Below, piece after piece: positions 1 through 62,912 of a DNA stretch of 62,912 bases. Location: positions 1-62,912 of the forward strand of contig JBHLQY010000001.1 in NCBI GenBank assembly GCA_048883105.1. Reading direction: 5' to 3'. Source of the DNA: Candidatus Thorarchaeota archaeon. GTDB taxonomy: Archaea; Asgardarchaeota; Lokiarchaeia; Sigyniarchaeales; SOKP01. The translations under genes were made by a program, and so were the position numbers. The notes under the pieces were generated by a model, which was given only the letters and a program-made list of their open reading frames with translations, did not search any database and had not been told where the DNA came from. The first letter of the stretch is position 1. Each line of letters starts with the position of its first letter.

Positions 1-197
1 CTTACTTCTGATATAGAGTGCTTTATATAGAAGCAAATATATATATAACAATTCTAATTATTATTATTATATTTAAAAATAATAGGAATATATGAATGGG
101 GTTCTCTCTATCAGATATAAGACCAAATAAAAAATTCTGGCTAATCTAAAACTTCAAATATCATACTATTTAAAAAATTTTAATGGAAGCGAATTAA

Positions 198-416
198 ATG
201 AAAGACAAAAACAAAGAGAAAACCAAAACTCCAATGAGAAACATTACTATAAATATTCCAGATATATATGATAAAAATATTCAATGGTTAATTTCTAAAA
301 AATTAATCGCCAGTAGGTCTGAGGCCATCAGGACTGCTCTAAGAGAATATTTACATTCTGAATATGGAAATAATCTAGAGTTGCTGGGATACACTCCTAC
401 TGAAAATGAACATTAA
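198..416 (+). CDS. Ribbon-helix-helix (CopG/Arc/MetJ-type) DNA-binding protein, 72 aa
   Basis: The short ORF has a beta-strand-like segment (MRNITINIPD) followed by a helix pair ending in SRSEAIRTALREYL. This is the classic RHH signature. Confidence 0.6.
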   Translation: MKDKNKEKTKTPMRNITINIPDIYDKNIQWLISKKLIASRSEAIRTALREYLHSEYGNNLELLGYTPTENEH

Positions 417-424
417 AAATAGGG

Positions 425-432
425 TTTTTTTT
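425..432 (+). terminator. Oligo-T tract (T8) just downstream of the RHH gene stop
   Basis: A run of 8 T lies 9 nt after the stop at 414-416. Archaeal intrinsic termination commonly uses oligo-T. The tract also lies 3 nt from the convergent S28e stop. Confidence 0.35.
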
Positions 433-434
433 AT

Positions 435-680
435 TTATCGTCGTATTTTTCTTGCTTCTCTTTCTACTTCTCGCAATATGACTATATCATCTAATCGCAC
501 AGGACCTTTCACATTTCTAGTAAGAATTCGATTTTTATCAGGACCTTCAAGAATTCGAACTTTTATCTGGGTGATTTCCCCTGTAAGTCCTGTACGCCCA
601 ATAACAGCAATTACTTGAGCAAGAATGGATTGATCCTTTATTTCTATTCCTTTTGATTTGTCAAATTTAACCAGATTAAT
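435..680 (-). CDS. rps28e: 30S ribosomal protein S28e (start codon non-canonical, boundary uncertain)
   Basis: My minus-strand translation reads ...[64 protein letters not shown]. This matches the S28e core (GRTG..G...QVKVRILEG.D..R...RNV.GPVR.GDIL.L.E.EREAR). The gene sits directly downstream of L7Ae, as in the conserved archaeal L7Ae-S28e arrangement. The frame is open only from 687, and no ATG/GTG/TTG is in frame. The first near-cognate codons are ATT at 680-678 and CTG at 674-672. Confidence 0.8.
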
Positions 681-690
681 TTTCCCCTTA

Positions 691-1062
691 TTATTTTTTT
701 ATTGCTTCAAGTTGCTTTATTATATCATCTAATATATTCTCATTTCCTGTACCAACATTATCAACGGAGATTGAAGAAGCGCCAACATTTAAATTTACGG
801 CATTTCCTAAGTTTTTTCTGCTTGAAATATACGTATAAGGAATGTTTTTTTCTTCACATAATAGTGGCACATGATATAATATCTCCGGAGGATTAACATC
901 TTCAGCCATAACGACTATTTTGGCTTGTCCTCGTTCTATGGACTTGGTAACTTCGTTCATACCTTTCCTTATTTTTGAATCTTTTGTTTCGGCGATACTA
1001 TTTAATATATTCTTAATTTGATCCTTTAATTTATCAGGAACTTTAAACTTAACATAAGACAT
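691..1062 (-). CDS. rpl7ae: 50S ribosomal protein L7Ae
   Basis: The 123-aa ORF carries the L7Ae/L30e signature: [57 protein letters not shown]. Confidence 0.92.
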
Positions 1063-1215
1063 TTAATTCACATCTCATTCTAATATATTAATATATATTT
1101 TCATTAATCATAGAGATTTTAATGAGAAAATTAGTACATAATCTAAAATAAAATTTATGATTTAAAGCTGAAAACATTAAAATTTTTTTAGGATGTTTCC
1201 TTTTATTTATTTATA

Positions 1216-1416
1216 ATGATTATACCTATACGATGCTTCTCCTGTAGTAAGCTCATTGCCCATGTTTATCAACCATATCTGGATTTATTAGAAAAGGGCG
1301 TAAGTTCTGAAGATGCGTTTGAACAATTAGGTATAGAGCGCTTTTGTTGTAAACGCATGATTGTGGCGCACGTTGATTTGATAGATGACTTGCTAAAGTT
1401 TCCTCGCCTGCAGTAA
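1216..1416 (+). CDS. rpoN: DNA-directed RNA polymerase subunit N (Rpo10/RPB10)
   Basis: The start MIIPIRCFSCSK... and the segment ...LGIERFCCKRMIVAHVDLID match the zinc-binding RpoN/Rpb10 consensus (PVRCFTCGK ... RYCCRRM...HVDLI). Confidence 0.92.
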   Translation: MIIPIRCFSCSKLIAHVYQPYLDLLEKGVSSEDAFEQLGIERFCCKRMIVAHVDLIDDLLKFPRLQ

Positions 1417-1528
1417 GAGAAAAAAAGATTAGGTTTGTTTTAAATAAAATAATATTGAATCTTATTTAATTTAAACACAAATTTTATTCTATATTAGAAT
1501 TTTAAAAGAATAATGAAATTAGAAATTT

Positions 1529-1711
1529 TCAGTGCTTACCGTAATAAATAGTCCAGCGCGTTTTTCTTGGGTTCTTCTTGTATTTTAACATGGCCTTTCT
1601 ACATTTTGCTGTACAGAAGTTCAAGATAGTGCCATCTCTTTTAACAAACATTACTCCTCGCCCAATTGGTATATCATATCCGCAGAAACTGCACTTTTTA
1701 ACCTTTACCAT
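1529..1711 (-). CDS. rpl24e: 50S ribosomal protein L24e
   Basis: The 60-aa ORF has CSFCGYDIPIGRGVMFVKRDGTILNFCTAKCRKAML, the typical L24e zinc-ribbon pattern. Confidence 0.9.
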   Translation of the reverse strand: MVKVKKCSFCGYDIPIGRGVMFVKRDGTILNFCTAKCRKAMLKYKKNPRKTRWTIYYGKH

Positions 1712-1721
1712 GAGAATTCAA

Positions 1722-2132
1722 CTATTCTTTTGCTTTGAAAAGTTCGGCCTCTCCATATTTTATAACTTTAAGGTTTATTAAAGTTATATCGTGAGTTATT
1801 TCGTTACCTCTTATAGTTTTTCTTCTTTTTTGACCTTTCCTTTTAGGTTTATACCCAATACCCCGTTTGGAAACTAATATTTTTTTCTTCACTGGACCAT
1901 GCACGTCTTTCCGTATTGGAAATCCTGATGTATCGCTCCCTCCTGTAATTTGAAATTCGTAATTAGGAAACCCAATAAATCCTCCTTTAATAACATCCCC
2001 AATCTTCAATCCTTCAAACCTAAATTTCTTTTCGTCAATTTGTACTAATTTAGATAATCCCTTTCCAGGACCCGTATTCCCACCAGAAATATTCAATTTG
2101 TATACTCTTTTCTCAGAACTCATTTTTATCAA
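1722..2132 (-). CDS. rps6e: 30S ribosomal protein S6e
   Basis: The segment ITGGSDTSGFPIRKDVHGPVKKKILVSKRGIGYKPKRKGQKRRKTIRGNEI matches the S6e core (GG.D..GFPM ... G.R.RK.VRGN). The gene ends 10 nt upstream of L24e. Confidence 0.9.
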   Translation of the reverse strand: MIKMSSEKRVYKLNISGGNTGPGKGLSKLVQIDEKKFRFEGLKIGDVIKGGFIGFPNYEFQITGGSDTSGFPIRKDVHGPVKKKILVSKRGIGYKPKRKGQKRRKTIRGNEITHDITLINLKVIKYGEAELFKAKE

Positions 2133-2282
2133 CCATACAAAAAGAGAATCGAGTTATTAAAAGTATGAAAATTTAAATATTTTATCGAAATAAGAATTTT
2201 GAAGGCTTATTCATTAGTTTAGCCATAAATTTAAAATTATTTATAGCTTAATTAACTTAAAAAGAAATAATTGAAGTAATCT

Positions 2283-3068
2283 ATGCAAATCTTTGAAGTT
2301 ATTGAAATAAACGAATATCCTTATATGATGACAAAAGAAATTTATGATGGCGAGATCGTGAGAGATGTTATAAAGGAGGATAAAGTTTCCCTCATCGTTG
2401 ACCATAATTTGAATAGAATCTGGACGTATAATGGTTATAAGAGTTCTTTCAAATTACAAATGTATGGTGTCAAATTAGCAGAAATGCTTAGAAGACAACT
2501 TAAGTTAAAATACAACATATATCCTTTAAACAGATTTACTGAAAAAGATGAAATATTTCAGGAATTAATGGAAAAACCTCTTGGTGGAGGTATAGCACAA
2601 GCCATTGGAAAAAAGGACTTTTATGAATTTGAAGATGGATTTAAGGTGAAAGCTGATGTTAAGATCATTCCAGATATTAACGTGAAAAACGCATTAGAGT
2701 ATATCAACGAAATTCCTCATCCCGAAAAATTTATAAGAAAATTTATGATTGTGGGTGGAAATATATATACAGACGAAGAAATTACAGAATCTTTTGTTAC
2801 GGAAGAAAAAACTGTCGAAAAACCATTGAAATTGGGGAGATTAAATAGAGGTTTTACTTTTTTTGAAGATTACACTGCTCGATTAATAATAAATGATCGA
2901 AAAATGCAAGGTATTGAATTATATATTCACGAGAAAGATAAACGTAAGACAAAATTATTAGAGGTAAAAATTCCTATATTTGCAGAAGAAAAATTTAATA
3001 AGAACGGTTCAATGGATACATTAATCAATGCTTTTCAAATACCTGAAGAATTGCCAAAAGAAGAATAA
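2283..3068 (+). CDS. Hypothetical protein, 261 aa, with a possible gelsolin-like N-terminal domain
   Basis: It is a long ATG-initiated ORF with no competing ORF. Residues ~30-100 (KVSLIVDHNLNRIWTYNGYKSSFKLQMYGVKLAEMLRRQL...EKDEIFQELM) follow the same pattern as the clear gelsolin domains at 38835-39833 (DVYLIDDEKTIYVWIGSKCSIDEKTTGAANARRL...ETPEFLKLI). Confidence 0.5.
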   Translation: MQIFEVIEINEYPYMMTKEIYDGEIVRDVIKEDKVSLIVDHNLNRIWTYNGYKSSFKLQMYGVKLAEMLRRQLKLKYNIYPLNRFTEKDEIFQELMEKPLGGGIAQAIGKKDFYEFEDGFKVKADVKIIPDINVKNALEYINEIPHPEKFIRKFMIVGGNIYTDEEITESFVTEEKTVEKPLKLGRLNRGFTFFEDYTARLIINDRKMQGIELYIHEKDKRKTKLLEVKIPIFAEEKFNKNGSMDTLINAFQIPEELPKEE

Positions 3069-3268
3069 AACTAAAAAATTTAGTTGTATTTCTACATTTA
3101 ACATTATCATAATTATAGAAATTTTAATATTAGTGAATTAACTTGTTTTTATTGGAGATAAGTATTTTTTTAAATATTATCTACAAAATACAACAATATA
3201 TAAAGAAAATATCTACAAATTATACAAAAATAAATGATTTAAGGTAAAAATTATTTATTGTGATACTT

Positions 3269-4564
3269 ATGCCAAAAACTATCGAATACTATATCGGGGA
3301 AGCCTTAGTGGGTGATGGTCGCGATCCAAATATAGCTCATATAGATTTAATAATTGGTTCAAAGGATGGACCTGTTGGTGTCTCCTTCGCAAACGCTCTT
3401 AGTGAACCTTCAAAAGGACACGGTGGATTGCTAGCTGGTATCCGTCCAAACCTACTCGCGAAACCAGTAACTTTAATAGTACCAAAAGTCACAGTTGCAA
3501 AAATGGAGGATGCTAATAAAATCTTCGGGCCTGCCCAAGCAGCAGTCGCTAAGGGGATTGCGGATGCTGTAGAGGAAGGATTGATACCGATGAACAAATT
3601 AGACCAATGGCTAATTATTGCTAGTGTTTTTATCCATCCTGAAGCTACGGATTATAGAAAAATTTATCAATATAATTATGGTGCTACGAAATTGGCGATT
3701 CAAAGAGCTTTAAAACAATATCCTCCAATTGAAAAGATATTTTATGATAAGGATCGAGCAAAACACCCTATAGCAGGATTAAGAGTTCCAAGACTCTGGC
3801 GCCCTCCCTATATACAAGTAGCTTTAGATCATCCAGCTCTCGAGCGCCAAATGAAAGTTGTTAAACAATTACCTAAAAGTGATCGAATTTTACTTGAAAT
3901 TGGTACACCTTTTCTTAAGAAATATGGTGTTGAATCGATTAAAAAAATACGTGACATTGCGAAAGAAAAGTTTATAGTTGCCGATTTAAAGACGTTAGAT
4001 GTCGGTAAGTTAGAGGTTGATTTTGCATTTGACGCAACTGCCGATGCTGTTGTAGCAAGTGGTTTAGCTTCTACTGCTTCACTCGACAAATTCATTTTAG
4101 AAGCGCAGCGACTTGGCATTCACGCATTTGTTGACACAATGGAAGTTCCAGATCCTCTTGAGAAATTGAGTTCGCTAAGACAAACCCCGGATGTTGTAAT
4201 AATTCATAGAGCAATTGATGTTGAGCAATCTTTAGAGGGAGATAAATCTCCTGATGCCCAGCAACGACAAAGATGGGCGTTGGTTTCAGAAATTAAGGAA
4301 TTATACAAAGAACAAAAAAAAGCTTCAGGGAGGGATCGTGTTTTAGTTGCTGTAGCTGGAGGAATTGAGCCAAGCACTGCTCAATATGCCCTTCAGATGG
4401 GTGCTGACATCCTCATAGTGGGGCGTTTTATAGCGTCGGCAAAAGACGTTAAATTTGCCATGAGAAGGATGCTCCAAGTTTTACCGGGTTATCAAGATAT
4501 TGACTTAAAACGAATACACTCTGAAGATGATGACCAAAGTGTAAAGAAGGCTACATGGGATTAA
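3269..4564 (+). CDS. fae-hps: Bifunctional formaldehyde-activating enzyme / 3-hexulose-6-phosphate synthase (Fae/Hps)
   Basis: The N-terminal half (IGEALVGDGRDPNIAHIDLIIGSKDGPVGVSFANAL) is Fae-like. The C-terminal half (PYIQVALDH...FIVADLKTLDVG...VAVAGGI) is an OMP-decarboxylase-fold Hps. This fusion architecture is known in archaea. I prefer the ATG at 3269 over the GTG at 3260. Confidence 0.85.
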   Translation: MPKTIEYYIGEALVGDGRDPNIAHIDLIIGSKDGPVGVSFANALSEPSKGHGGLLAGIRPNLLAKPVTLIVPKVTVAKMEDANKIFGPAQAAVAKGIADAVEEGLIPMNKLDQWLIIASVFIHPEATDYRKIYQYNYGATKLAIQRALKQYPPIEKIFYDKDRAKHPIAGLRVPRLWRPPYIQVALDHPALERQMKVVKQLPKSDRILLEIGTPFLKKYGVESIKKIRDIAKEKFIVADLKTLDVGKLEVDFAFDATADAVVASGLASTASLDKFILEAQRLGIHAFVDTMEVPDPLEKLSSLRQTPDVVIIHRAIDVEQSLEGDKSPDAQQRQRWALVSEIKELYKEQKKASGRDRVLVAVAGGIEPSTAQYALQMGADILIVGRFIASAKDVKFAMRRMLQVLPGYQDIDLKRIHSEDDDQSVKKATWD

Positions 4565-4572
4565 TTTTTTTT
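4565..4572 (+). terminator. Oligo-T tract (T8) immediately after the Fae/Hps stop
   Basis: T8 begins 1 nt after the TAA at 4562-4564. Confidence 0.4.
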
Positions 4573-4698
4573 AAATCTCGTTTATTCTTTTATATAATTT
4601 TGAGATTGAATCCACTTTTCTTTTTTTTGCAGCTTAATTTAAATCAAAAAGCTTTTTAAAAACAAATTCAGATTTAAAAAAAAAGAAATTAAAAAACT

Positions 4699-7206
4699 CT
4701 AGAGCTTTATCGGACGACTATTAGCTTGGAATACTGGTCCTATAATTTGACTGTAAAGCTTAGAGTATTGCTCTTGGTTGCTGATAATGGCTACCATTTC
4801 CGTTTCTTTTGTTGTCACGGGCGCAAGGATTACCTCTTCAGCATCTCGTGTTACAGCAAAAAAATCTCCCGCTCCAGTTAAATTGCGAAATTGAATGTTT
4901 CCCAATTGCATCATTTTCTTAATGATATCTCCGTAGGTTGCCATATCAAAAGCAGATGTAAGCATAAATCTGGCTGCTTTTTTCTGATAAGCAAATTCAG
5001 AGATAAGTTGTAAAACTTCGGGTAATACTTTAGGCATAACAATTATGATTGAAGATTTGGTTCGATACACAGCACTTTTAACTGCTGCTATCAACGCATC
5101 TCTTCCAACAGTGTGCCATGTGTTAACAATTCCTTTATCTTCTTGAACGGAACTCGATGCATTATGAATATCTTTTAACTTTGTTTCGTTAGTTTCAGCT
5201 ATTTCAGTAACGTCGTCAATCGAGTTCATAAAATGAAGTGTAAAATCGGCAATAGCATCTTTTACATTCTGGGAAGTGTCCCGAGTTGTATTCGATAAAC
5301 TAGTTCGTAGGGTTTCAGCGTTTTCTTTATATTTATTTTTATGATCTTCGAGCATATTAGACAACACTTTGTCCATATCAGCTGATTCCTCGTTCCAGAG
5401 GTTAATTTCAGAGTCAATTTTTTCAGAAGTAATTGACTTAGATGAGTCAAAATCAGAACGAATTTTAGCTAAACGGCTATCTACTGTATTTTTATGTTTT
5501 GATTTGAAATCGTTTATGGTGGTAATTTGATTATTGCATTCAGTGGATACATCACTTTTACCTCCAGAAAATTTAGAATCCACATCTTTGACCCAATTAT
5601 CATTCTTTGTTTTTATATCGGAATCAAAAGCAGTATAATGTTTTAACGATTGTTCTTTATGTTCATTTATCGCTTCGTCATAATCCTTATGGTGCTGTTT
5701 TAATGTATTTTCTAGGGAATCCTTCAACTTTATTGTGGTATCAGAACAGTCTTTTACTCCACTCTGCAAAGTATCATCGATTTCACTTGCCATATCTGTT
5801 GCTAAAGTATCTAATTCTGCACTAATCGTTTCCTGTGCTCTTTTGTCAAGGTCTGTAGTTTCTGTAGTGAGAGAACTATTTTCACTGGACATAGTTTCTG
5901 TTACTTCTCCTTTCAATTCATCTGTAGTTGACTGGGTATCGTTGATATATTTATCGCAATCATTAACAAAATCGTCTTTAAATGGTCTTGAAATTGATGC
6001 TACTTTTTGCTCTATTACCTTCCAATCGTTAATAAATCTCATTTTTTTCTTTTTTCCAAAGAAAAAACCTACTTTCGTGATTGCTTCTGAAAAATCACTA
6101 AAACGATTTGAAGTATCAAGAAGGTTTTCAAGCAAAGTAAGAGCACTATTTTTATATTCATTTACTTGATTTTGAAAAATTGAATGTCGATCCTCAACTT
6201 TAGAATGTATATCTGACTCAACCCTACTTGTCGTGCTTTTCACATGGTTAATATGTTCCGATAATAATTTTGAGATTCTATCTTTTAAATCTGTAATAAT
6301 TTTTTCCATTCTTTCTAAATATTTTTCAAGAATTTGTTCCATTTTAGGTTTAAGCTCGTTCGCAATATTTTTATGCCTCTCAACGTGGTCATCTAAATCC
6401 TTTTTCAATTCTTTTTCCAAATTTTCGACACGAGATGAAAAATCTCCTAATAATTCGTCGACTAAACTATTTAAATTATTATTAGCGGTAGTTATAGTCG
6501 ATTCATTATCACTTACAAAAGAACTAGAAATATTCTTAAGATCAGTGTTTAATGTGTCTAAGATATTATGAATGTTATTTTCCAGACTTCCTGTAGAGGT
6601 ATTTTGTGCCTCCTTAATTGCCTCTAATTCGCCATCCAACTGATCTGCATCAGCTTTTAATTCTGAATAATCTTTCTCAATATTATCGTGAAGTTCTTTT
6701 TCTAAAGTTTTAGAAGTTTCGGTAAACCGGTTGGTTGCTTTATCAATTCTGGCTTTTTTATCAGAATTTTTTGCGTCAGAATCATCGAAAAAAGCCTTAA
6801 CTTGAGTAGCTACCGCATTCTCAACTTCCTCGATACTTTTATTTTGAATTGATTCAAGCTTCTCAAATCGACTAGATTGATCAGCTAGAGCATTATCTTT
6901 AGTACTAGCAATCTCATTTCTAAACACTTCGGATTCATTCGTAAATAATTCAAAATAAGGTTCCAACGGGACATATCTATCTACAATACCTTCTATTTTT
7001 TTTAAGAAGTTATTTTCCACGAGTTTTTTGGTTATTTCTTCAACACGAGAATACTCAATCTCACCCTCTTCAAAATACATTAGTACTTCAGATATTGTGG
7101 CTTGAGGTACTCCTAGATATTTTATGTAAACACTTATATCCTCTTCAGTCAATCCGTAACGAGTGAAGATTTCTTTAGTTATCTCTTTTAGAGACATATT
7201 TTTCAC
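4699..7206 (-). CDS. TrmB-family-like protein with a ~580-aa helical/coiled-coil insertion (835 aa)
   Basis: The N-terminus (YGLTEEDISVYIKYLGVPQATISEVL...EEITKKLVENNFLKKIEG..RYVPLEP) matches the TrmB winged-helix pattern. The C-terminal ~140 aa (WHTVGRDALIAAVKSAVYRTKSSIIIVMPKV...FFAVTRDAEEVILAP) resemble the TrmB C-terminal domain. The middle is a long S/T/D/N/E/K-rich helical region. Confidence 0.6.
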   Translation of the reverse strand: MKNMSLKEITKEIFTRYGLTEEDISVYIKYLGVPQATISEVLMYFEEGEIEYSRVEEITKKLVENNFLKKIEGIVDRYVPLEPYFELFTNESEVFRNEIASTKDNALADQSSRFEKLESIQNKSIEEVENAVATQVKAFFDDSDAKNSDKKARIDKATNRFTETSKTLEKELHDNIEKDYSELKADADQLDGELEAIKEAQNTSTGSLENNIHNILDTLNTDLKNISSSFVSDNESTITTANNNLNSLVDELLGDFSSRVENLEKELKKDLDDHVERHKNIANELKPKMEQILEKYLERMEKIITDLKDRISKLLSEHINHVKSTTSRVESDIHSKVEDRHSIFQNQVNEYKNSALTLLENLLDTSNRFSDFSEAITKVGFFFGKKKKMRFINDWKVIEQKVASISRPFKDDFVNDCDKYINDTQSTTDELKGEVTETMSSENSSLTTETTDLDKRAQETISAELDTLATDMASEIDDTLQSGVKDCSDTTIKLKDSLENTLKQHHKDYDEAINEHKEQSLKHYTAFDSDIKTKNDNWVKDVDSKFSGGKSDVSTECNNQITTINDFKSKHKNTVDSRLAKIRSDFDSSKSITSEKIDSEINLWNEESADMDKVLSNMLEDHKNKYKENAETLRTSLSNTTRDTSQNVKDAIADFTLHFMNSIDDVTEIAETNETKLKDIHNASSSVQEDKGIVNTWHTVGRDALIAAVKSAVYRTKSSIIIVMPKVLPEVLQLISEFAYQKKAARFMLTSAFDMATYGDIIKKMMQLGNIQFRNLTGAGDFFAVTRDAEEVILAPVTTKETEMVAIISNQEQYSKLYSQIIGPVFQANSRPIKL

Positions 7207-7357
7207 ATTAGTTTTTTAGATTTGTTTTAAGATTCACTTAATATTTAATTTAAATTTTATATGAATTTACTAATATTTTATTTAAAATATTATTTAATAT
7301 TATTTTCATACTAATTATTCTTTTTATATTTAGTTATAGAAAAAAAAGTTAACATTC

Positions 7358-9001
7358 TTAATCATTTTTTCTGTGTCTTAAAATTTGACCGTTTAAGACT
7401 CCTAAGTGGCTTCCATTTTTAGCAGTGATTTCTCCATTTACAATAACATAATAAATACCTTCTGGAAATTGACGACCATTCTGATAATTAGCTTTGTCTT
7501 TTATTTCGTCGGGTTTAAATATGACGATATCCGCCTTGTAGTTTTCTCTGATAATCCCTCTGTCTTTCAAACCTAATATCGATGCGGGTAATGAAGTCAT
7601 CTTTCTAACTCCTTCTTCTAATGACACAATCTTTTTATCTCTAACATATCTTGCCAATATTTTTGGAAAGGTTCCGTAGGAGCGTGGATGAGTATTACTA
7701 TCTAAAACTAAAAAACCATCAGAACCTATACACACAAAATCTTGTTGAAATAAAGATAAAATGCTCCTTCTCTCGTTCATACCTTTAAAAGAAACCATAA
7801 TCGAACCCTCTTCATCTCTAATGAAATCCAATAGAGCTTCAGCTATTTCTTTTTTCGGATAAAGACTTTTCAACACATCGTTTAAATATTTTCCCTCTAT
7901 TTGATGATTATGCAAAACACTGATAATTCTTACGCTATTTTTTAAAAAATTGAACATAAACTCTATCATTTTAGTCCTAGGGAGTTCTTGAATTTTAGAT
8001 GTTATATTAGTTAGAAATGTTGAGGTCAACATATTGATTGTCTCATCTATGATTTTTTCTCTAGTATTTGGGTTAATTAAATTTTCTTGAAAATTTTTAT
8101 AAACCCAAGGTTTTAATAAAAATCCTGCCAAACTAGTAGAACCTTCCTCATAAGGATAAATATCTGCGTAAATATTAAGACCTTCATTTCTGGCATTTAT
8201 TACCATTTTAATCATCTTTGGAGTTAATTTCCATGCAAAATTACCAGCAGCCTTCCAATGAGATATCTGACCTTTAATCTTTGCATTTCTTACAATTTTA
8301 ATAAATTCACCCATTCCCTCTTCTAAAATTTTTGTTCCTTCGTTTCTTATATGAGAGTCGTAAATACCTCCGTATTGTCTTACAACTTTGCAAAGTTCAA
8401 TAATTTCTTCTGTAGAGGTTATAGATCCTGGGGGGTATATTAAACCTGTACTCATTCCAAAGGCCCCAGCTTCTAATTCTCTTTTAACCATATTTTTCAT
8501 TGACTTCAATTCTTTTGGTGTTGCTGAGCGATTATCTAATCCTATTATACTTACTCTTATATTTCCTTGAGGTATGAAAAATGCTAGATTTGTAGAGATT
8601 CCTTTTTTTTCTATTACATCCATATATTCTTGAAGTGTATCAAATAATTGCAATTTACCGGAACCAAACACATTTTCCACGAAAGTCGAATAATAATTTC
8701 GAACTTTGTCATTAGCAGGAGCCAGTCCTATCCCGCACATTCCTACTATGAGAGTTGTAGCTCCCTGCATAATGGTTGGTTCAGCTTTGTTTGCTTCTAA
8801 TATCGTAAGATCTCCGTGGGAATGCATGTCAATAAATCCCGGGGAGACAACCTTACTAGACGCATCAATTAATTCGCAGTCATCTTCCTTTAGGTTCAAT
8901 CCAATCTTATCAATTCTACTATTTTTAATATAAACATCAGATTTATATCCCGGAGAACCAGTACCATCGACAATTATTCCATTTCTTATTAAAATATTCA
9001 T
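7358..9001 (-). CDS. N-acyl-D-amino-acid deacylase (D-aminoacylase) family amidohydrolase
   Basis: The pattern MNILIRNGIIVDGTGSPGYKSDVYIKNSRIDKIG...VVSPGFIDMHSHGDL is typical of the D-aminoacylase/amidohydrolase N-terminus with an HxH metal motif. I prefer the start at the internal ATG (9001). Confidence 0.75.
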   Translation of the reverse strand: MNILIRNGIIVDGTGSPGYKSDVYIKNSRIDKIGLNLKEDDCELIDASSKVVSPGFIDMHSHGDLTILEANKAEPTIMQGATTLIVGMCGIGLAPANDKVRNYYSTFVENVFGSGKLQLFDTLQEYMDVIEKKGISTNLAFFIPQGNIRVSIIGLDNRSATPKELKSMKNMVKRELEAGAFGMSTGLIYPPGSITSTEEIIELCKVVRQYGGIYDSHIRNEGTKILEEGMGEFIKIVRNAKIKGQISHWKAAGNFAWKLTPKMIKMVINARNEGLNIYADIYPYEEGSTSLAGFLLKPWVYKNFQENLINPNTREKIIDETINMLTSTFLTNITSKIQELPRTKMIEFMFNFLKNSVRIISVLHNHQIEGKYLNDVLKSLYPKKEIAEALLDFIRDEEGSIMVSFKGMNERRSILSLFQQDFVCIGSDGFLVLDSNTHPRSYGTFPKILARYVRDKKIVSLEEGVRKMTSLPASILGLKDRGIIRENYKADIVIFKPDEIKDKANYQNGRQFPEGIYYVIVNGEITAKNGSHLGVLNGQILRHRKND

Positions 9002-9128
9002 AAGAACATCAAAAATTAAGTGTGATAAGAATTTGAGAATCAATAAATTAAATTATAAATATATGAATCTGTTTATATTTAAATTAATTGTTTAAGATTT
9101 AAAATATGAAATTGAAAGATGATATGAA

Positions 9129-10550
9129 TTGAACTCTAAGGATGAAACTTTATTTGAAGAATATATTCCAAGAAAATCAAAATTAGCTTATGGGGCTCTT
9201 AACGGAGCTAATGGAGTTTTATCAGGGATAGCATTTTCGGCTATAACATTTTATTATAATGTTAAACTAGGATTGAGTGCCCCATTAATTGGAATCGCAT
9301 GGTTACTTTTTGCCATTTGGAATACAATAAATGATCCTCTTTTTGGTTATATTCAAGACCGTACAAAATCTGAAAAATATGGAAGAAGAATTCCCTATGT
9401 TCGCTTTGGAGCTCCGATTATTGGGATTTTATTTATTATTTGTTGGTTTCCTTTTGTTGATAGAACTGATGAGTTAGGGCTCTTTTTAAATCTTTTAATT
9501 GTACTTCTATTATTTGATACACTATTTACTATAATAGGTCTTATTGGATTTGCCTTACCTGCAGAAATGAGCATCACCCAAAAAGCTCGCGCTGAACTTG
9601 TAGCCTATGGAGTAATTTTCACTTCAATTGGATTCCTAATTTCTTTTATAATACCAGTTTTTCTTTTAACGGGCGACAAATCTACCAATATTGATCCAAT
9701 GTTTTTAATTGCGATGATTTTAATTGGAATAGTATGCGCTTTTATTATTTTTATGAGTAGTTTTTTCTTAAAAGAAAATCTTTATACTCAACTTGAAGAA
9801 CCATTAGGATTAATTGATACTATAAAAGAAACATTTAAAAACAGACCATTTTTAAAATATGAAATTAGTAATTTTTCTTTTCTACTTGCTCAAACAATTT
9901 TTACAACGGGGATATTTTACTATATTAATTTTGTTTTAAATTTAAGTGGATTTTTAACGATAGTTCCGTTGCTGCTAGTCTTTTTAATGGTATTCATATT
10001 CACTCCCATATTCAGTAAAATTGCTGGAAAACATGGATTTAAAAAAGTTTATATATTTGGTCTTGCATTTACTGGTGTAATTTCTATCAGCTTCTTATTC
10101 TTAGGTTGGTCTTTTTTAACTGCGATAATTCCATTGCTTTTATTAGGAATTGGATTTTCTGCATTAATTCTTTTAAGACCTGCTATAATGGCTGATGTTA
10201 TTGATTTTGACGAAACTCGTACTGGTAAGCGTAGAGAAACGAGTTATGGTGGAATGAATGCTGTAATTGAAAAACCAGCAATTTCTATAGCAAATTGGAT
10301 TTTTTTATTTGTAATAGCGTACTTTGGATTTCAAGCAAAAGCACAAACACAATCAAAAAATGCACAATTGGGAATAATGATTGCATTAGCATTAATACCT
10401 GCGATTTTTGTTCTGTTTAGTGCATTAATTATGAAATATTTCCCTTTAGATGGTCCAGAATGGAATAAGCAAAAATTGGAACTTAAAAAGATCCACGATG
10501 AGAAGGAAAAAAAATATATCAAATATCTTAAGGAACAAGGTAAAATTTAA
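9129..10550 (+). CDS. MFS-type transporter, glycoside-pentoside-hexuronide (GPH/MelB-like) family
   Basis: The 473-aa ORF has about 12 hydrophobic segments. The segment NTINDPLFGYIQDRTKSEKYGRRIPY matches the GPH signature (D...G...D.T....G+.RP). The TTG start is forced because an in-frame stop lies 3 codons upstream. Confidence 0.7.
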   Translation: MNSKDETLFEEYIPRKSKLAYGALNGANGVLSGIAFSAITFYYNVKLGLSAPLIGIAWLLFAIWNTINDPLFGYIQDRTKSEKYGRRIPYVRFGAPIIGILFIICWFPFVDRTDELGLFLNLLIVLLLFDTLFTIIGLIGFALPAEMSITQKARAELVAYGVIFTSIGFLISFIIPVFLLTGDKSTNIDPMFLIAMILIGIVCAFIIFMSSFFLKENLYTQLEEPLGLIDTIKETFKNRPFLKYEISNFSFLLAQTIFTTGIFYYINFVLNLSGFLTIVPLLLVFLMVFIFTPIFSKIAGKHGFKKVYIFGLAFTGVISISFLFLGWSFLTAIIPLLLLGIGFSALILLRPAIMADVIDFDETRTGKRRETSYGGMNAVIEKPAISIANWIFLFVIAYFGFQAKAQTQSKNAQLGIMIALALIPAIFVLFSALIMKYFPLDGPEWNKQKLELKKIHDEKEKKYIKYLKEQGKI

Positions 10551-10552
10551 AA

Positions 10553-11968
10553 TTATTGTTTATATCTTTCTTTTGTCCCTACTATTTGGACTTTTTGAAA
10601 AATAACTACAGCAACTAATATTAATCCGGTGCCAACTAATGCTAATATTAATCCATAGGATATTGGTGATTCTGGACCAAAGAGTTCAAAGAAAATTGAT
10701 ATTATTAACATAGAAGTAGCAGAGGCCAACGATCCTGTCATTATAAAAGCTCCTGAATAAATTCCGCTCAAAGACTTCCCTTCAGATTTTAATTCTGCAG
10801 AATCAATCATATCACCTATTATTGCAAATGGAAAAATCATAGTTCCAACTAAACAACAGAGGCAAAGGGATATTATAGTGATTCCTAATACAAAAATTAT
10901 TACATGCGCCATTGGTATAATTAAGATTAATATAAGAGAGAACGATATACTGGAAAATATTAAGCAAATAGTAAAAGTTTTTCTAAGAGTTAATTTTTGC
11001 GAAATTTTTTGCCATATTACAAAAGAAAAAATTGTTGATATAAAAGCAATCATAATTAAAATTATAAATTCAAAGCCTCTAAGGTCTAGTATAAAAGTTG
11101 CCATATTTAAGACTAAAAATTGAAAAGCTACAAAAGGAATCCAAAATATGAAAAATGTAATTAACCAGATCCTATAATTCTTATCTTTTAATGGTTCCAT
11201 AAGTCCTTTTAATGTTTCATTTAAAGTTCTTATTTGTTTTTTATTCATCTTAGGTTCTTTTATTATAAGCATCATCAGCATAGTGAAAACTAAAAATATA
11301 AATCCAATAAAAAAAACAAAAGAGAAGATTTGAGAGTATATCACCCTACCCGAAGGGGAATCTTTATAATATAAATCAGGATCGTCTCTCGAAAGATTTT
11401 GAGTAGCATTGCTCATTAAAATGAATGGTCCAATTGTACCCAGTGTTATTCCTAAAATCGCCAAGATCATATTGATCATGCTAACTTTAACTCTATTTTG
11501 CTCATCAGTGCTGAGATCTGGAAGTAGAGCAAATGTAGAAGATTGAAAAGCCGCTACTGAAAGGCGAAACAAAATGGCGAAAATTGTAAACCAAAGTATT
11601 AATGGTATATAAACTTGCCCATATTTTGTATCAGGAATTGGCGGGATCCAGATAAAAATAAATGTAATTGCCATTAATGGTCCAGAAATTAGCATTACTT
11701 TTTTTTTCCCTATTTTATCTGCTATAGCACCACTAATTACACACATGAATGCATAAAAATACAAAGCGACCGCATAAATGCCACCTGCTACAATCGGAGG
11801 TTGTCCCAACACATTAATATAAAAAATTAGAGTAAAATTTACAGCTATTGCTAATATTGCTTGCAAACCTGCGTTAGGTAATCCATAAATTATTGCTTTT
11901 CCTGTTGATAATGTTCTATGTTCAAAGAGAACTTGATTTTCTACAATTTTATTTTTCTCTGTTGTCAT
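10553..11968 (-). CDS. MFS/GPH-like transporter (paralogue type, convergent with the previous gene)
   Basis: The 471-aa polytopic membrane protein has GAIADKIGKKKVMLISGP after TM2 (an MFS loop motif). Its stop lies 2 nt from the stop of the 9129-10550 gene. Confidence 0.65.
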   Translation of the reverse strand: MTTEKNKIVENQVLFEHRTLSTGKAIIYGLPNAGLQAILAIAVNFTLIFYINVLGQPPIVAGGIYAVALYFYAFMCVISGAIADKIGKKKVMLISGPLMAITFIFIWIPPIPDTKYGQVYIPLILWFTIFAILFRLSVAAFQSSTFALLPDLSTDEQNRVKVSMINMILAILGITLGTIGPFILMSNATQNLSRDDPDLYYKDSPSGRVIYSQIFSFVFFIGFIFLVFTMLMMLIIKEPKMNKKQIRTLNETLKGLMEPLKDKNYRIWLITFFIFWIPFVAFQFLVLNMATFILDLRGFEFIILIMIAFISTIFSFVIWQKISQKLTLRKTFTICLIFSSISFSLILILIIPMAHVIIFVLGITIISLCLCCLVGTMIFPFAIIGDMIDSAELKSEGKSLSGIYSGAFIMTGSLASATSMLIISIFFELFGPESPISYGLILALVGTGLILVAVVIFQKVQIVGTKERYKQ

Positions 11969-12046
11969 ATTTATTCTTGATTTAACTATTATCTCTAAAA
12001 AAAGAAGGAAATAATATTAATATTTCAATAAATAATAGAATAAAAT

Positions 12047-12370
12047 ATGAAAAAGAAAGAAAATAATGAAGCTCGCGAAGAATACCAAAAAGTTCAAATC
12101 ATTAATTCAAAGCAAAACTATACCTCTTCTTATATTAAAGATAAATTAAAAGAATTAGAATTTGTTGCAGATGAATTAATTAAGTTTGCTATGTGGAGAT
12201 GGGAAAGAACTCCAAATAAGAAGGATAAAGTATTAAAAGAAACAGAAGAGTGGTTAACTCAGAGAATCGGACAAGGATCAATTGGACCAGCAACAGCTGC
12301 AGCGGAACCATTATTAAGAGAAAAATTAGAGGAATTGCGTTCATTATTTAATAAAGGATTCTATAAATAA
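12047..12370 (+). CDS. Hypothetical protein, 107 aa
   Basis: An ATG-initiated ORF in an otherwise empty interval. I recognise no motif. Confidence 0.4.
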   Translation: MKKKENNEAREEYQKVQIINSKQNYTSSYIKDKLKELEFVADELIKFAMWRWERTPNKKDKVLKETEEWLTQRIGQGSIGPATAAAEPLLREKLEELRSLFNKGFYK

Positions 12371-12425
12371 AATAAGAATATAATACATTTGTAATTGATA
12401 AATTAGATATTTTATATCATAAATA

Positions 12426-12947
12426 TTGAGTGCTAATATGATGATAGACCCAGAATTATTTTTAGAATTTTTGAAAGGAAGGAGGTCTATAAGGAATTTT
12501 CAAAGCAAACCTCTTTCCGATAAAGATATAGATATGATTCTAGAGGCTGGTAGATGGACTCCGAGTGCATCTAATGTACAACCATGGGAATTTATTGTAA
12601 TTAAGAATCGAGACATCTTAAAGCAAATTTCTAAAACAGGAATCTATGGAGGTCCTCTGAGAAAAGCACCCATGGGAATTGCGATAGTAGGAAAAAAACA
12701 AGAAAATCCTAATTGGTATATTCAAGATACCTCCTTAGCTTCTATGAATATGATGTTAATGGCTTGGACTCTAAACATTGGTATGTGTTGGATGGGAAGT
12801 ATGGATAGAGAATTCGCTAAAGAATTGTTAGGGCTAGGTAAAGATGATTTTCTCTTAACAATTTTAGCTACAGGATATATTAGAGGACAAATTCCTAAGC
12901 CGAGTCTTAGAAAAAGCTTAGATGAAATAAAAAGAGAAATAATATAA
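12426..12947 (+). CDS. Nitroreductase family protein
   Basis: RRSIRNFQSKPLSDKDIDMILEAGRWTPSASNVQPWEFIVI is the canonical nitroreductase N-terminal motif (RRS.R.F....v....i..il.aa..APS..N.QPW.F.vv). The start could be TTG 12426 or ATG 12438. Confidence 0.78.
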   Translation: MSANMMIDPELFLEFLKGRRSIRNFQSKPLSDKDIDMILEAGRWTPSASNVQPWEFIVIKNRDILKQISKTGIYGGPLRKAPMGIAIVGKKQENPNWYIQDTSLASMNMMLMAWTLNIGMCWMGSMDREFAKELLGLGKDDFLLTILATGYIRGQIPKPSLRKSLDEIKREII

Positions 12948-12968
12948 AATCTATATTAATCTTTATCC

Positions 12969-14135
12969 TTAAATGGGTATTGTAACCTCGGCAAGTTCTT
13001 CAGGTGCTCGAGTGAGTTTCATATTTCCATCATCAGTGATTAAGACACTATCAGAGTGCCGAAAGCCACCTATGCCAGGAATATAGATTCCGGGTTCAAT
13101 GCTGACTAACATCCCAGGTTCAAGTTTCCGAATATAACCTTCAGCAATATATGGTGCCTCGTGTCCGGTGATTCCTAAACCATGTCCCGTGCGATGAATG
13201 ATGTAATCTCCATATCCTCGGTCAGTGATGAATTTTCGCACAGCCTTATCAATCTCATTCATTAGAGCTCCAGGCTTAGCGAGTTCATATGCTAAAGCCC
13301 TGGCTTCAAACATAACTTCAAAAGGTTTCTTGGCGTTCTCAGGAACAAATCCTAAAAAAAACGTTCTTTCAACCTCTACTCCGTAGCCATCTATTTGACC
13401 GCTCACAATGGAGACATGAGGTCCCCCATCCTCCATCTCTTGAAAGATAGTGGGAATTTTATGAGGATCATGAGAGATTTTTGGTGGCCAAACAGCTCCA
13501 ACAACTCTTGTTACAATCATATTTGCGTTAGGAATATCTGCTACAATCTTTTTCGTCATAGCACTCGTTACTTCTTGGTATATTGCGAATTCCAGCACCT
13601 TAGGTTTGCAAACCTTCAATAGAACTTTATGGCCTTTATTTACTACTCGGCAGGCATGAATGGTCCGCCCAATCTCGTAATCAGATTTTATGAGCCGCAC
13701 CTCTTCTATAATATCAGATATTATTTTCTTTCCGGGTGTTTTTTCATAAATTCCCATAGGCATGGCTGATTCTATTCCAACGCAGGTATTCTCCTTTACA
13801 AGAGAGCGATAGTAATCAAACCAATTCTTTCCTTCAGGTGCAGGAAACTCGTAATAGCTTAAGAAATCTAAATCGCACCGAGCTCGAGTCTCAACGTGGA
13901 CTTTTTCTAATAGAGGGACCACCATTTTTGGAGTTCCACTTTTTGTAATAACTAAAATAAAAGGACGCTCGTGGACGTAATTGGCAAAATTGGTAAGGAA
14001 ATATATGTTAACAGGGTCAAATGAGACATAATAATCTAAGTTCTGTTCCTCCATTAAACTTCTCACCTTTTCTAATCGGTGAGATAATTCTTCTCGGCTC
14101 GGTGGTGTTGTAATAGGTTTAAGGTGACTATTCAT
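12969..14135 (-). CDS. M24-family Xaa-Pro peptidase (creatinase/prolidase fold)
   Basis: The C-terminal catalytic pattern is present: GYGVEVERTFFLG ... HRTGHGLGITGHEAP ... LEPGMLVSIEPGIY...GGFRHSDSVLIT. Confidence 0.8.
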   Translation of the reverse strand: MNSHLKPITTPPSREELSHRLEKVRSLMEEQNLDYYVSFDPVNIYFLTNFANYVHERPFILVITKSGTPKMVVPLLEKVHVETRARCDLDFLSYYEFPAPEGKNWFDYYRSLVKENTCVGIESAMPMGIYEKTPGKKIISDIIEEVRLIKSDYEIGRTIHACRVVNKGHKVLLKVCKPKVLEFAIYQEVTSAMTKKIVADIPNANMIVTRVVGAVWPPKISHDPHKIPTIFQEMEDGGPHVSIVSGQIDGYGVEVERTFFLGFVPENAKKPFEVMFEARALAYELAKPGALMNEIDKAVRKFITDRGYGDYIIHRTGHGLGITGHEAPYIAEGYIRKLEPGMLVSIEPGIYIPGIGGFRHSDSVLITDDGNMKLTRAPEELAEVTIPI

Positions 14136-14231
14136 TTTATTTAACCTCTTATCTCACGAAATTTACCTTAATATTTAAAAAAATTGACTAATATTATTAA
14201 TTAGCATCTTTCGAAGAAAAAAATAAATAGA

Positions 14232-15131
14232 TTAGCTTAAAATAAAACCATTATTTTTTTTTTCAATTAAATTTTTTTTTAGAAATTTATCAAAATGCTT
14301 TTCAATCATTATTCTTTCAGCTATTATTTCGTATGTTTCCCATTCACTGTATCTTTTATATATAATATTTTTTTTAATCAAATCCTGTGGGTTTAATGGA
14401 TTCTTTTCTGAAAGATACGACAAAACACATTCGTCATTTTTATATATAATTGATTTATAATTCTCTAATTCTTCTTTTATTAGTTTCTTACCTTGAAATA
14501 TTCCTTTATGACTTGAAATTGCGAGTTCTATATCTATATTCTCTAATTTTTCTACAGATTCTTCATAATCAATTAAGTTTGAATCAATACACCCATAAAA
14601 AATAAACCTCGTGAGATCAATATCCGCTAAAAAAGCAATTTTTGAATTTTTTTCATAAAAACAACAATGACCCGCGGTGTGACCGGGAGTATGAATCACT
14701 TTTAATAGGTAATTGTTAATTTCAATTAGTTCATTATGTTCTATCGTTTTACTTATTTCGGTATTTTCTATTTTATACCCTTCTATAATTGGATCTAATG
14801 CATTTTCTGCAATTGTACCATCCAGGCCGTAATAGGGGATCATTTTATTTATATCTTCTATAATGTGCTTATCATCACCGTGGCATAAGTACATAGCATT
14901 TTTAAATAATCTATTACCTGAGATATGATCTTCGTGCCAATGACTTAAAATTATGCAATTTATGGAGAAATTTCTTTTTAATTTGCGTAAATGTTTGCTT
15001 GAAACTCCTGTATCAATTAGATAATCTCCAATTAACATTGAGTGGGAATATGGATATCTTCCATCCCTTTCACCTCTAATAAAAAAAATGTCCTTAAACT
15101 CATCTGATAAAGGTTGTATAATATCCTTCAA
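14232..15131 (-). CDS. MBL-fold metallo-hydrolase
   Basis: The HxHxDH motif occurs as ILSHWHEDHISG, and a downstream VIHTPGHTAGH metal ligand motif follows. Confidence 0.75.
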   Translation of the reverse strand: MKDIIQPLSDEFKDIFFIRGERDGRYPYSHSMLIGDYLIDTGVSSKHLRKLKRNFSINCIILSHWHEDHISGNRLFKNAMYLCHGDDKHIIEDINKMIPYYGLDGTIAENALDPIIEGYKIENTEISKTIEHNELIEINNYLLKVIHTPGHTAGHCCFYEKNSKIAFLADIDLTRFIFYGCIDSNLIDYEESVEKLENIDIELAISSHKGIFQGKKLIKEELENYKSIIYKNDECVLSYLSEKNPLNPQDLIKKNIIYKRYSEWETYEIIAERIMIEKHFDKFLKKNLIEKKNNGFILS

Positions 15132-15233
15132 AAAACATGCCTTAATTAAGAGAATTGGTTATGATAAAGATTTTAATCTCTTAAATTTTTACATTTTTTG
15201 CGTTAATTTTAAAGTTTCTATATTATTATTAAA

Positions 15234-15410
15234 TTATTTTAATGCGTAATAGCAACGTTTAGGAGAATGAACCTTACCCTGTTCCCTTAATTCTTTAATA
15301 ATTTTAGAAACTTCTTTTGATTCGATACCAGTTTGCTTTGCGATATCTCCTGGTCGTAAAGGCTTATTAGAATTTTGGAAAACTTCCAACACTTTATCTT
15401 TTTCTGTCAT
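15234..15410 (-). CDS. Small winged-helix DNA-binding protein, 58 aa (not in the supplied ORF track)
   Basis: My minus-strand translation is MTEKDKVLEVFQNSNKPLRPGDIAKQTGIESKEVSKIIKELREQGKVHSPKRCYYALK*. The pattern (L.pgeIA...g.....V.k.i..L...G.v) is typical of a wHTH, and the ORF has an ATG start. Confidence 0.5.
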   Translation of the reverse strand: MTEKDKVLEVFQNSNKPLRPGDIAKQTGIESKEVSKIIKELREQGKVHSPKRCYYALK

Positions 15411-15515
15411 AAGTTTATTTCAATCAAAAAGGTTTAAAAAAATTTTAGTATTAAATAAAATTTTTCAGTCAGTTAAGTTATTTTCTTATTTATCATTATA
15501 TTCTAAATCTTTAAG

Positions 15516-16535
15516 TCAAACTATTTTACTCTGTTCAATAGTATCTTTGACTTGAAATTTGAGATGATCTTGAACGAAATCTCCGATGCTTTTCCACGCT
15601 TTTATGCTTTCTTCTAAATCATCAGCAAAACTCTGGAAAACATGAGTCATTCCTTCATACACTTCTAAAGTTACATCAACACCAGCTTCTTTTGCCCTAT
15701 CCGCCAATAGTATTGAATCGTCTAAAAGAACTTCAATACTTCCCGCCTGAATCAAAAGGGGAGATAAATCATGTAAATCTGCATAAACTGGAGATATAAA
15801 CGGATTTTTTAAGTTTTCCCTGTTTGCATATACTCTTGCCATAGGTTTTACTCCAACTGCTAATTCAGGCTCGTAATTATAATACTTTTTAAGAGATTTT
15901 CCTCGAGCTCGCAAATCAACCCATGGAGATTGCATAACCGCAGCTGCAGGCAATGGAAGTTCTAGTTCTCTAAGTTTTAACATAGTTGCCATCGTTAAAC
16001 CTCCACCAGCTGACTCTCCGCAGATTATTATATTTTTAGGATTAATTCCTAAATCTAACAACCAGTGATAAGCGTTTAAAGAATCTTTCAATGCCGCGGG
16101 ATAAGGATGTTCTGGAGCTAATCTATATCCTACATTTAAAACTCGCATTTTACATTGTCTTGAATACAAGTATGATGACCAGCGACGTGTTGGAAGGGTC
16201 CCCATAATGTACCCTCCTCCAAATAGATGAAAAAAGATCTTCTCTTCAGATGCTTGGGGTACATATATCCACTCCGATTGAACTCCTCTCGTATTGACAA
16301 TTTCAAACGCTACATTTTCAGGAATTCGCTTAGCTCTTTCAAGATCTAACGCAGCCGCGATATGTCGGTTATATTTCAATATTAAATCCCAATCGCACTG
16401 CATGCTTGTGATTACTTCTAATGATACCCCATTTTTCTTTGCGAAATCTTCACCCGCTTTTAACTGTAATTTAAAATCATTCTCTAATAATTTTCCTAAT
16501 TGAGGATGTACTTTTGAGACTTCTAGATACGACAT
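15516..16535 (-). CDS. Alpha/beta hydrolase, hormone-sensitive-lipase-type esterase
   Basis: The ORF has the oxyanion motif HLFGGGY (an HGGG variant), the nucleophile elbow GESAGG and a late MTHVF histidine. Confidence 0.8.
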   Translation of the reverse strand: MSYLEVSKVHPQLGKLLENDFKLQLKAGEDFAKKNGVSLEVITSMQCDWDLILKYNRHIAAALDLERAKRIPENVAFEIVNTRGVQSEWIYVPQASEEKIFFHLFGGGYIMGTLPTRRWSSYLYSRQCKMRVLNVGYRLAPEHPYPAALKDSLNAYHWLLDLGINPKNIIICGESAGGGLTMATMLKLRELELPLPAAAVMQSPWVDLRARGKSLKKYYNYEPELAVGVKPMARVYANRENLKNPFISPVYADLHDLSPLLIQAGSIEVLLDDSILLADRAKEAGVDVTLEVYEGMTHVFQSFADDLEESIKAWKSIGDFVQDHLKFQVKDTIEQSKIV

Positions 16536-16633
16536 GTAATTACCTCACAATACAATTAATTAAGTAATAGTTAAAATCTATAATTCAGCTTTTGATATAA
16601 TACTTCTTTAATGTTAAATATGAGTTAAAAAAA

Positions 16634-18118
16634 TTAATAACTTTTAGCAATATAGACTGTACATGTTGCTGGTTCTCCACAAATTATACAACTTGCGAAT
16701 TCGTGTTTTTCCTCATCCACTCGCTTCCCTCTCACAAAACCACCAACTTCTTTTTCGACAACTTCAGCGCAATGGTAGGCTTTCATGTCAATTGAGCAAA
16801 AGCCGCAACAAACTATTTTACCTTGTTCAATTGCCTCTTTAGCAGAATCTTTCTCATAACACAATTCAATTTGCTCTTCAAAATCAAGTAATTTTATTTC
16901 TTTTATCTCCTTAGTGAAGTTTCTGGCTAGATTATCAATTTTTGTTTCTAAATCATTCTCGCTAACAATATATTTTTGCCCATCGTGTCTTTTTACAATA
17001 ACCACTTGTTTTTTTTGGATATCTCGCGGACCAACTTCAATCCTGAATGGCACTCCTTTCATTTCCCAATAATAAAATTTACTCCCTGGAGACTCATCTG
17101 AATCATCTAGTTTAACGAAGTATTTATCCCTAATTTTCTCATAAATTTTCTTACATTTTTCTAATACGTCCTTTTCTTTTCCTTTAACTAATATCGGAAC
17201 TATTACAACTTGTACTGGAGCTAGATCAAAGGGCAAAATTAAACCTTTATCATCCCCTAAATAAGCAACCATTGCCCCATAAATCCGACTAATAGCGGGG
17301 CCATAGCACGTTTGATAACCATATTTTTCTTTTCCATCTTTATCTATAAATTTCACATCGAATGGTTTAGAAAAGTTCTGACCAAGTAGGTGAGTTGAAG
17401 GAAGTTGCAGCACCTTACCAGATCCCATAAGAGCATCCGCTGCGTATGTAATTATCGCACCAGCGAATTTATCCCATTGAGGGCGTTCAAAAAAGATTAT
17501 TGGAATACAAAATTCATCCTGAAGCATTTGATAGGTCATTTCCATGTCTTCGTGGACTTGAGCGATTGCCTCCTCTTCTGTGGAAAAAACATCGTGGGCT
17601 TCTATCCAATGAAATTCTCTACCTCTAAAAAATGGACGTGTCATTTTCCCTTCATATCGCCATACCTGACATGATAGGTATCTTTTGAATGGCAAATCTT
17701 TATAACTTCGAATCCAAAGGCTATACATTGGATATAGTGCTGTTTCACTTGTGGGACGAAGCGCTAATTTTTCGTTTAAAGGACCGGAACTTCCTGCCTC
17801 AGTAACCCAAAACACTTCAGGGGCAAAGCCTTCCACGTGGTCTGATTCTAAAATAAGATTACTTTCGGGAATTAAAGAAGGCATTGTTAATGGTAAATGG
17901 CCATTTTTTTCTAAAAGGTCCTCATATTTTCTATACATTTTCCTAATGCTAATGGTAGCCCAAGGTCTATAACAAATAAATCCTTTTACATTATATCTAA
18001 TATCTGCCAGTTCAGCTTTATTAATAACTTCTGTATACCACGCTGAGAAATCCTCTTCTTTTGAAACTGTTATACCTGTTATTGGAGATTCTTTCTTCTT
18101 TTTAGCCATAGTTATCAT
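16634..18118 (-). CDS. proS: Proline--tRNA ligase (archaeal/eukaryotic type)
   Basis: The class II motifs are present (FSAWYTEV..KAELAD...VKGFICYRPWG-like, LRPTSET, WRYE...TRPFFRGREFHW.EAH). The C-terminal zinc-binding extension ends in ...YIAKSY. Confidence 0.9.
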   Translation of the reverse strand: MITMAKKKKESPITGITVSKEEDFSAWYTEVINKAELADIRYNVKGFICYRPWATISIRKMYRKYEDLLEKNGHLPLTMPSLIPESNLILESDHVEGFAPEVFWVTEAGSSGPLNEKLALRPTSETALYPMYSLWIRSYKDLPFKRYLSCQVWRYEGKMTRPFFRGREFHWIEAHDVFSTEEEAIAQVHEDMEMTYQMLQDEFCIPIIFFERPQWDKFAGAIITYAADALMGSGKVLQLPSTHLLGQNFSKPFDVKFIDKDGKEKYGYQTCYGPAISRIYGAMVAYLGDDKGLILPFDLAPVQVVIVPILVKGKEKDVLEKCKKIYEKIRDKYFVKLDDSDESPGSKFYYWEMKGVPFRIEVGPRDIQKKQVVIVKRHDGQKYIVSENDLETKIDNLARNFTKEIKEIKLLDFEEQIELCYEKDSAKEAIEQGKIVCCGFCSIDMKAYHCAEVVEKEVGGFVRGKRVDEEKHEFASCIICGEPATCTVYIAKSY

Positions 18119-18205
18119 TTAAATGAATTATCTAAAAATTAAATATTTAATGAGAAATAGAATAATTGAATCGATTTTTAATTAATAATGATATTATCAT
18201 CCTTA

Positions 18206-18952
18206 TTAATTATCTGGTAATAGATGGGCATTTGTAAGTATATAGGTATCTTGAATTTTCACTTCATACCCCTTTGATTCTAAATATTTTTTTAATACTT
18301 CTCCAATTTTCTTCAATTTTTGTGAATCAGCGGACTCAACAGAATAGCTTATTACTGATTTTGCTGATTTTAATGAATTAATTTTATAAGAACTACTTGC
18401 TATATTAATATTAACCCTGTTGGCACCAGTAATCTTTGCTATTTTTTTAATCTCTTCTTCTATTGAGCCAAATGTAAAGAATTCTCTACTCTTTTTATCA
18501 AATTTTTCTGCTATTATCCTTTCTAAATTTTCTCTTGTTTGCTTATCGTAAAAAGAAGTTAATTCAAGTTTACAGATGTCTCTATATTTTCCTGATATTA
18601 AAGAATTTTTATGTTCAACAAATTTTATTATTGTTTCATAATATTCTTGTGAGATTTTTTGAAAATTTTCAACATTTCTAATAAAATCAGTTAGATAATC
18701 AATTAAATCAAAATAAAATTTTAACACAGATTTAATATTTAATTTTTCATTCATATCTTTTATTTCTGGATAATAATGTTTAAGTATAAGATTTATATTT
18801 TTATTAAAATCGGCGCATACTTTTGCGATATTATCTACAACCGCAACAGATCTCTTATTTAACAATTCAAGTAAATATTCTTCCCATTGAGGTAATTCTT
18901 CTTTAAATATCTCGTTAATCTTATTAATGTATTTTTTCTCAATATAAGACAT
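18206..18952 (-). CDS. Hypothetical protein (~248 aa)
   Basis: A long ORF with no recognised motif. I prefer the start at MSYIEKK (18952) over the upstream start in the track. Confidence 0.4.
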   Translation of the reverse strand: MSYIEKKYINKINEIFKEELPQWEEYLLELLNKRSVAVVDNIAKVCADFNKNINLILKHYYPEIKDMNEKLNIKSVLKFYFDLIDYLTDFIRNVENFQKISQEYYETIIKFVEHKNSLISGKYRDICKLELTSFYDKQTRENLERIIAEKFDKKSREFFTFGSIEEEIKKIAKITGANRVNINIASSSYKINSLKSAKSVISYSVESADSQKLKKIGEVLKKYLESKGYEVKIQDTYILTNAHLLPDN

Positions 18953-19050
18953 ATGTAAAAAAAATAACATTTTTTATTTATAACATTATTTAATAAAGAA
19001 ATAAGAAGAATATATAATGAAAACAAATCACTATTAAAAGGGAGAAGTAT

Positions 19051-19467
19051 ATGAAAATAAACCTGCATCACGCTCATTTATTTGCCTCAGATATTAATGA
19101 AAGCATCCAATTTTATCATGACATGTTCGGAGCAGAGGTGCTATTCGATCTAGAGATGGCGGGGGCTAGAAATGTGATGATTGCTATCGGATCCTCAAAA
19201 ATAAACTTCTATGATCAGCCACCAAAAGACCAAGGGAGGGGTGTTGTTCATCATTTAGGGATCGAAACAGACGATTTGGAAGCTCTCGTAGAACATATGG
19301 AAAGCAAAGGGTTTGAGTTTAAAAGATCGATCAAAAGTTTGGGTGTATGGAAGTACGTCATGGTGGAAGCTCCAGATCACATACTTCTGGAGGTTTTTGA
19401 GGTTGTAAAGAAAAAAATACCCGAGGATCAATACAAAGCAATCTCATCGTTAAATCCCGAGCTCTAA
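19051..19467 (+). CDS. VOC (glyoxalase/bleomycin-resistance/dioxygenase) family protein
   Basis: The N-terminal LHHAHLFASDINESIQFYHDMFGAEV and the later HHLGIETDDLEALVEHMESKGFEF are typical paired beta-alpha-beta-beta-beta VOC modules. Confidence 0.7.
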   Translation: MKINLHHAHLFASDINESIQFYHDMFGAEVLFDLEMAGARNVMIAIGSSKINFYDQPPKDQGRGVVHHLGIETDDLEALVEHMESKGFEFKRSIKSLGVWKYVMVEAPDHILLEVFEVVKKKIPEDQYKAISSLNPEL

Positions 19468-19607
19468 ATATTTTATACGCCCGTTTTATACTCCATGAGG
19501 TTGTATCAGAGTTTATTTTTAAATAAATTTAAAGATTTATTTAAAAAAAAATGAAAAAAAAAATAAAAAAAGCCAACAAGAAGTAGTTCCAAAAAAAATC
19601 GAATGTT

Positions 19608-20519
19608 TTACAGCTTATTTTTAATTTGTTTTGAACGAGACCTTAAAGTAACTTCAGTCACCTTTGCAACTTCAGAGACCTCAGCTTGAGTCTTTCTGCA
19701 GTTGCTTGCTTTCGCTGCCATATAAATTACAGAAGCAGCTAATCCTTTAGGGTCCTTCCCGGTTCTTAAAAGACCATTCTTCGAGGCTTGAACTAGCATG
19801 TTAATCGCTTTCTTTTGCGTCTCCATTGACAACCCTAAATCGTTTCCAAAACGAAAGACTAATTGTTCTGCGGTAATTGGTTTGTATTTCAAATTGAGCT
19901 CTGGAAGCACTTCTTTCACGACCATCCCTAAGGAGCGATGTACAGTTCTTCTAGGAGTCATAGAAGCTTCGCATACTTCCTCAAGTAATCTTGGAAACTC
20001 GTGTACTCTTATCGCAGCGTACAGAGAAGCGCTAATGAATCCGTCAATTGATCTACCCATAGTGAGTTTTTTCCTCGCTACAACGGAATAAATCTTCCAA
20101 GCAGTCTCTTTGATATATTCAGGCGTATTAAGCTTGCTAGTAAGCATTTTTAATTTAGGCTTTGCCTCCCAGAAATTCCTTTCAATTGAAGAAATTAAAG
20201 AATTTTGAATTTTTGATAATCTAGAAAATAATGTCTTGCCTTTAGCACCGATTAAGCGCCCTTTGCTGTCGATCTTACTATTAGGTAACATTGTACGAGG
20301 TCCGAATTCTCTCCATCTAGGTTCAGTACGCCTTCGTTTGTTTACCTCTTCTACTGTATAAGCTCTTCTTTCATTTCCAACGAGGTTTCTCCCGATAACC
20401 ATTCCACAATTTAAACAAATATTGTCCCCATCTTTAGCCTCGATACTAGGACTGTTACAGCATTGCTCTACATCCTGTATTTCTTTTTTGGAACTTTTTA
20501 ATCGATCTTTATAACTCAT
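19608..20519 (-). CDS. tfb: Transcription initiation factor IIB (TFB)
   Basis: The ORF has an N-terminal zinc ribbon (CCNSPSIEAKDGDNICLNCGMV), a B-reader/linker and two cyclin-like repeats (GRSIDGFISASLYAAIR ...; GKDPKGLAASVIYMAAK...TQAEVSEVAKVTEVTLR). Confidence 0.92.
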   Translation of the reverse strand: MSYKDRLKSSKKEIQDVEQCCNSPSIEAKDGDNICLNCGMVIGRNLVGNERRAYTVEEVNKRRRTEPRWREFGPRTMLPNSKIDSKGRLIGAKGKTLFSRLSKIQNSLISSIERNFWEAKPKLKMLTSKLNTPEYIKETAWKIYSVVARKKLTMGRSIDGFISASLYAAIRVHEFPRLLEEVCEASMTPRRTVHRSLGMVVKEVLPELNLKYKPITAEQLVFRFGNDLGLSMETQKKAINMLVQASKNGLLRTGKDPKGLAASVIYMAAKASNCRKTQAEVSEVAKVTEVTLRSRSKQIKNKL

Positions 20520-20805
20520 ACTTTTTCACTTTCTCGATATTTGACATTGATCAAATTATACTTCTTTTTAATCAACGGTTTTTTATTTGCGATAGTATTT
20601 TTTTCTATCTCAGTAATTATTTTTTTTCTTTTTTATTATTCTTTATTTTTATTATTATTTAAATATGTTGTTCTTTTTTGGTCTTTTTAGTGAGCAACAG
20701 ACATGTTTTTCCCATTGTTTTCCCACATTATTTCATCATTTGTGAATAATCGCTGTTCTCATGATTATCAAAAAAATCTAGATTAATATATTTGTTTGTT
20801 ATTAG

Positions 20806-22515
20806 TTATAAAAAATCAAATTTTTTGGTTTCAAATTCCCTATTTTTGAGAATTTTTTTAGCATTAATTATTATATTGCTAATAAATTCATTGACTGAGA
20901 TTGATTTTTTTATATGACCTGAAGCCATACTCCCTACGGTAATGTCTCTATAATTAAAATCAAAGATTTTCTTATGATAATCCTCGTCAAATATATTTTG
21001 TGTTATAATCTTTTTTTTATAGTTTTCTGGAGCTGGACATTCTTTTGTTGCCAATATTGCGGTGCCAAAGCAAACTGCTTCTGCCCCCATTGCTAAAGCC
21101 CCAAGAAATCCTCTAGCATCACCAATTCCGCCAGCAGCAATGATTGGGACTTGAAGTAAATCTCGTGCCATTGTAATGTTAATTAGAGTTGTATTTTGGT
21201 AAGGATTTTTAGCTCCAGCACCTTCAATTCCTACCAACGTTATAGCATCTACTCCATATTTTTCTGCTGAAACCGCATGTTTTACAAGTGCACATTTGTG
21301 GAACCAATAACATCCTGCTTTATGGAGTTTTTTCCCTATTTTATTCGCTTGATAAGCTGAAGTGGTACAAACTTTAACACCCTCCTCAATAGCAATATTT
21401 ATATAATCTAAGTAGGAATCTTCAGTTCTTAGTCTCGGATTGCTTTTAGCCATTTCCGAAGATACAACAGAAAAATTAACACCAAATGGATTATTTGTTA
21501 GTTTTTTTGTTAATTCAAGTGCTTCTCGGAATTTTTCTTTAGTATTGTAAATTGATGCTGTAATAATTCCAAATCCTCCCGCATTTGAAAAGGCAGCAGC
21601 AAACGGAGCAGTTCCAATTCCTGCAAAAGCTCCCATCATAATTGGATATTTTGATCCTGTCATTTGTATTATTCTATTTTCCTTATTTATTAATCCTTTT
21701 TCAATTTTTTGCTCTGATTGATTTATAATATTCCCGATAAATTCTTTTAAGGAGATGATTTTTTTACAGTGTCCAATCGCCATTGAGCCAATGGGAGAAT
21801 CTTTTAATTGTAAATGATATATTTTCTTATAATATATTTCATCAAATATATCTTGATTTAATATTTTATTTTTCCATCTAGTTGAAGCAGGGCTCTCAGT
21901 TGTAGCTATTATCGCGCTGCCAAAACATACAGCGTCAGCACCCATAATAAGAGCCGCAAGAAACCCTCTTGCGTCGCCAATCCCCCCTGCTGCGATTATT
22001 GGAATTTTTAACAATTTTTTCCCCATTGTTACGTTTATCAGCGTAGTATTTTGATTAGGATTTTTGAATCCAGTTCCTTCAAGACCTACTAGCGTTATTG
22101 CATCAACTCCTGATTTTTCTGCCGCTAATGCGTGTTTCAATGTAGTACATTTGTGGAACCGATAACAATCTGCATTTTTTATTTTTTTTCCAAGTTTAGG
22201 AGCGCGATATGCTGATGTTGTAAATACTTTAACTCCCGCATCAATTGCGATGTCTAAAAAATCCATGTAAAATTCTTCAGTCCAACTTCTCCCCCCTCTT
22301 CGTAGATAAGGAGGCGTTATTGTAAAATTTACACCAAATGGTTTGTCAGTCAAAATTTTCATTTTTTCAATTTCTTTTCCAAACTCATCAGCATTATTAA
22401 AATTTAGAGCAGTAATAATTCCTAACCCTCCCGCATCCGAAAAGGCCGATGCAAATTCCGCTCTTCCTAAAAAAGCAAAAGCACCCATGATTATAGGATA
22501 CTTAGTTTCAGTCAT
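20806..22515 (-). CDS. Tandem-duplicated nitronate monooxygenase / FabK-like FMN oxidoreductase (two complete TIM-barrel modules in one ORF)
   Basis: The two halves begin MTETKYPIIMGAFAFLG... and MTGSKYPIMMGAFAGIG... Both contain PFGVNF, GVDAITLVG.EG.G.KNP.QNTTLIN.TM and P(I)IAAGGIGDARGFL.AL.MGA.AVCFG. I prefer the ATG at 22515 over the GTG at 22551. Confidence 0.75.
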   Translation of the reverse strand: MTETKYPIIMGAFAFLGRAEFASAFSDAGGLGIITALNFNNADEFGKEIEKMKILTDKPFGVNFTITPPYLRRGGRSWTEEFYMDFLDIAIDAGVKVFTTSAYRAPKLGKKIKNADCYRFHKCTTLKHALAAEKSGVDAITLVGLEGTGFKNPNQNTTLINVTMGKKLLKIPIIAAGGIGDARGFLAALIMGADAVCFGSAIIATTESPASTRWKNKILNQDIFDEIYYKKIYHLQLKDSPIGSMAIGHCKKIISLKEFIGNIINQSEQKIEKGLINKENRIIQMTGSKYPIMMGAFAGIGTAPFAAAFSNAGGFGIITASIYNTKEKFREALELTKKLTNNPFGVNFSVVSSEMAKSNPRLRTEDSYLDYINIAIEEGVKVCTTSAYQANKIGKKLHKAGCYWFHKCALVKHAVSAEKYGVDAITLVGIEGAGAKNPYQNTTLINITMARDLLQVPIIAAGGIGDARGFLGALAMGAEAVCFGTAILATKECPAPENYKKKIITQNIFDEDYHKKIFDFNYRDITVGSMASGHIKKSISVNEFISNIIINAKKILKNREFETKKFDFL

Positions 22516-22652
22516 CTCAGTTATATTAGTATTCCATATCAATGTTCTCACATGTTTTTTTAGAAAAAGTAATAATTAGAATATTAAATTCATAAAAATT
22601 TTTATTAATGAAAAGAGATGTATAAAATAAAAAACAATCCCAAGATTATTTT

Positions 22653-23402
22653 ATGGTTGACATAGTATTTGTCGGGATGGTTTTTGAAACCATTATTATA
22701 ACAATTGCGTTAATTTTATTGAGTTTCATTTTAAAAAAATATATAGAATTGAAGAATCGACCGACGTTATATCTATTTCTGATTTTTTTAAATATATCTA
22801 TTGCAATTATTTTTTCTTGGCTTTCGAAGATTATTGTCCTAACTACAGATATTAAATATATATATAATGACCCAAATGCTAGATATCCAAATACGCCAAT
22901 CTATTGGATTCTTCTGAGAATAGTAGATTTTAGAATTGCTCTTGATTTTTTAGCATTAGCTATAATTTTTTCATACATTTTTAAAGTAAATGTTTTTCAG
23001 GAAAGTTACAATAAGGTTCATAAATTTATTTTTTTTGGGTATGCTGGCTTTACTATTTTCTTTTCAACATTTATCTACGAACGAGGTAATACATCTTTGG
23101 ATGCTTTTAATTTTTTTTTTATCTTCTTACTTGTTGCTATAATATACATACCTTTTACAATAAGAGCTATTATGAGTTATAAATATTCTACTGATCCATT
23201 TATTAAAAACAAATTATTATCCTTGGTATTAATGTCCTTAAGCTTCATAATTGTTATATTGAATTTCTTAATCGATCGAATTTTGGTATTAATGGGAAGC
23301 CCACATTTTACGATTTTTTATTTTCTGGCATGGATTTGTTTAATTATAGGAATTATTTTTGCTTACATTGGATATATTAAACCTAAAAGCAAAGAAGTAT
23401 AA
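22653..23402 (+). CDS. Seven-segment integral membrane protein, 249 aa, function unknown
   Basis: By eye there are seven hydrophobic stretches of ~20-25 aa. I recognise no catalytic or retinal-binding motif. Confidence 0.5.
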   Translation: MVDIVFVGMVFETIIITIALILLSFILKKYIELKNRPTLYLFLIFLNISIAIIFSWLSKIIVLTTDIKYIYNDPNARYPNTPIYWILLRIVDFRIALDFLALAIIFSYIFKVNVFQESYNKVHKFIFFGYAGFTIFFSTFIYERGNTSLDAFNFFFIFLLVAIIYIPFTIRAIMSYKYSTDPFIKNKLLSLVLMSLSFIIVILNFLIDRILVLMGSPHFTIFYFLAWICLIIGIIFAYIGYIKPKSKEV

Positions 23403-23452
23403 ATCCTATAATCATTTAATTTTATTAGATTTATCTTGGTTAAAACATAATG

Positions 23453-23641
23453 TTATTTTTCTTTAATCAGTTTTATAGTTGCAATAAAAATTCCTATCAA
23501 CAATGGTAAAGGCGCAAGTAAACCTAATATAATGTATGATCCATCATTTTGAGCATATACTACGTTAAGTGCCTGCAAAAAAACTAACACATAAATAGCT
23601 AGCATCACTATAATCGGGATAAATTTCACTCTATCTTTCAT
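23453..23641 (-). CDS. Small two-TM membrane protein, 62 aa
   Basis: The ORF has two hydrophobic segments and lies 15 nt downstream of the stop of the membrane-protein gene at 23657-24499, on the same strand. Confidence 0.35.
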   Translation of the reverse strand: MKDRVKFIPIIVMLAIYVLVFLQALNVVYAQNDGSYIILGLLAPLPLLIGIFIATIKLIKEK

Positions 23642-23656
23642 TCTTCATCATCTCGT

Positions 23657-24499
23657 TTAAATTGAGCCAATAGGCATAAGATCTACTCCAACAAAAAAAG
23701 GTGATATAATTAAATATACTAAAAATATTAAAAAAAAACAAATAAATAAAAAAACTGGGATATACCCAAAAAATATTATTGCGGATTTGTTTTTTCCTTG
23801 ATTCTTGATTTTTTTTTCATTTAAGACAAAATAATAAATAATTGCGAATAGAAATATTACGAAAAACCAACCAAGAAAATTGTAAAATGGAATTGAAAAA
23901 ATTGAAAATGTTTCATTTGGTTCCATTAACCAAACCCAAGATCCCTTTGAATCAGGATATCTTGAGATTGAACCTAAATTTACCATTACTGGATCCATAA
24001 AAAGATCTAAAGAAACTGCTAAAATCCCAGCAATTAAAGCATGGAAAACATAATTATGATTTGGAAATATTATTTCTGCTATATAAACACATGACCATGC
24101 AATAATAAACCAAGCTAAACAAGTAGCGAGCGGAATTTCAAAAAACCATAAACCTCCTCTGGTAAAGAAATAAGTTTGAAATGGAATAATCTTGAACCTC
24201 CCTCCCAATATCCAAAAACATTCTTCTAATCCCGTAAAGACTATAGAACCGAAGAAGAAACAAGTAATTCTATATTTTCCATGCGTTTTATATCCGTGAT
24301 ATATTATTAATATAACTAAAAATGAAACAAAAACATCAATCAAAATTAAATCGATCCAAAAGGGTTCATAAGTGTATGGACCTCGAACATTTGGAACTTG
24401 TAACACATGTGGAAAAAGATGGTGTAATATTGTTGAGATTATAATTACTGGAGCCAATACAATTGAATTAATCATAATGAATTTATTGTCGTATTTCAT
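23657..24499 (-). CDS. Polytopic membrane protein, 280 aa, function unknown
   Basis: The ORF has multiple aromatic-rich hydrophobic segments. I cannot assign a family with confidence. Confidence 0.5.
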   Translation of the reverse strand: MKYDNKFIMINSIVLAPVIIISTILHHLFPHVLQVPNVRGPYTYEPFWIDLILIDVFVSFLVILIIYHGYKTHGKYRITCFFFGSIVFTGLEECFWILGGRFKIIPFQTYFFTRGGLWFFEIPLATCLAWFIIAWSCVYIAEIIFPNHNYVFHALIAGILAVSLDLFMDPVMVNLGSISRYPDSKGSWVWLMEPNETFSIFSIPFYNFLGWFFVIFLFAIIYYFVLNEKKIKNQGKNKSAIIFFGYIPVFLFICFFLIFLVYLIISPFFVGVDLMPIGSI

Positions 24500-24824
24500 A
24501 ATATGGGCTCTAAATTTTCGATATTTTTGTATAAGAAATCTGTAAGAATATTTTTAGATGAAATAAATTGAATTTAATTTTATTTAAAATTTCACAGATT
24601 TTAATAATATGCGCAGAATAATTTAGTTCACCTAAAATTAAAAAGTAAAGGAGAACAAGGTTCTATCTATTTTATTAAACACAAATTTATGCTACTTGAT
24701 TATAATAGTAATAATTCAAGCTCTTCTTTTCTAAATTATATTTTCAAATCGTAAAGAATTTAAGAAAAATAAGATATTTAAAAATTGAACAAATCTTATT
24801 AAAAGAAAATTTTCGTTCAAGTAA

Positions 24825-25133
24825 ATGAATGACTCAGAGTTTAATAAAGAGATTGAAAAGTTAGGCAGAAAAAAATTAAATTTGCTCTCTTCAGAAGCAT
24901 TAGAAAATTCCATTAAAAATTTGACAAATCCTCGTTTTTTAGGATCTATTCATATGAAAAATTTACGCCCTAACACTAATTTTAGCTCAATAGAGAATTT
25001 ATTAAAAGGAGAACTCGAATTAAAAATTAACAAATCCTTAAAAAACACAATTTTCAATCCTATTGCAAAGATCTTAATCATTTTAATGATAACTTTTAAT
25101 ATAATATGGATTACTATTTTCTTTCTACTATAG
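24825..25133 (+). CDS. Hypothetical tail-anchored protein, 102 aa
   Basis: A polar N-terminal ~75 aa is followed by a single hydrophobic segment at the extreme C-terminus (IAKILIILMITFNIIWITIFFLL). Coding status is weak. Confidence 0.3.
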   Translation: MNDSEFNKEIEKLGRKKLNLLSSEALENSIKNLTNPRFLGSIHMKNLRPNTNFSSIENLLKGELELKINKSLKNTIFNPIAKILIILMITFNIIWITIFFLL

Positions 25134-25333
25134 CTTCAAAAGAGAGATGAATAAATCCAAAATTTTTTTTTAAAAAGGCTATAGAATTAATAAGCAGAAA
25201 CTAACTTTATCAATTAGAAAATATATTCTATTAAATTAAATTTTAAAAAGATCTAACTTATTTATATTTAGATTAATAGGTTTTATATAATTTGATTTTC
25301 GAAAAGAAATCTCGTTAAAAAGGTAGCCTACAA

Positions 25334-26800
25334 TTGAAATACGACATTGTTATTATCGGTGGTGGAGTCATTGGATGTTGCATTGCTCGCACTCTTTCAA
25401 AATATGATTTAAAAATAGCCTTATTAGAAAAAGAAGCCGATATTGCTTCTGGAACCACTAAAGCTAATTCAGGTGTTATTCACGCGGGGTATGCTTCTGA
25501 AAGACAATATATTAAGCGTCATTTATGCATTAAAGGGAATAAGTTATATACCCAAGCTCAAGAAGAGTTAAATTTTCCTTTCCAACGAATCGGTTCATTT
25601 GTAGTTGGGTTTGAAGATGAACAAATTAAAGATCTAGAAGAATTGAAAAAAAAAGGAATGGAAGATGGAATTCATGATCTAGAAGTAATCCTCGATAAAA
25701 AGAGAATTTTAAATATGGAACCTAATATAACAGATGAGGTAGTTGGTGTCCTACACGCGCCTTCAGCTGGACTTGCAAGTCCTTATGAATTAACGTTTGC
25801 GTTAGCAGAAAATGCTGCAATGAATGGAGTAAAATTTTTCCGCAATCATGAAGTTATTAAGATTAAACATCAAGATTATACTTTCAGCGTAAGGACAATA
25901 GGAAGAGAGGAGTTTAAGACGAATAATCTTATTAATGCTTCTGGCCTTCATGCAGCACATATTTCTAGGATGTTAGGATTAGATTATTTCGAGATAATGC
26001 CAAGAAAAGGTGAATATATTCTATTTGATCGCAACGCAATTCATCTGAATAAAATATTATTTCCAACTCCAACTAAGGTATCGAAAGGAATATTGGTTTG
26101 TCCAACTTTACATGGAAATACGTTTGTTGGACCTAATGCTCAAAATATTACTGATTTAGAAGATATTTCAACCACAGAAGCGGGTTTAAAGGAAATTTTA
26201 GAGGGAGGAAGAAAATTAGTACCTAACTTGCCTGCAAGGAGTTCCATTAGAAGCTTCGCAGGTCTTAGAGCAGTACCTAATACATATGATTTTATAATTG
26301 ATAATACAGATGTGTATGGTTTTATAAATGTTGCGGGTATATTATCCCCTGGTTTAACAGCAAGTTTCGCAATAGCAGAAAAAGTTGAAGAATTTCTCGA
26401 ATTGTTAGGTGTTGTTATGAAACTTAAAGACGATTATAATCCAAATAGACCTAAACCCGAACGATTTAAAGATTTTAATAAGGAGGAATTAGATAAAAAG
26501 ATAACAGAAGACTCTACGTGGGGGAGAATAATTTGTCGTTGCGAAACTATTCCGGAAAGAGAAATTCTGAATGCGATTCATGCCCCAGTAGGGGCGACCA
26601 CTGTTGATGGAATAAAGTTCCGATGCCGCCCGGGGATGGGTCGTTGCCAAGGAGGATTCTGTCGTCCTCGAGTGATTGAAATATTATCGAGAGAGCTAAA
26701 TTTACCGTATGAAGAAATAACAAAAAAGGGTGAAGACACACAATTCTTAATAGGACATACAAAAGATTTTATTTTAGAAGAGATACAAGGAGAAGAATAA
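25334..26800 (+). CDS. FAD-dependent glycerol-3-phosphate dehydrogenase-like oxidoreductase (GlpA-like) with a C-terminal BFD-type [2Fe-2S] domain
   Basis: The ORF has an N-terminal YDIVIIGGGVIGCCIA dinucleotide fold and a C-terminal ICRCETIPEREI...FRCRPGMGRCQGGFC motif. The TTG start follows a GGTAG-type SD. Confidence 0.8.
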   Translation: MKYDIVIIGGGVIGCCIARTLSKYDLKIALLEKEADIASGTTKANSGVIHAGYASERQYIKRHLCIKGNKLYTQAQEELNFPFQRIGSFVVGFEDEQIKDLEELKKKGMEDGIHDLEVILDKKRILNMEPNITDEVVGVLHAPSAGLASPYELTFALAENAAMNGVKFFRNHEVIKIKHQDYTFSVRTIGREEFKTNNLINASGLHAAHISRMLGLDYFEIMPRKGEYILFDRNAIHLNKILFPTPTKVSKGILVCPTLHGNTFVGPNAQNITDLEDISTTEAGLKEILEGGRKLVPNLPARSSIRSFAGLRAVPNTYDFIIDNTDVYGFINVAGILSPGLTASFAIAEKVEEFLELLGVVMKLKDDYNPNRPKPERFKDFNKEELDKKITEDSTWGRIICRCETIPEREILNAIHAPVGATTVDGIKFRCRPGMGRCQGGFCRPRVIEILSRELNLPYEEITKKGEDTQFLIGHTKDFILEEIQGEE

Positions 26801-28095
26801 TGAAAAAATATAAGGTTGATGTCGCTGTAATTGGAGCTGGTGCAGCGGGTTTGGCGGCTGCTATTGAAATAAAAAAGGCTGGATTAGGCGTATTAATTTT
26901 AGAAAGAGATAAAGAATTAGGAGGTATCACATTACAATGCATTCATAATGGTTTTGGGCTACACGAATTTGGAGAAGAATTGACTGGTCCGGAATATATT
27001 CAGAGATTTATTAATGAAGTCAAACAATTAGATATACAGTATAAACTCGATACTATGGTAATTGAGTTTACGCAAGACAAAAATGTTTATGCTGTAAATA
27101 AAGAAGAGGGTCTCATGGAAATTGAAGCAAAAGCAATAATCTTAGCTATGGGTTGTCGTGAAAGAACAAGAGGGGCAATCAATATACCTGGATTTAGACC
27201 AGCTGGAATTTACACAGCCGGACAAGCTCAAAGATTCGTAAATATGGAAGGTTATTTGCCTGGTCGTTCTTTTATTATTTTAGGAAGCGGAGATATCGGT
27301 ATGATTATGGCAAGAAGATTGACATGGGAAGGCTGCCAAGTAAAAGCAGTTGTTGAGATAAATCCTTACGTAAGCGGTTTGATCAGGAATCAAGTGCAAT
27401 GCTTAGAAGATTACGACATACCACTCATATTAGGTTATACAGTAACTAAAATTCATGGTGATGAACGCGTTCAGGGTGTAACCATTTCGAAAGTTGATCG
27501 AAATTTTGATAGAATTATTGGTACAGACAGATTTATCGAGTGTGATACTTTACTGTTATCAGTTGGTCTAATCCCAGAAAATGAATTAACGCTACAAGCT
27601 GGAGCAGAGATATCTGCCATGGGAGGTCCGACCGTTGATAATAATTTAGAAACGACAATAGAAGGGGTTTTTGCCTGTGGTAATGTATTACAAGTTCACG
27701 ACCTAGTCGATTTAGTTACTACTGAAGCAAAAAGAGCAGGATTAAATGCGGTTGAGTATATTAAGGAAAAATATGGAAAAGATATTAAAAGAGAAGATCA
27801 AATTAAGTGTATCGCTGGAGAAAACGTGGGTTACGTTAAACCAGACATAATTAATAAAGAAGACTTATCCAATGACATAATATTCTCGTTTAGAGTGAAG
27901 TATCCAGATAGAAGAATTCTGATTCAAATTAAAGATATAGATAATAATCACATTCTCTATAATAAAAAGAAAGTGTACGTCATACCAAGCGAAATGATTG
28001 AATTAAACATAAACTTTGAAAATATAAATCCTAATTGCAAACAGATAGAACTTGAAGTTATACCTCGCCCGGAGGTTTTAATCGAAGAAGATTAG
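26800..28095 (+). CDS. FAD/NAD(P)-binding pyridine nucleotide-disulfide-type oxidoreductase (second subunit of the GlpA-like trio)
   Basis: The ORF has VDVAVIGAGAAGLAAA and a second ILGSGDIGMIMA Rossmann motif, then FACGNVLQVHDLVD. Its ATG overlaps the upstream stop (TAATG), which suggests translational coupling. Confidence 0.8.
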   Translation: MKKYKVDVAVIGAGAAGLAAAIEIKKAGLGVLILERDKELGGITLQCIHNGFGLHEFGEELTGPEYIQRFINEVKQLDIQYKLDTMVIEFTQDKNVYAVNKEEGLMEIEAKAIILAMGCRERTRGAINIPGFRPAGIYTAGQAQRFVNMEGYLPGRSFIILGSGDIGMIMARRLTWEGCQVKAVVEINPYVSGLIRNQVQCLEDYDIPLILGYTVTKIHGDERVQGVTISKVDRNFDRIIGTDRFIECDTLLLSVGLIPENELTLQAGAEISAMGGPTVDNNLETTIEGVFACGNVLQVHDLVDLVTTEAKRAGLNAVEYIKEKYGKDIKREDQIKCIAGENVGYVKPDIINKEDLSNDIIFSFRVKYPDRRILIQIKDIDNNHILYNKKKVYVIPSEMIELNINFENINPNCKQIELEVIPRPEVLIEED

Positions 28096-28120
28096 AGAAT
28101 ATATTTTGGTGATATAAAAG

Positions 28121-28507
28121 ATGTCAGAAAGTAGCCAAAGCGTCGTAAAAGTTATAAGATGTATTATTTGTCCAACTGGTTGTGCAATTCAAGCAATCGG
28201 TGACGGTAAAGGAAACGTTACTTTTGACGGATATACCTGCAAAAGAGGGTTGGAATATGCTGAACAAGAATATTATGAACCCAAAAGAATTCTTACAACT
28301 ACTATGCGCGTAGAGGATGGATTATTACCCTTGATTCCTGTAAGAACTAACGATCCAATTCCTAAAGATAAGCTTAAAGATGTTTTAAAAGAAATTGCTA
28401 AAAAAATTCTTAAGCCTCCGATTAAAATGGGTGATATCTTAATTGAAAATGTGTTAGGTTTAGACGCTAATATTATAGCAAGTCGCGACCTAATTAAAAA
28501 CTCATAA
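28121..28507 (+). CDS. DUF1667 domain protein (small Cys-rich third subunit)
   Basis: CIICPTGCAIQA...GYTCKRGLEYAEQEYYEPKRILTTTMRV matches the DUF1667 pattern. This family usually follows the two FAD proteins above. Confidence 0.75.
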   Translation: MSESSQSVVKVIRCIICPTGCAIQAIGDGKGNVTFDGYTCKRGLEYAEQEYYEPKRILTTTMRVEDGLLPLIPVRTNDPIPKDKLKDVLKEIAKKILKPPIKMGDILIENVLGLDANIIASRDLIKNS

Positions 28508-28638
28508 TTTTAATATATTTATTTTAAAATCTTTTCCCTTTGAATAATTCAAAATTATATTATTCTTTAATTATTTATAAATATTCTAAAAAATAATCCT
28601 ATCTTTATTATTGAACTAAGATAATTAGGTTGTTCCAA

Positions 28639-30009
28639 ATGAATAAAATTGAAGTTTTAGCATATTTGGAAGAAATCGTGGGCAAGGATTATGTTTCCAA
28701 TAAACCCGAAGATTTATTTATATATTCACAAGATCCTGGAGCTTCTTTACCTCGTCCAGTTGATTTTGTAGTCTTGCCTAAGACAGTTGAAGAAATCCAA
28801 AAAATCGTGATATTGGCAAATAAGGAAAAAATTCCTATAGTACCCATGGGTGGTGGATTGACCCTTAGCGGATTAATAATCCCCGTTAAAGGGGGAATTG
28901 TTTTAGATATGAAAAGAATGGATCAAATTCTCGAAATAAATGAATTAAGTCGTTATGCTCTTATAGAAGCTGGTGTTACAACGGGAAAATTACTTTCCCA
29001 ACTAAATGAAAATCATCCAGACTTACAGCCTCCAATCCCAGATGCACCACCTTCGGCAACAGTCGCAGGAAATGCGTTAATACATGGGTCAGGGTATTTA
29101 TCTCAAAAACATGGGGATCATGGAAGCATGATTAATGGTCTTGAAGTTGTCTTACCGAGTGGTGAGGTTTGTAAGTTAGGTTCTTGTGCTATCTCCGATT
29201 ATTGGTTTTCACGAGGGCCTATCCCTGATTTTATTGGTTTATTTACTAGCTCGTTTGGCACAATGGGAATCGTCACTAAGCTTTCCATTAAATTATTTCC
29301 AAGACCTAAAATGAGAGAGATAGTTTTTGGTTTATGTAAGGATCCAAAAATACTCCCTGGTTTGATTTATAACATTACATATACAGATTTAGCTGAAGAT
29401 ATCCTAATTGGAATACAAGATAAACCTGAATGGATGAAAGGATATGTTTTTATTATAGTTTATATTACGGGAAGTACTATTGAAGAATTAGAGCCTAAAA
29501 TAAAAATTCTGAAGCGTCTTTATCGTAAAGGGAAAGCAAGATATATGAAGGTACCACCAAGAATTAGGGAACTCTTTTTAGAAAAACCACAATTTGCCGC
29601 AAGGGCTGCCGATTTTAGGAAAGGGGGTGGGTTTGAATATGTTGGAAGTTTTATACCTCTTGAAAAGATCCCTGATCTAGTTGAGATTGGATCTAAAATA
29701 TCAATAAATCATGGAATAATACCAACTATGGGTGCTAGACTTATTGGAAAGGGTCATAGTGCCATGTTTTTCACTTCATATTCATTTAATCGAGCTGACA
29801 CTAAAGATATGGAAAATGCTAGGGATGCTTTACACGAAACTAACAAAGCTGTATTAAAGGTAGGTGGTATTCCATGGAAAGCAGAAATAGCTGGTCAAAA
29901 ATTAATTCTCGAAAAAATGGATCCTAATTATAAGAAGTTAATGAAGATAATTCGGAATACTCTGGATCCTAATGGAATTATGAATCCAGGAAATTGGGAG
30001 GTGGATTAA
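28639..30009 (+). CDS. FAD-linked oxidase (GlcD / D-lactate dehydrogenase-like)
   Basis: The FAD-binding PCMH-type domain is present (VVLPKTVEEIQKIVILANKEKIPIVPMGGGLTLSG) and the C-terminal end is ...LDPNGIMNPGN. I prefer the ATG at 28639. Confidence 0.8.
   Translation: MNKIEVLAYLEEIVGKDYVSNKPEDLFIYSQDPGASLPRPVDFVVLPKTVEEIQKIVILANKEKIPIVPMGGGLTLSGLIIPVKGGIVLDMKRMDQILEINELSRYALIEAGVTTGKLLSQLNENHPDLQPPIPDAPPSATVAGNALIHGSGYLSQKHGDHGSMINGLEVVLPSGEVCKLGSCAISDYWFSRGPIPDFIGLFTSSFGTMGIVTKLSIKLFPRPKMREIVFGLCKDPKILPGLIYNITYTDLAEDILIGIQDKPEWMKGYVFIIVYITGSTIEELEPKIKILKRLYRKGKARYMKVPPRIRELFLEKPQFAARAADFRKGGGFEYVGSFIPLEKIPDLVEIGSKISINHGIIPTMGARLIGKGHSAMFFTSYSFNRADTKDMENARDALHETNKAVLKVGGIPWKAEIAGQKLILEKMDPNYKKLMKIIRNTLDPNGIMNPGNWEVD
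29997..30003 (+). promoter_or_regulatory. Shine-Dalgarno element (GGAGGTG) for the GlcF-like gene
   Basis: GGAGGTG lies 8 nt upstream of the TTG at 30012. It sits inside the last codons of the upstream gene. Confidence 0.55.
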
Positions 30010-30011
30010 AA

Positions 30012-31184
30012 TTGACTACAGAGGCTGAACAAGATTGGAAAGATATAATACATAGATGTTTTCGATGTGGATATTGTAAATTTACTTATGATTTTACTGA
30101 CTTAAATTGTCCTAGTTATAAAAAGTACCGATTTGAGACATATAGTACGGGTGGAAGAATGTGGCTTATATATGGTATTATTAATGGAGACCTTCAATGG
30201 AGTGAAAATTTAGCTAATGTATTATACTTGTGTTCTACTTGCGGAAATTGTATGGAAAATTGTAGGTTTGATAAATTTAATCATTTTCTCGTAGATTTTA
30301 TTGAAGCCGCACGCGCAGAAGCCGTTAAAAACGGTTTTTGTCCTGAAAGGCAAAAAGCTTTATTAGAACGCACAACTAATCCGGAAATGTTTAACCCTTA
30401 CGGAGAACAAAATTCTAATAACGAAAATTTGAAAAAGAAATATGATTTACCCGATGAGGCTGAATGGGTCTATTTTATTGGATGTACATCTAATTACCGG
30501 CAAAAAGAATTAAGAGATTCCACTTTAAGATTTCTTAAAAAAGCAAAGATTAATTTTACTCTAATTGACGAACATTGCTGTACAAGTCCGCTTATCAGAA
30601 CAGGACAAATTAAACCTGTCAAAGATATTATGAATTATAATATTCAAATGATTAAAGCTACTGGAGCATCTAAAGTCATTACATCATGTGCTGGTTGTTT
30701 TAGGACTTTAAAGGTAGATTTCCCAAAACATGCTGTTGAACATGATTTGGAAATTATTCATACAGCAGAGTTAATAAAACAACTTTTAGATGAAGGAAAG
30801 ATAAAATTTAATTCTGAATATAAGAAAATTGTTACATATCACGATCCATGCCATCTAGGAAGACATTCAGGATTATATGAACAACCTAGAGATGTTTATA
30901 AACAAATACCGGGTATAAAGCTTGTAGAAATGAATAGGAACAGAGAAAACGCATGGTGCTGTGGTGCTGGAGGGGGTGTTAAGATAGGATATCCTGAGTG
31001 GGCAACCGAGATTTCTAAGGAAAGATTCGAAGAAGCAAAAGAAACTGGGGCAACAGTGTTATCTTCCACATGTCCCTTTTGTCGGACTAATTTAAGTGAT
31101 GCTAATAAAGAATTCAATATGGGATTTGAAGTGATTGATCTCGTAGAAATTATAGATCAACTAGATTTTGAAGTACAAAAATAA
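30012..31184 (+). CDS. (Fe-S)-binding CCG-domain protein (GlcF / HdrD / LutA-like)
   Basis: The ORF has two 4Fe-4S-type motifs (CFRCGYCKF...CP; CSTCGNCMENC) and two CCG-type Cys-rich domains (CCTSP...; CCGAGGG...CPFC). The start is set at TTG 30012 because of the SD spacing. Confidence 0.75.
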   Translation: MTTEAEQDWKDIIHRCFRCGYCKFTYDFTDLNCPSYKKYRFETYSTGGRMWLIYGIINGDLQWSENLANVLYLCSTCGNCMENCRFDKFNHFLVDFIEAARAEAVKNGFCPERQKALLERTTNPEMFNPYGEQNSNNENLKKKYDLPDEAEWVYFIGCTSNYRQKELRDSTLRFLKKAKINFTLIDEHCCTSPLIRTGQIKPVKDIMNYNIQMIKATGASKVITSCAGCFRTLKVDFPKHAVEHDLEIIHTAELIKQLLDEGKIKFNSEYKKIVTYHDPCHLGRHSGLYEQPRDVYKQIPGIKLVEMNRNRENAWCCGAGGGVKIGYPEWATEISKERFEEAKETGATVLSSTCPFCRTNLSDANKEFNMGFEVIDLVEIIDQLDFEVQK

Positions 31185-31197
31185 AGAAAAAAATTTT

Positions 31198-32220
31198 TTA
31201 ATAATTCAACGTCTCACCTAATGCTAGCCGGCACAAATCGCTTAATAAATAATTTTTTAGACCGTTTCTCTCGGTTTTAGACGCTAAGGTGTCCATACAC
31301 GCCGCGCAATTATAAACACAGGCTTCGGCTCCGTGGTCCAACATATCTTTAATTTGTTTGTTTTGAGTTGGTCTCAATAATTTATTTTTACCCAGCATTG
31401 GAAGAGTACCTCCACAACATAATGCGTTTTCTCTATCATATTTTCTTGCAACTCTTTCAACGCCAATTAATTCACAAATTTTATCAACCCATTTATCTGT
31501 TTCTGGAATAAATCGGTTAGAGCAATTTCTCTGATAAGCGATTTTCATATTGAGCTTTTTTATTTCACTCTTATGATCTATTAAATAATTGTAGAGATAT
31601 TCAAACAAATGGATAGGCTTAAAATCAGGTGGTAATTCTATATTGTTTCTTGGACAATATGAAGCATATAAACCGTAACATTCATCGTGGAAACAAATCA
31701 TTTCCTTTATACCCTGCTTTTTAATATTCTCTATTATTATTGGAGCTCTTTCTCTAATAATTGAATCTCTTTCGACATGATGGTATAAAAGATTGCAAAA
31801 AAAATCAAGACCAGCAACATATTGCAAGTTTTCAAACAATTGTCCTTCCATGTGTTTAGCATGAGATTTTACAAAAGCACATTTATTTAGTACTGGTTTT
31901 TCCGAGTCAATATGTTTTAATCTTAATTCGTCATGAGGTTTATATCTATTTATTATTGATTCAAGAAGTTTCGGCACAATATTATGTGAATTATATTTTT
32001 CTTGTAATTCCGTTATTAAATCGAATGGATGAGAACCATATGGACAATATTCATCACACCCAAAACAAGTAACGCATTCACCTAAAACTCGAGAATCCTC
32101 GCCATTAATCATTTTCATGTGTTCCGTTCTGGCTTCCTCTACATTTTCAAATTCAATCCATTGGCAGCGTGTTAAACAATCAATATTTTCACAATTAGCA
32201 CAATTGTTTTTATCAAAAAT
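31198..32220 (-). CDS. HdrD/GlpC-like Fe-S, CCG-domain protein with a probable ATT start
   Basis: The track ORF (31198-32118) contains CVTCFGCDEYCP and CCGG...CAAC motifs. The same frame continues 34 codons upstream and encodes IFDKNNCANCENIDCLTRC, a first Cys cluster. The extension is bounded by a TAA-TAA double stop, and only ATT (32220-32218) is available as a start. Confidence 0.7.
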   Translation of the reverse strand: MFDKNNCANCENIDCLTRCQWIEFENVEEARTEHMKMINGEDSRVLGECVTCFGCDEYCPYGSHPFDLITELQEKYNSHNIVPKLLESIINRYKPHDELRLKHIDSEKPVLNKCAFVKSHAKHMEGQLFENLQYVAGLDFFCNLLYHHVERDSIIRERAPIIIENIKKQGIKEMICFHDECYGLYASYCPRNNIELPPDFKPIHLFEYLYNYLIDHKSEIKKLNMKIAYQRNCSNRFIPETDKWVDKICELIGVERVARKYDRENALCCGGTLPMLGKNKLLRPTQNKQIKDMLDHGAEACVYNCAACMDTLASKTERNGLKNYLLSDLCRLALGETLNY

Positions 32221-32438
32221 GTTTTATTACACCACTTTTTTATTTATATTGCTATTAACTTCATTATTATTAGTTGTTATATAGAGATTAATTCTAAAAT
32301 ATAATTAATCTCTTTTAATACAAAATAAAGAAATTCCTATTATTAATCTTTAGAAAATATTTTTGAATTTTATAAAATTAGATAGTCAAAAGTCATCAAC
32401 TTTTTTTTATAATTTTTAGGTTAAGATTTTTGCCAGAA

Positions 32439-32885
32439 ATGGATGAGATTTACGAAGTTCATGAGAATTTATATATAGGAGCATATTGGCCAAGACTAAA
32501 TTTTACAAAATTTAAGAAAATAGGCATTACTGCCATTGTAAATTTAATGGAAGAAAATCACTACGATCCCAGAAATCTAGGATTTGATTATTTACATCGA
32601 GGATTTCCTGACGATTGGTATGTGCCTCATAGCTTTCTAAAAGACATTTTGGAGTTTATTGATGTTCATATAAGGAAGGGAAAAGTTCTAGTACATTGTG
32701 CTATGGGAATTTCAAGAAGCGGCGGAATTATTGTAGCATGGTTGCTAAAAGAAAATCCAGATTGGAGCTGGAGTGATGCTATGGATTACGTTGGAAGATC
32801 TCGGTTAATCTTTCCAGCAGTTGAGATTAGAGAATCTGTATTAGATTATTTTGAATCGTTTGAAGGACGAAGAAGAGAATATTAA
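32439..32885 (+). CDS. Dual-specificity protein phosphatase (Cys-based, HCX5R)
   Basis: The active-site loop VLVHCAMGISRSGGIIVAWLL gives the HC(X5)R(S/T) signature, and the size fits a minimal DSP domain. Confidence 0.8.
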   Translation: MDEIYEVHENLYIGAYWPRLNFTKFKKIGITAIVNLMEENHYDPRNLGFDYLHRGFPDDWYVPHSFLKDILEFIDVHIRKGKVLVHCAMGISRSGGIIVAWLLKENPDWSWSDAMDYVGRSRLIFPAVEIRESVLDYFESFEGRRREY

Positions 32886-32947
32886 AATCTTTTTGTTATA
32901 ATAAAAAATTTAAAAAAAAAAGAGATTTTGAAATTTACTTTTATAAT

Positions 32948-33604
32948 TTAATAGATCCAACCAAATATTCCCATGAAAATAATGTTTAATATTATCGCAA
33001 TGGCAAAAATGACTCCTATTGCCATCTTCTTTTGCTTATCGTCTTTCAATCGAAGCACTAGAATTATTGCTATAAAAAAATGGAAGTAGCCGATTAGAAA
33101 TATCAAAATGACACCCCATGGTGACAAATTCCACCATGGGTATTCCCATATTAACAATCCACCAATATTCAGAAGGCATTCAACAAATAAGGCAAAAGCA
33201 GCAAAAAATATTGCCAAGAACCAACGATTTGGAAGTCCTAAAATCTTTTTGTCTTTATCTTCGTAAAGAGAATAGTAATAAACGATTCCTGCTATTGAAA
33301 ACATAAATATAATCTCTAAATTCCAACCAATCATAACTCTTAGTGCTGTATCTCCTGGAGTTGTCCAAAAAGCAGAATGCTGAGTGGCTGCAAAGATCAT
33401 ACCGTTCCATGTCTCGTTGATAAAATCCATACCAAAAAGAGTTAAACCAGCGTAAATGGGATCCCAATTTCCGGTTTCTCGGGCCTTATGGATCTCTTTC
33501 ATATAAATATAAAGAACGATTACTAGTAGAGGGATCGCATACCATTTCATCATAGTAAGGTCCCGAAGGCCATCGAGGGCCTGCCTTGATGCTTCCGTTA
33601 CCAT
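32948..33604 (-). CDS. Polytopic membrane protein, 218 aa, function unknown
   Basis: The ORF has five to six W/F/Y-rich hydrophobic segments. I recognise no motif. Confidence 0.5.
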   Translation of the reverse strand: MVTEASRQALDGLRDLTMMKWYAIPLLVIVLYIYMKEIHKARETGNWDPIYAGLTLFGMDFINETWNGMIFAATQHSAFWTTPGDTALRVMIGWNLEIIFMFSIAGIVYYYSLYEDKDKKILGLPNRWFLAIFFAAFALFVECLLNIGGLLIWEYPWWNLSPWGVILIFLIGYFHFFIAIILVLRLKDDKQKKMAIGVIFAIAIILNIIFMGIFGWIY

Positions 33605-33739
33605 ATTTTTTCACTTCTTTTCTTTATCTAATTTTTTAATTTAAGTTTAATTTAAATTTACTTTAAGAGTTATTTATATTTTTTTAGACAATTGTTTATA
33701 TATGATTAAAATTTAATCGATTTGTATATTAAACAATTT

Positions 33740-33747
33740 GAGGTGAT
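33740..33747 (+). promoter_or_regulatory. Shine-Dalgarno element (GAGGTGAT)
   Basis: GAGGTGAT lies 9 nt upstream of the ATG at 33757. It is complementary to the canonical archaeal 16S 3' end. Confidence 0.6.
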
Positions 33748-33756
33748 ATATCTAAC

Positions 33757-34383
33757 ATGAGTTTTAAAAAAATGATGGGATCTATTACAGATAAGTTAAA
33801 GATTTCAGGAGGAGTTATAAGAGATGCTATTAAACAAAATAAGGAATATATAGACGCTGAATTAAGAGTTATAAAAATGGCTCAAGAAGGTATTAATGCA
33901 TTAAAATCTTATGCTGAAGCTGAAACACCAAGCTTAAAAACATCTGTAAATGCATTAGCTCAAAAACTTGAAAATAAAGAAAAAGCGAGAGAAGAAATGG
34001 CGAATCAATTGCAAGAAAAATTTATTAATCTTCTTAATGAAATTTTAGATGAAGAAAGAAATTTGAGTGAGAAACTCAAGCTAGCTGACGATGCTCAGAA
34101 AGACTTGGCAAAAGCAGAAAATAAACTTGCAAAACTAGAATCTAAACCAAAAGAAAAGCTAAAACCAGAACAAATTGATGAGGCTAAAAGCGCTTTAAAA
34201 GAAGCTGATGGAACTTATCGGGAAGCTGAGGCTAAAGCAAATGCTGCGGACAATGCTTATAACAAAAAAAAATTGGATTTAATGAAATCAATATTAAAGA
34301 ATATAGAAGATATCGAAAGAGCATTCCATGATAAGGCTTTGAAGCAAATTGGAGCTAAAAAAGAAGTAGCAATTAGTGTTTAA
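33757..34383 (+). CDS. All-helical 208-aa protein, BAR-domain-like
   Basis: A strong SD precedes the ATG. Three long predicted helices match BAR-domain size, and the last helix ends ...KKKLDLMKSILKNIEDIERAFHDKALKQI. This resembles the conserved third-helix end of BAR domains (...f......e..FH......). Confidence 0.45.
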   Translation: MSFKKMMGSITDKLKISGGVIRDAIKQNKEYIDAELRVIKMAQEGINALKSYAEAETPSLKTSVNALAQKLENKEKAREEMANQLQEKFINLLNEILDEERNLSEKLKLADDAQKDLAKAENKLAKLESKPKEKLKPEQIDEAKSALKEADGTYREAEAKANAADNAYNKKKLDLMKSILKNIEDIERAFHDKALKQIGAKKEVAISV

Positions 34384-34663
34384 GATGAATAAAAGGTAAA
34401 TTGGATGAAAATTTAATCCACATGACTTTTTATATCTCATTATTATGTATTAATAAAAAAATATTAGAAGGTTACATTTTTTTTAATTATATATTCATCA
34501 ATTTCTTCATATGTATAAGAAAATGTTTTAGAGTCATAAAAGAAATAATTTTATAAATGCTACTTTTATAAATATCTTTGATTAGGTAATTATTTTAAAA
34601 TTTAACTTTAAAAAACCACAAAATTAAAAATATTTCATTTATAAGCAGATTGGTGGGTTCTTA

Positions 34664-35743
34664 ATTTCTCGTAAAAGAGTCAAAAACTGGTCTCGATCAA
34701 TTAGAAATTTTCTTATTAACAAATTTACTGGGAAAAAAATTCCATACTCCGCCCAAATAGAAGTTAATTTAAAATGCAATGCAAAATGTCCATTCTGCGC
34801 AATTGATATATTGCCGGAGTCTTATGTTAATAATGAGATGACAACAGAACAGATAAAGTTATTAATTGATCAGTTAGCTGAAATAGGTGTAAATGCGTTA
34901 TCCCTCACAGGAGGAGAGCCAACTTTAAGGAGCGATCTACCAGAACTTATTTATCACATGGGAATTGTTCATGATTTTTTTAATGGCATAACTAGTAATG
35001 GATTTTATCTACCTGAATTGATACCTAAATTTGAAGGCTTAGATTATATATTAACTTCGCTTGATTATCCTACGGCTGAATTACATGATAGAATAAGAGG
35101 AATAAAAGTTTTTGATAAAGTCATTAGGTCTATTCATTTAGCTCATAAAAAGGACATAAACGTTGTAATCAGTACGGTTGTGATGAAGGATAATTTAGAT
35201 TTATTAGAAGATCTCTGTGAGTTAGCTGAAAATTTAAATTGCGCAATCGAATTATATCCATGTGAAGATATTATGTGGAATATTTCCGATAAAAGTTATC
35301 GAGTTAATGGCATTAAAGATTTAATACCTGACTTAACAATCTGGGCTAATAAAATTAGAGAGTTAAAACCCAAATTCAAAAATATTCTCACAGATACAGT
35401 AAGCGTCGAGATAATTGAAAAGGGTGGTTTTGGTGGTAATCCTCATTTTTACCAGGATATATTGCGATGCCATGTTGCTGAGGCTTATATGTTTATACGT
35501 CATGATGGTGTTATTGATTATCCATGCAAAATAAATCCTCTAAGAAGTTTTGATGCTTTTAAGTATCCTCCTTCGAAAATAATTAATTGTATGGAAGTAA
35601 GAGATATTATGGAAAAACATGACGATTATAGTTTTTGTAACGGCTGTCGACTAGGATGTGCTATAATGGCTTCAATACCAACTAGACTGAAAACATTTTA
35701 CGCAAAATACATACGAGGTTTCTTAGATGGCAATTTAGGATAA
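34664..35743 (+). CDS. Radical SAM protein (possible SPASM-type C-terminal Cys cluster), probable ATT start
   Basis: In-frame codons upstream of the track start (TTG 34811) encode ...IPYSAQIEVNLKCNAKCPFCAIDI, the CX3CX2C radical SAM motif. They are followed by SLTGGEPTLRSDL (the GGEP SAM motif). The frame is open from 34628 with no ATG/GTG/TTG before 34811. ATT at 34664 lies 8 nt after a GGTG. The C-terminus has CNGCRLGC. Confidence 0.72.
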   Translation: MSRKRVKNWSRSIRNFLINKFTGKKIPYSAQIEVNLKCNAKCPFCAIDILPESYVNNEMTTEQIKLLIDQLAEIGVNALSLTGGEPTLRSDLPELIYHMGIVHDFFNGITSNGFYLPELIPKFEGLDYILTSLDYPTAELHDRIRGIKVFDKVIRSIHLAHKKDINVVISTVVMKDNLDLLEDLCELAENLNCAIELYPCEDIMWNISDKSYRVNGIKDLIPDLTIWANKIRELKPKFKNILTDTVSVEIIEKGGFGGNPHFYQDILRCHVAEAYMFIRHDGVIDYPCKINPLRSFDAFKYPPSKIINCMEVRDIMEKHDDYSFCNGCRLGCAIMASIPTRLKTFYAKYIRGFLDGNLG

Positions 35744-35856
35744 TTTTAAGTAAAATTTTCTACTCAAAATAAGTTTAGTTTAAAATCCTAATTATAACTA
35801 CTTAAATATATAAAAAAATTTAATTAAAATTCAAATTTTCTTAATATAGTGATATT

Positions 35857-36477
35857 ATGGAACCAATTACTCCTGATATAATATTTCAACTTATGTTTAT
35901 CGCATTTGTGATGGTTTTATTTAGTTTATTATTGAATAAAATTCTTGGAGTAAAACCTTCAAAAATGAAAGAAATTAGAGATAAAGCAAAGAATCTGAGA
36001 GAAAGGGTGCGGCAAGCTGAGATTTTAGGAGATACTGTATTAATGCAACAATTACAAGTTGAAACAATGCAAATGATGAAAGATATGTTAAAAAAACAAT
36101 TGGTTCCAATGTGTATTAGATGTTTGATTTTTATCGGAATTTTTATTGTTATTTCTATGTTTTACGGTCAATACGAGTATTGGTTTTGGATTTATTTCTT
36201 GTTCTCTTTTAGTTTTTCAATGATAGCAATGGGCTTAAGATACGCTTATAAAAAGGCAAAAGGGAAAGAAGATAAAAGAAAGGTTTTTGCTAAAGAAATT
36301 ATGGAGTCTATTTACCCATCTCAACAACTTCAACTTCAAAGTTCAGGCTTTCATTTATCAGGCCATCCTGCAACAGAATCTCAAGACTCATCTAATTTTC
36401 AAGAAAGCCCTAATGCAAAAGAGGAGAACCAAAAAGTTGAAAAGTCTGATGATTGGAAAGATAGAATGCAAAATTAA
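35857..36477 (+). CDS. DUF106 / EMC3-TMCO1-like membrane protein (archaeal Oxa1-superfamily insertase candidate)
   Basis: TM1 is followed by a basic coiled coil (KMKEIRDKAKNLRERVRQAEILGD...MQQLQVETMQMMKDMLKKQLVPM) and then two further TMs. This is the characteristic DUF106 layout. A polar, low-complexity C-terminal tail follows. Confidence 0.62.
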   Translation: MEPITPDIIFQLMFIAFVMVLFSLLLNKILGVKPSKMKEIRDKAKNLRERVRQAEILGDTVLMQQLQVETMQMMKDMLKKQLVPMCIRCLIFIGIFIVISMFYGQYEYWFWIYFLFSFSFSMIAMGLRYAYKKAKGKEDKRKVFAKEIMESIYPSQQLQLQSSGFHLSGHPATESQDSSNFQESPNAKEENQKVEKSDDWKDRMQN

Positions 36478-36530
36478 ATTTAATTATCCTTCAAACTTTC
36501 TCTATATATATTAAATTTAATATAATCTAA

Positions 36531-36824
36531 ATGCTCATGAAACGCAATATTATCATTCTTAATTTTTTTTTTATAACTTTATTCGTTATATTTTTAATAT
36601 TATCTTTGTTCTTCTGGTTCTTTTTATTAATCCCTCTTTTCTTTTTGCCAATTATATGTTATGTACCTTTCGCTTTTAAAGGGAAAAAGGGAAGATTGGA
36701 ACCATTATTAGATATTGACAGTCAATTTCCAAAAATAAGAAAATGTTCCGCGTGCGGGGGCGAGATTAGAGAACCGCTTGCTCAGTACTGTTATCACTGT
36801 GGTTCTAAACTAAATAAAAAATAA
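36531..36824 (+). CDS. Small membrane protein with a C-terminal zinc ribbon
   Basis: Two hydrophobic segments are followed by CSACGGEIREPLAQYCYHCGSKL (CxxC...CxxC). Confidence 0.45.
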   Translation: MLMKRNIIILNFFFITLFVIFLILSLFFWFFLLIPLFFLPIICYVPFAFKGKKGRLEPLLDIDSQFPKIRKCSACGGEIREPLAQYCYHCGSKLNKK

Positions 36825-36830
36825 AAACGG

Positions 36831-37337
36831 TTGAAAATCATGGAAGAAATTAACGAGATTAAAAAAGTTGATGATATTAGAAAACAACTGATTCTCTATT
36901 TTTTATTTGCTATAGCTATGATTTTGGTGAATTATCTAATCCAAAAGCTAAATCAATTATTAATTACGCCATATATTTGTCACAATTTTGGAAATATTTC
37001 GCTCATTCAAACTTTCTATTGTTCAACTAACCCGTATAATATGCCTGAATTAATTGGCTCTATTTTCGCAGTTGGAATTACTTACATAACAAAATTTATT
37101 TTGGATAAATTTATTGTTTTCAAACGAAAAAAGATCGAATTAAAAGAAACCTCTAAAGAATTCTTTAAATATTTTGGATTTGCCATCATTACTACGATAA
37201 TAAACATTGGTATTCAATTTATTTTAACAAACTTTTTTAAGACTCCGTTAGAAATTAGTGTTATAGTTGCATTATCAATAGGATATTTCTTGAAATTCTT
37301 ATTGGATCGCAAATATGTTTTTAATAAGGAGTATTAA
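36831..37337 (+). CDS. GtrA-like four-TM membrane protein
   Basis: The ORF is ~165 aa with four TMs. It ends with the FLKFLLDRKYVFNK motif typical of the GtrA family (....R.wVF). Confidence 0.55.
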   Translation: MKIMEEINEIKKVDDIRKQLILYFLFAIAMILVNYLIQKLNQLLITPYICHNFGNISLIQTFYCSTNPYNMPELIGSIFAVGITYITKFILDKFIVFKRKKIELKETSKEFFKYFGFAIITTIINIGIQFILTNFFKTPLEISVIVALSIGYFLKFLLDRKYVFNKEY

Positions 37338-37438
37338 TCAAGATTAGAGATTACTTAAGAATAATAGAATAATAAAATTTAATAGATAAAATTGCGTTTC
37401 AACTATTAAATAAGAAAAATAAAAGATTGAATTGCCTT

Positions 37439-38770
37439 ATGCCAAAAGATGGTGAAGAAGACGATAAATCAATCGTAGACGCTCTTTCTGCTCTAGGATG
37501 GGTCGAAGAAAAAGAAGAAGGCGAAGAGCCCACAGAATTAGAAGAGGACCTTCAAACTCAACTTAATTTCTTTAAAGAACAATATAAACAATTAACTGAA
37601 GACATAAAAAAGCTTGCAAGAGAAAAAGATGAGTTGATGAAAGAGAAAAACGAATTGTCAAGAGAAAATGAACAACTATTACAAATGACTCTAGGCGAAA
37701 AAAGTAAGAGCGATGACGTACAAGTTGATATTGAATCTTTAAAAGAAAAAGATCAAATTATTGCTGATAAGGATCGAATTATAGATGAATTAGAAACGAA
37801 AATTCAAGATATGACTGAAAAAATCGATAGTCGTGGACATCAGATTGCGGCAGTCCAAGAATTAAAAGATATTATAGCTCAAAAAGACGTAGAGATTGAA
37901 GAAAAACAAGATTATATGCATCAACTATATTCTACAGTCAGTGAGAAAAATTTCGAAATTGAAGAGAAAACTCAAGAGATGCAGGAGATGAATAATAAAG
38001 TTAAAGATTTAGAAGAGAAATTATCCCATTACGAAGATTTAACTCCAATTATAGAGGAACAAAATCAAAAAATCAAAGATTTAGTATCTCAAATTGACAA
38101 ACAGAAAATTGAACTCGAGAACTTACAGGAAAAGGATAATAAAATAAAAGAATTAGAAGAGCAAATTCAGTATCTAGAAAATGAGATGAAACTTGATACA
38201 GTAAAAAAATCAAAATATGAAAAAATTAGATTGCTTGTAGAAAAAAAAGACGAAATTATAACAGAAAAGGAAAAAGCGATTTTTGAAGCTGAAAATTCCT
38301 TAAAATTAACCAATCAAAAAATTAATGATTTAGCACAACAATTAGAAACTTTTAATCTTGTTAAAAAAGATTTGGAGAAAAAAGAAGAACGCATTAAAAC
38401 ATTAGTAATTGAAATTGAAGAAAAAATTCAAAAAGAGCTTGCGAATAAAGAAACAATTAAAAATCTTGAAGAAAAACTTGAAAAGGCTCAAAAATCTAGT
38501 GCTAAATATGAAATACAATTTAATAATAATGTGAATCTACTACAAGAAAAAGAAACAGAGTTAAAGAATTTAAATGTTAAAATTAAAGAATTAAATAATA
38601 AATTAACTGAAGGAGAAAAAATCGAAGATAAGCTTTTAAACGATATCCAGAAGATTAAAGATGATAAATTAAAGCTTGAATCAGAGCTGGAAAAAAAGAA
38701 TGCGGAATTAGTAGAACTAAAGAAAAAGATAAAATTAATGCGTAGAGAAATATCAAAATCTAAAAAATAG
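37439..38770 (+). CDS. E/K-rich coiled-coil protein (~443 aa)
   Basis: The ORF is almost uninterrupted heptad-like E/K/L/I sequence. It has an acidic N-terminus and a basic C-terminus (KKKIKLMRREISKSKK). I prefer the ATG at 37439. Confidence 0.55.
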   Translation: MPKDGEEDDKSIVDALSALGWVEEKEEGEEPTELEEDLQTQLNFFKEQYKQLTEDIKKLAREKDELMKEKNELSRENEQLLQMTLGEKSKSDDVQVDIESLKEKDQIIADKDRIIDELETKIQDMTEKIDSRGHQIAAVQELKDIIAQKDVEIEEKQDYMHQLYSTVSEKNFEIEEKTQEMQEMNNKVKDLEEKLSHYEDLTPIIEEQNQKIKDLVSQIDKQKIELENLQEKDNKIKELEEQIQYLENEMKLDTVKKSKYEKIRLLVEKKDEIITEKEKAIFEAENSLKLTNQKINDLAQQLETFNLVKKDLEKKEERIKTLVIEIEEKIQKELANKETIKNLEEKLEKAQKSSAKYEIQFNNNVNLLQEKETELKNLNVKIKELNNKLTEGEKIEDKLLNDIQKIKDDKLKLESELEKKNAELVELKKKIKLMRREISKSKK

Positions 38771-38834
38771 AATTATCGCTGATTAACCCTATTTATAAAA
38801 TTAAAAAAGATAAAAATAAAATAATTTAAATTTA

Positions 38835-39833
38835 CTATTTCTCCCTCCAAACGACCCCACAGAGTCCACATTTATATTTCTTGCCGTACATTCTAGGATA
38901 ATCAAGAATAATGTTGGTCTTATCTATCGATTCGTGAATCAAGCTCTTATCTTCGTTTTCACATTTCGGACATTTTCTGCGTCCTTCGACTTTTTCAATT
39001 GTCATAATTGATTCATCCACTTGTCCTGGTATGCCAGGAGCAGCACTTGAAGATACTTCTGTTTTTATCTCGGGAGTTGTTGCTTCCTCAACCTCTGCTT
39101 TATGCTCTGGTTCAATGGCCGCAGCAATTTTATCTGCTTCAGTTTCAGTCTCTAATTCTGACTCTGCTTTTAATTGAACGGCATCTGATTCTTTATAATC
39201 TTCACCTTTTTCTAAGGCAGTTAAAAACTCAGCATCATCTCCCTCTTCAAATATTACCTCATTTTGATCACCTGCTCGATCTGCGTCAATACTTCTAGCC
39301 CATTGACCTGATTTTACCTTTTCTTTTACACTACAAGTTGATCCCTGCCATATATAGACTTTCGTTCCCAGATCTGCAACAAAACAATCTTCAGAAGCTA
39401 AAGAATCCTTGGAAAAAGGAACTTGAATCATTTTCATAGCATTAATATCTTCAAATTCTTCAGAAGATACTCTATATAAAACGTTTTTATGTTCAGCAAA
39501 TTGAGCCCAATCCCCAGTTACAACGTCTTTTAACATAGTCTTAGCGATATTTTGTTCAACAATCTTCATTGCACCTATGGAAGCGATGAGTTTCAAAAAT
39601 TCTGGTGTCTCTTGACCTTGGTCAACGGTAATAATCTTTGCTGCTCCGCCTCTCTCCTGATCTAACCTCCGAGCATTGGCTGCACCTGTAGTCTTCTCAT
39701 CAATGCTGCATTTACTTCCAATCCATACATAAATAGTTTTTTCGTCGTCAATAAGATACACATCACCAGTAGAGAACACTGGATTCTTTATTTCGTTAAG
39801 CTCACCCTTGTTTACTAAATATAATTTAACCAT
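38835..39833 (-). CDS. Two-domain gelsolin-like protein with an acidic linker and a C-terminal zinc-ribbon domain (2DGelX-like architecture)
   Basis: Domain 1 is GDVYLIDDEKTIYVWIGSKCSIDEKTTGAANARRLDQERGGAAKIITVDQGQETPEFLKLI. Domain 2 is EDCFVADLGTKVYIWQGSTCSVKEKVKSGQWARSIDADR...EEGDDAEFLTAL. Both fit the gelsolin-repeat consensus (D.filD.g..iy.W.G..s...Ek..a...a..l......E...F). The C-terminus is CPKCEN...CGLCG. Confidence 0.78.
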   Translation of the reverse strand: MVKLYLVNKGELNEIKNPVFSTGDVYLIDDEKTIYVWIGSKCSIDEKTTGAANARRLDQERGGAAKIITVDQGQETPEFLKLIASIGAMKIVEQNIAKTMLKDVVTGDWAQFAEHKNVLYRVSSEEFEDINAMKMIQVPFSKDSLASEDCFVADLGTKVYIWQGSTCSVKEKVKSGQWARSIDADRAGDQNEVIFEEGDDAEFLTALEKGEDYKESDAVQLKAESELETETEADKIAAAIEPEHKAEVEEATTPEIKTEVSSSAAPGIPGQVDESIMTIEKVEGRRKCPKCENEDKSLIHESIDKTNIILDYPRMYGKKYKCGLCGVVWREK

Positions 39834-39965
39834 TATAATTCACCAATTTACTTTTATTTTTTTAGTTTAAGTATTTTGATTATAGTGTATATTTATAAAA
39901 ATCTTTAGAATCATTTTTATATATTTTTATAAAAAGAGAATCAAAAATAAAAAAAACTATTTAAA

Positions 39966-41345
39966 TTAAAAATCCTTAAGAGCCAAATTAATTCTGTTTA
40001 TAAACTCTGGTATTTGTTGTGTGTCAATAGAACAATAAGCAATTCGAATACCGTTAATATTATCGTTTATTTTCTCAATAGGGATTACTCCGACTTTATA
40101 TTTCTTTAATAAATGGTCTGCAAATTCAGTTGCTCTAATTTTAGATGGATTTAGGTTTACAAATAAGAAAAATCCCCCTGAATTAGGATCAACTGCAATA
40201 TCTGGATCATTTATTTGTGCTAATTCAGAATTTATTTTCTCGTATCTTATTTTAAGCAGATGTTTAACCTTATCTCTCTCTGCTATAATTTGGTCAATCC
40301 CATTTTCTTGAAACATTTTTTGAATTATAGCTTGATAAAAGTGGTTACAATTTGATATCGTACTCCTATTCATCCCCTCTAATTTGTTCTCGATCTCTTT
40401 TTTCAAAATTTCTAACTCATCGTCGTTTGTGACCCAATTTGGTTTTATACCTATAGTCACGAAACCTATTCTTCCACCATACATAAGAAGCTCTTTTGTT
40501 ATTCCATCTAATTTAATTGGAATAATATTTTCGTCTAATTGGTGTAGATCGTAAAACATAGAGATCTTTATATTATCCTCATTATAGACGTAAGATTCGT
40601 ACGCGTCATCTACAATAACTATAATAGTCTTTTTCAAGGAACTATATATTTCTCTTAGCAAATCAATTATCTCATTAGCTTCTCTGAAAGTTGGCGTATA
40701 ACCTGTTGGATTATTTGGGAAGTTTAAAATTATGACTATTTTTTCTTGCACTTTGGAAACTTCTAAAATTGCGTCTTTTAATCCTTGTAGATTAATATTA
40801 TTATCCTTAAAAAAATCGAAAGATTTAATCTTAGCACCTATATGTTTAACAATAACATTATCGTAATTTCCCCATCTTTTATTCGGAGAAATAATGTATT
40901 CTCCCGGTTTTAAAAATATAGCACAGGATAAATAAATCCCGTTTGTTACACCCGAAGTAATAATTGGTGTTGTAATATACTTTTCAAGTCTTTTAATCTT
41001 TTTTTTCTCTATCTCTTCGTCATACAGAGATTTTTTATTTATCCATTTTTTCCAAACATCTCTGGTGTTAGCAAGGCCACCAATGGAAGCATAAGGAACG
41101 ATTTGCTTAATGTTTATATTTGTATAATTCTTAATATCCTTAAGATAACATGGGATCCATTCGTTAGACCCGCCGTCGATAAAATCTTTTTCAAAACCAA
41201 AAGCAGAGCCTACTGTGCCGATGATCTCAGCTTCTTTTTTTGCCCTTCCTGACCAATAAAATATTCCCTCTGGCAAAAAAATCCGTTTTCCTAACTCTGA
41301 GAATGCATTATATAAGGGAGTTTTCTGAATATACTTAAATTCCAT
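39966..41345 (-). CDS. Class I/II PLP-dependent aminotransferase
   Basis: The ORF has ILNFPNNPTGYTPT (the N.P.NPTG motif), DDAY and a later GGRIGF-type segment, over 459 aa. Confidence 0.72.
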   Translation of the reverse strand: MEFKYIQKTPLYNAFSELGKRIFLPEGIFYWSGRAKKEAEIIGTVGSAFGFEKDFIDGGSNEWIPCYLKDIKNYTNINIKQIVPYASIGGLANTRDVWKKWINKKSLYDEEIEKKKIKRLEKYITTPIITSGVTNGIYLSCAIFLKPGEYIISPNKRWGNYDNVIVKHIGAKIKSFDFFKDNNINLQGLKDAILEVSKVQEKIVIILNFPNNPTGYTPTFREANEIIDLLREIYSSLKKTIIVIVDDAYESYVYNEDNIKISMFYDLHQLDENIIPIKLDGITKELLMYGGRIGFVTIGIKPNWVTNDDELEILKKEIENKLEGMNRSTISNCNHFYQAIIQKMFQENGIDQIIAERDKVKHLLKIRYEKINSELAQINDPDIAVDPNSGGFFLFVNLNPSKIRATEFADHLLKKYKVGVIPIEKINDNINGIRIAYCSIDTQQIPEFINRINLALKDF

Positions 41346-41430
41346 ATTATTTGGGGAAATCTATCAAAATTAATTAATTTTTCCAAAAAAAGTAAAATTT
41401 TTTAATATAATCGAGGGTATATTTAAATTT

Positions 41431-41895
41431 ATGAGCAATGAAAATAATTCTGAAAAGGAAAAGGAAAATATTATTACGAAAGGCTGGAATGATTTCGTTT
41501 CTGGGTTAAAAGATGGCTTTGAAAAATTTAAAACCAATCTAGAGAACCAATCTCTCAAAAATGTTGAGAACTGGGAAAAAGCTAAAGGAAAAGTTGGAAA
41601 TTTTTTCAAAAAAATGAATAATAATTGGGATAAGCAAGTCAAAGAATGGGATGAGGGGATAAAAGAAATTCAAGAACAAAATAAAGAACAATGGGAAGCG
41701 AGAAAAGAGAGAATTAGAGAAGATTTTGAAAGATGGCAAAATAATATGCGACAAGACTGGAATGAGGGCGTTAAATCATGGAATAGGGGGATGATAAAAG
41801 GAGCCTGGATATTCCTCATTGTTATGATTCCTATAATTATCATTTTATTCGCTATTGTGTATATATTTCGAATGTTAATGGAAGCTGTCCCATAA
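41431..41895 (+). CDS. Tail-anchored protein with a Trp-punctuated helical ectodomain/cytosolic domain, 154 aa
   Basis: Charged helical sequence carries W at residues 19, 48, 66, 73, 88, 102, 110, 117 and 126. A single C-terminal TM follows (AWIFLIVMIPIIIILFAIVYIF). Confidence 0.45.
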   Translation: MSNENNSEKEKENIITKGWNDFVSGLKDGFEKFKTNLENQSLKNVENWEKAKGKVGNFFKKMNNNWDKQVKEWDEGIKEIQEQNKEQWEARKERIREDFERWQNNMRQDWNEGVKSWNRGMIKGAWIFLIVMIPIIIILFAIVYIFRMLMEAVP

Positions 41896-42016
41896 TTTGC
41901 AAGCAATTTCTATCTCTTTTTCTTTCTAAAATATTTATACCTTTAAATGAAAAAATCTAAATTTTATTAATTTTTAATTCAATTATAATAAGTTTATTAA
42001 CCATGATGATTTCCTT

Positions 42017-42808
42017 TTGAGAATATTTCCTTCAGATAATAAGAAAATCGTGATTAAAGTTTCAACAAATATGATTACGGATGGAGTTGATACTATTTAT
42101 TTAGATAAAATTAAAGCATTTGTAAAAGAAGTAGCAGAATTAATTAGGGATGGTAAAACTATAATAATTGTAAGTAGCGGAGCTATTGGTTGTGGGCTCG
42201 CAAAACTTGCTTTAAAAACTCGCCCAAAAGAATATAAACTACTTCAAGCTTTAGCATCTGTGGGTCAGATTCATCTAATGAGTATCTACCAAGAAGAATT
42301 TAATAAATATGGCTTAAATGTAGGTCAAATATTACTTTCTGCTGATGATACTAAAGATTCTACTCGACGAGCTTATGTAAGGAATACCCTAGAAGTTTTA
42401 TTAGAAAAGGGTATTGTTCCAATAATTAATGAAAACGATTCCGTTGCGATAGAGGAAATAAGATATGGTGATAACGATACTCTTTCGGCTTTGGTGGCAA
42501 TATTACTATTCGTTGATCTTTTAGTATTACTAACCGATGTTGAAGGATTCTATGATAAAAATCCTAAGATCCATTCTGACTGTAAATTAATAAAACAAGT
42601 AGATATTATCGATGAGGAATTAGAAAAATTAGCGGAAGACATTGATGGTGGAATTACATTCGGCGGAATGACTTCAAAGATAAAAGCAATAAAAAAATTG
42701 ACTAATATTGGAATTCCTGCCATAATCACATCATTTAGTAAAAACAATATCTTGAAAAGACTATTAAATGGAGAAGAGTTAGGGACTTATTTTATACCAC
42801 AAAAATAA
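42017..42808 (+). CDS. proB: Glutamate 5-kinase (no PUA domain)
   Basis: The amino-acid-kinase fold motifs are present: IVIKVSTNMIT, IIIVSSGAIGCG, IPIINENDSVA..EIRYGDNDTLSALVA, LTDVEGFY. The start is TTG. Confidence 0.85.
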   Translation: MRIFPSDNKKIVIKVSTNMITDGVDTIYLDKIKAFVKEVAELIRDGKTIIIVSSGAIGCGLAKLALKTRPKEYKLLQALASVGQIHLMSIYQEEFNKYGLNVGQILLSADDTKDSTRRAYVRNTLEVLLEKGIVPIINENDSVAIEEIRYGDNDTLSALVAILLFVDLLVLLTDVEGFYDKNPKIHSDCKLIKQVDIIDEELEKLAEDIDGGITFGGMTSKIKAIKKLTNIGIPAIITSFSKNNILKRLLNGEELGTYFIPQK

Positions 42809-43064
42809 ATTAGAGTTTATTTGATTAATAATTTAAATCTCATATGATACTGAAATAACCAATTCCTTCTTTTTGTTGAAATAATCAATTCAATGTTATC
42901 AGTTTTTTAACGTTCAGAGAAAAAATTATAAGCCAGTAAATCTTACTAGGGCTAGGAAATTAATATTTTTTTAATTATATCTACTTATATAAGTATTTAA
43001 TAATGAGAGAATTTTTATAGTAATAGTAGAATTTAATCCATTTATTTAAAAAAGCAAATTTTTT

Positions 43065-46000
43065 ATGATATTTTATTTACCTTGGTTACCAGATTTTTCA
43101 TATTTTGAGCATAAGATAAAAAGTCCATTTAATCTAGATAAGACTTTTAGTTTTTTAAAGCGAAAAATTAGTGATAATGAAATTTTTGAGTCAAATGAAT
43201 ATCTCTTCTGGATCCTTATCTTATTATCTCATATTAACAAATTAGATTTAGTAGATGAAAAAGCAATCAAAAAATACATCTCAGGGTTAAAATATCACAA
43301 AGGTGGATATAAATTTTCAGACAAATTTGAGGAACCTGATATATGGAGTACTTTTTATTGTATAGCTACCTTGAAATTATTAGAACTTGACGATCTTATA
43401 GAAGATGATGATATAGAATTCATTAAGAACTCTCAAAGTCTTGGATCTGGAGGTGATGGCGGATTCTTTCATTGCAGCGCTAGAAACTGTTATATTAATT
43501 GTGATAGAAAAACTTCCGTGAAATCTAGTTTTTTTGCGCTTTCAACTTTAAAATTATTAGAGAAATTAGATGAAATTGACAGAGCACAATTAATTAAGTA
43601 CCTGAAGAAAAGTACTTTAAATAATATAGATTTAATTTATCAAATTTTAAGCCTAAAAATTTTAAACGAGATAGACAATATTATTTTAGAGAAACAAATT
43701 CCAATTATTCTCTCATGGCAAAAATTAAGAAGTGGATTTGCGATTGAAAGTAAAGTCCCTTCAATCGAAAATAATTTTTGGCCACTAATTTGTCTCGAGT
43801 TATTAAAGAAATTAGATTTAATTGATTTTGGAGGAGTACTTGGCTTTATAAGATCCATGGAAGACGTTGATGGTGGGTTCACAGATCAATATACCAGTCT
43901 TAGTAAAAATGTACCAAACATACGGAGTACCGCCCAAGCTCTTCTTTGTATACTTTTTATTTGGAAAAGACTTATTGAATTCATTGAAAATGAAATTCTT
44001 ATCCAATTAAAAGACTCGTCTGAAATCGATTTGATTCTTATTAGCGATAAATTTTCAATACCGGTGAAATTCGTAAAGGAAATTGCAAATTGGATGATAA
44101 AAAACGAATGGATTAATGGAGAAATATTCAATAGAAAAAAAAAATTTAATAGTTATTTTGATAAGCAGAATGCGATTACTCAAGAAATTATTAATGAAAT
44201 TATGGGAATTTTCAAAAATAAGCCAGGACAAAAGAGACTTAATTTGAATGAATTTAGTAAAAGTTTCGACTTTTCTAATGCATTAGAACGAGTAAAATTG
44301 GTGGTTAATGATTTAATTATTAATAAATTTTTAATAGGTAATATAGTAACACAAAAAAGAGAAACCTTTCTTGATAATTTTTTAGTCCTTGGAGAATATA
44401 TTCGTCTTACTAAGCCTCTTACTACTTATGTTGAAATAATGGATGAGAAAAAAAGGTTGGAAGATGCAAAAAGTAGTTTATTAAATATCCACACAAAATT
44501 AACTAATTTTTTACGAAAAAGTTCAGTTGAGTTAAAAATACTTATTGATCAAGAAAAAATTTCTGATACAAAAAAGAAATTACACGATAATTGTGAATAC
44601 GTTGACACTCAAATTCAAAAATACGAGAAGCTAATAAATCAAATTAATTCTGATCATATCTTTGTTAATTCTAAATTATTAAATCTCAAATTTGATAGAT
44701 ATTGGCCTATCATTAAAAGTTCTATTGAGAAATGCTTTTCAACATTTAAATCAGAAATAGATGAAAAAATCAAGAAAAAAGAAGAATTTATTACTGAACG
44801 GCTTGAAAAAGCTAGAAATCAAGAAGCAATTAAATCAGTAGAGAAAATTTTACATGATATTGAAATAGAATTAATTCAATATGGTGTTCAAATAAAGGAT
44901 TTCTTCCAAAAGAATTATACAAATCACGGAAGAGTGCTCTCACTAATTAAAACCATATCAGATTATATTAAGAAATCAGATTCTAAAATAAGATCAAACA
45001 TTTCAAAGAAATCCAAGATTATTAAATTCGATGAATTTAAAAAAGAACTCGATGAATTAAAAATCTCGTGGACGAAAAGACGTGAAGAATCAAAAAAAGT
45101 TATTCAATTTTATCAAAATATAATTAATAAACGAGAAGAATTAGAAAAATATATTGCTGATAACGTTTCCCTTCTTCAAAAATTTTCTGATGAGATAAAT
45201 GAACAAATCTCCAGTTTGGTAAAAAAGAATGAAATAAAAGAAGCTTCCAATATTTTATATAAGAGTATCAAGGAATTCCCCGAAATCTCCTCAAATAAAA
45301 ATGAAATTTTCTATGTCTCTGTAGATCAGATAAATCAAGAAATTTCTGAATTTCCAAAATTTTCTTCTGATATTAAAGCAGTTTGGAATAAAAAATTAGA
45401 AGATCAGAAAAGTAAATGGGTTAATGTTACATTAGCATTAAAAGAAAAACTCTATTTAGGGAGGGAATCTGATAAAAAAGATGAATTGGAACAAGATTTA
45501 AAAGATAATATCGGGGATATTAAAAATTCTATTGAAAATATGAAAAAAGCTACACATGAATTAATTAAAAAGAAATATATAACTGATGCTGAAAACAAAA
45601 CCCGTGAAACTTATATAAAAATAACTAAAAAAATAGATAAGTACAATCAAAAATTTAAAGATTTTATTAAAACATCCACCACTGAATTTATATCATTTAG
45701 AGAAACAGTGAAAGATTTAGTCGAAAATTGGGAAAAAGAAAAGATTAATTTAATCATACTTTTAAATAAAGCTAGAAACGAATTACTAAATGAGATAGAA
45801 AACACTAGCTCCACAGAAAAAAAGGGAGAATTGCAAGCATTAATTAAAACTTATGCATCTAACTTAGAAACCAATATAAATCAATTAAAATCGAATTATA
45901 ATCAATTTATTCAATCTGGGAAAAGCTTAAGTGAGTTTGAATCTAAATTACAAGCAGAAATCTTTAAAGTAAGAGATTCTTTAAAATTAATTGATAATCA

Positions 46001-46805
46001 AATAAAAAGTTTTATTAAAAAGGGTTCTCGAAATTACGAATCATTTCACGAAATAATTGAAGAAGAATTAGAATTATGGAATAATTCTAAATTATCAATA
46101 GAAAAAAAATTTGAAGCGGTCATTAATTGGATTAAAGAAGATATATTCATTAATAAACTTCAATTCTTCGTCAAAGCATTCAAGGATAATAAAGTTAGCA
46201 TTAATTACTTATCTAAAGTGCTGAATATGAAGTTAGAACCTTTAAAAATGAAATTAATTACGTTAATTTCAAATTCAAAGCTTAAAGGAAAATTAGATTC
46301 CAATGCTGATATGTTTATATTAGATGAAGAGCTCGCTCCCAAGGAATTTTCAGGTAAAGGAATAAAAGGTGAAGAGAAAAAAGAAGAAATGGATCCTATC
46401 AAACGAGATATTCTAAGCTTGCGCTATATAATCGTTATTCAAAATAAAATGGGTGCTTCAGTGTTTAATAGAAAATTAGGTGAATGGTATATGGATTCCG
46501 AACTTATTGGAGGATTTTTGACAGCTATACAAGATTTTAGTTCAGAAATTAAGCAAAAGAAAATTCCAATGAAGAGGATGGAATATAGAGATTTTGAAAT
46601 TATTTTAGAACAGGGTAAGTATACTTTTTCTGCATTATTTATTGATGGAGAAGAGACAGACTGGCTCCGTAGTAAATTACAGTTATTTGTAGAAGAATTC
46701 GAAAAAGTCCACGAAAAAAGCCTTAAACATTGGAAAGGTGAACTTGGGTCTTTTAGAGATTCTAGTTATTTAATTGATAAAGTTTTTGAATTATATCGTT
46801 TATGA
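43065..46805 (+). CDS. Giant multidomain protein (1246 aa): prenyltransferase/terpene-cyclase-type alpha-alpha toroid repeats + winged-helix modules + long coiled coil + C-terminal longin/roadblock-like domain
   Basis: About five N-terminal repeats have the form L..yi...Q...GGF......pd....T..al..L.ll..ld. Examples are ISGLKYHKGGYKFS..PDIWSTFYCIATLKLLELDD, IKNSQSLGSGGDGGFFHCS...SSFFALSTLKLLEKLD and IRSMEDVDGGFTDQY...RSTAQALLCIL. wH-like segments follow, then ~650 aa of coiled coil. The last 131 aa (RYIIVIQNKMGASVFNRKLG...LIGGFLTAIQDFSSEI....MKRMEYRDFEIILEQGKYTFSALFIDGEE...RSKLQLFVEEFEK) have a longin-like pattern. Confidence 0.6.
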   Translation: MIFYLPWLPDFSYFEHKIKSPFNLDKTFSFLKRKISDNEIFESNEYLFWILILLSHINKLDLVDEKAIKKYISGLKYHKGGYKFSDKFEEPDIWSTFYCIATLKLLELDDLIEDDDIEFIKNSQSLGSGGDGGFFHCSARNCYINCDRKTSVKSSFFALSTLKLLEKLDEIDRAQLIKYLKKSTLNNIDLIYQILSLKILNEIDNIILEKQIPIILSWQKLRSGFAIESKVPSIENNFWPLICLELLKKLDLIDFGGVLGFIRSMEDVDGGFTDQYTSLSKNVPNIRSTAQALLCILFIWKRLIEFIENEILIQLKDSSEIDLILISDKFSIPVKFVKEIANWMIKNEWINGEIFNRKKKFNSYFDKQNAITQEIINEIMGIFKNKPGQKRLNLNEFSKSFDFSNALERVKLVVNDLIINKFLIGNIVTQKRETFLDNFLVLGEYIRLTKPLTTYVEIMDEKKRLEDAKSSLLNIHTKLTNFLRKSSVELKILIDQEKISDTKKKLHDNCEYVDTQIQKYEKLINQINSDHIFVNSKLLNLKFDRYWPIIKSSIEKCFSTFKSEIDEKIKKKEEFITERLEKARNQEAIKSVEKILHDIEIELIQYGVQIKDFFQKNYTNHGRVLSLIKTISDYIKKSDSKIRSNISKKSKIIKFDEFKKELDELKISWTKRREESKKVIQFYQNIINKREELEKYIADNVSLLQKFSDEINEQISSLVKKNEIKEASNILYKSIKEFPEISSNKNEIFYVSVDQINQEISEFPKFSSDIKAVWNKKLEDQKSKWVNVTLALKEKLYLGRESDKKDELEQDLKDNIGDIKNSIENMKKATHELIKKKYITDAENKTRETYIKITKKIDKYNQKFKDFIKTSTTEFISFRETVKDLVENWEKEKINLIILLNKARNELLNEIENTSSTEKKGELQALIKTYASNLETNINQLKSNYNQFIQSGKSLSEFESKLQAEIFKVRDSLKLIDNQIKSFIKKGSRNYESFHEIIEEELELWNNSKLSIEKKFEAVINWIKEDIFINKLQFFVKAFKDNKVSINYLSKVLNMKLEPLKMKLITLISNSKLKGKLDSNADMFILDEELAPKEFSGKGIKGEEKKEEMDPIKRDILSLRYIIVIQNKMGASVFNRKLGEWYMDSELIGGFLTAIQDFSSEIKQKKIPMKRMEYRDFEIILEQGKYTFSALFIDGEETDWLRSKLQLFVEEFEKVHEKSLKHWKGELGSFRDSSYLIDKVFELYRL

Positions 46806-46980
46806 GGTATCAAAATTTTTAATTATTGCTTTTTTAAGAGAAATAAGAAATACCTCAAATAAAAGAGAACAAATATATTAGTGCTTTTGAAATCTTAACC
46901 TTTCTTTTATAAAGCAAAAAGGATTTATGATATTTATTATAACTATTCTTTAAGAAAATAAGAAAATTTTGTGGAATTTC

Positions 46981-48237
46981 ATGACAATTGAGGATTTGAT
47001 GAAAAAAATTGGAGAAAAGGCTCGAAATGCTGCATTTTTTTTAAAAAACGCTTCAACAACTTCAAAAAATAACGCTTTATTTCGAATGGCTAACGATTTA
47101 GAAAAACAATCAGAAAAAATAATCGAAGTTAATAAAAAAGACTTAGAACACGCTAAAAAAAACAGATTAGAGCAATTAAAATTAGACAGGCTTGTCCTAA
47201 ATTCTGATAAAATTCATAAGATCGCAGAGGGATTAAGGGAAGTTGCAGCCCAACCAGATCCAATTAATGAGATCGTATCTATGAGGAGAGCGCCAAATGG
47301 GATGGATGTAGGCTTGATAAAAGTTCCATTGGGCGTAATTGGCATTATATATGAATCACGACCAAATGTTACTGCCGATGCAGCTGGACTATGTTTAAAA
47401 GCTGGTAATGCTATAATATTACGTGGAGGGCGTGAAGCAATAAATTCCAATATTCTAATTGCAGATATTCTGCACGGAGCAGCAGTTAAAGAAGGTCTTC
47501 CAGAAAATTGCATTCAAATTATAAGAGATACAAATAGGGAATATGTAGGGGAGATGTTAAAATTAAAAGATTACATTGATGTAATAATTCCAAGAGGTGG
47601 GGAATCCTTAATTCAGAGGGTAATTCAAAATTCAACTGTACCGACTATAGAAACTGGGATCGGAGTAGTTAGTATTTTCGTAAATTACGACGCAGATTTT
47701 GATATGGCTAAAAAATTAATTATTAATTCCAAATGTTCTTATCCTGCAGTATGTAATGCTTTAGATAAAATACTCGTTCACGAGAAAATTCAAGAAAAAT
47801 TTATTCCATTTATTGTTGACGTGTTAATTGAAAATGGGGTTGAAGTTAGAGGCTGTGAAACAACTCAAAAATTAGTAACAAATGTCATTTCCGCCACTGA
47901 AAAAGATTGGAGTACAGAATACTTATCTTTAAAAGTGTGTATCCGAGTTGTTAAAGATATTGATGAGGCTATAGAACTTATTACTAAATACGATTCAAAA
48001 CACACAGAATCAATAATTACAGAGAATTATGATGAGGCAAGGAAATTTTTATATGAAATAGATGCCGCTGCTGTTTACGTGAATGCCGCCACGCGATTAA
48101 CTGATGGAGGTGTCTTTGGCCTAGGCGCTGAGATTGGTATTTCAACACAAAAGCTACATGCTAGGGGACCTATGGGAGTTAATCAATTAATTACAACAAA
48201 ATATATCATTTACGGTAGTGGACAAATTAGAGAATAG
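46981..48237 (+). CDS. proA: Gamma-glutamyl phosphate reductase
   Basis: The aldehyde-dehydrogenase-fold ProA motifs are present: PLGVIGIIYESRPNVTADAAGLCLKAGNAIILRGG, IPRGG..LI, CNALDKILVH, HTESIIT, YVNAATRLTDG. I prefer the ATG at 46981. Confidence 0.9.
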   Translation: MTIEDLMKKIGEKARNAAFFLKNASTTSKNNALFRMANDLEKQSEKIIEVNKKDLEHAKKNRLEQLKLDRLVLNSDKIHKIAEGLREVAAQPDPINEIVSMRRAPNGMDVGLIKVPLGVIGIIYESRPNVTADAAGLCLKAGNAIILRGGREAINSNILIADILHGAAVKEGLPENCIQIIRDTNREYVGEMLKLKDYIDVIIPRGGESLIQRVIQNSTVPTIETGIGVVSIFVNYDADFDMAKKLIINSKCSYPAVCNALDKILVHEKIQEKFIPFIVDVLIENGVEVRGCETTQKLVTNVISATEKDWSTEYLSLKVCIRVVKDIDEAIELITKYDSKHTESIITENYDEARKFLYEIDAAAVYVNAATRLTDGGVFGLGAEIGISTQKLHARGPMGVNQLITTKYIIYGSGQIRE

Positions 48238-48265
48238 GAAATATTTAATTTTAGGTTAAAATGCT

Positions 48266-48925
48266 ATGCTTGAGATTTTTATTTTCTCTTTTTTAATTGC
48301 CCTGACGGGGGCTTTATCTCCTGGTCCTGTTTTAACATTTACAATTTATAAATCTCTTAATAATAAAAGAGGCTATATGGCGGGATTTTTTATTATATTA
48401 GGTCATGCCACATTAGAACTCGTCCTCATAACACTCCTCTTATTAGGAGCGTATTTATTTTTTCAAAATATAATTGTCCTAACTATAATAGGCATTGTTG
48501 GAGGAATTTTTCTAGTGATATTCGGCTGTTTAGTCATAAGAGACATTTATAAGGGGAAATATGAAATTGATTTTTCGGTTTCCGAAGACGATATTAAAGG
48601 ATTTAAAGGAAATAGTTTTCTTGGTGGTATTTATATAAGCTTATCGAATCCTTTTTTTTTAATGTGGTGGGCAATAATCGGTTTGAGTTTTATGCTTAAC
48701 TTCAATATTAATTTTGACAATCCTATGGGGCTCCTTCTCTTTTATCTTGGACACGAATTGGGTGATTTTTTATGGTATATTCCGATTTCTATTTTTGCTT
48801 ATTACGGAGGGAAATCAATTAATTTAAAAGTATATAAGTATGTATTGATTGGATGTGGAATTTTTATGATTGGTTTTGGACTTTACTTAGCAGTGAATAT
48901 AATTGTCTTCCCTCCAAAAATTTGA
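48266..48925 (+). CDS. LysE/RhtB-family amino-acid exporter
   Basis: The ORF is ~220 aa with six TMs, and the N-terminal LTGALSPGPVLTF motif is typical of the LysE superfamily. Confidence 0.7.
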   Translation: MLEIFIFSFLIALTGALSPGPVLTFTIYKSLNNKRGYMAGFFIILGHATLELVLITLLLLGAYLFFQNIIVLTIIGIVGGIFLVIFGCLVIRDIYKGKYEIDFSVSEDDIKGFKGNSFLGGIYISLSNPFFLMWWAIIGLSFMLNFNINFDNPMGLLLFYLGHELGDFLWYIPISIFAYYGGKSINLKVYKYVLIGCGIFMIGFGLYLAVNIIVFPPKI

Positions 48926-49028
48926 ATGTAATGATAAGATTGAAGGCATATATATAGACGCTAGCTTTTATATATGAGGCAAAGGAACTTCTAATTTTAT
49001 TAAAATTAAAAAATAAATGTGAATTTTT

Positions 49029-51104
49029 TTAATCTTCCTTATACATGTCTTCTTGATCACTGTAAATGCCTGCGTTTGGATCGAGAAATTGGTTTTGACA
49101 TGCAGGACAGGAGTTATATTTTGATAACCAAAATGCTACGCAGAGATAATGATAAACTGCTTCACAGAAAGGACATTTTATTATCTGTTCTTTTGCGAAA
49201 TCAAATTTTTTATGGCAAACTCCACATTTTATTTTGTCTGAGGTGATCCCTTCTCTAACTTTTACTCTCTCAGATAGAGTTATCTCTAAATTAGTTAATT
49301 CTGTTCGGTATAGATCTATTTCATTACTTAAATTCTTAACTCTTGATTTAATTTCAGTTATTCTCTCGTTTAATTCCTCTTCTGTTAATTTATCGAATAA
49401 AAAGGTTGATAACGCAAAATTTAATGGCATTGCATCAGTTGTATCCTTTTGGTCCGTGATTTCTGTTATGCGTTCAAGCATTAGATCTTCTTCCTCAATT
49501 AGCTCCTTAAAATTTTTAAATAACTTATTAAGTATCATAGACAATAAAAAGGTTAATTGCTGTTTTTTAAAATTGAAGTTATCTTCCCATTGCTTAATAA
49601 TTTGATAAATATCAATGTCCTTTTCTTTATATAAATCTATTTTTTTATAAACATCATTCTTAATTTTCTTAACACTAGATTTATACTTACTAAGAATTTC
49701 ACGAATTTGTTTTAATTGAGGAAATTCTTCCCGTACTATTAAAGCTGTTTCATCTTGATATTTACTCATTAAATCATTGACTTCCGAAATCTTTTCATAA
49801 ATAAAATTCCTTACATGATCACGTAATCGTTCTTTTCTAACTGATTTTAGATAATATAAATACTCTTCTTTCCTTCGTGTTATTTCAGTAAGAACATTAT
49901 CAATAATTTTTTCATATGAACTTGTTATTTCCCCATACGGTTCCAAAGAAGATTCAAAATCTCCGAAATGACGATTTAATTCCTCTACTAACGAATAAAA
50001 GATATCCACTTTTTCAGAATAATACTTAATGACATTTTTAAACTCGTCGTACTCTTTCAAATCGCTAATTGTAGCGTGATATTTCTTTTCTAAACCACTT
50101 AAGTAATAATCTGCTATTTGGGGTAAATATACGCTAACTTTTTGTTCTAAAACAGTTTTTAAATTTATTTTCTTTTTATCCTCTTCTAATGTAAAATTCT
50201 TATCTAGCTCATTTATTTCATCTAAAATTGCCTTTAATTTATTCTCAATTAGAGATTTAATAATTGGATGAATAAATTTTTTTAATTTCTGAATAATTTC
50301 TTTTCTATCTACAATATTTACGTATTCATCGATATCCTCAACCTCTTTAACTTCTTCAATTAGAGTGTTCTGAAATAGAAGAAAAATTAAATCAGAATAA
50401 ATCTCAATTTTCCCGTCTTGTTTTTTGTTATAAAACTGATATATATCAGCAAAATATAATGTTAAATATACTCCCTTTTTTTTCTTTTTCTTCTTTTTAA
50501 TAACCTCTCGATTAGAATCTTCAATGAAATCGTAAAGTTCCTTTATTTCATTCCATTTTGTCAACGCACTTGGAAACTCGTTAATCTTTAAGTTTAAATT
50601 TTTGATTTTATTTGCTTCAATCCAAATATACGAAATATTATCATAAAGACCCTCATACTTATATTGAGATTTCTCAAGTTCTGAATAAAGTTCATTAAAT
50701 TCATCAATAAGACTTTGAATTGTTATTAAAAACTCATCTAAAAATGAATTTTGTTTCAAAAGTCTCTTAATATTTCGACAATTTAATTTTAGATTTAGTA
50801 AATTATTTGAATAGAGTTTAATTTCTTTTAAAATTCCTGATTTTAAATTATGAAAATTATTTTTTTCAGAATTGTCTTTAGGTGTTAAATATATGTCAGT
50901 GAAATCTCTTATTTCTTCAAAATAATTTGAGTAATAATTGAGAATTTCTCTTTGGAATTTTGTCTTTAAAAAGTCATCAATCTCAGGTGAATCTGGCTTT
51001 TCTATCTTAAGTTTTTCTATATTTCTTTTAATATCTAATATATCTTCCTTAGAAAATCCTTTTATTTCCCGAACATCATTAAAAACATTATCAGTTAATT
51101 TCAA
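49029..51104 (-). CDS. 691-aa helical/coiled-coil protein with a C-terminal C4HC3 RING/PHD-like zinc finger
   Basis: The C-terminus reads CGVCHKKFDFAKEQIIKCPFCEAVYHYLCVAFWLSKYNSCPACQ, which is C-x2-C-x13-C-x2-C-x4-H-x2-C-x10-C-x2-C. The H..C...WL.....CP.C tail is typical of RING-type E3 fingers. The rest is helical, with a K8 run. Confidence 0.65.
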   Translation of the reverse strand: MKLTDNVFNDVREIKGFSKEDILDIKRNIEKLKIEKPDSPEIDDFLKTKFQREILNYYSNYFEEIRDFTDIYLTPKDNSEKNNFHNLKSGILKEIKLYSNNLLNLKLNCRNIKRLLKQNSFLDEFLITIQSLIDEFNELYSELEKSQYKYEGLYDNISYIWIEANKIKNLNLKINEFPSALTKWNEIKELYDFIEDSNREVIKKKKKKKKGVYLTLYFADIYQFYNKKQDGKIEIYSDLIFLLFQNTLIEEVKEVEDIDEYVNIVDRKEIIQKLKKFIHPIIKSLIENKLKAILDEINELDKNFTLEEDKKKINLKTVLEQKVSVYLPQIADYYLSGLEKKYHATISDLKEYDEFKNVIKYYSEKVDIFYSLVEELNRHFGDFESSLEPYGEITSSYEKIIDNVLTEITRRKEEYLYYLKSVRKERLRDHVRNFIYEKISEVNDLMSKYQDETALIVREEFPQLKQIREILSKYKSSVKKIKNDVYKKIDLYKEKDIDIYQIIKQWEDNFNFKKQQLTFLLSMILNKLFKNFKELIEEEDLMLERITEITDQKDTTDAMPLNFALSTFLFDKLTEEELNERITEIKSRVKNLSNEIDLYRTELTNLEITLSERVKVREGITSDKIKCGVCHKKFDFAKEQIIKCPFCEAVYHYLCVAFWLSKYNSCPACQNQFLDPNAGIYSDQEDMYKED

Positions 51105-51219
51105 AATAAAGACACCTTAATCAGTAAGATGTTCTAAAGCAAAATTGCCGTTAGTCAGTCTAGTAGTTATAAAATGGAAAAATTTTAAATTTTTCTATTC
51201 AAAAAAAGCGTTTAAAAAA

Positions 51220-51837
51220 TTATTCCCCAAGTTCTTTAATTTCAATGTGTTTTTCTTTGGCTCCGTCTTTTGTTATCGTTAAAATATCAATCCCATCCCC
51301 AGACATTGCATCTCTTGCTATGGCTACTCTAATTGCTTTTTCTACTAATGCTTCACCCGCTTCAACACTTATATCAGGTTTATATTCTGCTTCAAGGATT
51401 CCTATTGATAGCAGCATTCCTGTTCCAGCAGTACCATAATCGTCCGGCATTAACGAACCAATTGCGTCGAGTGTGTAGAGTTTAGGACCGTCTTTATCCA
51501 TTCCCGCAATTACTAAATTGGTATATAGTGGAAACATTTTTCGTGAATATAAATAATTTGAAACTAATTTCCCCATACTTTTTGTTGATATCCTCTCCCC
51601 AGCATCTAATAAATATAAATTAGCTTGTGCTTTCATAATCTTTACTAAAATTTGCCAGTCTCCTATAAGACCATACGCAGCTAAGCCAATATTATCTGTT
51701 ATCTTAAATAATTTTCTTGTTGATTTGTTTGCTACTGTATATCCCCACGTTGCTCGATTATCGTTGCCAAGGACAACTCCATCTAGACATTTAATTGCTA
51801 CTCCACATGCACCAGGTACAATAATTTGCTGTGCCAT
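51220..51837 (-). CDS. psmB: Proteasome beta-type subunit lacking the catalytic Thr1
   Basis: The 205-aa ORF aligns position by position to the archaeal beta subunit: PG-ACGVAIKCLDGVVLGNDNRAT... versus TG-TTTVGITLKDAVIMATERRVT.... Asp17 and Lys33 equivalents are present (GNDNR; TRKLF), but Thr1-Thr2 are replaced by Ala-Cys. Confidence 0.8.
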   Translation of the reverse strand: MAQQIIVPGACGVAIKCLDGVVLGNDNRATWGYTVANKSTRKLFKITDNIGLAAYGLIGDWQILVKIMKAQANLYLLDAGERISTKSMGKLVSNYLYSRKMFPLYTNLVIAGMDKDGPKLYTLDAIGSLMPDDYGTAGTGMLLSIGILEAEYKPDISVEAGEALVEKAIRVAIARDAMSGDGIDILTITKDGAKEKHIEIKELGE

Positions 51838-51859
51838 TTTTTTTATTCTTGTGTGTTTA

Positions 51860-51914
51860 ATATCATAAAGTTATTGAAAAAATATAAGGTTAATCTTAAT
51901 AATCTAAAGTATTA
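51860..51914. repeat. 55-bp direct repeat, copy A (between the proteasome-beta start and the radical SAM stop)
   Basis: Copy A is atatcataaagttattgaaaaaatataaggttaatcttaataatctaaagtatta. It matches 53416-53470 at 51 of 55 positions by manual alignment. The 10-mer ttgtgtgttt lies just outside it at 51849-51858. Confidence 0.8.
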
Positions 51915-51924
51915 TTTTAATAGT

Positions 51925-53343
51925 CTATATAGCTTGAAATTCTTCATCAACAATTTTATCTATACGTCCTAAAAATTTTGTAGCACCATTTAAAATAAAT
52001 TTTGGGGCGAATTTTATAACCCACTTGAATTTTGGATATTTGAGCAATCCGACACTATATTTTTTAAGAAGAAATTTTTTATTATAGAAAGATCGATAAC
52101 TCTCAGATAGTAATTCTTGAATATCATCTACTGTTAAATCTGGTGTAGACATTATCGGCTTCACATGGCCAACTTTTCTATTTTCCCATTTATGGTCTTT
52201 TTCTACCCAGCCTTTTTCAACAGCTTCATAAAATAGTTGAGTACCAGGAAAAGGGGTTATTGGACTAGTCATCATAAAATCTATATCAATATCTCTCATT
52301 AATCTAAAGGTTTCTCGAGTATCCTCCTTTGTTTCTCCTATATTACCAACGATAAAGCTCCCAAAGGCTATTATCCCATTTTTATGACATATTTTAACAC
52401 AATCTCGAACTTTATCAAGAGAATATCCTTTCTCCATACGATCTAAAGCCATCTGTTTGAGGCTCTCAAATCCTAGGAAAAAGCATATGAATCCACTTTT
52501 ACGCATTTCTTTCACCATGTCAGGGTTATCTGCAATATCATCTACTCGTGCTTGACATGCAAACATGAAACGTTTACTAAGATTAGTTCTTTGAAGCAAT
52601 TCACATATTCTCATGATTCTTTTTTTGTGCATCGTGAAATTATCGTCAACAAAAAAGATGAGTTTAGTTTTTGGTGGAACTTGAAATAATTCCTTAATAA
52701 CACGTTCGGGCGTTTTTGTTCTATACGTCCTATTGTAAAATTCATGAACACAACAAAATCTACAGCTAAACGGACAGCCCCTCGAAGTTTCACAGACCCA
52801 GGCAGGAACCCATAAATAATGGTAAGGTTCATGCTCTACAAGTTCATTTCGAGGAAATGGTAATTCATCTAAATTTTTAATAAAAGGTCTATTAGGATTG
52901 TGATACACCTTTCCATTTTCTCTATAAGATAATCCTAAAATTTCTTTTTTTGGCTTACCGCTTAAAAGTTCCTTAAATGTTATTTCACCTTCTCCCCTCA
53001 CAACCATATTAATACAATCGTATCGATCAATAATACTTGGATCTAAAGTAGGATGGAATCCTCCTAATATAGTCTGTATTTTGTTTCTTTTTGCCAATTT
53101 ACAAATATTCAAAACCATTCTAAAAGAAGGCGACATACATGTAATTCCAATTAAATCGTAATTAATTAATTTTTTTTCCATTTCCTTAATTCCATAAGAT
53201 TTGTCAATATTTAAATCAAGGATATCAACTATATGTTCGGGTATAGCACCAGCCAACGTTAAGATATTTAGAGGAGGGCTGCACATTATAGCTCCCATTC
53301 CTTTGCCAGACGGAAATGGTGGATATATCAATAGAATTTTCAA
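51925..53343 (-). CDS. B12-binding-domain radical SAM protein
   Basis: The N-terminal B12-binding-like Rossmann segment (KILLIYPP...DLIGITC) is followed by ETSRGCPFSCRFCCV (CX3CX2C) and typical downstream elements. The start is TTG. Confidence 0.8.
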   Translation of the reverse strand: MKILLIYPPFPSGKGMGAIMCSPPLNILTLAGAIPEHIVDILDLNIDKSYGIKEMEKKLINYDLIGITCMSPSFRMVLNICKLAKRNKIQTILGGFHPTLDPSIIDRYDCINMVVRGEGEITFKELLSGKPKKEILGLSYRENGKVYHNPNRPFIKNLDELPFPRNELVEHEPYHYLWVPAWVCETSRGCPFSCRFCCVHEFYNRTYRTKTPERVIKELFQVPPKTKLIFFVDDNFTMHKKRIMRICELLQRTNLSKRFMFACQARVDDIADNPDMVKEMRKSGFICFFLGFESLKQMALDRMEKGYSLDKVRDCVKICHKNGIIAFGSFIVGNIGETKEDTRETFRLMRDIDIDFMMTSPITPFPGTQLFYEAVEKGWVEKDHKWENRKVGHVKPIMSTPDLTVDDIQELLSESYRSFYNKKFLLKKYSVGLLKYPKFKWVIKFAPKFILNGATKFLGRIDKIVDEEFQAI

Positions 53344-53415
53344 TTAAATCCCTTTTTTAGCTAAAAAATTATATGATTTTTTAGTTAAATGACGCCTGTA
53401 GACGCCCCTAGAATA

Positions 53416-53470
53416 TATCATAAAGTTATTTAAAACATATAAGGTTAATCTTAATACTCTAAAGTAGTAG
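53416..53470. repeat. 55-bp direct repeat, copy B (upstream of the radical SAM start)
   Basis: Copy B is atatcataaagttatttaaaacatataaggttaatcttaatactctaaagtagta. It has 4 mismatches to copy A. The same 10-mer ttgtgtgttt lies just outside it at 53477-53486. Confidence 0.8.
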
Positions 53471-54241
53471 AGAATTTTGTGTGTTTGATTTAATTTCTCC
53501 AATAATGGTTTGATTAAATCAAGATAGTTATTTATGTAATAGAAAAACAAGTCAAAAGAGCAATTTCTAAGAGGAGAAGAACCACAAGCGAATTCTCTGA
53601 TTAAGAAATTCATAAATTTTAAATGTATACATCATTAATTTCATTGGAAACCTCAATATATCAAAAAATATAACAATATATTAGGCAATTAATAATCTTA
53701 AAATCTCATTTACTATTTGTTTAAAAGTTCTAATATTTAATTTTACTGCTCAATTTAGTTCTTACTCATTATCTTAGATCAAATTACAAAATATCACATT
53801 CAATTCCCTTATTTCTCATTTAGAAATTATTTTTACTTATCATTTCAATCATAACATATTTTCAATGATCATCATATTAATGGTATGATATTTTATTACG
53901 AATGAAATAATTTTATTCAAAATTTTTTAATTCTCCATAAAATCATATAAAAACTATAATTAGATATAATTTTATCATAATCAAGATCCCTATTAGTTTT
54001 ATTGTAAAAAATTTACGTCATCTTTTTAATTTGATCATTGATCGAATGATGACAGAATTTTTTCAATTATATGAGGGTATCAAAATTTTTGTCGAAATTT
54101 TTTCAAGTAACTTCTTCATATTCTTCACGAATATACATAATATTTAAATAGCACTTCGATTATAATAATAACTAAGAACTTTACAAAAATAATTAAAAAA
54201 AAATTAAAAACCTAAATTTTAAAAAAAATTTCACAATTTTA

Positions 54242-54248
54242 GAGGAGG
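54242..54248 (+). promoter_or_regulatory. Shine-Dalgarno element (GAGGAGG) of the histone gene
   Basis: GAGGAGG lies 8 nt upstream of the ATG at 54257. Confidence 0.6.
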
Positions 54249-54256
54249 AATAAAAA

Positions 54257-54475
54257 ATGGCTAAAAAGAAACATAGCTTTGCATGGAGTCCAATTCGAAG
54301 ACTCATGAAACAACAAGGCGCTAGCATAGTAGCGAGAAATGCAGTCGATTTATTAATTGATCATTTAGAGAAAACTGCCACTGGTTTAACTGAACAAGCT
54401 CGAGCCTTTACCATGCATGCTAACAGAAAGAAAATTACCAAGAATGATCTCGTATTATCGATTAAATACTTATAG
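54257..54475 (+). CDS. Archaeal histone (HMf-type histone fold) with a short Lys-rich N-terminal extension
   Basis: PIRRLMKQQGASIVARNAVDLLIDHLEKTATGLTEQARAFTMHANRKKITKNDLVLSIKYL fits the archaeal histone fold (P....i.k.aGa.RvS.dA...l...le.......a...A.HAgRKTi...Di.la.k). It is preceded by MAKKKHSFAWS. Confidence 0.85.
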   Translation: MAKKKHSFAWSPIRRLMKQQGASIVARNAVDLLIDHLEKTATGLTEQARAFTMHANRKKITKNDLVLSIKYL

Positions 54476-54505
54476 AGAGATTTCTTGAGAATTAACTTTA
54501 ATTTT

Positions 54506-54515
54506 ATTTATCTTA
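54506..54515 (+). terminator. Oligo-T tract (T10) downstream of the histone gene
   Basis: T10 lies 30 nt after the stop at 54473-54475. Confidence 0.4.
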
Positions 54516-54755
54516 TTTTTTTTTTCTTTTATACTAAATTTAGAACGATTTAGAAGTTAATTCTATTTTGTTAAACCTCACTCACCTGGTGGGCGCCAAA
54601 ATCATAGAAAAAGATATATATTTCGAAATCAAGTTAATATATATTAAAAAAAATAATAAGGTTCGATAACAATCGTAAAAAGAGATATTTACTAATTATT
54701 ATTTACTACTTATGATATATTATTTCTTTTTGTAGATTTATAATTGTCCATTAAG

Positions 54756-55019
54756 TTAATAGCGATAATTTCGTCTACCGCCTTTATTATATGGATTATA
54801 TTGTCGAGGTGCTTTTTCGATAACGACAACATTACTCGCTTGTGGCCCTTTTTGACCTTCAACAATATCGAACTCAACCTTGTCATTTTCGTTTAACGTT
54901 TTATATTCTTCATCCCCTGCCAATGCTGAGTAATGAACAAATACATCATTCCCCTCTTCAGAGCTTATAAATCCATAGCCTTTTCGGCTATTAAACCATT
55001 TTACTGTTCCTTTTACCAA
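54756..55019 (-). CDS. Cold-shock-domain protein with a C-terminal Arg/Tyr/Gly-rich tail
   Basis: [31 protein letters not shown] contains the RNP1 (KGYGFI) and RNP2 (VFVHY) motifs. The tail is [20 protein letters not shown] prefer the TTG at 55019; an alternative TTG lies at 55031. Confidence 0.85.
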
Positions 55020-55297
55020 ATTTAAAACCAAATTTCAATTTTTGAAAAATTAATTAAATTCTCAAAGAATTAATAATAAAAAGAATCTAAGGAAAATAAA
55101 CCTTTCTATTCAACCTCATTCATCTATGAATTTTTATAAACCTCGAGAAATTGATTCAGCGGTTATCACGGCAATTTGCTGAATTAATCCATTAGGAAAA
55201 AACATTTTTTCCGTCTTTTTTTCGATATAAATATTAAAAAGGATTTGAGTTTTAATCTAATTTATTAAAAATATAAAATAAAAATGGAGGTAAAAAT

Positions 55298-56107
55298 ATG
55301 GCTTACAAGAATATTTTATATGAAAAGGAAAACCATGTTGTAATAATAACAATTAATCGTCCTGAAGTCCGTAATTGCATAAACAATGAAACTAATCTGG
55401 AATTACAACAAGCTTGGAAGACTTTTCGTGATGATGACGATGCTTTTGTGGCTATATTTACGGGAGCCGGGGATATTGCATTTTCTGCAGGTTGGGATCT
55501 TAAGGATGCTGCCGCCCTTGAGTCATTCGAAGGTTATGATTGGTATCGAACAGCCTGTCATAATGTTGAAGGCTTTTGTGGATATACTAAGAAATTTGAT
55601 ATTTTTAAACCTATAATTTGCGCAATAAACGGATTTGCGCTTGCTGCTGGCCTTGAAAATTGTCTTATCGCTGACATCCGTATCGCATCTGATGATGCTA
55701 AATTTGGTGCAACCGAAAGAAGATGGAACATCGTTGCTGGCGATGGATTATGTGTTAGATTGCCTATAATTATTGGATACGCTTGGGCAATGGATTTAAT
55801 AATCACAGGGCGAGTAATAGATGCACAAGAAGCGCTTCAGATTGGTCTTGTAAATGAAATAGTTCCTAAAGAGAAATTGATGGAAAGAGCTAAAGAATTA
55901 GCGCGCTCAATCTGTAAATTACCTCAAGGCGCAATTAGGACTGATAAGGAGACTGTTATCAGAGGCGTTGGTCGCACGGTTGAAGAAAGAACCTTCATTG
56001 AAACAGAGCAAATTCTTTCCATGTTTCTCCGGGGTGATAAACATACCGAAGGAGCTAAAGCTTTTCTCCAGAAGCGGAAGCCGTCATGGAAAGAACATGG
56101 CCTTTAA
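55298..56107 (+). CDS. Enoyl-CoA hydratase/isomerase (crotonase) family protein
   Basis: The ORF has VVIITINRPEVRNCIN, FTGAGDIAFSAGWDLK and ICAINGFALAAGLE, the crotonase oxyanion-hole segments. Confidence 0.8.
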   Translation: MAYKNILYEKENHVVIITINRPEVRNCINNETNLELQQAWKTFRDDDDAFVAIFTGAGDIAFSAGWDLKDAAALESFEGYDWYRTACHNVEGFCGYTKKFDIFKPIICAINGFALAAGLENCLIADIRIASDDAKFGATERRWNIVAGDGLCVRLPIIIGYAWAMDLIITGRVIDAQEALQIGLVNEIVPKEKLMERAKELARSICKLPQGAIRTDKETVIRGVGRTVEERTFIETEQILSMFLRGDKHTEGAKAFLQKRKPSWKEHGL

Positions 56108-56119
56108 AAATTATATCCC

Positions 56120-57310
56120 TTATAGTTTTTTATATTCGTCGAGAATCTTATTTGCGACATGTGTAGTACTACCATACTTTCCTTCCTTTCTATACTTTGG
56201 TGGTAAGGCATCCATAGGCAATGTTTTCCAATTTTTTTCTACATCAAGCCCTCCTGCTAAAGTATTTTTTAATGCTTTCATTAACTTTTTTGATTCATTT
56301 TCAAAACCTAAATAATCAAGCATCATTGTAGCAGAAATTATGGTCGCAGCAGGATTTGCAATTTTCTTACCGGCTATATCAGGAGCAGAACCATGAGTAG
56401 GTTCGAAATATGGGATTTTTGGACCATAAACGCCCGAGCCAGCAACTCCTAATCCTCCCACTATTTGAGCGGCTTCATCGCTCAGTATATCCCCCATCAT
56501 ATTCGGAATAACGATAGTATCATGGTAATTAGGAAATCTAATCAATCTAGCCGCAAAATCATCAACAATATACGTCTCAACTTTTATTTCAGGGAATTCA
56601 TTCTCGGCTATTTTTCTAATTCTTTTTATGAACAAGCCATCTTGGGTGCGAAATATATTTGGTTTACAAACAATTTCGAGCAAGCCTTTTCCAATTCCTT
56701 CATTCTTGCGTTTCATACACATTTCACATGCAACACGCCCTACCCTGTCTGTTGCTTGAGGGGATACTATTCTTAAACCATATATTGCTTTTTCAGTCCA
56801 TCTTTCAATATCTGGCTTATAAATTAGTCCCTTTTTAATTAACTTTGTTAATTTTCCCTCTTTACCTACCGCTGCATAGCAGCCCTGTGTGCATTCTCTT
56901 ATGAAGGTATAATCTACATTTTCAACTAAATCTAGTTTGAGATTAGTGTCCATACCTTTAAAGTATTTAATAGGTCTGATATTAGCATAATTTCCGAGGC
57001 CCCATCGTAAATATGCAATTACTTGGACAGCAGTTTCATGGGTAGCCCCAAATAAAACAGCATCACTTTTATCTACTGCTTCTCTTGTCTCTGGGGGAAA
57101 CGCATTCCCCTGAGTTTCCATGGCACTCTCTCCACATGGCATTTTTTTTATTTCTAAACCATTAATGTCCATTCCTTCTAAAACGAGAACAGTCGCATTA
57201 ACCACTGTTGGACCTATTCCGTCACCCCCTAAGGCTGTGACAATCTTTTTTGGTTTATGAATATTAGGACTTTTTAGCACGCTTTTATATTTTTCTGTCA
57301 TTATTTTCAC
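56120..57310 (-). CDS. Isopropylmalate/homoisocitrate/isocitrate dehydrogenase family protein
   Basis: The ORF has GDGIGPTV, NIRP, NMMGDILSDEAAQIVGGLGVAGSG and EPTHGSAPDIAGK..ANP motifs. It lies directly downstream of the LeuC/LeuD-type genes. At 396 aa it is somewhat longer than a typical LeuB. Confidence 0.8.
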   Translation of the reverse strand: MKIMTEKYKSVLKSPNIHKPKKIVTALGGDGIGPTVVNATVLVLEGMDINGLEIKKMPCGESAMETQGNAFPPETREAVDKSDAVLFGATHETAVQVIAYLRWGLGNYANIRPIKYFKGMDTNLKLDLVENVDYTFIRECTQGCYAAVGKEGKLTKLIKKGLIYKPDIERWTEKAIYGLRIVSPQATDRVGRVACEMCMKRKNEGIGKGLLEIVCKPNIFRTQDGLFIKRIRKIAENEFPEIKVETYIVDDFAARLIRFPNYHDTIVIPNMMGDILSDEAAQIVGGLGVAGSGVYGPKIPYFEPTHGSAPDIAGKKIANPAATIISATMMLDYLGFENESKKLMKALKNTLAGGLDVEKNWKTLPMDALPPKYRKEGKYGSTTHVANKILDEYKKL

Positions 57311-57312
57311 TT

Positions 57313-57843
57313 TTATCTAACCTTTAATTCATCGACTAGTTGCTTTTCTAAACCTCCTTTTTTCAGAAGATCTAACAAAAGTGGATGAATTTTTTTACCT
57401 CTTATCTTTTTATCAGTTCTTAAATTAGTTATTTCCGCATTAGGGATATTAATTTCAATCTTATCTCCTGTATCGAATTCCTTAGAAATTCCTTCAACCT
57501 CCAAAATAGGAAGTGCCCGGGCAAAAGAAGATCTATAAAAAATTCGAGCAAATGACTCCGCTACTATTGCTGCTATCCCTTTTTCTTGAAGGATAATAGG
57601 TGCAGTTTCTCTGCTTGAGCCACATCCAAAATTTCTTCCTGCAATAATGATATCTCCATCTTTAACTTGACTCGGAAATTCTTTAATTAAAGTTTCGCAA
57701 GTATGATCCAACGTTCCTTTTAAATCATCGAAATATTTACTAGGTGAAATTGCGTCTGTATCTACATTATCGGGAAAAACCCAAACTTTTCCTTTTAAAA
57801 TATCTTTATATTCTTTAATTGCTTTTGATCCCATTATTGCCAT
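57313..57843 (-). CDS. leuD: 3-isopropylmalate (or homoaconitate) dehydratase small subunit
   Basis: The ORF has GKVWVFPDNVDTDAISP and IIIAGRNFGCGSSRE motifs. It begins 12 nt after the large-subunit stop. Confidence 0.85.
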   Translation of the reverse strand: MAIMGSKAIKEYKDILKGKVWVFPDNVDTDAISPSKYFDDLKGTLDHTCETLIKEFPSQVKDGDIIIAGRNFGCGSSRETAPIILQEKGIAAIVAESFARIFYRSSFARALPILEVEGISKEFDTGDKIEINIPNAEITNLRTDKKIRGKKIHPLLLDLLKKGGLEKQLVDELKVR

Positions 57844-57854
57844 TTAAATCACTC

Positions 57855-59123
57855 TCAATATTCTCTCGGGTCTGTTATTTCTCCTTTTAAAGCCGAAGCA
57901 GCAACAGTAGCAGGAGAACCTAAATAAATTTCTGCTGCTGGGCTTCCCATACGACCTTGAAAATTTCTATTAGAACTAGAGATACATTTTTCACCTGGAG
58001 CAAGAATCCCTCCAAGGGCTCCAAAACACGCACCACAACTTGGATTTGTAATGATGGTACCTGCTTTAATTAATGTCTCAGCAACACCAGATTTAGCGGC
58101 TTTAAGCCAAATTTGTTGCGACGCAGGTGTCACGATCATTCGAACATCGTTATGAATTCTCTTTCCTTCTAATATTTTTGCAGCTATTTCTAAATCTTCG
58201 AATCTTGCATTGGTACAAGATCCTAAAAATGCTTGGTTGATTTTAGTTCCCGCAACTTCAGAAACTGGTTTTACATTCTCTATAGTATGTGGACAAGAAA
58301 TCTGGGGTTCCAAATCACTAACATCCATTTCATATATTTTTTCATATATTGCGTTAGAATCTGGTTTAACCAATTCACAGCGTTTGGAAGTTCTTTCTTT
58401 AATCCAATCTACAATTTTTTTATCAGGAACTCCAAAAGCAAACTTCGCACCTAATTCAAGAGCAAAATTTGACATTGTCATTCTTGATGCGATGCTTAGG
58501 TTTTCCATCGTGTCCCCTGTAAATTCTATGGATTTATATGTTGCAACTTCAGCGGAATAATCACCTGCTATTTTGATAATTATATCCTTGCTCATTACAT
58601 TATGCGGCAGTTCACCTTTAATATTAAATTTAATTGAGTGAGGCACTCTAAACCATAATTCTCCTTTTACATATGCGTAAAAGAGATCCGTATTACCAAG
58701 ACCACAACCTGCAGCATTAAAAGCGCCATATGTAGTAGTATGACTATCACCACCAACTATCAACATTCCAGGTCGTATATGTCCTTTTTCAGGTAAAACT
58801 TGATGACAAATCCCTTCCTTAATATCATAAAAATTTTTGATTCCTTGCTTTCTGACGAATTTTCGAATAAGATCATGAACTGCTGCCCACCTTTCAGAAG
58901 GGGCTGGATTATAATGATCAAAAATTACAACGATTTTATTTGGATCGAAGACCATTCGTTTTTTGGAAGGTCTTATCTTATTAAAATCCAACACAACTTT
59001 TCCAGTTCCTATATGACTCATTATTAAATCAAGCTTGGCGATAATGATATCTTCTGGTTTAATATCACTTCCAGAAAGAGAATGAGCCCCTAAAATTTTT
59101 TCTGCAATTGTTTGACCACTCAT
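57855..59123 (-). CDS. leuC: 3-isopropylmalate (or homoaconitate) dehydratase large subunit
   Basis: The aconitase-family motifs are present: ICHQVLPEKG, GGDSHTTTYGAFNA, GSCTNARFEDL, NPSCGACFG and SSSNRNFQGRMG. Confidence 0.9.
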   Translation of the reverse strand: MSGQTIAEKILGAHSLSGSDIKPEDIIIAKLDLIMSHIGTGKVVLDFNKIRPSKKRMVFDPNKIVVIFDHYNPAPSERWAAVHDLIRKFVRKQGIKNFYDIKEGICHQVLPEKGHIRPGMLIVGGDSHTTTYGAFNAAGCGLGNTDLFYAYVKGELWFRVPHSIKFNIKGELPHNVMSKDIIIKIAGDYSAEVATYKSIEFTGDTMENLSIASRMTMSNFALELGAKFAFGVPDKKIVDWIKERTSKRCELVKPDSNAIYEKIYEMDVSDLEPQISCPHTIENVKPVSEVAGTKINQAFLGSCTNARFEDLEIAAKILEGKRIHNDVRMIVTPASQQIWLKAAKSGVAETLIKAGTIITNPSCGACFGALGGILAPGEKCISSSNRNFQGRMGSPAAEIYLGSPATVAASALKGEITDPREY

Positions 59124-59286
59124 TTAATTCCCTCGAAAAGACTATTTAAGATAATTTAAGTTTAAATTTTAACCTTATAGATCTATTAGAAATAAATTTA
59201 TTTTTTCAATTAATTTGAACCATAATATATTTTTTGATAGCATCCTTACATATATTGTATCTTATTAAATCAGAATAGGATTAAAA

Positions 59287-59925
59287 ATGTCCGAAAAAAA
59301 TACTGCGCAAGTAAATAATAGTGCCAGACATGTTCTTTTTCAATCCATGGATCGTATTTTAACCAATCTTAGGGATAATATGGAGCATCTTAGTAAACCG
59401 AAATATTTTAAATATACTCAGAAATTTATTGATTTAGTCTATGATGGTCTAAAAAATAAGAGAAGATTCTTTTTATTGGCTTCGGGCAGAAGTGCCTTCA
59501 TATTACAATGTTTTGCTACAAGATTGGTTCATTTAGGTGCAGAGGTATATATGATCACGAATTTAGCAAGTATACCAGCATTAAGGAGAAAAGATATATT
59601 AATAGTACTATCTGGATCTGGTACAACCAATATTGTGGTAAGTTTACTTGAAACATATGTAAATACTGTAAAACCTTATGGGATTGTTGCGATAACATCT
59701 CATCCTGATACTATTATAGGGCGAATTGGAGATATAACGATAAAACTTAAAGGTCGAACAAAACGGGATAGAGGAAAAGAGGGCGAAGAGGCCATCCTCA
59801 CTCCTGAAGGAACGATGTTTGAAGCCGTCGCATTTACTTACTTGGACGCAATCATCGCTGAACTAGCAATAAGAATGGGTAAAGCTAATGATGATTTATT
59901 AAAGGCTCACTCTGAAACTATATAG
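59287..59925 (+). CDS. SIS-domain protein, probable 6-phospho-3-hexuloisomerase (PHI)
   Basis: The ORF has LLASGRSAFILQCFATRLVHLGAEVYMI and DILIVLSGSGTTNIV, the SIS motifs in the arrangement seen in PHI. It is the functional partner of the Fae/Hps gene at 3269-4564. Confidence 0.62.
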   Translation: MSEKNTAQVNNSARHVLFQSMDRILTNLRDNMEHLSKPKYFKYTQKFIDLVYDGLKNKRRFFLLASGRSAFILQCFATRLVHLGAEVYMITNLASIPALRRKDILIVLSGSGTTNIVVSLLETYVNTVKPYGIVAITSHPDTIIGRIGDITIKLKGRTKRDRGKEGEEAILTPEGTMFEAVAFTYLDAIIAELAIRMGKANDDLLKAHSETI

Positions 59926-60067
59926 CCTAAAAATTTAAAATCTTTTTCTTTCTTTTTTCTTTAAGTCTTTAAAAGATTATTGTATTCTTAAGTAAATTTT
60001 AAGTATATCAAAATATATACTTATGATGTGCCCATTTATAGTGTTTCTAAGAGATTAATGTAAAATT

Positions 60068-60115
60068 ATTACGATGAATAGAAATCTCCAATGGGCACAT
60101 TCTATTCATCGTAAT
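60068..60115. repeat. Perfect 16-bp inverted repeat (stem) with a 16-nt loop between convergent genes
   Basis: attacgatgaatagaa (60068-60083) is the exact reverse complement of ttctattcatcgtaat (60100-60115). In addition, 60090-60100 (aatgggcacat; loop plus first base of the right arm) is complementary to 60026-60036 (atgtgcccatt). Confidence 0.7.
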
Positions 60116-60955
60116 TTATATGAGAAGGGCTCCAATCGCTCCACAGAATTCTGAATTTCTTAAAAAAATTGCTTTTTTATTGTTAACTTTACAAAGTAAT
60201 GATAACATTTTTTTTAAAACCTTATTATTCCTAAGAAATCCTCCACAGAATATTAAATTAATTATATCATTGGTTTCAGCCATTTGACAAGCAATTATTC
60301 CAACGTTTTCACCAATCATATTTATTAAAGAACTTATAATATCTTCTTTTTGAACTGAATTCATAGTAAAATTATCATTGATTTTCCCAAACGATGCAGC
60401 AGTAAATTCCCTAAAAATTGAGTTAACCCGATCGTCTTCGGGTTCATAAATATCCGATACTTTTAAATCTACATTATATCTATCTCCAATCGTTGATAAT
60501 TTCATCGCTTCCTGGAAATCATTGAAGTTAAATAGTAATTTAATTAATCCCATAAATAATCCACCTCCAAGAGCGGTTCCTCCCAAATGTTTAAACGATT
60601 TCTTTTTCAAAATTATGGAAGTTCCCGTCCCTATAGTAATTATTAAAGAATCTGGCACAGCTATTTCTTTGTTTAGCAAGAAAAGAGTTTCTATTCCTTT
60701 AATATTTGCTTGAAATTCGTTATATAATTTTGTTTCTACTTCTTTTGAATACTTATTATATAAATTGAAAGCTTTACCGCCAGTAAAATTAAATTTTTTA
60801 TAAAATCTTTTTTTTAAATCTAAAAACTTAATAATTTCTTCGAAATTTGGTTTAGTTAATATTAAATTAAGATATAAATTATCACCTTCGAGATAAGCAA
60901 TTTTTGTTAAACTTTGTCCTATATCGATTCCTATAATATTTAAAGGAATTTCAAT
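60116..60955 (-). CDS. Type II (Staphylococcus/eukaryote-like) pantothenate kinase with a probable non-canonical start
   Basis: The track ORF (from TTG 60679) matches the C-terminal two thirds of S. aureus-type PanK-II (IGTGTSI...LGGTALGGGLFMGL, GDRYNVDLKVSDIY, FTAASFG, NSEFCGAIGALL). The same frame continues upstream and encodes IIGIDIGQSLTKIAY (the ASKHA phosphate-1 motif) and FTGGKA. No ATG/GTG/TTG occurs between the stop at 61004-61006 and 60679. ATT candidates include 60955. Confidence 0.72.
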   Translation of the reverse strand: MEIPLNIIGIDIGQSLTKIAYLEGDNLYLNLILTKPNFEEIIKFLDLKKRFYKKFNFTGGKAFNLYNKYSKEVETKLYNEFQANIKGIETLFLLNKEIAVPDSLIITIGTGTSIILKKKSFKHLGGTALGGGLFMGLIKLLFNFNDFQEAMKLSTIGDRYNVDLKVSDIYEPEDDRVNSIFREFTAASFGKINDNFTMNSVQKEDIISSLINMIGENVGIIACQMAETNDIINLIFCGGFLRNNKVLKKMLSLLCKVNNKKAIFLRNSEFCGAIGALLI

Positions 60956-61098
60956 TTTCGATTGATTTATTCGAATTTTTAATAGGTCAATTTTTAAGAT
61001 TTCTTACCACTTCGCTAAAGGTTTAATTGAAAAATCCATTATAATATTATAAAATTATTTTGAGATTATAAATTAATTCTCTCAGATTATTTGTTAAA

Positions 61099-62517
61099 AT
61101 GGATCTAATAAACTCTGAAATAGTTGAAATTGCTATAGTTAAAGGTGAGACCCCTAAGGAAACTGTGTTAAATGGAATCGATAAACTCGGAGGGATTTCT
61201 AAATATATTAATGATGGAGATCAAGTATTTATTAAATTTAATTTAAAGCTACCGAATGGTTTTCCGACAAACACCAATTTTGACATACTTAACGCTGTAA
61301 TTCAATTATGCAAAAAAGCTGGTGCTAAAAAAGTTTATGTTGGTGGTTTTCCCTTCAAAGGGATTACACTAAAAGCAATTTCCGACACTTTAAGCCTAAG
61401 AGAATACTTTGATAGCATAGGGGCGGAATTAGCGTTTTTAGATAATAGTAATTATTTCTACTTGAAAAAATTTGATGCTAAGAAATTAAAAGTTGTTAAA
61501 AATAGATCATTTTCAAAAGTAAATATAAAAAACAAGTCATTTATCATTCCTAAGGTCATTCTGGAATCGAATAAACTTATTTCAGTTAATCAGGTTAATG
61601 TTGATCCTTTATTCACATTTAGATTATCCTTACTTAATTCTTATTCAATCGTTCCAAACAGATATCAGGAAGTTAAAAACGTTCTAAAAAAAGGAAAAGA
61701 TTGCATGTTAAACGACCAATACAAACAAGAATTAGATTCAAATATTATTGATGTTTTTTCTTTAAAAAGACCTAATTTAATAATAAACGACCTCTTTTAT
61801 ATTTTAGAAGGTGCTGGCCCTTACATATATAAAGATTCAAATCTGAAAAAAACAGGGATAATGGTCCTCGGAAATGATGCCGTTGCTGTAGATATAATCA
61901 CCGCAAAAATAATGAATCTCAATACAAATGCAAATGACTTAATTTTAAGAGCTGAAAAAAGTAGAATAGGTACTGCTAACCTTTCCAAAATTAAAATTGT
62001 AGGAGAACATTTTAAAGACATTAATATTGATATTGAAAAATGTGCTAATAAGCTTGACAAGATTAAATTACAGAGTTTTTCAATTAACGCAGGTCAATTA
62101 TGTTCAGGATGCTTTAAACAAGCTTATCATCTATTAAATCTTATGAAAACTAATATGACAAAGGATTTAAAATACATTACTCCACATAACTCTTTTTTAA
62201 TAGGAGACAATCCACCTAATCCTAATATTATAGGCAAGGATAACATTATTCTTTTTGGAGATTGCGCTATAAATAGTACAAGAAAAAGAAAGTTTAAAAT
62301 AATAATAAAAGAATCTAAGAAGAATAGAAGATATAGGGTAAATAAAAAAATACTAAAACTATCAGGGTGTCCACCAGATATTATCAAATGCGTGGAATTG
62401 TTAATAGATTATTACAGAAAAGGTAATGTGCCTATGCTTAATTTATATTATAAGACAATCGCTTCCTACGCTTCTAAAAAAATTAAAAAAAAAATAAGGA
62501 TATGGGAGGGATTATAG
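61099..62517 (+). CDS. DUF362-domain protein with Cys-rich C-terminal part
   Basis: The N-terminal VKGETPKETVLNGIDKLGGISKYINDGDQVFIKFNL pattern is typical of DUF362. CSGC / GDCA / SGCP motifs follow later. Confidence 0.6.
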   Translation: MDLINSEIVEIAIVKGETPKETVLNGIDKLGGISKYINDGDQVFIKFNLKLPNGFPTNTNFDILNAVIQLCKKAGAKKVYVGGFPFKGITLKAISDTLSLREYFDSIGAELAFLDNSNYFYLKKFDAKKLKVVKNRSFSKVNIKNKSFIIPKVILESNKLISVNQVNVDPLFTFRLSLLNSYSIVPNRYQEVKNVLKKGKDCMLNDQYKQELDSNIIDVFSLKRPNLIINDLFYILEGAGPYIYKDSNLKKTGIMVLGNDAVAVDIITAKIMNLNTNANDLILRAEKSRIGTANLSKIKIVGEHFKDINIDIEKCANKLDKIKLQSFSINAGQLCSGCFKQAYHLLNLMKTNMTKDLKYITPHNSFLIGDNPPNPNIIGKDNIILFGDCAINSTRKRKFKIIIKESKKNRRYRVNKKILKLSGCPPDIIKCVELLIDYYRKGNVPMLNLYYKTIASYASKKIKKKIRIWEGL

Positions 62518-62519
62518 CA

Positions 62520-62912
62520 TTGATTAACGATAATTTTAAGAGTAACTGGTCAAAAATTTTAAATTATAATTCTAATATAGAGATTTTTGACGATGCTAAA
62601 AAATTTAAAGAAAGAGTTCGAATTCCATTAACTCCAATTAAAACTGAGGGAAATGTAATATATTATCTTTTTAAACTCTTATATCCAATATTCATTAACG
62701 ATCAACAGAATATCCTTGATGCTGTAATCTCTGACAAAGGAAAAGAGATTCTGAAATTATTTTTATATGTAACTAAAAAAGCAGGAATACATGAATCTTT
62801 CCAAATATTACCAAAAGAAATGATAAATTTTCAATTGGATGATTTGCATGAGATTAATAAAATTTTTAGTGCTACTCAATCGGTTTTAATAGAAAAGAAA
62901 AATGTAAGGATC
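62520..62912 (+). CDS. Hypothetical protein, 5' partial view (runs off the window end)
   Basis: The frame is open from the TTG at 62520 to the end of the window (131 codons by my translation: LINDNFKSNWSKILNY...). It begins 2 nt after the upstream stop and is absent from the ORF track. Confidence 0.35.
   Translation, partial: MINDNFKSNWSKILNYNSNIEIFDDAKKFKERVRIPLTPIKTEGNVIYYLFKLLYPIFINDQQNILDAVISDKGKEILKLFLYVTKKAGIHESFQILPKEMINFQLDDLHEINKIFSATQSVLIEKKNVRI

Follow-up and report, generated by a model that had tools for sequence, protein, structure and literature searches.

The Escherichia coli genes infC, which encodes IF3, and pcnB have AUU start codons, and the AUU of infC is tied to the autoregulation of IF3. 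An ATT start is likewise given for ebpA of Enterococcus faecalis (PMC4447247). The gene described here resembles all three in that a near-cognate AUU behind a Shine-Dalgarno (SD) element would be the real start, in that a downstream ATG is mis-annotated as such, and in that expression is presumably attenuated. Yet infC, pcnB and ebpA are isolated bacterial genes, whereas the present one belongs to an archaeon equipped with factors of eukaryotic type (aIF1, aIF1A and aIF2), in which this type of start is encountered at dozens of genes.

Among Asgard archaea, a ‘likely rare ATT start codon’ has been proposed for the tubulin AtubA in a Kariarchaeaceae metagenome-assembled genome (MAG) (PMC13394414). 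As in our case, the deposited protein is N-terminally truncated and an upstream ATT, plausibly spaced from a ribosome binding site, restores the conserved N-terminus, but the proposal is a single anecdote from another Asgard class, placed in a methods section and without a comparative or genome-wide test. Belinky, Rogozin and Koonin (2017; PMC5622118) reported that a weaker start codon is compensated by a stronger SD, and the co-occurrence of sub-optimal start and stronger SD across orthologues is found here as well; their study covers switches among AUG, GUG and UUG only, whereas the switches considered below lead to AUU and AUA (also AUC, ACG and CUG), and the ATG orthologues usually have no SD. 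In ribosome profiling of Haloferax volcanii, about 30% of the putative alternative initiation sites were near-cognate, but these were put aside as potential false positives and were not main starts of conserved genes (PMC7261190). The type of mechanism, an SD-led near-cognate start, is already known, and its Asgard precedent is anecdotal only: our search of the literature for a systematic report of near-cognate starts in Asgard archaea found nothing beyond anecdotal notice.

The window analysed here, a stretch of 62,912 nucleotides (contig JBHLQY010000001.1 of assembly GCA_048883105.1), is part of a fragmented MAG of 2.1 Mb (89 contigs, 30% GC, ~83% complete), and the database proteins closest to the product of the gene under study are labelled Promethearchaeota/Lokiarchaeota. 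Comparison of this minus-strand gene with its relatives indicates that translation very probably starts at ATT 32220-32218, behind an SD element, and not at the first ATG. The pertinent features are as follows.

32230-32233, minus strand: Shine-Dalgarno core GGTG, within GTGGTG 32235-32230, complementary to the 16S rRNA 3' end.
32224-32229, minus strand: in-frame TAA TAA between the GTG codons of the SD and the ATT, read from the sequence.
32218-32220, minus strand: ATT, the proposed initiation codon, aligned with the start Met of the homologues (MFDK...).
32119-32217, minus strand: 33 codons with the first motif, C-x2-C-x4-C-x3-C (Cys codons 32202-00, 32193-91, 32178-76 and 32166-64).
32116-32118, minus strand: first ATG (Met35), the choice of a standard gene caller, giving a 306-aa product (ORF listing).
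32041-32076, minus strand: second, canonical cluster motif CVTCFGCDEYCP, with C50, C53, C56 and C60 invariant in alignment A1.
31288-31539, minus strand: C-terminal CCG domain with an intact C-x34-CC-x35-C-x2-C (Pfam PF02754, invariant Cys).
31198-32220, minus strand: proposed full CDS of 340 codons plus stop, for a HdrD/EtfD-like Fe-S protein (ORF, homologues, fold match).

As the ORF and its translation confirm, the minus-strand frame is open from TAA 31200-31198 back to TAA TAA 32229-32224. An earlier note on this DNA had claimed that 34 codons, bounded by the TAA-TAA and holding a complete C-x2-C-x4-C-x3-C motif, stand open 5' of the first ATG (32118) of this HdrD/GlpC-like ORF, and the minus-strand sequence agrees: TAA TAA is followed by AAC, ATT 32220-32218, the 33 sense codons FDKNNCANCENIDCLTRCQWIEFENVEEARTEH and ATG 32118. 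This 34-codon extension contains no in-frame ATG, GTG or TTG between TAA TAA (32229-32224) and ATG 32118, and inspection of the sequence upstream of that ATG reveals no SD. Indispensable conserved residues, namely those of the four-Cys motif, thus precede the first canonical start, and TAA TAA lies 2 codons upstream of ATT. Given the intergenic triplet frequencies of the genome (0.882 per codon), 34 codons without stop or canonical start have a probability of ~0.014, which, together with homology over 100% of the extension to the N-termini of more than 100 proteins, makes it unlikely that the extension is open by chance. The same note held ATT 32220 to be the only initiator-like codon of the extension; it is indeed the only one with an SD, but two further in-frame ATT codons occur at 32184-82 and 32157-55, both without SD and located inside or after the Cys motif.

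The genome's own 16S rRNA ends with ...GGATCACCTCCT, so that GGTG(A) is a true anti-SD complement. The GGTG core at 32233-32230 lies 9 nt ahead of ATT 32220-32218, as had been noted before, and would pair with this 3' end; the two canonical sites that had been offered for comparison, GGAGGTG at 29997-30003, located 8 nt before TTG 30012, and GAGGTGAT at 33740-33747, located 9 nt before ATG 33757, are likewise borne out. The SD of ATT 32220 is middling, comprising a 4-bp core at a spacing of 9 nt, which is longer than the mode of 7 nt, close to the upper limit of the spacings observed, and falls inside the 5-11 nt seen for GGTG-led canonical starts across the genome. SD elements are rare in this organism, with GGTG at ~3-4% of the first canonical starts of the whole assembly. 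An AT-rich, TATA-like element, seen by eye ~26 nt upstream of ATT 32220, would also be compatible with a transcript that has no leader.

The extended protein is matched over 100% of its length by more than 100 Asgard homologues of 337-342 aa, whose start Met (MFDKSNC...) aligns exactly with ATT 32220, both in alignment A1 and in a codon-level comparison of about 40 loci. Both N-terminal Cys motifs are present in these homologues; a uniform beginning at Met35 with a single cluster, which the earlier note had named as the outcome that would speak against its proposal, is not what they display. At the DNA level, about 40 orthologues and paralogues were compared, most of which have ATG at the start codon. 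In at least seven independent assemblies, obtained from different samples and with different pipelines, the start position is occupied by ATT, each time with GGTG 6-9 nt upstream. These comprise two loci from the same genus as the window genome (L008 in G044 and L009 in G005), L001/L002 (GCA_004524535.1 and the Logan assembly of SRR7615342), L003 (JGI contig 3300018080), L004/5 (GCA_019058355.1 and SRR14802573), L006 (JGI contig 3300028897), and L015 from another genus (G022). One paralogue has ATA at this position.

At the window locus and in L001, L008 and L009, the SD and ATT have an in-frame stop between them, which leaves ATT as the only option. For L003, L004 and L006, gene callers chose a GTG within GGTG, yielding N-termini such as VVIKIFD...; for the window, this choice is rejected because TAA TAA intervenes. 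The NCBI entry of a 92%-identical relative (P0007) is truncated to the Met35 form of 306 aa. GGTG is present in all eight ATT/ATA rows of the comparison versus 2 of the 28 ATG rows (Fisher p = 1.5e-6, with kinship ignored), and both GGTG-bearing ATG copies are sisters of ATT copies. At least eight switches between ATG and non-ATG starts are needed on the protein tree, and a comparison of SD and start codon over phylogenetically independent pairs, which are too few, yields a median p of 0.25.

In codons 2-35 of the seven ATT-bearing orthologues, pN/pS is 0.13-0.41 and pS reaches 0.9; none of the four Cys varies, and stops and indels are absent from the extension. The extension thus evolves under purifying selection in these orthologues, which argues for its being translated in lineages that have no canonical start for it.

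What protein would result? Its product is predicted to be a HdrD/GlpC/EtfD-type Fe-S protein of ~340 residues, in which an N-terminal two-cluster ferredoxin-like domain would be followed by a HdrB-like body with CCG domains. This assignment is derived from the CCG domain with its intact motif, from fold matches to HdrB and EtfD, and from the absence of an NCBIfam equivalog. Specifically, (i) Pfam PF02754 (CCG) matches residues 229-312 with 21.2 bits (cut-off 20.6), (ii) the cysteines of C234-x34-C269C270-x35-C306-x2-C309 are all invariant in the homologue alignment, and (iii) Foldseek, applied to an AlphaFold model (mean pLDDT 76), retrieves HdrB (8rwn_B, E 2.3e-8; 5odc_B, E 7e-8) and full-length mycobacterial EtfD (9ojn, TMq 0.59 over 348 columns), the TM scores being modest (0.48-0.59). 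The HdrB-type CCG motif is defined as C-x31-39-CC-x35-36-C-x2-C. A search of PDB sequences with the family profile gave no match, and none of the NCBIfam equivalogs GlpC, GlcF, LdhH, HmcF and TfrB reached its cut-off, the best being LdhH with 33 bits versus 800 and GlpC scoring 19 versus 278; naming the protein after any of these five was rejected, every score being under the curated cut-off.

The order of domains is that of HdrD, GlpC and mycobacterial EtfD, which are fusions of a HdrC-like dicluster domain to a HdrB-like CCG body. In contrast to these, the first Cys motif of the window protein is C-x2-C-x4-C-x3-C without a trailing Pro, and its first CCG-like half has no CC pair, so that the intact CCG copy is the C-terminal one only. 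The two N-terminal four-Cys motifs are both present and conserved, the first being atypical (x4 spacing, no Pro), and the Pfam dicluster models Fer4_8, Fer4_10 and Fer4_17 align from residue 2-7, that is, within the extension, as weak matches below their cut-offs (E 0.01-0.04). Since pLDDT is about 47-70 in the N-terminal cluster domain, the structural model is no independent confirmation of the role of the first motif. The gene converges with those for a GlcD-like flavoprotein and a TfrB/GlcF-like Fe-S protein, and the relative L003 has the same layout.

We then surveyed the whole assembly for orphan GGTG elements, that is, those that precede the first ATG/GTG/TTG of an ORF of at least 100 codons by 8 codons or more and lie at most 2 codons from its 5' stop. 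In 25 of 33 such events an in-frame near-cognate codon follows 5-10 nt downstream, compared with a control rate of 21.6% at 3,377 GGTG sites inside genes (p = 5e-11). These codons are ATT (11), ATA (9), ATC (3), ACG (2) and CTG (1), and their spacing to the SD has a sharp maximum at 7 nt (16 of 33), which is also where canonical starts have their mode. Without the limit on stop proximity, ATT makes up 18 of 140 triplets in frame versus 4 of 286 out of frame. The earlier note had suggested that such a survey be made and that ATT is used at appreciable frequency: near-cognate codons are strongly enriched behind orphan SDs, which supports the suggestion for ATT, but ATA is about as frequent, and ATC, ACG and CTG also occur. 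Since the assembly holds 61 first canonical starts with GGTG at such spacing versus 25 near-cognate ones, the latter account for a substantial part of all SD-led starts.

In at least 11 of the surveyed genes a Pfam domain begins upstream of the first canonical start, that is, in the extension. With ATT these are ADH_N, the TFIIB zinc ribbon (TFB), ECH_1 (72 domain residues upstream of the first canonical start), GCHY-1, Roadblock (Robl_LC7) and Radical_SAM; with ATA, ribosomal uS10 (Ribosomal_S10; 65 of 101 residues upstream) and a Ras-like GTPase (Ras); with ATC, an alpha/beta hydrolase (Abhydrolase_1); with ACG, phosphofructokinase (PFK); and with CTG, an ABC ATPase (ABC_tran). The strict count of near-cognate starts is 25 genes, about 1.5% of ~1,670. 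In a filtered gene set, long start-less extensions are in excess, and extrapolating from this suggests a rough figure of 60-170 genes. An initial estimate of that excess over all ORFs was confounded by antisense shadow ORFs, and was therefore repeated on the filtered set. At least one survey match, ATT 26743 in the window, is probably a false positive, as initiation at the ATG 19 codons further on would produce a typical MKKYKVDVAVIGAGAAG N-terminus. A codon-usage score for the extensions (positive mean 0.13, null mean -0.11) was left unused owing to heavy overlap on 20-codon pieces.

Within the window, the earlier note had seen the same situation at S28e, a radical SAM gene and PanK-II. In the radical SAM gene, ATT 34664 follows GGTG at a spacing of 8 nt, with the same ATT and SD in GCA_004524535.1, where the NCBI product of 369 aa begins from a non-canonical ATA. 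S28e (698-435, minus strand) lacks any ATG and may use either ATT 680-678 or CTG 674-672 after AAGGGG, and PanK-II, with 108 start-less codons that include GIDIGQSLTK, has ATC 61000 and ATT 60991 near the 5' stop, but its SD is weak.

Turning to other lineages, the 61 canonical GGTG-led and 25 near-cognate starts after orphan SDs in the window genome (G000) may be set beside 12 and 5, respectively, in 400 kb of another lokiarchaeial genus (G027), 77 and 3 in 400 kb of another Asgard family (G061), and 42 and 0 in 400 kb of G090, likewise from another Asgard family. A few convincing near-cognate cases were seen in G061 and G090. In 747 kb around uS10 of non-Asgard archaea, which contain 108 canonical GGTG-led starts, near-cognate codons occur in 6 of 56 orphan events, and in-frame enrichment is absent (6 of 105 in frame versus 25 of 231 out of frame); this control is limited by its higher GC content and by its restriction to ribosomal-protein neighbourhoods. 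The uS10 gene of the Loki family starts with ATA in nine of the species representatives examined, each with GGTGA 6-8 nt upstream, with ATT in one, with GTG or TTG in others, and with ATG where the SD is absent; outside the family its start is ATG. The same near-cognate type of start as in uS10 and TFB is seen in uS11. The ATT start of the window gene hence appears to be one case of a lineage-wide, under-annotated habit of SD-led near-cognate initiation in Lokiarchaeia.

Other explanations of the locus may be weighed against these findings. If the real start were Met35 (ATG 32118), the protein would have 306 aa and a single cluster motif, and the 34 upstream codons would be an untranslated relic. 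This ATG is the first canonical start, it agrees with the annotation of P0007, and Met35 is fairly conserved, yet position 35 is T, E, I, L, K or F in many homologues, which makes a start there unlikely. Moreover, ATG 32118 has no SD, and in seven ATT-bearing lineages the supposed relic has stayed open with its four Cys unchanged and its amino acids constrained while synonymous sites have come close to saturation. In two-cluster ferredoxin folds each cluster draws ligands from both motifs, so that truncation at Met35 would damage both clusters. We consider a start at Met35 highly improbable. A decaying gene, which has lost its start codon and is silent, would account for the missing canonical start, and redundancy is plausible given the many paralogues (7 matches in the genome); but all 340 codons of the frame are intact, identity to the proteins of relatives is 69-92%, the ATT lineages span several genera while still under purifying selection, and the essential single-copy genes for uS10, uS11 and TFB share the type of start, so that decay is scarcely credible. 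An assembly or base-call error for ATG, a concern with any MAG as fragmented and incomplete as this one, is disposed of by the recurrence of ATT across independent samples and assemblers, in at least seven relatives; that codons of this class stand behind SDs at dozens of genes also argues against it, and its likelihood is practically nil.

The full-length protein might also be made by another route, in which a leaderless mRNA starts at or near ATT, or AAC or some other codon is used, and GGTG has no role. Where leaderless initiation has been studied, it depends strongly on AUG, which speaks against this explanation. In favour of such a route are the scarcity of GGTG before canonical starts, the TATA-like stretch upstream of ATT and a review according to which SD motifs are not prevalent in Prometheoarchaeum (PMC7531240). 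Against it, GGTG is found 6-9 nt upstream in all ATT/ATA orthologues and is missing in most ATG orthologues, and near-cognate starts genome-wide share the sharp 7-nt spacing of canonical ones. We thus regard a route without the SD as very unlikely, and SD-led initiation at ATT as the preferred reading.

Initiation at ATT might proceed as follows. On a leadered mRNA, the GGTG core would pair with the 3' end of 16S rRNA and thereby place ATT in the P site, where the ordinary initiator Met-tRNA (anticodon CAU) could read it as a near-cognate codon, so that the protein would still begin with Met. The single CAU tRNA found in the MAG's incomplete tRNA set is of the standard archaeal initiator type (A1:U72 and three G-C pairs in the anticodon stem), and with these hallmarks in the sole CAU tRNA found, no special tRNA is indicated. 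Initiation would be weaker than at ATG and in part offset by the SD. Drift from ATG to ATT or ATA may be tolerated only on SD-led messages of this AT-rich genome (30% GC), in which most genes have no SD; the bias towards ATT and ATA would fit G-to-T/A mutation pressure where an SD makes the start codon less critical, and SD-less genes, which are possibly leaderless, would have to keep ATG.

A broader proposal, which we place somewhat on the doubtful side, is that start-codon stringency in Lokiarchaeia is relaxed or tunable where messages are SD-led, with AUU, AUA, AUC, ACG and CUG serving as stable main starts for a few percent of the genes. Such a relaxation would take in core information-processing genes (uS10, uS11, eS28 and TFB) as well as the repeated start flips between orthologues, in which a leaderless-like ATG without SD in one orthologue would correspond to an SD-led ATT or ATA in another. 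The association of weak start codons with strong SDs, in an organism in which SDs are otherwise rare, leads to a testable hypothesis on start selection by machinery of the aIF1/aIF2 type.

For the gene at hand, ATG-based annotation removes four predicted cluster-ligating Cys and thus changes the predicted protein. That standard callers truncate real proteins, as the earlier note had anticipated, is evident from P0007 and from the Pfam domains that start in extensions; and since this type of start is present at dozens of genes and in several lokiarchaeial genera, callers restricted to ATG, GTG and TTG would systematically shorten or overlook Asgard proteins, ribosomal proteins and TFB among them. 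These proteins serve phylogenomics as well as structural and functional work on the origin of eukaryotes. If the proposal of relaxed stringency is true, a sizeable share of the Asgard proteins in public databases would be N-terminally truncated, and SD-led near-cognate initiation would be, beyond a handful of exceptions, a lineage-level property of the eukaryotic-type archaeal initiation machinery.

The radical SAM gene of the window (plus strand) carries an ATT at 34664 with a GGTG 8 nt ahead of it (34652-34666), and its CxxxCxxC motif is encoded 5' of the first TTG (34811). The identical combination of ATT and Shine-Dalgarno (SD) element is found in the radical SAM gene of another assembly, GCA_004524535.1 (about 1740-1779 of the homologous locus), for which the NCBI annotation gives a protein of 369 aa starting at an ATA and the Logan gene call a truncated one of 304 aa. 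The ORF for ribosomal protein eS28 (435-698, minus strand) encodes the conserved core without any preceding ATG, GTG or TTG; here, an AAGGGG motif lies directly 3' of the stop codon of the upstream L7Ae gene, and is followed by two in-frame codons, ATT (680-678) and CTG (674-672). In the PanK-II-like gene (60679-61003, minus strand), GIDIGQSLTK is located within 108 start-less codons, the candidate starts being ATC 61000 and ATT 60991, and the only SD-like element upstream is a weak GTGGT.

For the TfrB/GlcF-like gene, whose 5' region was inspected at 29994-30014, the ORF listing places the start at TTG 29994. TTG 30012 is the more likely start, since GGAGGTG (29997-30003) precedes it by 8 nt. 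The ATT at 26743 (plus strand), located 10 nt downstream of GGGTGAA, was matched by our survey of the assembly for GGTG followed by a near-cognate codon upstream of the first canonical start; it is probably a false positive, as the protein read from an ATG 19 codons downstream begins with MKKYKVDVAVIGAGAAG, an N-terminus typical of FAD-binding proteins. The divergent intergenic region between the HdrD/GlpC/EtfD-like Fe-S gene and a gene for a dual-specificity-phosphatase-like protein (plus strand, 32430) contains a perfect inverted repeat of 11 bp, AGAGATTAATT-N9-AATTAATCTCT (32283-32313), which could represent a regulator binding site.

The sole CAU tRNA detected by ARAGORN (contig C11 of the same assembly, 33681-33807, minus strand) is initiator-like and contains a 48-nt intron. 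Only 26 tRNAs in total were detected in the MAG, and its tRNA set is thus incomplete.

In some Lokiarchaeial genomes, the aligned start position of uS10 is occupied by GTT or TCG behind a GGTGA SD element (homologous loci L129, about 528-530, and L068/L069), and one HdrD-like gene, the second paralogue on JGI contig 3300028897, has GTT at the aligned position; neither of these codons would ordinarily be counted as a one-base variant of ATG.

Elsewhere in the genome, a small GTPase gene (contig C2, about 51117, minus strand) encodes its P-loop ahead of all canonical starts. An ATA start accounts for the position of this P-loop with no need to invoke a frameshift, since ATA follows GGTGAT by 7 nt and the Pfam Ras model begins at residue 2. 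Furthermore, ACG appears to be the SD-led start of a mevalonate kinase and a phosphofructokinase gene, and CTG that of an ABC ATPase gene (jointly C22:21799, plus strand; C79:1565, plus strand; C28:20319, minus strand). Hence, the set of near-cognate codons is broader than ATT, ATA and ATC.

Follow-up and report, generated by a model that had tools for sequence, protein, structure and literature searches.

The 1246-residue protein encoded at positions 43065..46805 (+) is a real and conserved protein of Loki-type Asgard archaea, and we put at about one half the probability that it is a large non-enzymatic scaffold confined to the Loki-, Hel- and related types of Asgard archaea. This reading is drawn from the features that are missing as well as from the anatomy, which fits the tether- or scaffold-like role suggested in the original prediction. 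The domain inventory proposed there holds: besides winged helices and a long helical spacer, the protein has a toroid of the prenyltransferase beta type and a C-terminal domain that is probably longin-like. No description of this combination of toroid, winged helices, rod and longin-like domain was found in the literature searched, in keeping with the initial remark that it was not familiar from any characterised protein.

The gene and its domain architecture

The gene lies within a window of 62,912 nucleotides (the whole stretch of DNA that was analysed) and is a complete ORF, running from ATG to stop and comprising 1246 codons plus the stop codon; the motifs quoted originally are found in its translation. 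More than 20 full-length homologues with 27-91% identity and a common architecture are present in independent Asgard assemblies, and every one that is named comes from a Loki-, Hel-, Hod- or Hermod-type MAG, which bears out the Asgard origin that had been supposed. The N-terminus is kept in the homologues, with W7 and P9 being nearly invariant or invariant. An assembly chimera, named in the original prediction as something that would refute it, is ruled out by the recurrence of the same uninterrupted ORF in independent NCBI, JGI, ENA and Logan assemblies, with 24 homologues, most of them full length, spread over many of these. Conservation also runs unbroken over the domain junctions, and an artefact of assembly or gene calling that fused unrelated genes is so improbable as to be negligible. 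The features of the protein are as follows.

43065..44015 (+), aa 1-317: alpha/alpha toroid of 12 helices, of the protein-prenyltransferase beta type (Pfam, AF2, Foldseek, hhalign, family profile)
43470..43502 (+), aa 136-146: H-C-x4-C-x3-C motif, a putative structural zinc knuckle (family alignment)
44016..44414 (+), aa 318-450: small wH-like module (318-357) and canonical winged helix (358-448) (AF2 pLDDT >90)
44415..46109 (+), aa 451-1015: helical rod of five tandem ~115-aa repeats (hhalign self-comparison)
46110..46334 (+), aa 1016-1090: PCI-type winged helix (Pfam PF01399; AF2 pLDDT 80-91; Foldseek)
46335..46418 (+), aa 1091-1118: charged, poorly conserved linker ending in a short conserved helix (conservation, AF2)
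46419..46802 (+), aa 1119-1246: most conserved domain, probably of longin-type alpha/beta fold (conservation, AF2, Foldseek)

The N-terminal toroid

The assignment of the N-terminus to the prenyltransferase type is confirmed in four ways. The toroid scores 58-66 bits against Pfam PF00432 (cutoff 26.5) and is built of PFTB (GG[FY]) repeats, the class feature of protein prenyltransferase beta subunits; its AF2 model is confident (pLDDT 90.3, pTM 0.87); Foldseek matches it to RabGGTase beta with an E value of 1e-9 and a TM-score (TMt) of 0.70 over ~300 columns at 18-20% identity; and a family profile compared with the PDB finds RabGGTase beta best (72 bits, E 4e-19), with GGTase-I beta (34 bits) and FTase beta (23 bits) well behind. 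RabGGTase beta chains are the best PDB matches both by fold and by family profile, and an hhalign comparison with RabGGTase beta gives a probability of 98.2.

While the alpha6/alpha6 toroid with its GG[FY] repeat loops is common to the Asgard protein and to RABGGTB (also the GGTase-III beta subunit; PF00432), the residues of the active site are largely replaced. The Asp/Cys/His zinc triad of RabGGTB (Asp238, Cys240 and His290), which the original prediction had singled out for inspection, is absent by alignment from 25 of the 25 family sequences compared; the three positions hold Ser or Thr, a variable residue (Glu, Asp, Lys, Asn and others), and Ser, Asn, Thr or Asp, respectively. The isoprenoid diphosphate ligands, which we take to be H190, R232, K235 and Y241 of RabGGTB, have mostly gone as well: the position of H190 is occupied by Asp, Asn, Glu or Gln and that of R232 by Ile or Ser, that of Y241 is variable, and only K235 is kept, in 15/25 sequences. 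Over the active-site loop, the RabGGTB sequence used for the alignment is in agreement with segments of the PDB chain. Retained in the family are W239, which aligns to Trp244 of RabGGTB, and the aromatic motifs of the inner helices, P232 and W239 being the conserved counterparts of the Pro and Trp that flank the RabGGTB active-site loop. The Asgard toroid also differs in the deletion of its repeat-4 GGF loop, in an 8-residue His-Cys3 insertion in repeat 3, and in its fusion to ~930 further residues with no alpha subunit evident; the flanks of the window and of six other loci hold no gene for a PPTA-repeat alpha subunit, with which canonical beta subunits form an obligate heterodimer, save for a faint hit on a 100-aa TPR protein in a single locus (L005). 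With the zinc triad and most of the diphosphate ligands missing, the toroid cannot be counted among the canonical prenyltransferases and is, judged by these residues, related to the Rab geranylgeranyltransferase beta subunit but catalytically dead.

The inserted motif, HC-x4-C-x3-C, is placed in the loop that follows the GGF of repeat 3, and is invariant (25/25 sequences) and not found in RabGGTase beta in the alignment. A distant ortholog, P0027, keeps HC-x4-C-x2-C and has added CxxC inserts, and an invariant HCCC accompanied by further inserts of this kind is typical of structural zinc. Zinc sites with four protein ligands are generally structural rather than catalytic. We infer that a structural zinc is most likely bound by the loop, at the edge of what was once the active-site funnel; a catalytic use of the HCCC site, in some non-canonical manner, may also be envisaged.

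Such a use is central to one alternative, in which the protein is an active prenyltransferase or isoprenoid-handling enzyme, the His-Cys3 loop providing the catalytic metal site at a new position and the longin-like domain recruiting the substrate. The toroid is indeed a genuine sequence homologue of RabGGTase beta, the inner-helix aromatics including W239 are conserved, and the invariant HCCC lies in a loop equivalent to the canonical Asp/Cys-bearing loop, albeit two repeats away. We nonetheless regard an active enzyme as quite improbable, given the absence of all three zinc ligands and of the His190, Arg232 and Tyr241 equivalents, the four protein ligands that point to structural zinc, the deleted GGF loop, and the dearth of PPTA-type alpha subunits nearby. 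Archaeal Rab-like GTPases, moreover, are without C-terminal cysteines (PMC4915359).

In the scaffold reading that we prefer, the head would descend from the protein-prenyltransferase beta family, closest to RabGGTase beta, and would have lost the zinc triad and most of the diphosphate ligands needed for prenyl transfer while keeping the aromatic inner-helix motifs and gaining the invariant His-Cys3 loop; it would bind a hydrophobic ligand or a partner protein without catalysis. We give little credence to a more far-reaching proposal, that the toroid survives in Asgard archaea as a relative of the protein from which the eukaryotic Rab/Ykt6 geranylgeranyltransferase beta subunit arose, that it was already joined physically to a longin domain of Mon1/Ykt6 style, and that it still binds isoprenoid chains and helps to attach or hand over lipid anchors via the His-Cys3 site or a partner. 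If an ancestral isoprenoid-binding toroid of this kind were real, part of the protein-prenylation and longin machinery would predate eukaryogenesis.

In Loki- and Hel-type Asgard archaea there is a clear protein-prenyltransferase beta homologue, closest among solved structures to RabGGTase beta, which appears catalytically disabled, bears a putative zinc loop and is welded to a domain of probable longin type, a type around which GTPase regulation is organised in eukaryotes. According to reviews of Loki-type archaea, prenyltransferases are absent (PMC4917890), and an earlier survey of archaeal beta-like folds had come to no firm conclusion (PMC4915359). A phylogeny that placed the toroid beside the eukaryotic beta subunits would make it relevant to the origin of the prenylation machinery.

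Winged helices and the repeat rod

The winged helices foreseen originally are borne out by a PCI match above the Pfam cutoff (PF01399 at aa 1020-1086, 32.9 bits against a cutoff of 22) and by wH secondary-structure patterns in both AF2 models. Foldseek matches of aa 1016-1090 are to Rpn6, eIF3e and CSN subunits, and the PCI profile also aligns to ~aa 380-427 with 20.5 bits, just below the cutoff. The winged helix at aa 1016-1090 is preceded by the last helix of the rod. This winged-helix subdomain, with its PF01399 score and its Rpn6/eIF3e/CSN fold matches, is shared with the PCI subunits of the proteasome lid, the COP9 signalosome and eIF3, whereas their N-terminal TPR-like solenoid was not identified in the Asgard protein, in which the winged helix follows a repeat rod and for which no lid-like partner set is known.

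Residues 401-425, in the helix 3 region of wH2, are the best-conserved stretch of the N-terminal half (conservation 0.83), and this strongly conserved recognition-helix region could bind nucleic acid. The protein might then be a one-component-type prokaryotic regulator whose winged helices bind nucleic acid and whose C-terminal domain senses or signals, and relatives of the C-terminal domain are in fact often fused to wHTH domains of DNA-binding type (HVO_0163_N in 9, HTH_24 in 7, ArsR in 3 and MarR in 2 of the 68 scanned), with Foldseek also giving the wHTH-plus-effector regulators CapW and HmgR, albeit at low TM. However, what the winged helices match is PCI, a type associated with protein assembly, rather than DNA-binding families, they carry little net charge (+5 and +2), and a 317-aa toroid and a 565-aa rod are foreign to transcription factors; we consider such a regulator unlikely.

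The ~650-aa coiled coil that was predicted is correct only in outline, the spacer being a repeat array and not a single coiled coil: the rod comprises ~565 aa, is almost purely helical, with 11 Pro plus Gly in 565 aa and no TM segment in the region, and consists of five ~115-aa repeats with approximate boundaries at aa 451-559, 560-679, 680-795, 796-899 and 900-1015. The hhalign self-matches have a probability of 98.3 and an E value of 2e-14 at offsets of ~115, 225 and 340, a Trp is invariant in repeats 2 to 5 across six family members, and four homologues have exactly one extra repeat, of 122 aa, for a total of six. A continuous coiled-coil (golgin-like) tether was rejected, heptad periodicity being only local with no long uninterrupted register, and the five repeats being discrete, with conserved turns. 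Rods of the spectrin type or of other three-helix repeats are likewise tandem arrays of all-helical units (~105-122 aa), with one invariant Trp each and a unit number that varies between orthologs, although what the Asgard repeat profile matches in the PDB and Pfam is weak and generically helical, and no match exceeds a curated threshold. The length of the rod differs by whole repeats, as expected of a spacer. In the scaffold reading, three winged helices (one clearly PCI-type) together with the five- or six-repeat rod would keep the head at a fixed distance from the C-terminal domain.

The C-terminal domain and the gene neighbourhood

The C-terminal domain has 36 invariant columns and belongs to a family with no Pfam model, to which 3,080 representative proteins (cluster representatives at 50% identity) match at E<=1e-3, the source being Asgard for every member whose source was named. 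It is a mobile module that is found on many unrelated partners and also alone, its relatives carrying wHTH, TPR or Ig-like domains or a transmembrane helix. On this distribution, its mobility and solo occurrence are the behaviour of an interaction or adaptor domain, and it resembles an adaptor or signalling module of general use; so large and promiscuous a family merits a curated model and a solved structure. The Roadblock and longin proteins of Asgard archaea are likewise Asgard-expanded, promiscuous small alpha/beta domains (10.1101/2020.10.19.343400; PMC10933270), and their fusions have architectures that are not seen in eukaryotes and are limited to narrow Asgard subsets (bioRxiv 10.1101/2020.10.19.343400). 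Fusion to a prenyltransferase-type toroid is not mentioned in the main texts of Liu et al. (10.1101/2020.10.19.343400) and Tran et al. (PMC10933270), and the string 'prenyl' does not occur in that of Liu et al.

The domain probably adopts a longin fold, as favoured by the order of strands and helices, by Foldseek and by colinear sub-threshold Fuz/Mon1 matches. The order in the AF2 model, b1-b2-a1-b3-b4-b5-a2-a3, is exactly that of longins, in a model of low pLDDT (40-80; 40-44 over b1 to a1 and 51-81 over b3 to a2). With this low-confidence query model, Foldseek gave AP sigma, Sec22b, Mon1, sedlin and LAMTOR, and most of the top 50 matches are longin or roadblock proteins (E 4e-3 to 9e-2, TMt 0.45-0.57, probability 0.95-1.0). 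The matches to Fuz_longin_1 (PF19036) are colinear over profile positions 2-99 of 125 and sub-threshold, at 13.5-17.4 bits against a cutoff of 26.1 in 3/11 orthologs (best match 17.4 bits, E 0.005). A Pfam scan of the query domain found no family at threshold, no longin family match was found in any of 31 sequences (alignment A5, the query domain and 30 diverse relatives), and profile-to-single-sequence hhalign comparisons with AP2 sigma, Sec22b, sedlin, LAMTOR2 and DYNLRB1 did not rise above the controls. The longin/roadblock-like pattern of the original prediction is present in the element order and in most Foldseek matches, with a model of low confidence and no Pfam family at threshold. The predicted element order is like that of the tri-longin RabGEFs (Mon1, Ccz1, Fuzzy and HPS1; PF19036) and of AP sigma, Sec22b and sedlin, whereas the Asgard domain falls below every curated threshold, has an extra short N-terminal helix in its low-confidence model, and in the proteins examined is partnered with wHTH, TPR, Ig-like or TM segments rather than with DENN, SNARE or GTPase modules. 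The longin and roadblock proteins among the Foldseek matches are dimer-forming.

By analogy with longin and roadblock domains, the C-terminal domain of the scaffold would pair with itself or with its many paralogs, which sit on wHTH and TPR proteins and on receptor-like proteins anchored in the membrane, and this pairing would couple the ligand or partner bound by the head to those proteins. It is also conceivable, if rather doubtful, that the protein is a regulator or effector of small GTPases, a longin platform of the GEF/GAP type for a Rab/Arf/Rag-like GTPase with a toroid that acts on the GTPase or on the membrane. The probable longin fold, with its best weak sequence match to the first longin domain of the Mon1/Fuz/HPS1 RabGEFs, is consistent with this, as are the binding of GTPases by longin and roadblock dimers in all domains of life (PMC10933270) and the many small GTPases of Asgard genomes (bioRxiv 10.1101/2020.10.19.343400). 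The GTPase link made originally is nevertheless unsupported: an ORF with GTPase motifs is close to the gene in only 2/13 loci, approximately the level of chance in GTPase-rich genomes, with no conserved GTPase neighbourhood across the 13, and a GTPase domain is missing from all 68 of the C-terminal domain's relatives that were scanned. Absent linkage is itself weak evidence either way, because the GTPases of MK-D1 are not operon-linked to its longin genes (PMC10933270). The flanking genes are those of proline or purine biosynthesis, and since the neighbourhood shows no functional conservation, the protein is more likely to work alone than as part of a pathway encoded in an operon.

A conserved gene and its toroid head

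The gene is an uninterrupted ORF of 1246 residues on the + strand (43065-46805 of the window), in DNA of 25-30% G+C like the remainder of the window. A search of 5.8 billion proteins gave 24 homologues at 38-91% identity, most of them full length (1227-1368 aa), and those with a named source all come from Asgard MAGs with Hod-, Hel-, Loki-, Hermod- or Promethearchaeota labels. Scanning one genome per GTDB species showed the gene, complete or nearly so, in about ten Asgard MAGs and nowhere outside Asgard or unclassified uncultured-archaeon MAGs; a further full-length orthologue, P0027, is 27% identical. Conservation is unbroken across all domain junctions of the family alignment and full-length homologues are present in many independent assemblies, showing that this is a real, conserved gene; the assembly chimera that the original prediction had named as grounds for its own rejection is thus ruled out, and the intact multidomain ORF that it had noted is confirmed. 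Literature searches turned up no account of such an architecture.

The N-terminal region had been proposed to be a prenyltransferase-type toroid, and this fold assignment proved right. PF00432 (prenyltransferase alpha-alpha toroid) matches the whole protein with 58 bits and its first 320 aa with 65.6 bits, against a cutoff of 26.5. AlphaFold2 models cover aa 1-470, for which the family alignment served as input, and aa 991-1246; the former (mean pLDDT 90.3, pTM 0.87) has twelve helices followed by winged-helix elements. The top Foldseek matches of the toroid in the PDB are the beta chains of RabGGTase and GGTase-III (E 1e-9, target TM 0.70, about 300 aligned columns at 18-20% identity), followed by GGTase-I beta and FTase beta, with terpene cyclases and the complement TED far lower. 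The toroid family profile, which uses sequence only, recovers RabGGTase beta from the PDB with 72 bits (E 4e-19), GGTase-I beta with 34 bits and FTase beta with 23 bits, and no cyclases at E<=1. The toroid is a true sequence homologue of the protein-prenyltransferase beta family, with the Rab enzyme nearest among solved structures. Only fragments and one stand-alone toroid (26% identical) were newly gained by a word-indexed search with the toroid.

The ORF begins with a highly conserved, aromatic peptide, MxFxLxWIPEFSYFExKIKNPFNL (aa 1-23, 43065-43133), which has no regular secondary structure in the model (pLDDT 68-79) and may lie against the toroid or inside it.

Catalytic positions and a cysteine-rich loop

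The family was aligned by hhalign (probability 98.2, E 4e-13, 294 columns) to the sequence of rat RabGGTase beta, whose active-site loop segment agrees with PDB chain segments. His190, Arg232, Lys235 and Tyr241 are the diphosphate ligands of this enzyme.

Active-site positions of the Rab geranylgeranyltransferase beta subunit (RabGGTB) in 25 family sequences
Asp238, Zn ligand: Ser or Thr
Cys240, Zn ligand: variable (Glu, Asp, Lys, Asn, others)
His290, Zn ligand: Ser, Asn, Thr or Asp
His190, diphosphate: Asp, Asn, Glu or Gln
Arg232, diphosphate: Ile or Ser
Tyr241, diphosphate: variable
Lys235, diphosphate: retained in 15 of 25

The Asp/Cys/His zinc triad, which the original prediction had proposed as a check, is therefore replaced throughout these 25 sequences. 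The GGF loop of toroid repeat 4 is deleted, P232 and W239 on either side of the old active-site loop are invariant in the family, and the inner-helix aromatic motifs of the toroid are retained. The toroid does not pass the catalytic tests that define the family and is not filed as a prenyltransferase; it is best described as a pseudoenzyme-type relative.

The corresponding loop of repeat 3 carries an 8-residue insertion that gives rise to an H-C-x4-C-x3-C motif (aa 136-146), unchanged in all 25 sequences. P0027 keeps the loop as HC-x4-C-x2-C and, within aa ~118-205, carries additional CxxC...CxxC zinc-ribbon-like inserts immediately before it. The presence of four protein ligands and the acquisition of more zinc-ribbon-like inserts here suggest a putative structural zinc site. 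We regard an active enzyme whose metal site has moved to this loop as very unlikely.

Archaeal beta-like folds have been found before, with no conclusion possible, and archaeal Rab-like proteins lack C-terminal cysteines (Surkont and Pereira-Leal, PMC4915359); prenyltransferases have been given as absent from Lokiarchaeum (Dey et al., PMC4917890). The Liu et al. preprint (bioRxiv 10.1101/2020.10.19.343400) counts 130 Asgard Roadblock/longin asCOGs and describes multidomain ESP architectures as mostly lineage-specific, and the term 'prenyl' is absent from its main text.

Winged helices, rod and C-terminal domain

Two modules follow the toroid, both modelled with pLDDT >90: a small winged-helix-like one (aa 318-357) and then a canonical winged helix (aa 358-448). 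The latter matches PCI with 20.5 bits, just under threshold, and its aa 401-425 are conserved more strongly than any other segment of the N-terminal half. A third winged helix (aa ~1016-1090, model pLDDT 80-91) matches PCI with 32.9 bits, above the cutoff of 22, and its fold matches those of Rpn6, eIF3e and CSN subunits.

The second and third winged helices are separated by a rod of about 565 aa (451-1015) with only 11 Pro and Gly residues and no transmembrane segment. Comparison of its profile with itself gave off-diagonal matches (probability 98.3, E 2e-14) at offsets of about 115, 225 and 340 residues; the aligned repeats have one invariant Trp in common (W669, W785, W889 and W1005, in register), to which W547 is probably the counterpart in the first unit. 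Four homologues of 1355-1368 aa have exactly one additional 122-aa unit relative to the others. Profile searches of Pfam and the PDB gave no sequence match to the repeat, only generic helical and coiled-coil noise. The predicted coiled coil of about 650 aa thus stands as a long helical spacer, but a shorter one composed of tandem repeats, in which heptad periodicity is significant only locally.

No other part of the protein is as conserved as the C-terminal domain (aa 1119-1246), in which 36 columns are invariant. This domain had been likened to longin and roadblock domains, and this likeness finds support in the order of its elements in the AlphaFold2 model (beta-beta-alpha-beta-beta-beta-alpha-alpha) and in Foldseek matches, which are mainly AP sigma subunits, Sec22b, Mon1/Ccz1, sedlin, TRAPP longins, VAMP7, Fuzzy-Inturned and roadblock proteins. 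These matches have probabilities of 0.9-1.0 and target TM of 0.45-0.57, but all have E >1e-3 and come from a low-confidence query model, with pLDDT of only 40-44 across the first half of the domain. Profile matches are sub-threshold: PF19036 (the first longin domain of FUZ, MON1 and HPS1) is matched by 3 of 11 orthologues, two with 17.3-17.4 bits (E ~0.005) and the third with 13.5 bits (E 0.09), in a colinear and nearly global alignment (domain residues 14-113 to profile positions 2-99 of 125). Pfam scans gave no match above threshold, PDB searches with two profile alignments (A4 and A5, the latter of this domain and 30 diverse relatives) returned noise only, and hhalign against single sequences of AP2S1, Sec22b, sedlin, LAMTOR2 and DYNLRB1 scored no better than against the controls CheY, thioredoxin, profilin and ubiquitin. 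We consider it likely that the domain belongs to the longin/roadblock superfamily, of which Asgard roadblock and modelled longin proteins have been described (Tran et al., PMC10933270).

Among 1.84 billion cluster representatives, the profile of this domain finds 3,080 proteins of 116 to 2774 aa at E<=1e-3, of which 538 reach E<=1e-10, and stand-alone forms of 141-171 aa occur; of ten members looked up, the six with a named source are all Asgard. The position of the domain varies among the 147 proteins analysed from the best 150: 63 have it at the C-terminus, 77 internally and 7 at the N-terminus. The near-complete Helarchaeota MAG LW55_61 has one full-length gene and at least seven other genes with the domain (loci L010, L019, L020, L022, L023, L026, L027 and L028), which indicates a large paralogous expansion within one genome.

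A Pfam scan of 68 relatives identified wHTH partners (HVO_0163_N in 9, HTH_24 in 7, ArsR and HTH_20 in 3 each, MarR and PCI in 2 each), along with Big_1 (5), macroglobulin MG4 (3), TPR, NHL, LRR, SNAP and MIT. The wHTH partners bear on a reading of the main protein as a one-component-type regulator, which, set beside the PCI matches of its own winged helices, we think unlikely. Some family members have a transmembrane helix directly N-terminal of the domain: in the membrane proteins P0039 and P0064 a hydrophobic helix and then basic residues immediately precede it, and P0050 and P0055 have signal-like N-termini, P0050 also with an Ig-like (Big_1) region upstream. These arrangements suggest a cytoplasmic adaptor domain of receptor-like proteins.

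Gene neighbourhood and possible role

In Loki-type loci proB immediately precedes the gene; this holds for the window and for loci L003, L005 and L007 of other Asgard assemblies, with a gap of 15 nt in L007. In the window and in L005, proA comes directly after the gene on the same strand.

The proline biosynthesis genes flanking the main gene in the window
42017-42808, + strand: proB (glutamate 5-kinase), 276 bits
46969-48237, + strand: proA (glutamate-5-semialdehyde dehydrogenase), 568 bits

Since proB and proA are normally an adjacent pair, the main gene splits proBA at these loci, and its placement makes co-transcription with the proline biosynthesis genes possible. Identification of the upstream AA_kinase gene as isopentenyl phosphate kinase, and with it a link to isoprenoid metabolism, was rejected, as the IPK score (64.6) is below its cutoff of 120, the proB model fits far better and proA follows downstream. 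Hel-type loci have the gene amid purine biosynthesis genes instead, with purE on one side and a PfkB kinase on the other, and no functional neighbourhood is common to the whole family across the loci compared. These loci show no PPTA alpha subunit near the gene beyond one faint match to a small TPR protein.

The original prediction had suggested that the protein could be a GTPase regulator, a role that overlaps with that of a scaffold. No conserved GTPase neighbourhood was found (2 of 13 loci have an ORF with GTPase motifs close by), and none of the 68 scanned relatives of the C-terminal domain has a GTPase domain; the proposal seems doubtful. We give about an even chance (roughly 0.5) to a non-catalytic scaffold. 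Its head would be a disabled RabGGTase-beta-like toroid, probably stabilized by the zinc loop, whose cavity or rim would still be open to a hydrophobic ligand or partner; its body would combine the winged helices with a rod of repeats whose length can vary; and its tail would be a longin-type adaptor domain, probably pairing with itself or its many paralogues. The original observation stands and its interpretation is supported in part: the toroid fold, the winged helices, a long helical spacer and a probably longin-like C-terminal domain hold up, the single coiled coil and the GTPase link do not find support, and the check for the zinc triad came out negative. The protein combines known kinds of parts in a new way; what stands out is that Loki-type Asgard archaea have a clear RabGGTase-beta homologue from which the chemistry has been lost, and that there is a very large domain family for which there is no Pfam model.

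Several other features of the window were observed. A gene at 49029-51104 (- strand), whose 691-aa product ends in a RING/zinc-ribbon-like finger (Pfam matches below threshold), adjoins a proteasome subunit gene (51220-51837, - strand); the pair is kept in L003 and absent from Hel-type loci, and together with the PCI-type winged helix it hints at a proteasome or ubiquitin theme. Scans of the 63-kb window for tRNA genes and Rfam families gave none above threshold, and several 2-kb bins have a G+C of ~0.36 against a background of ~0.29. A two-domain gelsolin-repeat protein (38835-39833, - strand; PF00626, 98.5 bits) is syntenic with the main gene in L003 and L005. Two ORFs with no significant Pfam match, encoding a 447-aa coiled-coil-like protein (37427-38770, + strand) and a protein of 154 aa (41431-41895, + strand), have similar-sized counterparts at the same positions in L003 and L005.

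Follow-up and report, generated by a model that had tools for sequence, protein, structure and literature searches.

A gene for a protein that ends in a RING-like zinc finger lies beside a proteasome beta-type gene in the 62,912-nucleotide archaeal stretch analysed here (the window), raising the question of whether the protein is a ubiquitin ligase and, if so, whether it is coupled to the proteasome. Such a link had been proposed in a sequence-only reading of the locus. The features on which our answer depends are collected in Table 1, and the product of the ORF at 49029..51104 on the minus strand is referred to here as RING691.

Table 1. Features of the RING691 locus, in positions of the window
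Feature	Position	Strand	Details
Proteasome beta-type subunit paralogue	51220..51837	-	205 aa; no Thr1 nucleophile (…VPG-A-C-G-V…); PF00227 at 3e-48
115-bp spacer	51105..51219	-	T6 51214-51219; T7 51201-51207; TATA-like AATTTAAA 51184-51191; GGTG 51113-51116
Gene for RING691	49029..51104	-	691 aa, helical with C-terminal finger; TTG start, TAA stop
Lys-rich loop, residues 203-210 (K8)	50472..50498	-	Purine run including A8; low model confidence
Helix of 44 residues (575-618), directly N-terminal of finger	49251..49382	-	AF2 secondary structure, residue spacing
C4HC3 cross-brace zinc finger, residues 627-669	49098..49226	-	C627, C630, C644, C647, H652, C655, C666, C669
Conserved tail past last Cys, residues 670-681	49062..49097	-	Q-N-x-F-L-D/E-P-x-x-G-(L/I/M)-(F/Y), kept in core family
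Junction without the 5.4-kb Ubl-E1-E2-JAB cassette of sister genomes	48949..49008	.	blastn of window against L005

RING691 is a real, conserved protein of Lokiarchaeota (Promethearchaeota in NCBI). We found 164 full-length homologues of 675 to 707 aa, and the family extends to 173 or more species genomes. The start codon is a TTG at 51104 with GGTG ahead of it, alignments to the homologues begin at residue 1, and most homologues also start with TTG; the protein is therefore 691 aa long and not 640 aa, as had first been read. Against close relatives, L088 among them, dN/dS of the gene is 0.22 to 0.24, and the full-length AF2 model (pLDDT 80) is nearly all-helical. Beyond the TTG start and the largely uninformative database records, nothing was found in favour of a spurious or decaying ORF whose Cys/His pattern arose by chance, and the conservation data refute it: the homologues match over their full length, the ligands are invariant, dN/dS is 0.22, and the AF2 model is confident. 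We regard this explanation as vanishingly improbable. For most of the homologues, “hypothetical protein” is the sole annotation in the record. Neither the family nor the beta-RING gene pair was described in the full-text literature searched, subscription journals lying outside its coverage; most likely, RING691 represents an undescribed family of a known kind.

The finger pattern given by the sequence-only reading, CGVC-x13-CPFC-x4-H-x2-C-x10-CPAC, was found in the ORF and at the coordinates reported for it. Seven of the eight Cys residues of RING691 fall inside these 43 residues, and the pattern C-x2-C-x13-C-x2-C-x4-H-x2-C-x10-C-x2-C is unique across the six frames of the window. It was invariant in all 118 complete homologues, with spacings of 13/4/10 in 116 and 14/4/10 in 2, and every ligand was retained even in relatives with 13-23% overall identity. 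Modelled with AF2, the last 80 aa fold as beta-beta-alpha with a core pLDDT of 84-92, and the best Foldseek matches of this model are RING domains (rmsd 1.6-1.8 Å over 47-48 columns), with RNF165 and RNF12, both bound to E2~Ub, as the top structures. PDB sequence matches were almost all RING-H2 E3s (RNF126, best at E=2e-6; EL5, ARK2C/RNF165, RLIM, and Arkadia), and a family profile agreed with the single sequence. RING-H2 E3 ligases are thus the best PDB matches both in sequence and in predicted fold, which rules out a double zinc ribbon, the structure that had been named in advance as incompatible with a RING; the cross-brace, RING-like character first proposed is borne out. RING-CH/RINGv fingers (C4HC3, MARCH type) space ligands 3-5 as C-x-C-x7-H, whereas this finger has C-x2-C-x4-H, and no RINGv model appeared among the Pfam matches shown at E≤1, which comprised the whole set of 13 for the full-length protein and the 25 best-scoring of 32 for its last 90 aa. 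The finger is a hybrid, with ligands 3-6 spaced as in PHD fingers and a Trp-bearing helix, x10 spacer, and C-P-x-C knuckle that are RING-H2-like.

Ahead of the finger and its conserved tail, RING691 consists of ~570 residues of helical domains followed by a heptad helix of ~44 residues. No relative of the helical body was detected by a Foldseek search of the PDB with the full-length AF2 model (nothing below E=0.017; designed repeats and coiled coils only), by HMM profiles of the core (A1) and extended (A4) families against PDB sequences (RING matches and generic coiled coils only), or in NCBIfam, where RING691 has no match. In the helix at 575-618, the heptad a/d positions are L578, I582, I585, V589, L592, I596, Y599, L603, L606, L610, and V614, and it is probably a dimerising coiled coil. 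The Lys-rich loop, modelled at pLDDT 58, is rich in K/R throughout the core family and to some extent in tier-2 relatives, and the x-N-x-(F/Y)-x-x-P part of the tail extends to distant relatives and small single-finger proteins. RING691 is most likely a scaffold protein.

The neighbouring gene does encode a protein of the Pfam Proteasome fold family, with 6z46_H as its best PDB match, but it is not the catalytic subunit that “proteasome beta gene” might suggest. Aligned to the Archaeoglobus fulgidus (A. fulgidus) beta subunit, it places G-ACGV opposite G-TTTV; the Thr1 position is Ala, rarely Ser, at all loci; and its score against the NCBIfam PsmB model TIGR03634 is 206.1 bits, below the cut-off of 224. 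The adjacency to RING691 stands, on the same strand and across a 115-bp spacer, with the order corrected: the beta paralogue is upstream and the finger gene downstream. Nor is it a one-off: of 75 informative loci, drawn from different species, 74 have the paralogue directly upstream of RING691, with gaps of 81-307 bp. Across genomes, the pair sits in a syntenic block of histone, beta, RING691, and LysE genes. The histone and LysE neighbours have no evident tie to proteolysis.

We compared the spacer across 35 species. Runs of T5 to T8 occur no more than 40 nt past the beta stop codon in 29 of them, and an A(A/T)TTTA(T/A)(T/A) box is found at -57 to -64 from the RING691 start in 28, shifting to -87 in the clade of the window. 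The T-runs would act as a terminator and the TATA-like box as a promoter; together with the conserved position of the box, they suggest that beta and RING691 are probably separate transcription units. These features speak against a single transcript with beta, and are counter-evidence of a kind that the sequence-only reading had named. A scan of the spacer for sigma-70 promoters and hairpin terminators, which is inapplicable to archaea, returned nothing above background. The proposed link between an E3 and the proteasome is supported by the adjacency in 74 of 75 loci and weakened by these signs of an own promoter and terminator and by distant family members without a nearby beta gene; overall, the locus suggests a coupling of RING691 to the proteasome.

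If RING691 is a ligase, a ubiquitin system must be considered, and a search for its genes had been recommended. No ubiquitin, E1, E2, or JAB gene was found on the 62.9-kb contig. In the closest clade (58-93% identity: L003, L005, L008-L010, and L012), a Ubl-ThiF-UQ_con-JAB cassette directly follows the RING691 gene, with an opposite-strand gene in between in L005. The window and L005 (GCA_048887225.1, with the cassette at 13176-16261) are collinear by blastn at ~94-95% DNA identity except for L005 12097-17505, which the window lacks, so that the cassette site is empty. The same cassette-less junction is present in L087 and L088; misassembly as the cause was rejected, as two independent assemblies share the junction. 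In L088, which like the window has no cassette at the RING691 site, purifying selection on RING691 persists. The cassette is not adjacent to RING691 in most species and also occurs at other sites, beside resolvase and transposase genes; its adjacency in one clade may therefore be incidental. Orthologues of the cassette E2 are widespread among Loki/Hel genomes. The locus-tag prefix of this MAG (ACFFDO) was not found among the listed cluster members of the sister genome's E2, in which names are sparse, and the MAG is incomplete. The cassette encodes its own finger protein of 378 aa, which could be its cognate E3; this protein shows no similarity to RING691 (BLASTP E=0.7) and has no Pfam match. 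Read by eye, the 378-aa protein appears to space its ligands much as RING-H2 fingers do, ligand 6 being a Glu.

Our preferred reading, to which we give a probability of roughly 0.4, is that RING691 is a RING-type E3 that uses the Asgard ubiquitin system and has the proteasome as its favoured partner or target. The finger is most likely a RING-type E3 module. It would dock the ubiquitin-charged E2 of the Asgard Ubl-E1-E2-JAB system on the same surface as RING-H2 ligases, formed by the Val/Ile two residues past the first Cys, by Trp659 of the central helix, and by Pro667 in the last knuckle, with the helical part providing the substrate or partner. The proteasome is favoured in that role because the RING691 gene is locked beside that of a non-catalytic beta-type 20S subunit, and it might be engaged for assembly, turnover, or substrate delivery. 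E2 binding, dimerisation, E3 activity, and proteasome contact are all properties that we infer. A stronger version, in which RING691 is a proteasome-associated Lokiarchaeota ubiquitin ligase that docks on or ubiquitylates 20S particles containing the beta paralogue, and in which its finger preserves a ligand arrangement intermediate between those of PHD and RING-H2 fingers, strikes us as quite improbable.

RING691 could also be a RING-type E3 without the proteasome as a partner, the gene order being inherited and the two genes expressed and acting independently, an account that we find somewhat doubtful. As all loci come from one phylum, part of the beta-RING691 synteny is simply inherited; the whole histone-beta-RING691-LysE block is syntenic although its outer genes are not evidently proteolytic, and the T-runs and position-conserved box suggest a promoter of its own for RING691. 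Likewise, neither beta nor ubiquitin genes were found within 8-10 kb of the tier-2 (L089) and tier-3 (L090-L093) loci, and we accordingly rejected an extension of the beta linkage past the core family. What inheritance explains less well is the contrast between junctions: that between beta and RING691 is intact in all but one informative locus, while both neighbouring junctions took insertions many times (distances above 1 kb separate histone from beta in 10 of 52 loci and RING from LysE in 32 of 75). It also persists between species whose proteins are down to 43-50% identical and whose intergenic sequence is otherwise unalignable, the pattern expected of selection on adjacency.

A different doubt concerns the finger, which might be a non-catalytic cross-brace domain akin to PHD, FYVE, or Rubicon-homology domains, with a protein, a lipid, or a nucleic acid as its binding partner. 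In that case RING691 would serve as a tether or structural scaffold, e.g., an assembly or anchoring factor for proteasomes with the non-catalytic beta. The C4HC3 ligand set with PHD spacing at ligands 3-6 fits this explanation, as do profile scores that are nearly equal. The zf-RING_2 model (PF13639) reached 27.1 bits when given the C-terminal 90 aa and 22.6 when given the whole protein, both below the gathering cut-off of 27.3, although many homologues carry a precomputed match; Prok-RING_1 (PF14446) scored 26.1 against 29.1, over profile positions 4-34 of 54 only; Rubicon homology (PF13901), defined by a full domain of ~200 residues with several zinc clusters, scored 23.9 against 28.1 over only the last ~50 of 206 positions; and PHD scored 22.8 against 24. 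The absence of ubiquitin genes from the window and the purifying selection in lineages without an adjacent cassette point the same way, and the “linchpin” after the last Cys is not a basic Arg or Lys but Gln670 in the core family and N, H, G, S, or L in relatives. RBX1, a genuine RING-H2 E3, naturally carries Asn at this position, which counts against a non-catalytic finger. PDB entry 6ttu bears the title “RBX1 N98R.” Of the top 50 structural matches, 48 are E3 domains of the RING or U-box type and 2 are PHD fingers; in its third quarter, the finger is RING-H2-like (C-x3-W-L…x10…C-P-x-C on a helix), without a PHD spacer of at least 12 residues or the PHD Trp; and the core family conserves the E2-contact positions V/I629, W659, and P667, which are almost as well kept in distant relatives, even at 13-20% identity. 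A non-catalytic finger is therefore rather unlikely in our view.

Asgard archaea were already known to encode RING-type E3s and Ub-E1-E2 operons, and reconstitution has been achieved for two archaeal cascades, among them an Asgard E1-E2-RING E3 cascade with a Helarchaeial RING E3 in vitro (bioRxiv 10.1101/2023.07.25.550441). What RING691 adds is a testable candidate for the wiring of archaeal ubiquitylation to the proteasome, recommended by its large, phylum-wide family, its place beside a Thr1-less beta, and, in one clade, its place beside a ubiquitin cassette; genomes that are nearly identical but differ in the presence of the cassette amount to a natural experiment. The Thr1-less neighbour is a hint of possibly mixed, eukaryote-like beta rings in Lokiarchaeial 20S particles, and the union of PHD ligand spacing and a RING-H2 E2-binding face in one finger bears on the relation of these two eukaryotic finger families. 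Were RING691 a proteasome-associated ligase, it would represent a prokaryotic, pre-eukaryotic direct coupling of a RING E3 and a heteromeric proteasome; were it an ordinary E3 with unrelated targets, it would be just another Asgard RING family.

Like non-catalytic proteasome betas, archaeal and eukaryotic, the neighbour of RING691 keeps the beta fold and the Asp17/Lys33 equivalents and has lost Thr1, but the invariant pairing of this neighbour with a RING-finger gene sets it apart and was not found described in the literature searched. Bre1/RNF20/40 and RNF8 combine a long helical or coiled-coil body with a C-terminal RING and probably dimerise via the helix leading into it; the likeness to RING691 is purely architectural, with similarity in sequence and fold confined to the finger (RNF8 appeared in the family-profile search against PDB sequences at E=0.14 only, and the other searches gave nothing significant). 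Closer to home, the srfp E3 of Caldiarchaeum subterraneum is likewise an archaeal RING-type finger, in which mutagenesis shows that I30 and W58 matter and R69A impaired the protein (PMC5654768); the first two correspond to the conserved V/I629 and W659 of RING691 and the third to Gln670. It differs as a small protein inside a Ub-E1-E2 operon, whereas the 691-aa RING691 lies outside the cassette even where the two are adjacent.

With RING-H2 E3s (PF13639; RNF126, EL5, RNF165/ARK2C, RNF12/RLIM, RNF38, and Arkadia), the finger shares eight ligands in a beta-beta-alpha cross-brace, on its AF2-predicted structure, as well as the central-helix H-x2-C-x3-W-L, the x10 spacer, the final C-P-x-C, and a hydrophobic residue at C1+2; no eukaryotic counterpart was detected for the ~620-residue helical body. 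In place of the RING-H2 ligand 4, a His two residues after ligand 3, the finger has a Cys three residues ahead of the canonical ligand 3; the His position is occupied here by Ala/Ser (Ala in the HMMER alignment). Because ligand 4 is displaced, the canonical spacing C3-x(1-3)-H4-x(2-3)-(C/H)5-x2-C6 is replaced by C-x2-C-x4-H-x2-C, and a scan of the window for the canonical RING pattern gave no match. That replacement is exactly the spacing of ligands 3-6 in PHD fingers (PF00628), which also share the C4HC3 set and the (I/L)-x-C-x2-C-x3-(F/Y)-H context; CPFC-EAVY-H-YL-C fits the PHD arrangement C3-x2-C4-x4-5-H5-x2-C6. The full PHD pattern nevertheless fails beyond ligand 6, where the C6-C7 spacer is 10 residues long against 12-46 in PHD fingers and the PHD Trp two residues before ligand 7 is absent; the Trp of RING691 lies instead at C6+4 on the helix, as in RING-H2.

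RING691, a helical protein with a C-terminal zinc finger, had been put at 640 aa by the sequence-only reading; this length was wrong, as translation from the TTG start gives 691 aa and homologues align from residue 1. The TTG has GGTG in front, and the start codon of homologues is mostly TTG and sometimes ATG or GTG, with GGTG or GGGT ahead (51102-51116 (-); loci L001-L086). Because so weak a start codon has been kept so widely in the family, a deliberately low level of translation is suggested. The AlphaFold2 (AF2) model of the full-length protein (pLDDT 80, pTM 0.58) is almost all helix, in agreement with the helical body proposed earlier, and has three very long helices in its C-terminal half. 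A 44-residue helix (575-618) leads directly into the finger; it has a clean a/d heptad pattern, and it is therefore reasonable to infer that RING691 dimerizes through it. Foldseek, family profiles against the PDB, and NCBIfam gave no identity for the helical body. The gene is under purifying selection, with dN/dS of 0.22 against the sister genome L005 and 0.235 against L088 (0.05 for the neighboring proteasome beta gene). Eight consecutive lysines, specified by a purine tract with an A8 stretch, lie in a loop of low model confidence that is K/R-rich throughout the core family of close homologues and partly so in the more distant tier 2; such a run could serve for modification or as a binding patch, or it could be a tract prone to slippage.

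Features of the RING691 locus, compared loci, and groups of relatives
Feature	Position	Strand	Remarks
RING691 ORF	49029..51104	-	encodes 691 aa
RING691 finger	49098-49226	-	residues 627-669
RING691 K8 run	50472-50498	-	residues 203-210
Beta-type proteasome gene	51220..51837	-	PF00227, 3e-48
B12-binding radical-SAM gene	51925-53343	-	
1246-aa protein	43065-46805	+	PCI domain PF01399, 7.5e-8, residues 1020-1086
835-aa protein	4699-7206	-	
Last cassette gene, L005	16319-17455	+	
Tier-3 locus, L091	10393-11844	+	
Tier 2			helical proteins of 650-800 aa; 150-270 bits; HMMER search
Tier 3			more distant RING691 relatives; 50-90 bits; HMMER search
Small finger proteins			60-190 aa, many; finger and tail only; HMMER search

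The finger was correctly located from the sequence: it reads CGVC-HKKFDFAKEQIIK-CPFC-EAVY-H-YL-C-VAFWLSKYNS-CPAC, i.e., C-x2-C-x13-C-x2-C-x4-H-x2-C-x10-C-x2-C, contains seven of the protein's eight cysteines, and is unique in the window when all six frames are scanned. The eight ligands with their spacing are preserved in 118/118 complete homologues, and 82 of 149 representatives inspected show precisely this spacing. Across an alignment of all three tiers (13-62% identical to the query), seven ligands and Pro676 never vary, and C630, W659, and P667 are almost invariant. Neither the literal RING nor the literal PHD consensus pattern matches, and Pfam on the last 90 aa returned four near-misses, all under cut-off: zf-RING_2 (27.1 bits versus 27.3), Prok-RING_1 (26.1 versus 29.1), Rubicon homology (23.9 versus 28.1, last 50 profile positions only), and PHD (22.8 versus 24). 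Matches to PDB sequences are nearly all RING-H2 E3 ligases, the best being RNF126 (2e-6), followed by EL5, ARK2C/RNF165, RLIM, Arkadia, ZNRF3, and RNF38. HMMER alignments pair canonical RING ligand 3 with the second Cys of CPFC, put the first CPFC Cys three residues upstream, and show Ala where His ligand 4 is expected; ligands 3-6 therefore have the exact PHD spacing, C-x2-C-x4-H-x2-C, whereas C-x3-W-L on the helix, the 10-residue spacer, and C-P-x-C are those of RING-H2. Modelled by AF2, the last 80 aa adopt a beta-beta-alpha fold (core pLDDT 84-92), and the Foldseek matches of this model are headed by RNF126, by E2~Ub-bound RNF12/RLIM and RNF165 (rmsd 1.6-1.8 Å over 47-48 columns), and by RNF4 and EL5, with PHD fingers making up 2 of the top 50. 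A cross-braced, RING-like finger had been claimed, and with this predicted fold and these matches it is not a double zinc ribbon; its best reading is a RING variant whose E2-binding face is of the RING-H2 type.

A search of ~5.8 billion proteins gave 164 homologues; among the 120 matches listed, all are near full-length (675-707 aa) except three partial or shorter entries, and when each species was represented by a single genome, relatives turned up in at least 173 genomes. An exhaustive HMMER search against 1.84 billion representatives brought 541 matches, which form four groups: the core family, tiers 2 and 3, which share residues ~320-690 of RING691, and finger-only small proteins. The latter (P0351, P0358, P0365, P0370, P0372, P0382, and others) have a finger and a tail of the form …C-P-x-C-Q/L-N-x-F/Y-L-x-P, and some add N-terminal zinc ribbons or membrane segments; finger and tail thus behave as a mobile domain unit. 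In L091, the tier-3 homologue is directly followed by a PQQ-like beta-propeller protein with a C-terminal RING-like finger (zf-RING_2, 24.9 bits). Named relatives are nearly all labelled Promethearchaeota or Lokiarchaeia (Asgard kingdom per NCBI), as are the affinities of the window in gene content, synteny, and closest relatives (Lokiarchaeota/Promethearchaeota), whereas its MAG (locus tag ACFFDO_00245) is labelled "Candidatus Thorarchaeota archaeon" and sister MAGs of its series Hod-, Hermod-, or Odinarchaeota; these labels look unreliable.

No Ub, E1, E2, or JAB gene was found by tblastn in the 62,912-bp window, which makes up an entire contig of its MAG. In the closest clade (L003, 58% identity; L012, 62%; L008-L010, 74%; L005, 93%), RING691 is directly followed, past one opposite-strand coiled-coil gene, by a cassette encoding a Ubl, a ThiF-type E1, a UQ_con E2, a JAB protease, and a zinc-finger membrane protein of ~380 aa. 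The DNA of the window is collinear with that of L005 (about 94-95% identity), but a 5.4-kb stretch of L005 (12097-17505) that holds the coiled-coil gene and the cassette faces ~60 bp here (48949-49008). Misassembly was ruled out because two independent assemblies, L087 and L088, have the same cassette-less junction; since more distant clade members carry the cassette at this site, its absence is most simply a deletion. Other genomes have the same cassette at sites unrelated to this one; in L094/L095 (2387-3481; 17624-18528) a resolvase and a DDE transposase flank it there, which suggests that it moves as a unit. A shorter form exists too, and orthologues of the cassette's E2 are widespread. 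The last cassette gene of L005 encodes a multi-pass membrane protein ending in C-x2-C-x15-C-P-N-C-R-H-x2-H-x2-E-x3-W-x6-C-x2-C; Pfam and BLASTP did not detect this finger, which by eye has RING-H2 spacing, Glu at ligand 6, and an extra upstream Cys like that of RING691.

Elsewhere on the window, the histone gene and beta have a B12-binding radical-SAM gene between them, as they do in L087; it is missing from the otherwise collinear L005, a second indel between these near-identical genomes. Three genes from RING691 is a 1246-aa protein, conserved in position in L005 and L088, with N-terminal prenyltransferase-like alpha-alpha toroid repeats, a long middle part made of helices, and a PCI domain, of the type that characterizes the proteasome lid, COP9, and eIF3. 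An 835-aa protein, a further large helical one on the contig, combines a TrmB-type winged-helix N-terminus with a long helical region that has weak apolipoprotein-like repeats.

The beta gene and the finger gene are, as first described, on the same strand with a 115-bp spacer, beta being the upstream and RING691 the downstream member. This beta is not catalytic: it lacks the Thr1 nucleophile (G-ACGV versus G-TTTV of active archaeal betas), with Ala, rarely Ser, at that position in all beta loci (about 75 species), and scores under the NCBIfam PsmB equivalog cut-off (206.1 versus 224); its best PDB match is 6z46_H. These features point to a dedicated paralogue of the non-catalytic kind, and perhaps to mixed beta rings, in Lokiarchaeota. 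Among 81 non-redundant RING691 loci compared by tblastn, beta is directly upstream in 74 (gap 81-307 bp, median 121); six others end at a contig edge, and L026 has a different upstream gene. Because flanking junctions are often interrupted (>1 kb in 10/52 loci for histone-to-beta and 32/75 for RING-to-LysE), the adjacency looks to be under selection, with the caveat that all genomes compared are from one phylum. A sigma-70 promoter scan was set aside as irrelevant to archaea. In 29 of 35 species, a T5+ run lies no more than 40 nt from the beta stop; in 28, A(A/T)TTTA(T/A)(T/A) is present at -57 to -64 relative to the start codon (mostly -63/-64; at -87 in the window's clade). Since the intergenic sequence is otherwise unalignable between species, the motif resembles a conserved TATA box in a promoter of RING691's own, 3' of oligo-T termination signals; with both in place, co-transcription would not be required, and read-through is possible. 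These signals argue for separate transcription units and so count against the link first proposed.

RING691 is best read as an E3-type scaffold, probably dimeric, that belongs to the Asgard ubiquitin system, and an attractive, unproven reading of the synteny is that the non-catalytic beta would couple it to the proteasome. That it is an E3 with no proteasome link is unlikely, though far from negligible: the single-phylum sample favors this, as do the tier-2 and tier-3 relatives, none of which had a beta nearby at the loci examined, whereas adjacency persisting where flanking junctions so often break argues against it. Less probable still is that the finger serves for binding, with no catalytic role, and that the protein carrying it is a structural scaffold. 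Mutagenesis of the archaeal E3 srfp showed that I30, W58, and the linchpin R69 all matter (PMC5654768). The first two have conserved equivalents in RING691 (V/I629 and W659), whereas the linchpin is Gln670, and N, H, or another residue in relatives, which weighs against strong E2~Ub activation. Gln670 does not disqualify RING691 as an E3, because RBX1 naturally has Asn at the linchpin.

RING E3s of Asgard archaea are known already, and activity has been demonstrated for one cascade (bioRxiv 10.1101/2023.07.25.550441); the literature searched gave no description of the RING691 family or of the beta-RING gene pair. Among these E3s, RING691 would stand out by its unusual ligand arrangement and its unusual, well-conserved genomic partner.
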